A stretch of 25,707 nucleotides of DNA, taken from positions 1 through 25,707 of the forward strand of contig JBLHHE010000001.1 of assembly GCA_047616465.1 (NCBI GenBank), read 5' to 3'. This document shows, one piece after another, positions 1 to 25,707 of the stretch. The DNA comes from Alphaproteobacteria bacterium. Lineage in GTDB: Bacteria; Pseudomonadota; Alphaproteobacteria; UBA6615. Numbering within the stretch: the first letter of the stretch is position 1; the number at the start of each line of letters is the position of its first letter. A program made the translations under genes and the position numbers. The notes under the pieces were generated by a model. It was not told where the DNA came from. It did not search any database and saw only the letters and a list, made by a program, of their open reading frames with translations.

Positions 1-1277
1 TGGGGCGCGCGCTCGATGGCCAGCGCATCGGCGGCAACGTCGCGGCCGATGGTGCTGCCGGCGGCGACGATGGCGCCATCGCCAATGGTCACCGGCGCCA
101 CCAGCGCGGTGTTCGAGCCGATGAAGGCGTTGGCGCCGATAACCGTCTGGTGCTTGTCGAAACCGTCATAGTTACAGGTGATGGTGCCGGCGCCGATATT
201 GGCCCCGGCGCCGACCGTGGCGTCGCCGATATAGCTCAAATGGTTGGCCTTGGCCCCGGCCCCCAGCACCGCTTCCTTGATCTCGACGAAATTGCCGACC
301 CGCGCGCCGGTGCCGATCTCGGCGCCCGGCCGCAGCCGCGCGAACGGCCCGATGACAGCGCCCGCCGCCACGCTCGCCCCTTCCAGATGGCTGAAGGATT
401 TGATCTCCACATTGTCGCCAACCCTCACCCCGGGCCCGAAGACCACGTTGGGGTGGATCGTCACGTCGCGGCCCAGCTTCGTATCGTGGGCCAGCCAGAC
501 CGTCGATGGGTCGACCAGCGTGGCGCCTTCGTCCATCGCGCGGGTCCGCAGTTCGTTCTGTACGATGGCTTCCGCAGCGGCCAGTTCGGAGCGTTTGTTA
601 ATCCCCATAAGCTCAGCTTCCCCTGCTTCGACGACCGCCGTTTGCAACCCAGCGCCATGGGCCATCGCCACGATATCGGTCAGATAATATTCGCCCTTGA
701 TATTGTCGTTATTAAGGCCCGCGAGCAGGCCAGACAAATGCTGGCCCGAAATCGCCATGAGGCCGGAATTACACAAGCCGATTTCCAGCTGTGCGGGGCT
801 GGCCTCCTTGGCCTCGACAATGCCGATCAACGCGCCGGTATCGTCGGTCACCAACCGGCCATAATCCCCACTGTCCACGGGCCTGAATCCAACAACGACC
901 ACCGCCGCGCCCGCCGCGCAGGCGGTGGCAGCCGCGCGCATGGTCGCCTCGCTGACCAGCGGGGTATCGCCATAGAGCACCAGAACCGGGCCGGTGAAAT
1001 CTTCCAGGCTCGCCTGCCCCGCCTTCACCGCGTCTCCGGTGCCCAAGCGTTTGTGTTGCACACACACCAAATGGGGCGCCACAACCGCGGCAAGCTCGCT
1101 CATGCCCGGGCCGACCACGACGGCGACCCGCTCCGGCGTCAGCGCCTCGACGGTCTCGAGCAAATGCGCCACCATCGGCCGCCCGGCAAGCTGGTGCATC
1201 ACCTTGGGGTGCTCGGATTCCATGCGCGTGCCGAGACCGGCAGCGAGAACGAGAGCGGCAACAGGCATGTCAGGCAT
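1..1277 (-). CDS. glmU: Bifunctional UDP-N-acetylglucosamine pyrophosphorylase / glucosamine-1-phosphate N-acetyltransferase (3' end runs off the window)
   Basis: Manual minus-strand translation from ATG 1277 (alternative 1268): MPDMPVAALVLAAGLGTRMESEHPKVMH, VLYGDTPL, GEYYLTDIV, GPFARLRPG, VGNFVEIK, KANHLSYIGDA, NIGAGTITCNYDG. Missing from the ORF track because there is no stop inside the window. Confidence 0.96.
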   Translation of the reverse strand, partial: MPDMPVAALVLAAGLGTRMESEHPKVMHQLAGRPMVAHLLETVEALTPERVAVVVGPGMSELAAVVAPHLVCVQHKRLGTGDAVKAGQASLEDFTGPVLVLYGDTPLVSEATMRAAATACAAGAAVVVVGFRPVDSGDYGRLVTDDTGALIGIVEAKEASPAQLEIGLCNSGLMAISGQHLSGLLAGLNNDNIKGEYYLTDIVAMAHGAGLQTAVVEAGEAELMGINKRSELAAAEAIVQNELRTRAMDEGATLVDPSTVWLAHDTKLGRDVTIHPNVVFGPGVRVGDNVEIKSFSHLEGASVAAGAVIGPFARLRPGAEIGTGARVGNFVEIKEAVLGAGAKANHLSYIGDATVGAGANIGAGTITCNYDGFDKHQTVIGANAFIGSNTALVAPVTIGDGAIVAAGSTIGRDVAADALAIERAP

Positions 1278-1418
1278 CGGCGTGCATTCAGATGGCTTCT
1301 ACGGGCCTCCCGGCGGGGCGCAAAACTACTCAAAACCGGATCGCCGCACACTGCCACAGCCACGCGAACCGGGCCAAGTCACTAATTATTCTGGATTGTT
1401 GCAGAAGCCGGCGCGGCC

Positions 1419-2297
1419 TTATTCGCCGGCGTCGCCGAATACCAGTTTATCGCCGCTGCCGTGGGCCCGCACGAGATGGGCAAAGCCGACGCCCCAGGGG
1501 GTATTGAGTTCGAGGCGCACCGGCACCTTGCCACGACCGGCGCCGACATCCGCCAGCCAGATATCGATGCTCATCTTCTGCATGCGATCGTCGCCTTCCT
1601 TGAACCCGGCGATGCGCTGGAAGTTCAACCGGCAGCCTTCGGCCGGTCCGGCATAGGGGGCATAGTTGCTGGCTTTCAATATCTTGGCGCCCAGGGGCGT
1701 CAGCTGGGCGTCGTAGCGGCGGCGGCCGTCATAAACGGCGGTGGTCGGCCGGCAGAGGGCGCCGGTCGCGTTTTCCAGTACGATGGCGGTGACCGCGCTC
1801 ATGGGATCGACGGCGCCGGGCAACAGATCGGCCGAGACGGCGCGCTTTGCGTCCTCGCCGTAAGGCGGTTCGGCGCGAACCTGTGACGGCACCCCCGCCT
1901 CATAGCCAATCTCGACCGTGCGCACCCGCCCGCGCCAGTGATTGGCGAAGCGGTGATCCTGGGGCACCACGCTGGCGTTTTGCATCTGGCCTTTACTGAC
2001 CGCATCGAGCCGCCACGCGAACAACAACCCAATAATGCCGGCGGATTCGAGGCGCGCATCGGTGCGGTAACCATCCCCGTCGAGAGCCACATCGAAATCA
2101 AGCGACAGCGCCCGAAACCCGCTTTTGTAGACATCGTAGGACAGGCGAAACCCGTCGCCGGCCAGCGTGGCGGCCGGGGGCACCGCGGCGCTTTCGGTCG
2201 GGGCCAGCTTATCTGCCGCAGACGGTGTCGCGAGGACGACGAGCAAGGCGGCGGCCAGAGGGGCGGCCAGGGCGGCGTTTCGGAGCGTCATGTGCAT
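1419..2297 (-). CDS. DUF3108-like exported protein
   Basis: Ala/Leu-rich signal peptide (MHMTLRNAALAAPLAAALLVVLATPSA), YDVYKSG first strand, DPMSAV, VYDGRRRY and C-terminal VPVRLE pattern. Start chosen at ATG 2297 (2291 possible) rather than the track's 2375. Confidence 0.65.
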   Translation of the reverse strand: MHMTLRNAALAAPLAAALLVVLATPSAADKLAPTESAAVPPAATLAGDGFRLSYDVYKSGFRALSLDFDVALDGDGYRTDARLESAGIIGLLFAWRLDAVSKGQMQNASVVPQDHRFANHWRGRVRTVEIGYEAGVPSQVRAEPPYGEDAKRAVSADLLPGAVDPMSAVTAIVLENATGALCRPTTAVYDGRRRYDAQLTPLGAKILKASNYAPYAGPAEGCRLNFQRIAGFKEGDDRMQKMSIDIWLADVGAGRGKVPVRLELNTPWGVGFAHLVRAHGSGDKLVFGDAGE

Positions 2298-2304
2298 CGC
2301 AGCC

Positions 2305-2313
2305 ATTATAGCA
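2305..2313 (-). promoter_or_regulatory. Extended -10 promoter (TGCTATAAT), probably giving a leaderless mRNA
   Basis: Minus strand reads TGCTATAAT-ggctgcg-ATG(2297). There is no SD upstream of that ATG. Confidence 0.45.
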
Positions 2314-2352
2314 CAGGCGCGCGTTTTCAACAGCTTGGCCCCTACGGCCACG

Positions 2353-2383
2353 CTTGACTCGCACGATCGGCCCACCCTATAGA
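2353..2383 (+). promoter_or_regulatory. Sigma70-type promoter for tRNA-Val
   Basis: CTTGAC (2353-2358), 18 nt, CTATAG (2377-2382). This matches the alphaproteobacterial CTTGAC-N17/18-CTATAT consensus and lies about 25 nt upstream of the tRNA. Confidence 0.55.
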
Positions 2384-2406
2384 CGCGCGGTTATCCGCCA
2401 CTAGGC

Positions 2407-2481
2407 GGGCGCGTAGCTCAGCGGGAGAGCACTGCCTTCACACGGCAGGGGTCACAGGTTCAATCCCTGTCGCGCCCACCA
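2407..2481 (+). tRNA. tRNA-Val (anticodon CAC)
   Basis: Acceptor stem GGGCGCG/CGCGCCC, D-arm TAGCTCAGCGGGAGAGC, anticodon stem CTGCC/GGCAG with loop TTCACAC (CAC at 2439-2441), T-arm GGTTCAATCC, encoded CCA. 75 nt. Confidence 0.97.
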
Positions 2482-2508
2482 TTCTTCGCCCTGGCCTATT
2501 CCGCCGGG

Positions 2509-3183
2509 CTAGACCACCAGATATTCCGGTCCCTCGGCGAATTTCGCCCATTGGTACACGCCGCCATTGGCCGATTGCCAATTGGGCAGTGCCTGGATGC
2601 GGTCGTACCAGGCGCGGACATTGGGATAGGCCTCGAACGTGCAACCGATCACCTCGCCGACTGAAATTACACCGGAGGCGAAATAATCGGCCAGCGTCAT
2701 CGTCTCGCCGCACATCCACGGCGCGCCCTGCCCCAAGATATGGTCGTTCAGGACACCGAGAAAACGTTCCGCCTGCGCCTTGCCCGCGGCGACCTGCACT
2801 TTTTGCGCCGCGTCATCGGGTAATTTGCAGTGATCGAGGATCTGCGGGTACACCAAACCGTAGGCGAACGAGCGATAAAAACTGGTGTTGAACCAGTCCA
2901 TGGTCTCATTGACCCGCGCCCGGGCCTGCAGGTCCGTTGGATAGGCCGCCGAACCTGATTTTTAGGCCAGATATTTCAGAATGGCAGAGCTTTCCATAAG
3001 CCGGAAATCGCCATCTTCCAGCACCGGCACGAAATTGTTCGGATTGATTTTGGTGAACGCCTCGCCGTAATGCTCGCCGCTCATAATATCGACAATCTGC
3101 TGCTCAACGTCCAACCCCTCGTCGGCGATGAACATCATAATCGGACGGCAGGTTGTCGAAACCGGGCTTTGATAAAGTTTCAA
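2509..3183 (-). pseudogene. Glutathione S-transferase interrupted by an in-frame TAA (2962-2964)
   Basis: TTG start at 3183 after SD GGGAGA. MKLYQSPVSTTCR...INPNNFVPVLEDGDFRLMESSAILKYLA*KSGSAAYPTDLQARARVNETMDWFN...TLADY. The two track ORFs are in the same frame, separated by one stop codon. Confidence 0.85.
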
Positions 3184-3299
3184 CGTTTTTCTCCCTGAAT
3201 TTTTAGCCAGCATTTGTATGGCGCGGATAACAATAAGCCTTCGCCGATTCCCGGTCCACGTTCGCGCTCGTACTTGTGATCCGAATCGGGGCGCGCCTA

Positions 3300-4043
3300 T
3301 TAGCGCGAAAACAAATCGCCCTGGCCGCCGCGTGGCGGGGCTGCAGCCGCATCGCCGTCGGAAGGCGGATCGACCGGCTCCACCAGGCTCGCCTCGTCGT
3401 TGCGCACGTTATTGACCAGCGTCGATACCGGCCATGCGGTGGTGATTTCGGCGGGGGCGGGGCGCAGAAGTGCGCTGGCGGCTTCGGTATCGGTTTCGTC
3501 GCGTACGTCCAGCCAGGCGTCGAAATCGGCCGGCGCCAGGATCACCGGCATGCGCGCATGTAAGGGGGCGAGCGCCTCGTTGGCGGTGGTGGTGATGATC
3601 GTTGCGGTCTGTAATTCGTCGCCGTCGGGCGACATCCAACTCTCCCACAGCCCGGCGAAGGTGAGCAGGCCGCCATCGGCGGCGGAAATCCAGAACGGCT
3701 GCTTGGGTCCTCCCGGCTGCGCTTGCCACTCGTAGAACCCGCTGACGGGGATGAGGCAGCGCCGGCGGCGAAAGGCGGCGCGGAAGGCGGGCTTCTCGCC
3801 CACAGTTTCCGCCCTGGCATTGATCATCTTGGACCCGATGGAGATATCCTTGGCCCAGGACGGCACCAAGCCCCACTGAAAGAATGTTGCCCCGTTGCCC
3901 CCCTCGCCGGGCGCGGTGATCGCGATGATGGGCTGGGTTGGCGCAATGTTGAAGCGCGGCTGCAGGTTCAACGGAGTCGAAACCAGCGTGTAGGCCGCGA
4001 AAATATCGGTCCAGGTATGACTTAGTCCAAAGCGTCCGCACAT
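3300..4043 (-). CDS. yedK: SOS response-associated peptidase (SRAP/HMCES family) abasic-site protection protein
   Basis: N-terminal MCGRF (catalytic Cys2), RFNIAPTQ, WGLVPSW, INARAET, GFYEW, HARMPVIL, VNNVRND. Confidence 0.95.
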   Translation of the reverse strand: MCGRFGLSHTWTDIFAAYTLVSTPLNLQPRFNIAPTQPIIAITAPGEGGNGATFFQWGLVPSWAKDISIGSKMINARAETVGEKPAFRAAFRRRRCLIPVSGFYEWQAQPGGPKQPFWISAADGGLLTFAGLWESWMSPDGDELQTATIITTTANEALAPLHARMPVILAPADFDAWLDVRDETDTEAASALLRPAPAEITTAWPVSTLVNNVRNDEASLVEPVDPPSDGDAAAAPPRGGQGDLFSR

Positions 4044-4049
4044 AAGCGG

Positions 4050-4055
4050 ACAATA
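4050..4055 (-). promoter_or_regulatory. Putative -10 element for a leaderless SRAP transcript
   Basis: TATTGT-ccgctt-ATG(4043), with no SD. Confidence 0.35.
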
Positions 4056-4076
4056 GCGTAAAATAAGCGGGTTCTA

Positions 4077-4123
4077 ATACAAAATATTGGGGTCGGGGCG
4101 CAGCAGCATACAATATAGAGAAA
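4077..4123. promoter_or_regulatory. Upstream tandem NrdR boxes (pair A)
   Basis: Core CAAAATATTG at 4080-4089 fits CWANATNTWG. CAATATAGAG at 4111-4120 has one mismatch and lies 31 bp away. They overlap a possible TTGGGG-N16-TACAAT promoter (4087-4114). Confidence 0.5.
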
Positions 4124-4190
4124 ATTTACCGTATCGCTGAGCAAACTATTGGCTTGCGCCAATTTTCACCCCGATTCGACTTCGATTAGA

Positions 4191-4218
4191 TTGACGAAAA
4201 TCTGCAAATGAGTATGAT
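4191..4218 (+). promoter_or_regulatory. Sigma70 promoter of nrdAB
   Basis: TTGACG (4191-4196)-N16-TATGAT (4213-4218). Confidence 0.7.
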
Positions 4219-4233
4219 GTTCTCGTATTGTTC
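4219..4233 (+). promoter_or_regulatory. Alphaproteobacterial LexA (SOS) box
   Basis: GTTC-TCGTATT-GTTC is an exact GTTC-N7-GTTC. It abuts the -10 and covers the predicted transcription start. Confidence 0.65.
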
Positions 4234-4245
4234 ACGGTGACAGCA

Positions 4246-4292
4246 GGTCAATATTTAGTGTTAAACTCACTCCTCGCGACTACATGTTGTAG
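4246..4292. promoter_or_regulatory. Downstream tandem NrdR boxes (pair B)
   Basis: Cores CAATATTTAG (4249-4258) and CTACATGTTG (4280-4289) both fit CWANATNTWG, are 31 bp apart and lie directly upstream of nrdA. Confidence 0.8.
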
Positions 4293-4369
4293 AATTTTCC
4301 CGGCTATCCCCAGGAAATTACCCACAGCATGTGGACGACCTGGTTACCGGTTTAAAGGGGGCATTACGT

Positions 4370-6406
4370 ATGGATGGGTCTGTGGGCATTTTGGCTGAAG
4401 AAGACACTGTGGATAAAGTGTTTGTAACTGCAGAGGCGGCGGAATTGACCCCTGTCGAGACTCCGATTGCGACCCCGGCCGACATCCCAATCGAATCGAC
4501 GCAAAACGAACAGCCGTCCCTATTCGACGACCCTGCCACGCCCGTGGAAAACGATCTGGCCGGTAAAGATGGCGACACGGCCAATGTCTATCAGACAGAC
4601 CGCGTGCGCATCGTTATCGACCCGTCGCGCGACGCCAATTTGACCGCTTTCGGCAAGGGAACGCTGGAAGATCGCTACCTGCTGCCCGAGGAAGCCGGCG
4701 AGCCGCAAAAGCTGTTCGCCCGAGTCGCGACCCATTACGGCGACGATTCGGCCCATGCCCAACGCATCTATAACTATATTTCCGACCTCTGGTTCATGCC
4801 GGCGACGCCGGTTCTGTCGAACGGCGGCACCAAACGGGGCCTTCCGATTTCGTGTTTTCTGAACGAGGCCTCCGATTCGCTCGAAGGCATCGTCGATTTA
4901 TGGAACGAAAATGTCTGGCTCGCCGCCCGCGGCGGCGGCATCGGCAGCTATTGGGGCAATCTGCGCTCGATCGGCGAACAGGTCGGGCGTAACGGCAAGA
5001 CCTCGGGCGTGGTGCCGTTCATTCGGGTGATGGATTCGCTGACCCTGGCGATCAGTCAGGGCTCGCTGCGCCGCGGTTCGGCCGCCGTCTATTTGCCCAT
5101 ATGGCATCCCGAGATCGAGGAATTCATTGAGATGCGCCGGCCCACCGGCGGCGACCCAAACCGCAAGGCGCCCAACCTGCACCATGGCGTGCTGATTACC
5201 GACGATTTCATGCGCGCGGTCGAAGCCGACGAAGAATGGGCGCTGGTCAGCCCCAAGGACAGAGCGCCGATCGCCCGCGTGTCGGCCCGCTCGCTGTGGA
5301 TCCGCATCCTGACCGCCCGGGTCGAAACCGGCGAACCCTATATTGTCTTCTCCGACACGGTGAATAAGAGTATTCCCGAGCATCACAAGCTGGCCGGTCT
5401 GACGGTTAAAACCTCGAACCTGTGCTCCGAGATTACCCTGCCCACGGGCACCGACCACCATGGCAACGAACGCACCGCGGTGTGCTGCCTGTCCTCGCTC
5501 AACCTGGAAAAGTTCGTCGAATGGAAAGACCATCCGACATTCATCGAGGACATCATGCGCTTCCTCGACAATGTGCTGCAGGACTTCATCGACAACGCGG
5601 CGGATTCGTTCGCCCGGGCGACCTATGCGGCCATGCGCGAACGCTCGGTCGGCCTCGGCGTGATGGGTTTCCACTCGTTTTTGCAGGATCAGATGGTGCC
5701 ATTTGAGTCAGCAATTGCAAAGGGTTGGAACCATAAGATGTTCCGCCACATTAAGGTTGGAGTCGATGCCGCGTCGGTCGCCTTGGCCGAAGAACGCGGC
5801 GCCTGCCCCGATGCCGAAGATTACGGCATCATGGAGCGGTTCTCGAACAAGACGGCGATCGCGCCGACCGCATCGATCTCGATCATCTGCGGCGGTTCCT
5901 CGCCGGGCATCGAGCCGATTGCCGCCAACAGCTTCACCCACAAAACCCTGTCGGGGTCGTTCAACGTGCGCTCGAAAGCTCTGACCCGTCTGCTCGCTGA
6001 AAAAGGTAAGGACACTGACGAAGTGTGGTCGTCGATCATCGCCCACGAAGGCTCGGTGCAGCAGCTCGATTTCCTCACCGACGACGAAAAGGCGGTGTTC
6101 AAGACGGCGTTCGAGATCGATCAGCGCTGGGTCATCGATCTGGCCGCCGACCGCGCCAGTCAGGTGTGCCAATCGCAGTCGCTCAACGTCTTCCTAGCCG
6201 CCGATGTGCACAAGCGCGACCTGCACCAGATCCATTTCCAAGCCTGGAAGAAGGGCGTGAAGAGCCTTTACTACTGCCGCTCGAAATCGCTGCAGCGTTC
6301 GGAAAGCGTGGCGGCCTCGCCGATGGTAGCCATCACCGGTGACGAAGAGGCCGACCGCGCCGCCGCCAGCCGCAACGATTACGAAGAATGCCTGGCCTGC
6401 CAGTAA
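4370..6406 (+). CDS. nrdA: Class Ia ribonucleoside-diphosphate reductase alpha subunit (no ATP cone; acidic N-terminal extension)
   Basis: PATPVLSNGG, LPISCFL, GGGIGSYW, SNLCSEI (thiyl Cys), TAVCCLSS, AIAPTASIS, CQSQSLN, KSLYYCRS, C-terminal EECLACQ. Start at ATG 4370 after SD AAGGGG. Confidence 0.97.
   Translation: MDGSVGILAEEDTVDKVFVTAEAAELTPVETPIATPADIPIESTQNEQPSLFDDPATPVENDLAGKDGDTANVYQTDRVRIVIDPSRDANLTAFGKGTLEDRYLLPEEAGEPQKLFARVATHYGDDSAHAQRIYNYISDLWFMPATPVLSNGGTKRGLPISCFLNEASDSLEGIVDLWNENVWLAARGGGIGSYWGNLRSIGEQVGRNGKTSGVVPFIRVMDSLTLAISQGSLRRGSAAVYLPIWHPEIEEFIEMRRPTGGDPNRKAPNLHHGVLITDDFMRAVEADEEWALVSPKDRAPIARVSARSLWIRILTARVETGEPYIVFSDTVNKSIPEHHKLAGLTVKTSNLCSEITLPTGTDHHGNERTAVCCLSSLNLEKFVEWKDHPTFIEDIMRFLDNVLQDFIDNAADSFARATYAAMRERSVGLGVMGFHSFLQDQMVPFESAIAKGWNHKMFRHIKVGVDAASVALAEERGACPDAEDYGIMERFSNKTAIAPTASISIICGGSSPGIEPIAANSFTHKTLSGSFNVRSKALTRLLAEKGKDTDEVWSSIIAHEGSVQQLDFLTDDEKAVFKTAFEIDQRWVIDLAADRASQVCQSQSLNVFLAADVHKRDLHQIHFQAWKKGVKSLYYCRSKSLQRSESVAASPMVAITGDEEADRAAASRNDYEECLACQ
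4408..4416 (-). promoter_or_regulatory. Perfect DnaA box (TTATCCACA) inside early nrdA
   Basis: The plus strand reads TGTGGATAA. Confidence 0.45.
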
Positions 6407-6428
6407 TAAGGCCGTAAGGACTAAGACG

Positions 6429-7388
6429 ATGTCATTGTTAGAAGAACGCGTTCAGTACAAGCCATTTAAGTACCCCTGGGCCTATGACGCCTGGCTGCAG
6501 CAGCAGCGCGTCCATTGGTTGCCCGAAGAGGTGCCCTTGGCAGACGACGTCAAGGACTGGCACCGCACCCTGACCCCTGGCGAGCGCAATCTGCTAACCC
6601 ACATTTTCCGCTTCTTCACCCAGTCGGATGTGGAAGTGAATAATTGCTACATGAAGCATTATTCCCAGGTGTTCAAACCGACCGAAATTCAGATGATGCT
6701 GTCGGCCTTCTCCAATATCGAGACCGTGCACATCGCCGCCTACTCGCACCTGCTCGACACCATCGGTATCCCCGAGAGCGAATATTCGGCGTTCCTCAAA
6801 TACCAGCAGATGAAAGACAAGTACGACTATCTGCAGGAGTTCAATGTCGATACCAAGGAGAACATCGCCAAGACATTGGCCATGTTCGGCGCCTTTACCG
6901 AAGGCCTGCAACTGTTCGCCAGCTTCGCCATCCTGATGAACTTCCCACGCTTCAATAAGATGAAGGGCATGGGCCAGATCGTCACCTGGTCGGTGCGCGA
7001 CGAGAGCCTGCACACGGCCTCGATCATCAAGCTGTTCCGCACCTTCGTCGACGAAAACCCGGAAGTCTGGAACGAGGAATTAAAGCACGACCTTTATGTG
7101 AGCTGCGAAACCGTGGTGACCCATGAAGATGCCTTCATCGACCTGGCGTTCGAGTTGGGCAGCATCGAAGGGCTGGAGGCCCGCGAGGTCAAACAATATA
7201 TCCGCTACATCGCCGACCGCCGGTTGATGCAGCTTGGCCTGCAGCCGGTCTATCGTCTTGAAAAGAACCCCCTGCCGTGGATGGAGGAAATGCTCAACGG
7301 CGTCGAGCACGCCAATTTCTTCGAGAACCGGTCAACCGAATATTCCAAGGCCGCCACCCGCGGCAGTTGGGAAGAGGCATTTGAATAA
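6429..7388 (+). CDS. nrdB: Class Ia ribonucleotide reductase beta subunit
   Basis: YKPFKYPWAY, HWLPEEV, FFTQSD, ETVHIAAY (E/H ligands plus radical Tyr), FTEGLQLFASF, VRDESLH, FFENRSTEY. ATG 6429 follows SD AAGGA. Confidence 0.97.
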   Translation: MSLLEERVQYKPFKYPWAYDAWLQQQRVHWLPEEVPLADDVKDWHRTLTPGERNLLTHIFRFFTQSDVEVNNCYMKHYSQVFKPTEIQMMLSAFSNIETVHIAAYSHLLDTIGIPESEYSAFLKYQQMKDKYDYLQEFNVDTKENIAKTLAMFGAFTEGLQLFASFAILMNFPRFNKMKGMGQIVTWSVRDESLHTASIIKLFRTFVDENPEVWNEELKHDLYVSCETVVTHEDAFIDLAFELGSIEGLEAREVKQYIRYIADRRLMQLGLQPVYRLEKNPLPWMEEMLNGVEHANFFENRSTEYSKAATRGSWEEAFE

Positions 7389-7472
7389 ACGCGTATCAGT
7401 TTGTTTTCTCCTCCCTGACAGTATGTACATCTAGGCGGCAACGGCAGGCAGCCGTTGCCGCCCTTCTTTTTT
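7389..7472 (+). ncRNA. Candidate anti-SD sRNA (suhB/MmgR-like), possibly 3'-UTR-derived
   Basis: GTTTTCTCCTCCCTGAC (TCTCCTCCC at 7407-7415) is followed by a strong intrinsic terminator, resembling the TTTCCTCCCT core plus terminator layout. Confidence 0.35.
7434..7472 (+). terminator. Rho-independent terminator after nrdB
   Basis: Perfect 12-bp stem GGCGGCAACGGC/GCCGTTGCCGCC, 5-nt loop, followed by CTTCTTTTTT. Confidence 0.85.
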
Positions 7473-7489
7473 CTGCCCGGCGATAAACA

Positions 7490-9256
7490 ATGACCGCCGA
7501 CCAAATTATCATCTTCGCCATCCTCGGCCTCGCCATGGTGTTTTTCCTGTGGGGCCGCTGGCGCTATGACGTGGTGGCGTTCACCGCCCTGATCGCCGCC
7601 GTGGTCGCCGGCGTGGTGCCGTCGGCCGACGCCTTCGCCGGCTTCGGCCACCCGGCGGTAGTCACCGTGGCCACCGTCCTGGTGATCAGTCGCGCCCTGC
7701 AAGCCTCGGGCATCATCGACCATCTTGCCGACATTCTGATCCGCGCCGCGCACAGCGAAACCACCCAGATCGGCACCTTGTCCGGGCTCGGCGCCATCTT
7801 GTCGGCGTTCATGAACAATGTCGGCGCGCTGGCCCTGCTGATGCCCCTGGCGCTGCGGCTCGGCGGAAAGCCGGCGGCGCTGTTGATGCCGTTGTCGTTC
7901 GGCTCGATCCTCGGCGGTCTGATAACGCTGATCGGCACGCCGCCCAATATCATCATCGCCACCTACCGCGCCGACGTCACCGGCGAGCCTTTCGGCTTGT
8001 TCGACTTCGCCCCGGTCGGCGCGCCGGTTGCCGTCATCGGCCTGCTCTTCGTCGTCACCATCGGCTGGCGGTTGATCCCGCGCGACCGCGAGGGCCGTAA
8101 ATCGGCCGCCGACCTTTTCGAAGTGCGCGACTACATCGCCGAGGCCCGCGTCCCCGAAGACTCCGAGCTGATCGGCCAGTCGGTCGCCCAATTGGAACAT
8201 CGCAGCGACGACCGCTCGATCGTCGTCGGTTTGATCCGCGGCGACACCCGCATGCTGCACCATCTGCGCGAGCGTGTTCTGCGGGCCGACGACCGGCTGC
8301 TGATCCGAACCGACCCGGAAGTCCTCGACAAGCTGGTTACCGGTAATGGCCTGGTATTGGCAAGCGAACCGGAACTGAGCGATGAAAATCTGCGCTCCGA
8401 CGAAGTCGGCCTGATCGAAGCTGTGGTGGTGCCGGGCGCGCGCATCGAGGGGCGCTCGGCGCAAATGCTCCATCTGCGCCGCCGCCACGGCGCCGCTCTA
8501 ATCGCGCTGGCGCGGCAAGGTCAGCCGGTGCGCGAACGCCTGGCGACGGTACGTTTTCAGGCCGGCGACGTGTTGATGCTGCAAGGCGAGGCCGAAGCGC
8601 TACACGACATCGTCGCCACCTTAGGCTGTCTCCCCCTGGCCGAGCGCGGTCTGTCGCTGGGCCGGCCGCGCCAGTTGTGGTTGCCGATCGCCATCTTCGC
8701 CGCGGCGATAGCGGCCACCGCCTTAAATCTGGCGCCGGTGCATATTTCATTTTCCGCCGCGGTGATCGCCCTCATCCTGACCAACCGGGTCACGCCGCGC
8801 GAGGCCTATGAGACCATCGACTGGTCGGTCATCATTCTGCTCGGCGCCATGATCCCGCTCGGCGGCGCGCTACAGTCGACCGGCGGCACCGGGCTGATCG
8901 CCGGCGCTATCTCCGGCCTGGCCGGGGCGGTGCCGGCCTTCGTCGTTGTCGCGGTCTTGTTGATCGTCACCATGACCCTGTCGGATTTGATGAACAACGC
9001 GGCAACGGCCATCGTCATGGCGCCCATCGGCGTGGCCATCGCCCAGCAATTACAGGTCAGTGCCGATCCGTTCCTGATGGCGACGGCGATCGGCGCCTCG
9101 TGCGCTTTCCTCACGCCGATCGGCCACCAGAACAACGTGCTGGTGATGGGCCCCGGCGGCTACAAGTTCGGCGACTATTGGCGCATGGGCCTGCCGCTGG
9201 AAATTCTGATCGTGATCGTCTCAGTGCCGCTGATACTGGTGTTCTGGCCGCTTTAG
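7490..9256 (+). CDS. SLC13/CitMHS-type permease with two TrkA-C domains
   Basis: LSAFMNNVGALA, LIGTPPNII, two central soluble RCK_C-like repeats, SDLMNNAATA, FLTPIGHQNNVLVMGPGGYKFGDYWRMG. Confidence 0.92.
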   Translation: MTADQIIIFAILGLAMVFFLWGRWRYDVVAFTALIAAVVAGVVPSADAFAGFGHPAVVTVATVLVISRALQASGIIDHLADILIRAAHSETTQIGTLSGLGAILSAFMNNVGALALLMPLALRLGGKPAALLMPLSFGSILGGLITLIGTPPNIIIATYRADVTGEPFGLFDFAPVGAPVAVIGLLFVVTIGWRLIPRDREGRKSAADLFEVRDYIAEARVPEDSELIGQSVAQLEHRSDDRSIVVGLIRGDTRMLHHLRERVLRADDRLLIRTDPEVLDKLVTGNGLVLASEPELSDENLRSDEVGLIEAVVVPGARIEGRSAQMLHLRRRHGAALIALARQGQPVRERLATVRFQAGDVLMLQGEAEALHDIVATLGCLPLAERGLSLGRPRQLWLPIAIFAAAIAATALNLAPVHISFSAAVIALILTNRVTPREAYETIDWSVIILLGAMIPLGGALQSTGGTGLIAGAISGLAGAVPAFVVVAVLLIVTMTLSDLMNNAATAIVMAPIGVAIAQQLQVSADPFLMATAIGASCAFLTPIGHQNNVLVMGPGGYKFGDYWRMGLPLEILIVIVSVPLILVFWPL

Positions 9257-9270
9257 ACCGGCGCGCGCCG

Positions 9271-9375
9271 ATCCTTCGAGACGGGACCTGCGGTCCCTCC
9301 TCAGGATGAGGTATAATTTACCGCAAATACAGCCTCATGCTGAGGAGGCGCGTAGCGCCGTCTCGAAGCATGGAG
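9271..9375. repeat. REP-doublet / REPIN-like intergenic palindromic element, copy 1
   Basis: Two inverted units of CCTCATSCTGAGGAG-[hairpin]-CGTCTCGAAGSAT (9271-9311 and 9333-9371) around a 21-nt AT-rich spacer, between convergent genes. A homologous element is at 21667. Confidence 0.85.
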
Positions 9376-9388
9376 CCTGCAAAATTCC

Positions 9389-9739
9389 CTAAATCGCCTC
9401 TTCCAGCTCGCGCTGTTGCGCCGGCTTGAAACCGACGATCAGGCCGTTATCGATTTCGATCACCGGGCGCTTAATCAGCGTCGGGTTCTCGGCCATCAGG
9501 GCAAGCGCTGTATCTTCGGTGACGTTTTCGCGGATCACCTCGGGTAAACCACGCCAGGTCGTGCTGCCGCGGTTCATCAGGGTCTCCCAACCCACCTCCA
9601 TCGCCCACAGGGTCAACCGTTCCAGATCGACGCCATCGGCGCGGACATCCAGAAACCGGTGGGGAACGGCACGGCGTTCCAGCCACTTCAAGGATTTTTT
9701 CGTGGTATCGCAGGTCTTGAGACCGTACACCGTCAGCAT
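9389..9739 (-). CDS. ArsC/Spx/MgsR family, YffB-like protein
   Basis: MLTVYGLKTCDTTKK, LMNRGSTTWR, NPTLIKRPVI, VGF. Start at ATG 9739. Confidence 0.88.
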   Translation of the reverse strand: MLTVYGLKTCDTTKKSLKWLERRAVPHRFLDVRADGVDLERLTLWAMEVGWETLMNRGSTTWRGLPEVIRENVTEDTALALMAENPTLIKRPVIEIDNGLIVGFKPAQQRELEEAI

Positions 9740-9944
9740 CGGGCCGGTTCCGTCAAATTGCTTCGTCACCTGTCATCGACATGTGCGCTTTCAACCTTGC
9801 TTATAGCCTGCGGATCGAGTTGCGGCGATAAAAGAATCTGATCATTGAGGGTGTTACAAGACTAGAGCGGTGGCGTCAGTTCGCCTATCATTGCCGCGCC
9901 TTCCGAGAACATATTTTCAGCACTGTGAACTATGGAGTAGCCAA

Positions 9945-12281
9945 ATGGGTCAATTCGGCATTGGACAAGCTGTCACGCGCATCGAAGATCATCGCCTGCT
10001 GACCGGCGCTGGCCGTTATAACGACGACATCAATCTCGAGGGGCAGACCTACGCCTTCATCCTGCGCTCGCCCTATGCCCACGCTGAAATCGCCGGTATC
10101 GATACCAGCGCCGCTTTGGCCGCCGAGGGTGTCTTGCTGGTGTTAACGGGCGACGATGTGGCGGCCGAGGGTTTCGATCCGATGCCGTGCATGGCGCCGG
10201 TCAAAAACATCGACGGCAGTCCCCGCGGCGACACCTACCGGCCCATCATCGCCCAGGGCCGGGTACGCCATGTTGGCGAGCCCGTGGCCGCGATCATTGC
10301 CGAGACTCTGCACCAGGCGCGCGACGCCGCCGAGCTGATTGAGGTCGATTACAAAGAACTGCCCTCGACCACCGACACCTACCGCTCGGCGCTCGACGGC
10401 GCGCCACAAATCTACGACGATATGCCCAACAATATTTGTTTCGACTGGGGCAAGGGCGACCACGATAAGACCGAAGCGGCGTTTGCCAAAGCGGCGCGGG
10501 TGACGACCCTGGAGCTGATCAACAACCGGGTCGTCGTCAATTCGATGGAACCGCGCGGCGCGATCGGCGACCACGATACGGCAACCGGCCGCTCGACCCT
10601 CTACAGCTCGTCGCAAGGCACCCACGGCCTGCGCAATACCATCGGCGACACGATCTTGAAGATCGGCAAGGAGAATTTGCGGGTCGTCACCGGCGATGTC
10701 GGCGGCGGCTTCGGCATGAAGATTTTCCCCCACCCGGAACAGCCCATCGTGGTCTGGGCCGCGCGCAAGCTAGAGCGGCCGGTGAAATGGAACGCCGACC
10801 GCAGCGAGGGCTTCATGTCCGACATTCAAGGCCGCGACCATGTCACCCGCGCCGAAATGGCGATGGACGCGGACGGTAATTTTCTCGGCCTGCGGGTCAC
10901 CACTTACGCCAGTCTGGGCGCCTATCTGTCCCATTTCGGCAGCTTCATTCCCACCGAAGCCGGCACCGGGATGCTGAACGGCCTCTACGCCATTCCAACC
11001 ATCTGGGCCAACGTCAAAGGCGTACTGACCAACACGGTGCCGACCGATGCCTATCGCGGCGCCGGCCGCCCCGAGGCGATCTACTGCATCGAGCGGCTGG
11101 TCGATAAATGCGCCCGCGAGCTGGGCGTTACGCCCGACGAAATTCGCCGGCGCAATTTCGTCAAAACCGCGCAACTGCCCTACACGACCCCGCTCGGCGA
11201 CGTCTTCGATAGCGGCGAGTTTACCGAGATTATGGAGGCCGGTATGAAGCGCGCCGATTGGGCCGGCGTCGCCGGACGGCGCGCCGAAAGCGCCCAGCGC
11301 GGCAAGCTGCATGGTGTCGGCATGGCGACTTATGTCGAGAAATGCGGCGGCGGCGGCGCCGAGGTCGCCGACGTCAAATTCGATACCGACAACGACCATA
11401 TCACCATCTATATCGGCACCGTCACCAACGGCCAGGGCCATGACACGGCGTACAAACAGATCATGTCGGACCGGCTCGGCGTCGACACCGACAATATCAC
11501 TCTTGTCCAAGGCGACAGCGACATCGTCCCCCCGGGTATGACCGGGGGCTCGCGTTCGGTCACCGTCGGCGGCGTGGCGGTTTCGAAAGCATCGGAAGAG
11601 ATTATCAACAAGGGACGCCGGATCGCCGCCCACGTCATGGAAACGGCGGAGGCCGATATCGACTATGCCGACGCCACGTTCCGCGTCACCGGCACCGACC
11701 GCACGATGTCATTGTTCGATGTCGCCCGGGCCGCGCAGGAAGCGGGCAACCTGCCCGAGGGCGCCGAACCGGGGCTCGACGAGGCCTACAGCCACACGCC
11801 CGATGCCGCGACCTATCCCAACGGGTGCCATATCTGCGAAGTCGAGATCGATCCCGACACCGGTATTCTCGAGATCGTGCGCTATACCGTCATGGACGAT
11901 TTCGGCGATGTGATTAATCCGTTTCTGATCGAAGGCCAGGTGCATGGCGGCATCGTCCAGGGCATCGGTCAGGCCCTACAAGAACACACCGTCTACGACG
12001 ATAATTCGGGCCAGCTCGTCACCGCATCGTTCATGGACTACACCCTGCCGCGGGCGGGCGATTTTCCGTATTTCGATTTCAACATGCGCAATGTGAAGTG
12101 CGTAACTAATCCGCTGGGCATCAAGGGATCGGGCGAAGCGGGCGCGATCGGCGCACCGCCGTCGGTGATCAATGCCATCATCAATGCCATGGCCGCGGGG
12201 GGCGGATCGACGGAAGTCGATATGCCGGCGACCCCAGACGTGATTTGGGCGGCTGCTAACCAGCCTCTCGCCGCCGAGTAA
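9945..12281 (+). CDS. Xanthine dehydrogenase family molybdopterin-binding large subunit (CoxL form II-like)
   Basis: GQAVTRIEDHRLLTGAGRY, MEPRG, DVGGGFGMK, active-site loop AYRGAGRPEA, NGQGHDT, GQVHGGIVQGIGQAL, KGSGEAG. ATG 9945 follows GGAG. Confidence 0.93.
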   Translation: MGQFGIGQAVTRIEDHRLLTGAGRYNDDINLEGQTYAFILRSPYAHAEIAGIDTSAALAAEGVLLVLTGDDVAAEGFDPMPCMAPVKNIDGSPRGDTYRPIIAQGRVRHVGEPVAAIIAETLHQARDAAELIEVDYKELPSTTDTYRSALDGAPQIYDDMPNNICFDWGKGDHDKTEAAFAKAARVTTLELINNRVVVNSMEPRGAIGDHDTATGRSTLYSSSQGTHGLRNTIGDTILKIGKENLRVVTGDVGGGFGMKIFPHPEQPIVVWAARKLERPVKWNADRSEGFMSDIQGRDHVTRAEMAMDADGNFLGLRVTTYASLGAYLSHFGSFIPTEAGTGMLNGLYAIPTIWANVKGVLTNTVPTDAYRGAGRPEAIYCIERLVDKCARELGVTPDEIRRRNFVKTAQLPYTTPLGDVFDSGEFTEIMEAGMKRADWAGVAGRRAESAQRGKLHGVGMATYVEKCGGGGAEVADVKFDTDNDHITIYIGTVTNGQGHDTAYKQIMSDRLGVDTDNITLVQGDSDIVPPGMTGGSRSVTVGGVAVSKASEEIINKGRRIAAHVMETAEADIDYADATFRVTGTDRTMSLFDVARAAQEAGNLPEGAEPGLDEAYSHTPDAATYPNGCHICEVEIDPDTGILEIVRYTVMDDFGDVINPFLIEGQVHGGIVQGIGQALQEHTVYDDNSGQLVTASFMDYTLPRAGDFPYFDFNMRNVKCVTNPLGIKGSGEAGAIGAPPSVINAIINAMAAGGGSTEVDMPATPDVIWAAANQPLAAE

Positions 12282-12314
12282 AGCAACGCGGGCGCCGGCC
12301 CGCCAGGAGGTTTC

Positions 12315-13094
12315 GTGTCCAACGAATTTGCGCCGCTGCTGCCGGCGGTGTGCGATATCGCCCGCCAGGCCGGCGCGGCGATCATGACCGTCTACGCCAC
12401 CGATTTTTCGTCCGAACGAAAGGCTGACGGCTCGCCGGTAACTGAAGCCGACACGGCGGCGGAAGCCATTATATTGCCCGCCTTGCGCGCGCTCACGCCG
12501 GATATTCCGATCGTGTCGGAAGAGCATATGGCCGAGGGTGTGGCGCCGAATATTTCCGGCGGCAGTTTTTGGCTGGTCGATCCCCTGGACGGCACCCGCG
12601 AATTTTTAAAGCGCAACGATGAGTTCACCGTGAATATCGGCCTGATCATCGATCTCGAACCGGTATTCGGCGTCCTCTACGCCCCGGCGCTGGATACGAT
12701 ATTTTTTGGCGCCGGCGCAGGCACGGCGATGCGCGCCAAGGGTCGCGACGCGGCGCAGCCGATTAGCTGCCGGGATATTTCTCCCAGCGGTATCGACGTT
12801 CTGGTCAGCCGCTCCCATAGCCGCAACGAGCGCCTCGACGATTACCTGTCCGACAAAAACGTTCGCGAGCGCCTGCCCTGCGGCAGCGCCTTGAAATTCG
12901 GCGTGTTGGCGGCGGGCGAAGCCGACCTGTATCCGCGCTTCGGGCCGACCTGCGAATGGGACACCGCGGCCGGGCACGCCATTGTCCGGGCCGCGGGCGG
13001 CGACATCGAGATGTTCGACGGTCAGCTCTTCGTCTATGGCAAAGTTGAGAAGAAATTTCTCAATCCGGGCTTTGTCGCCTTTGGGCGGCGATAA
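12315..13094 (+). CDS. cysQ: 3'(2'),5'-bisphosphate nucleotidase
   Basis: SPVTEAD, VSEE, LVDPLDGTREF, VSRSH, GSALKF, EWDTAAGHAI. GTG start follows AGGAGG. Confidence 0.93.
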   Translation: MSNEFAPLLPAVCDIARQAGAAIMTVYATDFSSERKADGSPVTEADTAAEAIILPALRALTPDIPIVSEEHMAEGVAPNISGGSFWLVDPLDGTREFLKRNDEFTVNIGLIIDLEPVFGVLYAPALDTIFFGAGAGTAMRAKGRDAAQPISCRDISPSGIDVLVSRSHSRNERLDDYLSDKNVRERLPCGSALKFGVLAAGEADLYPRFGPTCEWDTAAGHAIVRAAGGDIEMFDGQLFVYGKVEKKFLNPGFVAFGRR

Positions 13095-13102
13095 TTACCG
13101 AC

Positions 13103-14050
13103 ATGAAACAGGCAAACGCAGCGACGATGGGTGAAGCTGCGGCGATCCTGGCCCGTGGCGGCCTGGTCGCCTTTCCCACCGAGACGGTCTATGGGCTGGG
13201 GGCCGATGCCCGCAACGACCAGGCGGTGGCGCGCATTTTCGCGGCTAAAAATCGCCCCCAATTCAATCCTCTGATCGTCCATGTGCGCGATAGCGACATG
13301 GCAGCCGCTTACGCACAATTCGACGACCGGGCCCGCGCCCTGGCCGCCCGCTATTGGCCCGGCCCGTTAACGCTGGTGCTACCGCGCCGCGCCGATTGCG
13401 GTCTCTCGCTACTGGTCAGCGCCGGCCTCGACACCGTCGCCCTGCGGGTGCCGGCGCACCCTGCCGCACAATCGTTGTTAGCCGCCTTCGACGGGCCGAT
13501 TGCCGCGCCCAGCGCCAACGCGTCGGGGGCGGTGAGCCCAACCCGCGCCGCGCATGTAGCGCAATCGCTCGGCGACAAAGTAGACCTCATCATCGATGAC
13601 GGCCCCTGCGCCATCGGCCTGGAATCAACCGTCGTCGATGTGAGCGGCGAGGCCTTGTGCGTGCTGCGCCATGGCGCGGTGACGCTGGAAGGTTTAAGCG
13701 CAGACTTCAGTCCCGTCGCCGACGCAACCGGAGACGCGTCGGGGACGGTAAAATCGCCCGGCATGCTGGCCCGCCACTACGCCACCACCCAACCCCTGCG
13801 CCTCAATGCCGTCTCGGCCGCCCCTGACGAGGCGTTTCTGGCGTTCGGCGAACCCGCGCCAACGGGCGCCGCCATCACTGAAAATCTCAGCCCGTCGGGC
13901 GATCTAACCGAAGCGGCAGCCAATCTTTTCGCCCTGCTCAGAGCGCTCGATATGCCCAAATATAAGGCGATCGCGGTGGCTGCCATCCCCGACCAGGGTC
14001 TTGGCCGGGCGATAAACGACCGCCTGCGCCGCGCCGCCACGCCGGCCTGA
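13103..14050 (+). CDS. sua5: L-threonylcarbamoyladenylate synthase, Sua5 type (with C-terminal SUA5 domain)
   Basis: VAFPTETVYGLGADA, KNRPQFNPLIVH, AAPSAN, IGLESTVVD, SPGMLARHYA, AINDRLRRAA. Confidence 0.95.
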   Translation: MKQANAATMGEAAAILARGGLVAFPTETVYGLGADARNDQAVARIFAAKNRPQFNPLIVHVRDSDMAAAYAQFDDRARALAARYWPGPLTLVLPRRADCGLSLLVSAGLDTVALRVPAHPAAQSLLAAFDGPIAAPSANASGAVSPTRAAHVAQSLGDKVDLIIDDGPCAIGLESTVVDVSGEALCVLRHGAVTLEGLSADFSPVADATGDASGTVKSPGMLARHYATTQPLRLNAVSAAPDEAFLAFGEPAPTGAAITENLSPSGDLTEAAANLFALLRALDMPKYKAIAVAAIPDQGLGRAINDRLRRAATPA

Positions 14051-14073
14051 TTTCGCAACCCCTGGCGCCACGC

Positions 14074-14102
14074 TTGCCGGGGAATTACGGAAGGATTACA
14101 TC
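14074..14102 (+). promoter_or_regulatory. Putative sigma70 promoter for a leaderless FAD oxidoreductase mRNA
   Basis: TTGCCG-N17-TACATC-N7-ATG(14110). Confidence 0.35.
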
Positions 14103-14109
14103 TTGGCCT

Positions 14110-15543
14110 ATGAGTATTGTCGCCAAAGAAATCTTGCCGCCGCTCCCTGACGGTTTTCTCGATAAACTCGCCGATATTGTCGGCGCGGCGGGCCTCATCA
14201 CCAATCCCGCGGACATGGCGCCCTATCTCGAGGAAACCCGCGGCCTGTATGAAGGCGCGAGCCCGGCCATCGTCCGGCCCGCCAGCACGCAAGAGGTCGC
14301 GCAAGTGGTGCGCGCCTGCGCCGGGGCCAATGTGGCGATCGTCCCCCAGGGCGGCAATACCGGCCTGTGCGGCGGCGGGGTGGCCAGCGGCGAAGTGATC
14401 GTCAACCTGGCGCGGATGAATAAAATACGCGCCGTCGATCCCTTCAATTACACCATGACCGTCGATGCGGGTTGTATTCTGGCAGACCTCCAGCGCATCG
14501 CCGAAGACAATGACCGGCTTTTCCCCCTCAGCCTGGGCGCCGAGGGATCGTGCCAGATCGGAGGCAATCTCTCGACCAACGCCGGCGGCACGGCGGTGCT
14601 GCGCTACGGCAATACCCGCGAGCTCACTTTGGGCCTCGAAACGGTGCTGCCGGACGGGCGCATCTGGGACGGTCTGACGGCCCTGCGCAAGGACAATACC
14701 GGCTACGATCTGAAGCAGCTTTTTATCGGCGCGGAAGGCACGTTGGGCATCATCACCGGGGCGGTCATGAAACTGTTCCCACTGCCGCGCGAACGCCATA
14801 CCGCGTTCGTCGCGCTGCGCGATGTCGAGGCGATTCTCGAATTACTCAGCCGTGCCCGCACGGCCAGCGCCGACACGGTATCGACGTTCGAGCTGATCCC
14901 GCGCATCGGTCTCGACCTGTCGCTCAAGCACATGCCCGAGACCGTCGATCCCCTGGCTGAACCTCACGAATGGTACGCGCTGATCGAATTCGAAAGCGGC
15001 GCCGCCGGCGGCGGACTGGGCGCGGCGATGGAGGGTTTTCTGGCCACCGCGCTGGAAGACGGTCTGGTGATCGACGCGGCGATTGCCCAATCGGGAGCAC
15101 AGCGCCAACAGATGTGGTTCATCCGCGAGGCCATGGTGCTGGCCCAGGGGCCCGAAGGCGCCAGCATCAAGAACGATATCTCGGTGCCTATATCCCAGGT
15201 GCCGGAATTTATCCGCCGGGCCGACGCCGCGGTCACCGCGCGCTGCCCCGGCGTTCGCACGGTCGCGTTCGGCCATATCGGCGACGGTAACGTGCACTAT
15301 AATTTACAGCAGCCGGTCGGTGCCGATAACGCCGCGTTCCTGGCCCGCTGGGACGAGCTGACCGAGCCGGTGATCGACATCGTCCGCGACTTGGGCGGCA
15401 GTTTCAGCGCCGAGCATGGTATCGGCTTGCTCAAGGTCCGCGAAATGGCGGACTATAAATCGCCGGTTGAAATGGAGCTGATGCGCACCGTAAAAAACGC
15501 GCTCGATCCCAAGGGTTTGATGAACCCCGGCAAAGTCCTGTGA
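14110..15543 (+). CDS. FAD-binding oxidoreductase (D-2-hydroxyglutarate / D-lactate dehydrogenase-like)
   Basis: VPQGGNTGLCGG, SLGAEGSCQIGGNLSTNAGG, KDNTGYDL, IGAEGTLGIIT, KNDISVP, GHIGDGNVHYN, SFSAEHGIG, LDPKGLMNPGKVL. Confidence 0.9.
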   Translation: MSIVAKEILPPLPDGFLDKLADIVGAAGLITNPADMAPYLEETRGLYEGASPAIVRPASTQEVAQVVRACAGANVAIVPQGGNTGLCGGGVASGEVIVNLARMNKIRAVDPFNYTMTVDAGCILADLQRIAEDNDRLFPLSLGAEGSCQIGGNLSTNAGGTAVLRYGNTRELTLGLETVLPDGRIWDGLTALRKDNTGYDLKQLFIGAEGTLGIITGAVMKLFPLPRERHTAFVALRDVEAILELLSRARTASADTVSTFELIPRIGLDLSLKHMPETVDPLAEPHEWYALIEFESGAAGGGLGAAMEGFLATALEDGLVIDAAIAQSGAQRQQMWFIREAMVLAQGPEGASIKNDISVPISQVPEFIRRADAAVTARCPGVRTVAFGHIGDGNVHYNLQQPVGADNAAFLARWDELTEPVIDIVRDLGGSFSAEHGIGLLKVREMADYKSPVEMELMRTVKNALDPKGLMNPGKVL

Positions 15544-15574
15544 ACGCCATTACCTTCTTGGATGAGAACCGCCA

Positions 15575-17362
15575 ATGACCGACTACAATGCGCCCGTCAA
15601 AGACATGCGGTTTATCTTCGATGAGCTTTGCGACCTTGAAGGTTTGAACGGCCTGCCAGCCTTCGCCGATGTCACGCCCGATCTGGTCGACCATATATTG
15701 AACGAGTCGGCGAAATTCACCGGCGAGGTGGTGGCGCCGCTCAATCAAAGCGGCGACCAGCAGACATCAACGCTCGACGCCGGCGTGGTGACCACACCGG
15801 ACGGTTTTAGGCAAGCCTATGCGCAATTCGTCGAGGGCGGTTGGAACGGCACGCCTTTTAGACCCGAAGATGGCGGCATGGGCCTACCGTGGACGCTGAC
15901 CACGGCGCTGCAGGAGATGTGGCAATCGGCCAATCTGGCCTGGTCGCTCTGCCCGCTGCTGACCATCGGCGCCATCGAGGCGGTGATCGCCCACGCCACG
16001 CCGCAATTGCGCGCCGCCTTTCTGCCCAAACTGGTGAGCGGCGAGTGGACCGGCACCATGAACCTGACCGAACCCCAAGCGGGCACCGATCTGAGCCTGC
16101 TGAGGACCCGCGCCGAGCGTGAGGGCGGCCATTACCGCATTAAAGGGCAGAAGATTTTCATCACCTTCGGCGAGCAGGATTACACCGACAATATCGTTCA
16201 CCTGGTGCTGGCCCGCCTGCCCGACGCGCCGCCCGGAGTGAAGGGGATCAGCCTGTTTCTGGTGCCGAAATTCCTGGTCAACGAGGATGGCAGTCTGGGC
16301 GAACGCAACGATGTGTACGCGGTCAACCTGGAGCACAAGCTGGGGATCCATGCCAGCCCCACCTGCGTCATGGCTTACGGCGACCAGGGCGGCGCCATCG
16401 GTTATCTGATCGGCGAAGAGCATGACGGTCTGCGCTGCATGTTCACCATGATGAACAATGCGCGCCTCAATGTCGGCCTGCAGGGCGTGTCGATCGGCGA
16501 ACGCGCCTACCAACACGCTGTCGAGTACGCCAAGTCGCGGGTCCAGTCGGCGCCGATCAGCGGCGGTGGCGAATCGGCGACCATAATCCAACACCCCGAT
16601 GTGCGGCGCATGTTGATGATGATGCGCGCCCAGGTCGAAGCGATGCGCGCCATCGCCTACTACACCAACGCGGCGTTGGATGTGTCGCGCCACCATGGCG
16701 ACGAAGCGGTGCGGCGCGCCAATCACGCGCGTATGGATTTGCTAACCCCCGTGGTCAAAGCCTGGTGCACCGATCTGGGAGTCGACATCGCTTCAATCGG
16801 CGTTCAGGTGCATGGCGGCATGGGCTTTATCGAGGAAACCGGCGCCGCCCAGTATCTGCGCGATTCCCGCATCGCCCCCATCTACGAGGGCACCAACGGC
16901 ATCCAGGCGATCGACCTGTTGGGGCGTAAGCTGCTGCGCGATGGCGGCGGCGCCATGAGCGACCTGCTCGACGAGATGGAGCAAGTCGATGCCGCCCTGG
17001 TCGCCACCCAGGACGCCGATTGCGCGGCCGTCCAGAAATCCCTCGCCGAAGGCCGCGCGGCGTTACGCAAAGCATCCGACTGGCTGCTCGATCCCAAGAA
17101 CAACGATATCGACACGAAATTTGCCGGCGCGACACCGTTTCTGCATCTGACCGGTACTGTGGTCGGTGGCTGGCTGATGGCCCGCTCCGCACTCGCCGCC
17201 TACCGCAGGTCGGCCAATGGCGGCGACCGCTCCTTCCTCGATGCCAAAATCGTCACCGCGCGATTCTACGCCGAACATGTGATGCCGCGCGTCCACGCCC
17301 TGTTGCCCGAAATAACCGAGGGCAGCGGTTCGGTGCTAGCGCTGGCCGAAGACCAGTTCTAA
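15575..17362 (+). CDS. Long (~595 aa) acyl-CoA dehydrogenase, DmdC-like subfamily
   Basis: YNAPVKDMRF, GTMNLTEPQAGTDL, GQKIFITFGE, KGISLF, EHKLGIHASPTC, MMNNARL, QVHGGMGFIEET, IYEGTNGIQAIDL. Confidence 0.92.
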   Translation: MTDYNAPVKDMRFIFDELCDLEGLNGLPAFADVTPDLVDHILNESAKFTGEVVAPLNQSGDQQTSTLDAGVVTTPDGFRQAYAQFVEGGWNGTPFRPEDGGMGLPWTLTTALQEMWQSANLAWSLCPLLTIGAIEAVIAHATPQLRAAFLPKLVSGEWTGTMNLTEPQAGTDLSLLRTRAEREGGHYRIKGQKIFITFGEQDYTDNIVHLVLARLPDAPPGVKGISLFLVPKFLVNEDGSLGERNDVYAVNLEHKLGIHASPTCVMAYGDQGGAIGYLIGEEHDGLRCMFTMMNNARLNVGLQGVSIGERAYQHAVEYAKSRVQSAPISGGGESATIIQHPDVRRMLMMMRAQVEAMRAIAYYTNAALDVSRHHGDEAVRRANHARMDLLTPVVKAWCTDLGVDIASIGVQVHGGMGFIEETGAAQYLRDSRIAPIYEGTNGIQAIDLLGRKLLRDGGGAMSDLLDEMEQVDAALVATQDADCAAVQKSLAEGRAALRKASDWLLDPKNNDIDTKFAGATPFLHLTGTVVGGWLMARSALAAYRRSANGGDRSFLDAKIVTARFYAEHVMPRVHALLPEITEGSGSVLALAEDQF

Positions 17363-17444
17363 TCGCTAAGCCCCTCTCCTTTTGGACGAGGTTAAGTTGC
17401 TCGGCTCCCCTCAAGAAGCACGTTCTAAAATCAATTTTTTGCTC

Positions 17445-17460
17445 TGTGACCCCTGTCACA
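17445..17460. promoter_or_regulatory. CRP-family binding site
   Basis: TGTGA-CCCCTG-TCACA is a perfect TGTGA-N6-TCACA, preceded by an A/T-rich tract. Confidence 0.7.
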
Positions 17461-17493
17461 AGCGGATAACCGCGGCACGTGTAGTCTCTCCAT

Positions 17494-17570
17494 ATTGCTC
17501 CTGTGTCAGGAAGCAATAATTCCCCTGAACGGCGGGCAGAACAGATAGTTCGCCCGCCGTTCAACCTTTC
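17494..17570 (+). ncRNA. Candidate sRNA under CRP-family control
   Basis: -10-like TAGTCT at 17482-17487, hairpin 17493-17518, single-stranded ATTCCCC, 16-bp hairpin 17526-17563, then CCTTTC. No ORF with an SD. Confidence 0.45.
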
Positions 17571-17580
17571 AGACTATGAA

Positions 17581-17610
17581 TTGCGTGCGATGGAAATCCG
17601 TCGTTATAAT
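17581..17610 (+). promoter_or_regulatory. Sigma70 promoter of the HCCA-isomerase-like gene
   Basis: TTGCGT-N18-TATAAT. Confidence 0.55.
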
Positions 17611-17646
17611 CCGGCACCCCCACCCCCATCAGCTTGAAGAGGCATC

Positions 17647-18248
17647 ATGTCCGCGCCCATAGATTTCTACTTTGCCTGCCCATCGCCCTGGTCTTACCTG
17701 GCGATCGACGAATTGAAGCGCCTCGCCGATGCCAACGGGCGCACTATCGCCTACAAGGCGATCGACGTCGGGCGCTCGTGGAGCGAGGCCGGCTCCGGCC
17801 AGCCCCTCGGCAACCGACCCCAGGTGTTGCAGGATTATCGCCTGGTCGAGCTGCCCCGTTGGGCCGCCTGGAGAGGCACCGAGATTAACTCTCATCCCAA
17901 GCACTTCCCCACCCCCTTCCACCTATCCTCGAATGTCATCATCGCTGCGCGCCAAACTGGCGCCGATGTCTACCCGCTGACCCGGGCGCTGATGCGCGGC
18001 TGTTGGGTCGATGATTTGCATATCTCGGATAGCGATACCGTCGGCAAAATCGCCGACCGCCTGGGTCTGGATGGTGCAGAGCTTTCGCCGCCGCGAAAAC
18101 CCAAGCCGTCGCCGACGAGATGACCGCCAACACCGACGAAGCACTGGCGGCCGGCGCCTGGAGCGTGCCGTCGATTGTGGTCGATGGGGAATTATTCTTC
18201 GGACAGGACCGGCTGGAAATGGTCGCCTGGCGGCTAGCGGGGAACTAA
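17647..18248 (+). pseudogene. 2-hydroxychromene-2-carboxylate isomerase / GST-kappa (DsbA-fold) gene with a 1-nt deletion near 18083-18085
   Basis: IDFYFACPSPWSYLA N-terminus. The C-terminal FAAAKTQAVADEMTANTDEALAAGAWSVPSIVVDGELFFGQDRLE continues in the -1 frame to TAA 18246-18248. Span is 602 nt, one short of 201 codons. Confidence 0.85.
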
Positions 18249-18291
18249 GCCCCCGCTGGCGGATGAGGGACACACAAAGTCCTCTTATGCG

Positions 18292-18852
18292 CTACCCCGC
18301 GCCATTCGCGGCGAGCCAGGAAACCGCATCGGCCAGCGAGCCGACCAGGGCATCGGCCTTGGTATGTTCCGGCGCTTCGTCGGAATCCACCAACAGCTTT
18401 TGCCCGACGCCGGCGCTGATCGCCGCTTCAATGTCGGTCTCCCGGTCGCCGACCATGGCCGACGCCGCCAAGTCGAGGCCCAGCGCCTCGCGCGCCTTGA
18501 ACAGCATGCCCGGACCCGGCTTGCGGTCGATCGATTCTCTTTTATAGATGCCGATCCCTTCTTCGGGGTGGGTCGGCGCGTGAAACACCCGCGCAATATC
18601 AATGTTCTGATCCGCGAACCGCGCGCACATCCATGCGGTCAATTTCTGAAAATCATCTTCGCTGAACAGCCCGCGGCCAATGCCCGCCTGATTGGTGATG
18701 ACAACCAGATGGTAGCCCAACGTCCGGGCCTGCCGGCACGCGTCGAACACCCCGTCGCGGAAGATAAAGTCTTCGGGCCGCCAAATGTAGCCAACATCGA
18801 CATTGATGACGCCATCGCGGTCGAGGAACAGCGCTTTTTCGCCCGCCGCCAT
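18292..18852 (-). CDS. gmhB: D-glycero-D-manno-heptose 1,7-bisphosphate phosphatase-like HAD phosphatase
   Basis: ALFLDRDGVINVD, VVITNQAGIGRG, RKPGPGML, MVGDRETDI. Confidence 0.85.
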   Translation of the reverse strand: MAAGEKALFLDRDGVINVDVGYIWRPEDFIFRDGVFDACRQARTLGYHLVVITNQAGIGRGLFSEDDFQKLTAWMCARFADQNIDIARVFHAPTHPEEGIGIYKRESIDRKPGPGMLFKAREALGLDLAASAMVGDRETDIEAAISAGVGQKLLVDSDEAPEHTKADALVGSLADAVSWLAANGAG

Positions 18853-18855
18853 GAC

Positions 18856-20529
18856 TTAATCCGCGTTTGCCGCCGCAACCCGCTCGCGCATCTGCGTGAG
18901 CGTTATGTTGCTGGACAATAATTCTTCGCTGACGATCAGTTCGATCACCGCCGGACCGCCGGCGGCCAGGGCGCGCTCGAAGGCCGGGGCGAACTGCTCG
19001 GTGGTCTCGACCCGCTCGCCGCTGGCGCCGAACGATTTCGCCCAATCGACAAAGTCCGGGTTGACCAGATGGGTCGCCGGTGACCGCCCGGGATATTCGC
19101 GTTCCTGATGCATGCGGATGGTGCCGTACATGGAATTGTTGGCAATAATCAAAATGATGCCGAGATTATGGCGCATGGCCGTGGCCAACTCGTTGCCGGT
19201 CATCAAGATGCCGCCATCGCCGGCGTAGCAGATCACCGTTGCCTCAGGCCGCGCCACCTTGGCGGCGACCGCCGCCGGCATGCCATATCCCATGGCGCCG
19301 TTGGTCGCGCCCAACAATGTGCGGTAGCTGTGGAACGGAAAGTACCGGCCCGCCCAGCCGGCAAAATTACCGGCATCGGTGGTAAGGATCGTGTCTGCCG
19401 GCGCTAAATCGCGTAAATCGTGAAAGATCTTAGCCAAATCGAGCGGTCCCGGGGTCGCCGCGGGGATACGCCACGCCTCATAGTCGGCCCGCGCGGCCTG
19501 GGTCCAATCGTCCCACGCCGATGTATCGGCCTGCTGGCTTTGCCGGGCGGCCGCGACGAACGACGCAACCCCGGCGTTTATCGCCAAATCGGGCTGGTAG
19601 ACCCGCCCCAACTCCTCGGGGTCCGGGTAGATATGAACCAGTCCTTGGGCCGGATTGGGCGCCGACAACAGCGTGTAGCCCTGCGTCGTAATCTCACCAA
19701 GCCGCGCGCCAATAACGATCAACAGATCGGAGTCGCGCACCCGCTGGGCAAGCTTCGGGTTGGTGTTAATGCCCACCTCGCCGGCATAATTGGGATGGCG
19801 ATTGTCGATGATATCCATAGCCCGAAACGATGTGGTGACCGGCAGATTATTGGCCGCCGCGAAGGCCTCCAAATCGGTGCCGGCCTGCGCCGACCAGCCC
19901 CCGCCGCCAACCAGGACCAGCGGGGTACGCGCGGCCTGCAGCATCTCGCGAAGCCGCGCCATATCGCCCTCGCCCGGCTGCGCCGCAACGGGCTGGAAAG
20001 CGGGCGTGTCGGCAATCTCGAGCAGATCGGTCAGCATATCTTCCGGCAAAGAGACAACGACCGGGCCGGGCCGTCCCGAAACGGCGGTCGAAAATGCCCG
20101 CGACACGATTTCCGGCAACCGGGCGGCATCGTCGACCTCGACCACCCACTTGGCCAGCGGCGCAAACATCGCTTCATAGTCGACTTCCTGAAACGCTTCG
20201 CGACCGCGAAAGCCGCGCGGTATCTGGCCAACGAACATCACCATCGGCGAGGAATCCTGCAGGGCGGTATGAACGCCGATGCTGCCGTTGCACGCCCCGG
20301 GCCCGCGGGTGACAAACGTGACACCGGGCTTGCCGGTGAGCTTACCGTAGGCCTCGCCCATGAACGCGGCGCCGTTTTCGTGCCGGCATGTGATGACGGA
20401 TATGGCGTCTTCGGCATCGTGCAATGCATCGAGCACAGCCAGGTAACTTTCTCCGGGGACGCAAAACACCGTATCGACGCCGTGCACCTGTAGGGCGTCG
20501 ACTAAAACCTGACCACCTGTACGTTTCAA
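18856..20529 (-). CDS. Thiamine diphosphate-dependent enzyme (acetolactate synthase large subunit-like)
   Basis: VPGESYLAVLDAL, CRHENGAAFM, VTRGPGACN, FQEVD, GAMGYGMPAA, ThDP motif GDGG...NNSMYGTIRMHQE. TTG start follows GGGAGG. Confidence 0.93.
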   Translation of the reverse strand: MKRTGGQVLVDALQVHGVDTVFCVPGESYLAVLDALHDAEDAISVITCRHENGAAFMGEAYGKLTGKPGVTFVTRGPGACNGSIGVHTALQDSSPMVMFVGQIPRGFRGREAFQEVDYEAMFAPLAKWVVEVDDAARLPEIVSRAFSTAVSGRPGPVVVSLPEDMLTDLLEIADTPAFQPVAAQPGEGDMARLREMLQAARTPLVLVGGGGWSAQAGTDLEAFAAANNLPVTTSFRAMDIIDNRHPNYAGEVGINTNPKLAQRVRDSDLLIVIGARLGEITTQGYTLLSAPNPAQGLVHIYPDPEELGRVYQPDLAINAGVASFVAAARQSQQADTSAWDDWTQAARADYEAWRIPAATPGPLDLAKIFHDLRDLAPADTILTTDAGNFAGWAGRYFPFHSYRTLLGATNGAMGYGMPAAVAAKVARPEATVICYAGDGGILMTGNELATAMRHNLGIILIIANNSMYGTIRMHQEREYPGRSPATHLVNPDFVDWAKSFGASGERVETTEQFAPAFERALAAGGPAVIELIVSEELLSSNITLTQMRERVAAANAD

Positions 20530-20691
20530 ACCGCCCTCCCTGACCGCAAAAATATCTACAGTTCGATGGCGATTCCACCCGCCGCCAACGCCAGCGAACC
20601 TAGCATCGTCGTCACGTCTCGCAAACAGCCCACGCCGGCGGCAATTTCAAATGTGGTAAACAACTATGCGTTGAGATAATGTAGGGCGAGC

Positions 20692-21651
20692 TTGAATACA
20701 TGCATACCTAATGCGAGTTTTTCCTTGGCCGACTTCCCCACCTCTCCTGCAAAACCAACAATTTACATTGTCGGAAACCAGCCCCTCCCCGAGGCGTTGC
20801 TCGACGTGTACCCGAAATGGGCGCGCCGGTTCGATCATAGATCGACGGCGATCGTACCGGTCGCCGCGCCTTCGGAGTCCGATGCCACCTGGTATCAGCG
20901 TTTCACCGAATTCCTGCGCGACGAATATCACGCCGTTGGCGCCGTTATGGCGTCGCAAGCCACGCCGCTGTTCGAACATGCGCGTCACTTGTTCGATGGG
21001 TTCGACGATGATGCGGAATTGTTGGGCGAGATCGGCGTTGCGGTTCGTGCGCCGGGCACCCTAACCGCCCGGTCACCGGCAAAGATTGCGGCCCAGCAGG
21101 CTTATGAACATACATTCGGGGACGATAGCGACCCGTCGGAAATCCTTATCATCGGCGCCACAGGGCCGGCCCGCGCCTTGGCCTTGGCGTTGAGTAATTC
21201 TGCCGGCGCTTCCAATCCGCGGCGCGTCTGCCTCACCACGCTCGACGGCAAATCGATGACCGATATGCGCCAGCGCGTTGCCGAATTGCCCGAAGACAGG
21301 CGTCCCACGCTGCGCCATATCCAGTCTCAATTGGAACATGACCGGCTGGTCACCTTGTTGCCACCGGGAAGCCTGGTCGTGAACGCCACCGGGCCAGCCG
21401 ACGAAGATACCCCCTCACCGGTCGGCTCGGCCGCTCTGTTCCCGCAAAACGGCCTGGTCTGGGATATCGATGCGGTCGGCATCAGTTCCCCTTTTCTCGA
21501 CAAGGCCCGGCAGCAACGGCGCGAGCGCGGCCTGCGTTTAGCCGATGGGCCGGTGTTTCACCAGTATCAATGGCTTGCCGCGGCCACCGCAATTTTTGGC
21601 GCGACGCCAACCCCGGCCGACACCCAAGAAATGCTGAAGCAGATCGGGTAA
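20692..21651 (+). CDS. Divergent shikimate-dehydrogenase-like Rossmann protein
   Basis: ILIIGATGPARALA, GSLVVNATG, GLVWD, LADG in AroE-like order and length (~320 aa). The catalytic motifs are degenerate. The TTG start is uncertain. Confidence 0.6.
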   Translation: MNTCIPNASFSLADFPTSPAKPTIYIVGNQPLPEALLDVYPKWARRFDHRSTAIVPVAAPSESDATWYQRFTEFLRDEYHAVGAVMASQATPLFEHARHLFDGFDDDAELLGEIGVAVRAPGTLTARSPAKIAAQQAYEHTFGDDSDPSEILIIGATGPARALALALSNSAGASNPRRVCLTTLDGKSMTDMRQRVAELPEDRRPTLRHIQSQLEHDRLVTLLPPGSLVVNATGPADEDTPSPVGSAALFPQNGLVWDIDAVGISSPFLDKARQQRRERGLRLADGPVFHQYQWLAAATAIFGATPTPADTQEMLKQIG

Positions 21652-21666
21652 ATGAGATGTCCCCTC

Positions 21667-21777
21667 ACCCTTCGAGACGCGATCTACGATCGCTCCTCAA
21701 GATGAGATCCGATTATTAATCTCCAGAGCTATCCTCATGCTGAGGAGCCGGCAAAGCCGGCGTCTCGAAGCATGGAG
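21667..21777. repeat. REP-doublet / REPIN-like element, copy 2
   Basis: Inverted units at 21667-21707 and 21733-21773 with a 25-nt spacer. Same conserved arms as 9271-9375 and again between convergent genes. Confidence 0.85.
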
Positions 21778-21812
21778 AGTCGCTTTACCGCAACGCTACC
21801 GGCCGCAACTGC

Positions 21813-22718
21813 CTAAAGATACTTGGCGTACCATTCGAGGACCTCGACCTTCTGAATTTCGTGCAATTCGGGATTGGTCATGTAGTAGGAATCGTAGTGC
21901 TGGGCATTGGGAATCTTGAGCAGTTTCTTAGGCTCGCCCAGGGCTTCATAACATTCGAGCTGCTCGGCCACCGGCACCAACATGTCGAACTCGGAATAGA
22001 CCATCAGCACTGGCCGCGGCGAGATGTGGCCGGCGACCCATTCCGGCTTGAACCGCCAGCACGCGGCGGCGCTTTCCAAATCATATTCCGGGTTGAACCG
22101 GTGGTCCTGGGAATGGAAATTCGCGATCACGTCGGCGGTATGGGGGTCGAGCAACATGATCTCACCCAGTGGCGCGGTGGTTTTCTCGCCGGTTAACACG
22201 CGCTTGCGCTCGGCCTCTTCGACCTGCGCCTTGAAGGCCTGCCACTCGTGGGGCCGCCGCACACTGCGCATCCAGCGCTCGCCGTCCGACACCATCACCG
22301 CCGAGACGATCACCTTGACGCGCTCATCGAAGGCGCCGCACCAGATAGCGTTGGCGCCGCCCCAGCTGGAGCCGTAATAAGCGATCCGCTCGGGATCGAC
22401 GCCATCGATGGTCTCGAGATAGGTCACCGAATCATAGGTTGCCTGCGCCTGCTCCAAAGGGCGATGACGGCCGCGTTCGCCCTCGCTGACGCCAAATCCC
22501 GGATAGTCCCAGGACAGCACGAAATAGCCCGCCTCCCACAGCCATTGGGGCACATCCATGCCGTAGACATCTTTCATGCCGCTATAGCCGTGTAGGCAGA
22601 CGATGGCAGGCCGGGCGGCGTCGCCGGGTTTCCAGTCCTTCGGCCGATAGAGGAACCCGGCGATTTTCCGGCCATCGGAGTAATATTCGACTTCGTCCCA
22701 AACCTTTTCGCGCGCCAT
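21813..22718 (-). CDS. Serine alpha/beta hydrolase
   Basis: AIVCLHGYSG, WDYPGFGVSEG, VDPERIAYYGSSWGG nucleophile elbow, YSEFDMLVP (acid), AQHYD (His). SD GAGGGG. Confidence 0.88.
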   Translation of the reverse strand: MAREKVWDEVEYYSDGRKIAGFLYRPKDWKPGDAARPAIVCLHGYSGMKDVYGMDVPQWLWEAGYFVLSWDYPGFGVSEGERGRHRPLEQAQATYDSVTYLETIDGVDPERIAYYGSSWGGANAIWCGAFDERVKVIVSAVMVSDGERWMRSVRRPHEWQAFKAQVEEAERKRVLTGEKTTAPLGEIMLLDPHTADVIANFHSQDHRFNPEYDLESAAACWRFKPEWVAGHISPRPVLMVYSEFDMLVPVAEQLECYEALGEPKKLLKIPNAQHYDSYYMTNPELHEIQKVEVLEWYAKYL

Positions 22719-22756
22719 CGGTCTTCCCCTCATCCGTTATTTTCTTTTATTGTCGT

Positions 22757-23647
22757 TCAACCGAGCGATACGTACCAGTCGCGCAATGCGCTGCCGATAT
22801 CGTCGGGCGAATCCTCCTGGGGATGATGCAGGCCGCGCACCGAGACTTCCGTCTGGTTGGGCCAACTGCGAATGATCTCCAGATCGCGCTCGAATATAAT
22901 CTGGCCCGGTTCGACGTTGATAAACAATTTGGGCAGCCTGTTTTCCGCCATCCACACGGCGAGACCTTCCACGATCTCGGCTACGTCCTTGGGATCGCCC
23001 GCAACCGGTATTTGCCGCGGCCAGGTCAGGGTCGCGCGGCGCCCTTCGCCGGCTTGAGCATAGGGGCGGCGAATTTCCGCCATGGTTTCGGCATCGATGT
23101 CGCGCATCACCCCGGCGGTGAAAATTTTCTCGACGAAGAAATTCTCTTCGAGCACCAATTGCTCGCCCTCGGGGCCGCGCAAGAGTTGCAGCATAGCGCC
23201 GACCGCATCGGGGTAGTCGTCGTAGCTGGCGTGATCGCACACCAAGGTCTCGCAGTGCGCCAGTCCCTTGATCGCCAGGGGATGGCGCCGCGCCCAGGTC
23301 AGGCCCAGCGGACCGCCCCAATCGTGCATCACGAACGTCACATTGTCGCTGACACCGAGCGCCTCCAGGGTGGCGTCAATAAACGTCTGGTGCTCTGCCA
23401 GGGTGTAAGCATCGGGTCCGGAATGTTCCAGCTTGGCGGAATCGCCCTGACCGATATTGTCGATGGCGATCAGCCTGCCCCTGCCCGACAGATAGGGCAT
23501 GATATTGCGCCACATATACGACGAGGTCGCATTGCCGTGCAGGAAGACCACCGGATCGCCTTCGCCCTCATCCGTATACGCCATGGCGTGACCGTGAACC
23601 TCGACGGTTTTCTTTTCATACGGCATGGCCGCGCTGATCGTCGTCAT
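22757..23647 (-). CDS. Haloalkane dehalogenase-family protein, paralog 2 (HLD-II / LinB-like)
   Basis: HGNATSSYMWRN, VMHDWG, HCE, TLTWPRQIP, GLHHPQEDSP. ATG 23647 follows GAGGA. Confidence 0.9.
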   Translation of the reverse strand: MTTISAAMPYEKKTVEVHGHAMAYTDEGEGDPVVFLHGNATSSYMWRNIMPYLSGRGRLIAIDNIGQGDSAKLEHSGPDAYTLAEHQTFIDATLEALGVSDNVTFVMHDWGGPLGLTWARRHPLAIKGLAHCETLVCDHASYDDYPDAVGAMLQLLRGPEGEQLVLEENFFVEKIFTAGVMRDIDAETMAEIRRPYAQAGEGRRATLTWPRQIPVAGDPKDVAEIVEGLAVWMAENRLPKLFINVEPGQIIFERDLEIIRSWPNQTEVSVRGLHHPQEDSPDDIGSALRDWYVSLG

Positions 23648-23672
23648 TTCGGTTTCCTCGTTAATATCAATA

Positions 23673-24554
23673 TCATAGCCCCCGATACCATTGCGCCAAC
23701 CCCTGCCCGATTTCGTCGGGCGAGTCTTCCTGGGGGTGGTGCAGCCCCGGCACAGTGATCGTTGTCTGATTGGGCCAGGACCCGATGATATCGAAGTCCC
23801 GACCGAACACGATCTGTCCCGGATCGGCGCGGATAAACAGCTTCGGTATATCGTTACCGGCCATCCAGGCGGCCTGGCTTTCGACCAGGTCGGAGACGTT
23901 TTTCGGCTTGCCCTCGATGGGAATTTCACGCGGCCAGGTCAGGGTCGGCCGCCGGTTCTCGCCATCTCCCTCATAGGGACGCCGGATTTCGGCCATGGTC
24001 TCGGCATCGACCTCGCGCATGACCCCGCCGGTAAATATCGCCTCAACGAAGTAGTTATCCTCGATCACCAGTTTTTCGCCCTCGGGTCCGCGCACCTTGC
24101 GCAAGCGCTCGCCATGACCGTCTGGATATTCGTCATAGGAGGGATGGTTGCGCACCACGATTTCGCAATGGGCGAGCCCCTTGATGCGGTCGGGATGGGC
24201 GACGGCCCAGGTCAGGCCCAACGGTCCGCCCCAATCGTGCATCACCATCGTGACATTATCACCGACATCCAAAGCTTCCAGCGCGCCGTCGAAATAACCC
24301 TGATGTTCAGCCAGGGTGTACGAGCCGGGGCCAGAATCGGGCAGCTTGTCGGAGTCTCCCTGGCCGATATTGTCGATGGCGATGAGCCGCCCCGCGCCCT
24401 CTAGGTGAGGCATGATATTGCGCCACATGTAGGACGAATTGGCGTTGCCGTGAACAAACACGATGGCATCGCCCTCGCCGACATCGACATAGGCCATCTG
24501 CCGGCCCTGCACGGTGAGTTTCTGTTTGGGGTAACGCATCTTCGAATCGATCAT
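23673..24554 (-). CDS. Haloalkane dehalogenase-family protein, paralog 1 (HLD-II / LinB-like)
   Basis: HGNANSSYMWRN, VMHDWG, HCE, TLTWPREIP, GLHHPQEDSP. Start at 24554 aligns with paralog 2 (24539 possible). Confidence 0.9.
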   Translation of the reverse strand: MIDSKMRYPKQKLTVQGRQMAYVDVGEGDAIVFVHGNANSSYMWRNIMPHLEGAGRLIAIDNIGQGDSDKLPDSGPGSYTLAEHQGYFDGALEALDVGDNVTMVMHDWGGPLGLTWAVAHPDRIKGLAHCEIVVRNHPSYDEYPDGHGERLRKVRGPEGEKLVIEDNYFVEAIFTGGVMREVDAETMAEIRRPYEGDGENRRPTLTWPREIPIEGKPKNVSDLVESQAAWMAGNDIPKLFIRADPGQIVFGRDFDIIGSWPNQTTITVPGLHHPQEDSPDEIGQGLAQWYRGL

Positions 24555-24726
24555 TCTTGCACTTCCGTTTAGGGTGACGCGCCGCAATCAACGACTTTTC
24601 CGGGGTTGCACGCAACCGTCCCCCCGCAGGGCTGCTTTGCGCGTTTGCCACTTTATCGCGCCCATGTTCGTGATAGGGTCCGCCGCGCGGACGATAGACT
24701 GATAGGCAGGCAAACGGATTTTCGAC

Positions 24727-25140
24727 ATGGCGGAACATCTCCACCACGTACACTTTTTTACCGAAGACATCGACGCCACCATCGCCTGGTGGCGCGACAT
24801 GCTGGGCGGCGAGGTTATTTATGACGGCGACTTCGGCGGCGCGCGTAATGTGTTCATGCGCGTCGGCAGCGGCCGGCTGCATCTCTACGAGCAAAAACCG
24901 CGCGACGAAGGTAGCGGCGCCGTGCACCATGTCGGCATCCGCACCGACGATCTGGCGGCCCTGGAACAGCGCCTGCGGGCCGCCGGGGTGGGGTTTCGCA
25001 GCGGTATCCGCGATTTCGGCGCCTGGAAGTACATCATGTGCCCGGCGCCGGATAACGTGCTGCTCGAACTCTTCGAGGTCGATGCGAGCCAGTTGGAGGG
25101 CGGCGCGGCTGAATATTTCGGCGACATGCCGGCCGCCTGA
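24727..25140 (+). CDS. VOC (glyoxalase/bleomycin resistance/dioxygenase) family protein
   Basis: LHHVHF...VHHVGIRTDDL...PDNVLLELFE metal-ligand pattern, 137 aa. Confidence 0.88.
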   Translation: MAEHLHHVHFFTEDIDATIAWWRDMLGGEVIYDGDFGGARNVFMRVGSGRLHLYEQKPRDEGSGAVHHVGIRTDDLAALEQRLRAAGVGFRSGIRDFGAWKYIMCPAPDNVLLELFEVDASQLEGGAAEYFGDMPAA

Positions 25141-25170
25141 TCCAGCCCAACCTGAAATTAACGTGATTCT

Positions 25171-25707
25171 GTGACCTCTACGCGCGAAATCGCGCGGCCG
25201 ACCGGCCGCCCCTCGATCGTTTTGCTCGGCGCCCTGGCGGCGTCCGGGCCCTTGGCGTTGAGCATTCATGTTCAGTCGATACCGGCGATCGCGCTGGAGA
25301 TGGGGACCAGCTACACATCGGCCCAGCTCACCGTGTCACTGTTCCTGATAACCTTTGCCTCGGCGCAACTTTTCATTGGCCCGCTGTCCGACAAGATCGG
25401 CCGCCGCCCGGTTATCTTCGGCGGTCTCATTCTGCTGGGCATCGCCAGCATTGGCGCCACCTTCGCGCCCACAATCGAGTTGCTGATCGTGGCGCGCATT
25501 CTCCAGGCGCTCGGCGGTTGCGCCACCCTGGTGGTGCCGAGAGCCATCGTGCAGGACATCTACTCCGGCTCGCAAGCCGTCCGCATGATGGCGTTGGTGG
25601 CGATGATCCAATCGATGGCGCCGCTGACGGCGCCAATCATCGGAGGTGTCCTCGACGCCTTCTTCGGCTGGCGCGCGATCTTCGCTTTTCTGGCGGTCTT
25701 CACCGGA
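25171..25707 (+). CDS. Bcr/CflA-family MFS efflux transporter (3' part runs off the window)
   Basis: Manual translation from GTG 25171: AQLTVSLFL, GPLSDKIGRRPV (MFS motif A), ARILQALGGC, RAIVQD, APLTAPIIGG, GWRAIF. Confidence 0.9.
   Translation, partial: MTSTREIARPTGRPSIVLLGALAASGPLALSIHVQSIPAIALEMGTSYTSAQLTVSLFLITFASAQLFIGPLSDKIGRRPVIFGGLILLGIASIGATFAPTIELLIVARILQALGGCATLVVPRAIVQDIYSGSQAVRMMALVAMIQSMAPLTAPIIGGVLDAFFGWRAIFAFLAVFTG

Follow-up and report, generated by a model that had tools for sequence, protein, structure and literature searches.

CyaR, a small RNA of enterobacteria, is activated by CRP-cAMP and depends on Hfq. It ends in a terminator hairpin and carries a C-rich region that pairs with the ribosome-binding sites of mRNAs, ompX among them. 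A different arrangement is found in the enterobacterial MicL and DapZ, which are embedded in 3' untranslated regions and have internal promoters of their own. The alpha-r8/suhB family is characterized by the 10-mer UUUCCUCCCU. Direct, cAMP-dependent binding of CRP has been reported for the cyaR regulatory region of Yersinia (PMC4376681). In Sinorhizobium meliloti, which has 28 annotated class III cyclases, the sRNA SMelC181 is under direct positive control of Clr together with cAMP or cGMP, and the authors of that study point out that few CRP-controlled sRNAs are known (PMC10127613). The alphaproteobacterial sRNA alpha-r8/MmgR/SuhB is Hfq-associated, has a pyrimidine-rich single-stranded motif and has been linked to carbon metabolism (PMC12559287; bioRxiv 10.64898/2025.12.09.693200).

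The stretch of DNA analyzed here (the window, 25,707 nucleotides) is the entire contig of a 2.47-Mb metagenome-assembled genome (MAG) that is 75% complete and is called G000 below. The source clade is uncultured, marine and rich in cyclases. We consider it probable that the region 17445-17575 contains a gene for a small non-coding RNA that acts in trans and has its own class II CRP-type promoter.

The original prediction had placed a perfect CRP box in this region, followed by a -10-like hexamer with a poor -35 and by a predicted start exactly 41.5 bp from the box centre. These features were present, as follows.

17428 to 17439, forward strand: A/T-rich stretch, at -66 to -55.
17445 to 17460, palindromic, no strand assigned: CRP-type palindrome TGTGA-CCCCTG-TCACA, a perfect TGTGA-N6-TCACA centred at 17452.5, which is -41.5 from the putative start.
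17482 to 17487, forward strand: -10 hexamer TAGTCT, in which T-12 and A-11 are the same in all 23 promoters.
17494, forward strand: A, putative transcription start, 7 nt after the hexamer, at the onset of conservation.

In its extended form, the box reads TGTGAC-N4-GTCACA. No other site in the window came within one mismatch of the box pattern, but 26 of 100 shuffles also yielded at least one such site, and on the evidence of the window by itself the box lacks significance. Perfect boxes occur three times in this genome, compared with one occurrence of a reversed-pattern control. They are rare and mostly intergenic, one of them being conserved upstream of flgI, and this rarity and placement suggest that the box acts like a regulatory motif. 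The box stands out from chance because it is conserved: the same box, -10 element, RNA start and spacing recur in the homologues. All 22 homologues from the first round of searches carry the box, and 20 of these have a TGTGA-to-ATTGCT distance of 49 nt. The remaining two have, respectively, a spacing of 50 nt and a single box mismatch at the same position.

We stacked 23 homologous promoters without gaps and determined the information content of each position. The ten core bases of the box averaged 1.92 bits, the box centre 1.0 bits per position, and the spacer from -33 to -13 only 0.59 bits per position. T-12 and A-11 reached 2.0 bits, and with A at -9 in 19 and T at -7 in 18 of the 23 promoters, the consensus of the -10 element is TA-n-A-T-T. 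Conservation then rose abruptly, from 0.89 bits in the interval -6 to -1 to 1.83 bits in the interval +1 to +9. Position +1 was always an A and was always preceded by a pyrimidine (C or T), so that the predicted start coincides with the onset of conservation. The box centre lies 29.5 bp from T-12 and 41.5 bp from this conserved A, the inferred +1. A spacing of this kind between box, -10 element and predicted start corresponds to class II geometry, and the -41.5 arrangement was seen across 8 genera.

A usable -35 element was absent, the position being occupied by CAAGCG here and by CATCGC in the other of two subgroups of homologues (A, to which the window belongs, and the larger B). A scan for the sigma-70 consensus called no complete promoter for the sRNA. 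We regard this, like the failure of the scans to call the TATAAT promoter and hairpin 2 described below, as a threshold effect and not as counter-evidence. Upstream of the box, the A+T fraction of the stretch from -66 to -55 was 0.78 in the 23 promoters, compared with 0.28 in the -33 to -13 spacer. This stretch may be an UP-like contact for the C-terminal domain of the RNA polymerase alpha subunit, upstream of the activator.

The predicted RNA is about 70-80 nt long. It had been described as two hairpins, the second of 16 bp, joined by an exposed linker resembling an anti-Shine-Dalgarno sequence and followed by a weak U-tract, and our analysis bore out each part of this description.

17494 to 17517, forward strand: 5' hairpin (hairpin 1; ATTGCT-CCTG / CAGG-A-AGCAAT), conserved in sequence.
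17518 to 17525, forward strand: single-stranded linker AAUUCCCC, with CCCC at +29 to +32 as the proposed, anti-Shine-Dalgarno-like seed.
17526 to 17563, forward strand: hairpin 2, GC-rich, 16 bp (12 bp, a 1-nt bulge and 4 bp), with a 5-nt loop.
17564 to 17575, forward strand: 3' tail ACCUUUCAGACU, with a weak, interrupted U-tract.

An RNA of 82 nt folded at -40 kcal/mol (z = -6.9 compared with shuffled sequences). In hairpin 1, 5 of the 9 pairs were invariant across 22 homologues. The two subgroups differ by 1 nt in how far apart its arms lie, as would be expected of an RNA stem more than of the site of a dimeric DNA-binding protein. The linker of subgroup B is CCUCCCCUC, again close to an anti-Shine-Dalgarno sequence. 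The C-run was found at +29 to +32 in all 22 homologues that were folded (one base off in two), and it was predicted to be single-stranded in every one of them, with a mean unpaired probability of 0.75-1.0 that was at least 0.94 in 20 of the 22.

Hairpin 2 behaved differently from hairpin 1. Its sequence is fully different between the subgroups, yet pairing was retained: compensatory changes were found in 14 of 15 modelled pairs, 96% of the cells of the alignment were paired, and none of 500 shuffles reached the observed covariation. For the structure as a whole, 94% of cells were paired, compared with 29-53% in a control with slid partners. The tail in subgroup B consists of ACCCCC and then a variable U run. 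Hairpin 2 was not called by the terminator scan. Its U-tract, weak here and set back in subgroup B, speaks to some extent against the sRNA reading.

A small ORF on either strand was ruled out by 1-nt indels, such as the one-base indels inside the conserved block of G002, and by the lack of a common start codon or frame. The reverse strand folds about equally well. An RNA on that strand was nevertheless rejected, as no conserved promoter was seen for it and conservation between the subgroups does not extend to the downstream flank. The pattern of conservation thus indicates an element that is selected at the RNA level and is non-coding.

The possibility of a novel RNA had been raised together with two checks, a search of Rfam and a BLASTN comparison with relatives, and both agreed with it. 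No family of Rfam 15 (4227 covariance models) was matched at gathering score in the whole window. Likewise, no family was found above gathering score when cmscan was run on 17300-17700 at E up to 10, and seven homologous loci gave no match at E up to 1. The lone sub-threshold match, to Xoo2, scored 13.5 bits (gathering score 45; E 4.1), was on the opposite strand and covered the hairpin alone. A BLAST search with the intergenic region gave matches in 4 other genera of the same family, and the matches to two genera began precisely at the base equivalent to 17494. The alignment showed the invariant box, the TA at a fixed distance from it, and the abrupt onset of conservation at ATTGCT.

The distribution of the element was then defined with home-made covariance models, for which E-values are rough. 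Model R1 was built from five sequences, and R2 was rebuilt from the 22 hits of R1. The order of the window contains a single family, uncultured and marine, with 46 genomes. R1 found exactly one match per genome in 22 of them, and R2 exactly one per genome in 27, from 8 of 18 genera. R2 gave no match in 150 genomes chosen to represent one each of the other alphaproteobacterial families. A scan for the exact pattern in 185,579 species (one genome each) returned 20 stretches, of which 18 were the same module and 2 were chance matches without the box. The 18 carriers were uncultured MAGs titled "Alphaproteobacteria bacterium" or "Rhodospirillaceae bacterium". A repeat or mobile element was ruled out by the single copy per genome. 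Taken together, the searches place the element in no described RNA family that could be detected, and they point to a real new family of sRNAs.

The genes and the additional promoter that surround the element in the window are the following.

15575 to 17362, forward strand: long-form acyl-CoA dehydrogenase of 595 aa (Pfam Acyl-CoA_dh_N/M/1 and Acyl-CoA_dh_C), upstream of the RNA gene.
17581 to 17610, forward strand: separate promoter of the downstream gene, TTGCGT (17581-17586), an 18-nt spacer and TATAAT (17605-17610).
17647 to 18236, forward strand: DsbA-like downstream gene (Pfam DSBA), outside the RNA, with a frameshift near 18084.

In nearly all homologous loci the RNA gene comes after the stop codon of the dehydrogenase, and in most of them the C-terminal coding end of the dehydrogenase (…AEDxF-stop) was seen directly 5' of the box. 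In most relatives the stop is about 20 nt 5' of the box, and the interval between them has no hairpin of its own. Hairpin 2 is thus the first terminator-like structure past the dehydrogenase gene, and it is likely to terminate both the sRNA and transcripts that read through from the dehydrogenase. These observations are also what would be expected if there were no independent transcript and the block were only the 3' untranslated region and terminator of the dehydrogenase mRNA, possibly processed. This scenario had been named at the outset as the one that would overturn the sRNA reading. We think that its first half, the terminator role, probably holds and can coexist with an sRNA, and that its second half, the word "only", is very unlikely to be correct. 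A terminator role leaves unexplained the invariant 16-bp palindrome, T-12 and A-11 at fixed spacing, the conservation onset at a pyrimidine followed by an A, and the invariant 5' hairpin and C-run. Moreover, it was the sequence of hairpin 2 that was replaced between the subgroups, while the box, the -10 element, the 5' hairpin and the C-run stayed fixed. The claim of a stand-alone sRNA can accordingly be kept in part: the data favour a discrete, conserved RNA gene with its own promoter, but one whose hairpin 2 is probably shared with the dehydrogenase mRNA.

On the other side of the element, a tblastn search with the 200-aa orthologue of G002 placed residues 1-146 of the DsbA-like protein in 17647-18084 and residues 147-197 in another frame, in 18084-18236. 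A gene of about 200 aa with DsbA-like features lies downstream in subgroup A. The element has the same orientation as this gene, the order dehydrogenase, element and ~200-aa gene is kept in six subgroup-A genomes, and the weak U-tract of hairpin 2 could permit regulated read-through. All of this would suit a cis-acting leader or attenuator of the DsbA-like gene. However, the downstream genes are different ones in the larger subgroup B, the sequence 3' of the hairpin is unrelated in G011 and G019, and no cis-regulatory family of Rfam was matched. In addition, the TATAAT promoter separates the hairpin from the gene. That the next gene has its own promoter was already part of the original prediction, and we found this promoter to be conserved in three genomes (the window, G002 and G016). 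It escaped the promoter scan, since just 3 of the 6 positions of its -35 match the consensus. With varying downstream genes and a conserved promoter for the DsbA-like gene, a leader function is highly improbable.

A marine metatranscriptome run that contained 11% of the sampled words was compared with 16900-18100. It yielded a lone contig of 152 nt, at 17744-17895, which is inside the downstream gene. The run therefore covers the neighbour gene only and is uninformative about expression of the element.

The presence of CRP-family proteins in the genome had also been anticipated, and a regulator with an RE..R helix and many cyclases were found. G000, G002, G011 and G050 each encode a protein of about 232 aa with cNMP-binding and HTH_Crp_2 domains, the recognition helix STTRETVARVL (RETVAR) and the nucleotide-binding motif FGELA...PRSAT. 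The solved proteins most closely related to it are M. tuberculosis CRP, C. glutamicum GlxR, S. meliloti Clr and E. coli CAP. Members of the main CRP cluster have RE(T/M)VGR in the recognition helix (PMC10127613). Each of the four genomes also contains 9-29 class III cyclase domains, some of which adjoin the CRP gene. For this genome, a CRP-type activator is the best reading of what binds the box, and the RETVAR protein is the candidate. In support of this assignment, a TGTGA-N6-TCACA box at -41.5 is how a class II CRP promoter is classically built, and the RE..R-helix regulator is present here and in all subgroup-A genera except g13.

The occurrence of the RNA and that of the CRP orthologue do not match throughout the clade. 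A protein search to E 0.01 did not find an orthologue in G013 (a genome that is 100% complete), G042, G047, G049 or G014. Scans of some of the apparently CRP-less genomes with Pfam HTH_Crp_2 and cNMP_binding did not find one either. G059 was covered only by a family search at 1e-20 and the HTH_Crp_2 scan. The orthologue is a frameshifted remnant in G009, and it is interrupted or partial in G045, G041, G058 and G022. The RNA persists in every genome in which CRP is missing or degraded, the box is perfect in most of these, and R2 gives four of them scores of 83-85 bits. In the apparently CRP-less genomes of g12, the sRNA box is the sole box they have in common, the flgI-type box being gone. In G013 the spacer has diverged strongly from that of its congeners and all 10 core bases of the box are intact, which suggests that something else reads the box there.

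These findings give some weight to the view that the RNA gene is real and that its palindrome either has a reader outside the CRP type or survives as a relic in some of the clade, in which case the RNA would not respond to cAMP or cGMP. We regard this, or the involvement of an additional reader, as possible but rather unlikely. No candidate for an alternative reader was identified, and MAGs can lack genes. Furthermore, several genomes without a CRP orthologue carry small defects at the locus: box mismatches in G049 and G014, a -10 of TACAAC and a broken stem pair in G013, and an altered 3' arm of hairpin 1 in G059. The link between CRP absence and locus defects is not clean.

Other proteins were considered as readers. 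The apparently CRP-less genomes have only FnrL-type proteins (ETVSR helix), stand-alone cNMP domain proteins or cNMP-FHA proteins. FnrL was rejected, as the ETVSR helix is specific for TTGAT-type sites and no protein of this type was found in G013. No convincing helix-turn-helix of the CRP/FNR type was found in G013, where two Pfam hits barely exceeded the cut-off and lay in frames of 162-167 aa. Operators of the LuxR and LacI types were set aside on the spacing of their half-sites and on the unconserved box centre.

One speculative extension combines these observations. The TGTGAC-N4-GTCACA operator may outlive its CRP-type receptor, with a second protein outside the CRP/FNR family reading it after loss of the RETVAR regulator. 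The sRNA would then be the shared output of two sensors and would be coupled to fatty-acyl-CoA oxidation through the 3' region of the dehydrogenase. We offer this idea tentatively and think it unlikely as a whole.

Returning to the reading that we favour, an sRNA gene with a CRP-type class II promoter, we infer the following course of events. A dimer of a CRP-type activator, presumably dependent on a cyclic nucleotide, would bind the operator centred at -41.5. It would stand in for the missing -35 and recruit sigma-70 RNA polymerase to the TAnnnT -10 element, and transcription would start at A17494. The product would begin at +1 with a 5' stem-loop, continue with an unpaired C-rich stretch and end in a long, GC-rich hairpin acting as its terminator, which would probably also stop read-through transcripts of the dehydrogenase. 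The RNA would most likely act in trans, its C-rich stretch pairing with the G-rich ribosome-binding sites of target mRNAs and lowering their translation, probably with the assistance of Hfq. Repression by such pairing is proposed because of the analogy with sRNAs of the CyaR and alpha-r8 types and because of the conserved, unpaired C-run.

G011, G050 and G013 have an hfq gene, and none was found in G000, which is incomplete. Candidate targets were sought by scoring duplexes of the linker against about 5,600 candidate start regions of G000. The best match close to a Shine-Dalgarno site was hflK, which was identified by Pfam Band_7 and HflK_N. G002 and G011 retain the complementarity, G016 has a weaker form of it, and G050 and G060 lack it. 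As it is confined to subgroup A (AUUCCCC linker), hflK was rejected as a conserved target. Further top matches were an AraC-type regulator and a methyltransferase resembling cyclopropane-fatty-acid synthase. No target conserved across the subgroups was found in the duplex scan of G000 and the comparison of hflK in relatives.

Very few sRNAs under the control of CRP-type regulators are known outside the Gammaproteobacteria. The element described here adds an RNA family with 27 homologues, a structure for which covariation speaks, and a promoter architecture that does not vary. As the box matches the CAP consensus perfectly, E. coli could serve to test the promoter, with no need to culture the host. 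The mismatch between the occurrence of the RNA and that of the CRP orthologue also offers a concrete case in which an operator appears to survive the loss of its regulator.

Each of the described systems introduced above shares some features with the element. Like alpha-r8/MmgR/SuhB, it is alphaproteobacterial and has a pyrimidine-rich, single-stranded motif of the anti-Shine-Dalgarno type. However, the suhB family (RF00519) gave no cmscan match in 17300-17700 (E up to 10) or in the 7 homologous loci (E up to 1), and the characteristic 10-mer of alpha-r8/suhB is absent from the element. Control also differs, SuhB of Sphingopyxis being governed by a LysR-type regulator, whereas the element has a CRP-type box. 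With MicL and DapZ it shares a promoter at the end of, or just after, the upstream coding sequence and a terminator that would be common to the sRNA and the upstream mRNA. In contrast to them, its promoter lies past the stop codon, outside the coding sequence, and would use a different sigma factor and a different activator.

CyaR (RyeE, RF00112) resembles the element in being an RNA of less than 100 nt with a CRP site before its gene. The differences are that cmscan gave no match to it at E up to 10, that CyaR belongs to another phylum-level lineage, that the element is embedded in the 3' region of an acyl-CoA dehydrogenase gene, and that the CRP activator is a candidate here.

With regard to SMelC181, R2, as noted, gave no match in the 150 other alphaproteobacterial families. 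Clr recognizes HGTYHC-N4-GRWACA. The box of the element fits the loose Clr core GTNNC-N4-GNNAC but has a G where Clr prefers a pyrimidine. Clr itself is a member of cluster G, in which the recognition helix is diverse, whereas the regulator found here has the RETVAR helix, similar to that of the main cluster. Among Alphaproteobacteria, SMelC181 is the sole precedent that we found in which a CRP-like protein activates an sRNA gene, and its host, like the clade studied here, is rich in cyclases.

A second perfect CRP-type box of the kind found in the sRNA promoter, TGTGAGCGCGGTCACA or a close variant, was conserved across four genomes of the family, namely G000 (the genome of the window), its congener G002, G011 and G050:

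G000, contig C199, 4289-4304 (locus L093): second perfect box
G002, contig C18, 92355-92370 (L084): second perfect box
G011, contig C1, 557084-557099 (L087): second perfect box
G050, contig C1, 515042-515057 (L086): second perfect box

In G002 and G011, the two genomes in which the flanking genes were annotated, this box occupies the intergenic region between divergently oriented genes, ahead of flgI, which encodes the flagellar P-ring. Its position suggests a regulon shared by the sRNA and flagellar genes. The second box was absent in genomes of the genus g12 that do not contain the RETVAR CRP orthologue, the candidate reader of the box.

This orthologue is intact in G000 (contig C119, 3317-4012), and its distribution across the family is patchy. 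Intact copies were present in about 15 genomes, the copies in G045, G021, G005, G058 and G041 were either split or disrupted by stop codons, and the family-wide search did not find the gene in about 16 genomes. The pattern looks like repeated loss, although errors in the metagenome-assembled genomes (MAGs) could also produce it. Class III adenylate/guanylate cyclase domains were highly abundant genome-wide, with 13 matches in G000, 29 in G002, 18 in G011 and 9 in G050. In G002, a tandem group of four such domains lies 3-9 kb from the CRP gene; in G050, one is located at a distance of about 2 kb from that gene.

Three variant copies of the sRNA were found in one genus:

G008, contig C5, 2008985-2009035 (L110): variant sRNA copy
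G022, contig C8, 13832-13888 (L111): variant sRNA copy
G058, contig C63, 2622-2706 (L109): variant sRNA copy

Two of them have lost the entire terminator hairpin, apparently by deletion between short G/C-rich repeats, and retain the promoter and 5' hairpin; in one of the three, a 14-nt deletion has removed the -10 element. These copies are probably decaying or rewired.

Nine consecutive bases of the G000 hflK ribosome-binding site, CAGGGGAAUAAUUG-AUG (contig C71, 3787; locus L112:188-1324), are complementary to the sRNA linker. This complementarity is conserved only among the subgroup-A genomes, the sRNA carriers with AUUCCCC in the linker.

Downstream of the sRNA, the window contains a split gene:

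17647-18236: DsbA-like gene, frameshifted, with the break near 18084

Residues 1-146 of the G002 orthologue (200 aa) match one frame and residues 147-197 the other; the gene is a pseudogene or, alternatively, the G000 MAG is misassembled here. Upstream, the 28 nt directly 3' of the dehydrogenase stop codon (17364-17391) share 93% identity with a different place in G002 (contig C7, 55081-55108) and may represent a short dispersed repeat. Most homologous loci do not contain this stretch, and the stop codon is much nearer the box there. Across the entire window, including the candidate at 7389-7472 of the original prediction, no suhB/MmgR match to Rfam was obtained; the sole Rfam match at gathering score was a tRNA at 2407-2478.

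Follow-up and report, generated by a model that had tools for sequence, protein, structure and literature searches.

Tandem haloalkane dehalogenase-like genes of uncultured marine Alphaproteobacteria belong to a clade with alanine in place of the HLD-II hallmark proline

Introduction

Haloalkane dehalogenases serve as a model for both enzyme evolution and enzyme engineering, with HaloTag and Renilla luciferase (RLuc) as prominent examples. The proline beside the halide-binding asparagine is, alone among residues, reported to decide whether RLuc8 leaves its alkyl-enzyme trapped or hydrolyses it: Chaloupkova and colleagues are said to have found in 2019 that alanine at this site of RLuc8 blocks hydrolysis of the alkyl-enzyme, and that the A54P change restores it. 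Further reference points for the active site are LinB, in which the position of Leu177 forms the mouth of the access tunnel, and HaloTag, in which the C176G change opens the tunnel. A further solved structure (PDB 4BRZ/4C6H) is titled only "Haloalkane dehalogenase"; we take it to be HanR from a marine Rhodobacteraceae bacterium, reportedly described by Novak and colleagues in 2014.

Luciferases of the ABH fold carry recognisable marks, namely His142, Ser145, the Val146-Val147 dyad, Asp162, and Phe261/Phe262, of which His142 and Val146-Val147 occur in luciferase-active enzymes and are absent from typical dehalogenases (bioRxiv 10.1101/2025.09.13.676034). Another report describes a single active-site mutation of RLuc that gave dual activity (PMC12059646). 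Here we describe a large natural clade in which alanine is fixed at the proline site on a LinB-like scaffold, starting from two tandem genes of an alphaproteobacterial genome.

Results

The window (the whole 25.7-kb stretch of DNA that was analysed, which is also the entire source contig) belongs to a metagenome-assembled genome (MAG) that is 75% complete. Two HLD-II-like genes, here called copy A and copy B, lie in the same direction with a 25-nt spacer between them (Table 1), and their products are 67% identical. A GAGGAA sequence forms the ribosome-binding site of copy B. A scan for promoters and terminators returned background level only. Both proteins score over the cut-off of 241 bits for the NCBIfam dehalogenase equivalog NF002938 (336.5 bits for copy A and 344.6 bits for copy B).

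Table 1 Features of the tandem dehalogenase-like locus and its neighbours, in window coordinates.
Feature	Position	Strand	Remarks
HLD-II-like paralog A	23673..24554	-	293 aa; motifs HGNANSS, AIDNIGQG, HDWGGPLG, AHCEIVV, GLHHPQED
HLD-II-like paralog B	22757..23647	-	296 aa; motifs HGNATSS, AIDNIGQG, HDWGGPLG, AHCETLV, GLHHPQED
Ala38 codon (gcc), copy A	24441..24443	-	aligns with LinB Pro39 and RLuc Ala54
Ala40 codon (gcg), copy B	23528..23530	-	conserved-Pro site
DNIGQG loop, copy A	24357..24374	-	canonical sequence DLIGMG
His272-His273-Pro274, copy A	23733..23741	-	catalytic His, then clade-specific His-Pro; canonical H-F/Y-I/L
Third alpha/beta hydrolase, esterase/lactonase-like	21813..22733	-	306 aa; Pfam Hydrolase_4, Abhydrolase_1, Peptidase_S15
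VOC/glyoxalase-fold protein	24727..25140	+	137 aa; divergent from copy A; conserved partner
Bcr/CflA-type MFS efflux transporter	25171..25707	+	truncated at contig end; conserved partner

Residues required for HLD-II catalysis are complete in both copies. The triad (Asp of the HDW motif, a His base, and a Glu acid after strand beta-6) is present together with the halide-stabilising pair formed by Asn of HGN and Trp of DW, so that the pentad reads N37, D107-W108, E131, and H272 in copy A and N39, D109-W110, E133, and H274 in copy B. In a 109-sequence alignment of the clade to which they belong, all five positions are invariant, the halide-stabilising pair included. An initial sequence-only reading of this DNA had described an intact pentad next to HGNANSS in copy A and HGNATSS in copy B, and the sequence bears out the pentad, the motifs, and the placement of the alanine codons. 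His129, Cys130, and His273 were considered as a candidate metal site and rejected: positions 129 (H/Y/F) and 130 (C/S/A) vary within the clade.

The HLD-II hallmark proline that follows the halide-stabilising Asn (HGNP) is absent from both copies, with Ala in its place. Proline occupies this site in LinB, HanR, and HaloTag, in reconstructed ancestors, and in the majority of representatives of clusters built at 50% identity. Among the characterised or solved enzymes compared, HGNA was not seen in LinB, HanR (4BRZ), AncLinB-DmbA, HaloTag/DhaA, or the bifunctional ancestors AncHLD-RLuc, AncFT, and Anc238Loc, all of which have Pro. The motif HGNPTSS, previously given as typical of LinB and DhaA, is indeed read in LinB and in the DhaA-derived HaloTag, and the proposed identity of the copy B motif with that of RLuc8 also holds, as RLuc8-type database constructs read HGNATSS (RLuc itself reads HGNAASS). 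Among 150 representatives of the 50%-identity clusters, HGNA was confined to RLuc-derived entries and P0175, and none was a full-length representative of the HGNA clade. The sole representative with the clade motifs (P0192, with AIDNIGQG) is a fragment that is unaligned over the HGN motif, and the clade has apparently been merged into canonical LinB-like clusters.

Alanine at this site is a clade signature rather than a local quirk. In a set of 122 sequences, comprising the best 120 database relatives (60–85% identical) and the two window copies, the residue after Asn was Ala in 120, Val in one, Thr in one, and Pro in none, and the catalytic Glu was kept in all 122. The 51 clade genes fetched as DNA encode this position with GCC (22), GCG (15), GCA (9), and GCT (4), plus a single ACC (Thr). 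Since near-uniform Ala is thus spread over four synonymous codons, the residue is held by selection and not just inherited. The clade is further distinguished by AIDNIGQG (canonical APDLIGMG), HDWGG[PT][LM]G (canonical HDWGSALG), GLHHPQED (canonical GLHFIQED), PGQI at LinB position 247/248 (with Gln247 common to the relatives), and an invariant Gly177 where LinB has Leu177.

An ML tree of 63 sequences (support values given in pairs) recovered this HGNA clade, hereafter clade 1, with support of 100/100, and united it (98/92) with a sister clade 2 that was itself supported at 95/94; the two joined a group with HGD[V/L/I] at 80/89. The tree placed the window proteins with clade 2 near LinB and HanR and not with RLuc, which grouped with P0243 and P0155 (100/94), far from the window proteins. 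The change from Pro to Ala is therefore convergent with that in RLuc. Overall identity agrees with the earlier judgement that the proteins resemble LinB (~49%) more than RLuc (~43%).

Clade 2 departs further from the canonical enzymes. In 120 of its relatives, the proline site holds Ile (92), Val (27), or Leu (1), and Gln replaces the catalytic Glu in every one, alongside a GLHY[VC]HED motif, yet these proteins still score 360–368 bits on the dehalogenase equivalog model. A DNIGQG loop accompanies the missing proline in both sister clades. The canonical catalytic machinery has therefore become looser across the whole lineage.

Within clade 1, copy A falls among A-type genes (87/93) and copy B among B-type genes (98/92). 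These groups span genomes, and the duplication therefore predates the split of these MAG lineages; together with the near-uniform Ala, this supports the proposal that Ala is older than the duplication and was retained afterwards. Fixed differences between A-type and B-type proteins cluster at residues 129–156, 176, 203, 208, and 242–251, in the cap and tunnel regions, so the two copies probably act on different substrates.

The AF2 model of copy A (pLDDT 93.2, pTM 0.93) superimposes on LinB, DmbA, HanR, and AncLinB-DmbA with TM scores of 0.94–0.97 and rmsd of 1.1–1.2 Å (Foldseek); the TM score is 0.96–0.97 for LinB and DmbA and 0.94–0.95 for PDB 4BRZ. Profile score, model, and Foldseek comparison all point to an HLD-II alpha/beta-hydrolase core with a helical cap and similarity over the full length. 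The closest natural solved relative is PDB 4BRZ (346.8 bits, ~54% identity, E 1e-102), with the reconstructed AncLinB-DmbA just behind at 343.7 bits. No clade member was found among the PDB matches, nor in the plasmid collection, where the best match was LinB (49.6%). Read from the sequence, the pocket positions include polar residues conserved in the clade, namely His273, Gln247, Tyr140, Tyr143, and His137.

Two further marks of luciferases recur in copy A, in which the stretch H-C-E-I-V-V puts His129 and Val133-Val134 at the positions of RLuc His142 and Val146-Val147. The A-type orthologues also carry these residues, while copy B reads H-C-E-T-L-V and B-type orthologues have Tyr for the His. 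The position of RLuc Ser145 is Ile or Thr in the window proteins. Residues of the coelenterazine pocket are lacking: RLuc PGFF corresponds to PGQI in both copies (the loss of these aromatics had been noticed from the start), Trp153/Trp156 correspond to Tyr140/Tyr143, and there is no clear equivalent of Asp162. At the level of sequence, the luciferase resemblance is limited to Asn-Ala and the region around the catalytic Glu. The notion of a luciferase-like enzyme, put forward in the sequence-only reading, hence draws support from the His and Val-Val marks of copy A and none from the coelenterazine pocket or from a phylogenetic position far from RLuc.

The third hydrolase gene follows copy B in the same direction after a gap of 23 nt and is a conserved partner of the dehalogenase-like genes. 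Its product matches PDB 7qjm (4.7e-53), fell below all NCBIfam cut-offs, and resembles the UilS lactonase family weakly (125.6 bits, under the 400-bit cut-off); the VOC protein gave weak matches only in the PDB. We surveyed 37 genomic loci at a protein identity of at least 64%. About 28 of them, from different MAGs, share with the window an arrangement of MFS and VOC genes divergent from HLD_A, an optional HLD_B, and then the third hydrolase, and the conserved cluster often continues with a ThDP enzyme and a GmhB-like phosphatase. Outlying genes in the window are housekeeping genes, and context genes in the window neighbourhood offered no clue to the substrate.

All 37 loci derive from MAGs of uncultured marine Alphaproteobacteria or "Rhodospirillaceae" (one is labelled only Proteobacteria); no cultured strain and no plasmid is among their sources. 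In the recovered 75% of its own genome, the window is accompanied by no canonical HGNP dehalogenase. No RNA run was listed among the sequencing runs that contain the sequence; the DNA runs were ice metagenomes, which may be the source sample.

Discussion

We lean towards reading the two copies as catalytically active enzymes from a separate and so far uncharacterised sub-branch of HLD-II. With the Asp nucleophile, the water-activating His-Glu pair, and the Asn/Trp anion site all kept, covalent SN2 attack followed by hydrolysis would be the most likely chemistry. The strictly conserved Ala and the rewriting of the neighbouring DNIGQG loop suggest co-adapted remodelling: the change from Pro to Ala would be one element, along with DNIGQG and HDWGGP, of a reshaped loop behind the anion/oxyanion site and not an isolated knock-out of hydrolysis. 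Alanine would supply a backbone NH, missing in proline, to which the introduced side chains of Asn and Gln could bind. Polar pocket residues and the glycine at the tunnel mouth suggest a more polar, more open pocket and point to a natural substrate that is larger or more polar than simple haloalkanes. The enzymes may act with the co-transcribed esterase/lactonase-like hydrolase, beside the VOC protein and the efflux pump, a context that would fit a pathway in which marine organohalogens or comparable electrophiles are detoxified or catabolised.

Several considerations tell against a live hydrolase. In RLuc8 the same Ala reportedly blocks hydrolysis of the alkyl-enzyme; all of the bifunctional ancestors compared carry Pro; the neighbouring genes point to no substrate; and the loss of Glu in clade 2 may indicate that the whole lineage is leaving hydrolytic chemistry.

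The alternative that this last point raises, which we hold to be unlikely though still a serious contender, is that clade 1 and its Gln-bearing sister have been neofunctionalised, having left hydrolytic dehalogenation for a reaction such as RLuc-like cofactor-free oxygenation, or lyase or transferase activity on a polar marine metabolite. Such a departure would account for the rewriting of several near-universal HLD motifs, for the exchange of Glu for Gln in 120 of 120 sister sequences, and for a Pro-to-Ala change convergent with RLuc in proteins that, in copy A and the A-type orthologues, also bear His129 and Val133-Val134. The last of these signs is weakened by Tyr in place of His129 in the B-type orthologues, and oxygenation in particular is difficult to reconcile with the absence of the coelenterazine-pocket residues, with the nesting of the clade beside LinB, HanR, and DmbA instead of RLuc, and with a gene context that suggests no oxygenase substrate. 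We consider it doubtful that the DNIGQG super-clade, formed by the HGNA clade and the HGN[I/V] Gln clade, abandoned hydrolytic dehalogenase chemistry as a second such lineage, this time in bacteria and in parallel with the rise of RLuc; loss of the conserved proline would then be the shared first step, and the resulting enzymes might carry out an O2-dependent or other non-hydrolytic reaction on a marine metabolite.

It is improbable that the proteins are ordinary haloalkane dehalogenases, similar to LinB or HanR and active on standard substrates, in which Ala and the remaining motif changes would be functionally neutral on this sequence background. A neutral site would not hold Ala in 120 of 122 sequences over four synonymous codons without ever reverting to Pro, clade-specific polar residues line the pocket, and the sister clade has no catalytic acid; these observations outweigh, in our opinion, the complete pentad, the LinB-like fold, and the scores over the equivalog cut-off, and also the argument that the A54P effect is said to have been measured only in RLuc8. 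Least credible of all is the natural HaloTag-like covalent trap suggested at the outset, or a pseudoenzyme, undergoing single-turnover alkylation without release or merely binding a ligand: for all that RLuc8, which has Ala here, reportedly holds its alkyl-enzyme trapped and that Gly177 corresponds to the C176G substitution by which the HaloTag tunnel is opened, HaloTag traps through a mutated His, whereas His272 and Glu131, which serve the second (hydrolytic) half-reaction, are invariant here (Glu in 122 of 122), a metabolic role suits two paralogs that share a conserved operon with a further hydrolase, and a stoichiometric suicide protein would be of no obvious benefit to an oligotrophic bacterium.

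Clade 1 and its Glu-less sister constitute a natural experiment on the control that this loop exerts over hydrolysis. Among database entries, hundreds carry the name "haloalkane dehalogenase" for an activity that is putative; the name is doubtful for the Gln clade, and the chemistry of clade 1 may differ from that of textbook dehalogenases.

Among described enzymes, HanR shares the pentad with the window proteins and has a loop of equal length following the catalytic Glu, but each of its motifs HGNPMSS, APDLIGMG, HDWGSGLG, AFMEAI, and GLHFIQED is replaced in them. LinB of Sphingomonas/Sphingobium and DmbA/Rv2579 belong to the same HLD-II sub-branch (~48–50% identity) and have the Asp-His-Glu triad and the Asn/Trp pair in common with the window proteins. 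Relative to LinB, these have Ala for Pro39, Asn for Leu63, and Gln for Met66; Gly-Pro for Ser111-Ala/Val112 and His-Pro for Phe273-Ile274; and Gln at position 247, Gly for Leu177, and Tyr for both Trp140 and Phe143.

RLuc is a coelenterazine 2-monooxygenase derived from HLD-II. RLuc and RLuc8 resemble the window proteins in the Ala that follows the halide/O2-binding Asn (within an RLuc8-type HGNATSS motif in copy B), and RLuc does so in the His that stands two positions ahead of the catalytic Glu, in an L9 loop that is longer by one residue, and, for copy A, in the Val-Val dyad. RLuc differs in its low identity (~43%) and its separate clade, and the window genes stand in a bacterial operon context. 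HaloTag shares the chemistry of the Asp nucleophile, and its Gly176 aligns with Gly177 of the window proteins. HaloTag has no catalytic His (GLNLLQED) and keeps the proline (HGNPTSS), whereas the window proteins keep both His and Glu and have given up the proline.

Genes surrounding the dehalogenase and esterase genes

The thiamine diphosphate (ThDP)-dependent enzyme and the GmhB-like HAD-IIIA phosphatase gene that follows it, separated by 3 nt in the window, form a pair that is kept downstream of the HLD-esterase genes at many loci, with an aldolase-SDR fusion intervening in some genomes. An open reading frame encoding 319 aa, for which Pfam returned no match, is conserved at the same position in related loci; most relatives share 32-36% identity with it, and the most closely related genomes reach 78%.

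The three public sequencing runs in which no less than 88% of the words sampled from window positions 21813-24726 were present are labeled as ice metagenomes and may represent the source sample.

Features in the window, in related loci and among protein representatives
Feature	Location	Strand	Remarks
ThDP enzyme, then GmhB-like HAD-IIIA phosphatase	window 18292-20529	minus	ThDP enzyme: PRK08199 family, 835 bits
319-aa ORF	window 20692-21651	plus	faint shikimate dehydrogenase-like match only
Aldolase-SDR fusion	L042:9711-11804
Sister-clade gene	L047:6995-7879
Sister-clade gene	L054:6992-7867
HGD[V/L/I] group	P0133, P0139, P0141		representatives, 415-547 aa

Divergent dehalogenase relatives

Among the protein-cluster representatives, many (P0154-P0172, P0206-P0214, and others) are artificial fusion constructs built with RLuc, RLuc8, or HaloTag, and they make HGNA and the His-less motif GLNLLQED look more common in nature than they are. 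Six others (P0123, P0134, P0135, P0148, P0153, and P0250; 500-860 aa) match the dehalogenase query in two separate stretches and may contain fused or duplicated HLD domains. In the HGD[V/L/I] group, whose members carry an N-terminal extension and the further motifs AVDLIGAG and GLHWTPED, the halide-stabilizing Asn is replaced by Asp and the subsequent Pro is missing; with moderate support (80/89), the group branches beside the two DNIGQG clades, namely the HGNA relatives of the window pair and their sister clade.

The sister clade comprises about 120 or more database clusters and includes loci L046-L079, with hosts among Rhodospirillales, Nitrospinota, Dehalococcoidia, and Devosia MAGs. All 120 of the 120 members compared carry Gln where the catalytic Glu would be, and the Pro site is occupied by Ile or Val. 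The motif GLHY[VC]HED characterizes this clade. Despite the Gln, members still score 360-368 bits against the NCBIfam haloalkane dehalogenase equivalog, so the haloalkane dehalogenase name is probably wrong for them.

At five loci (L048, L049, L051, L055, and L056), a Gln-clade gene directly adjoins a canonical HGNP dehalogenase gene that is about 40% identical to it and carries the motifs QDWGAALG/HDWGAALG and G/AKHYxQED. The Gln-clade gene and its HGNP neighbor constitute a tandem pair of another kind.
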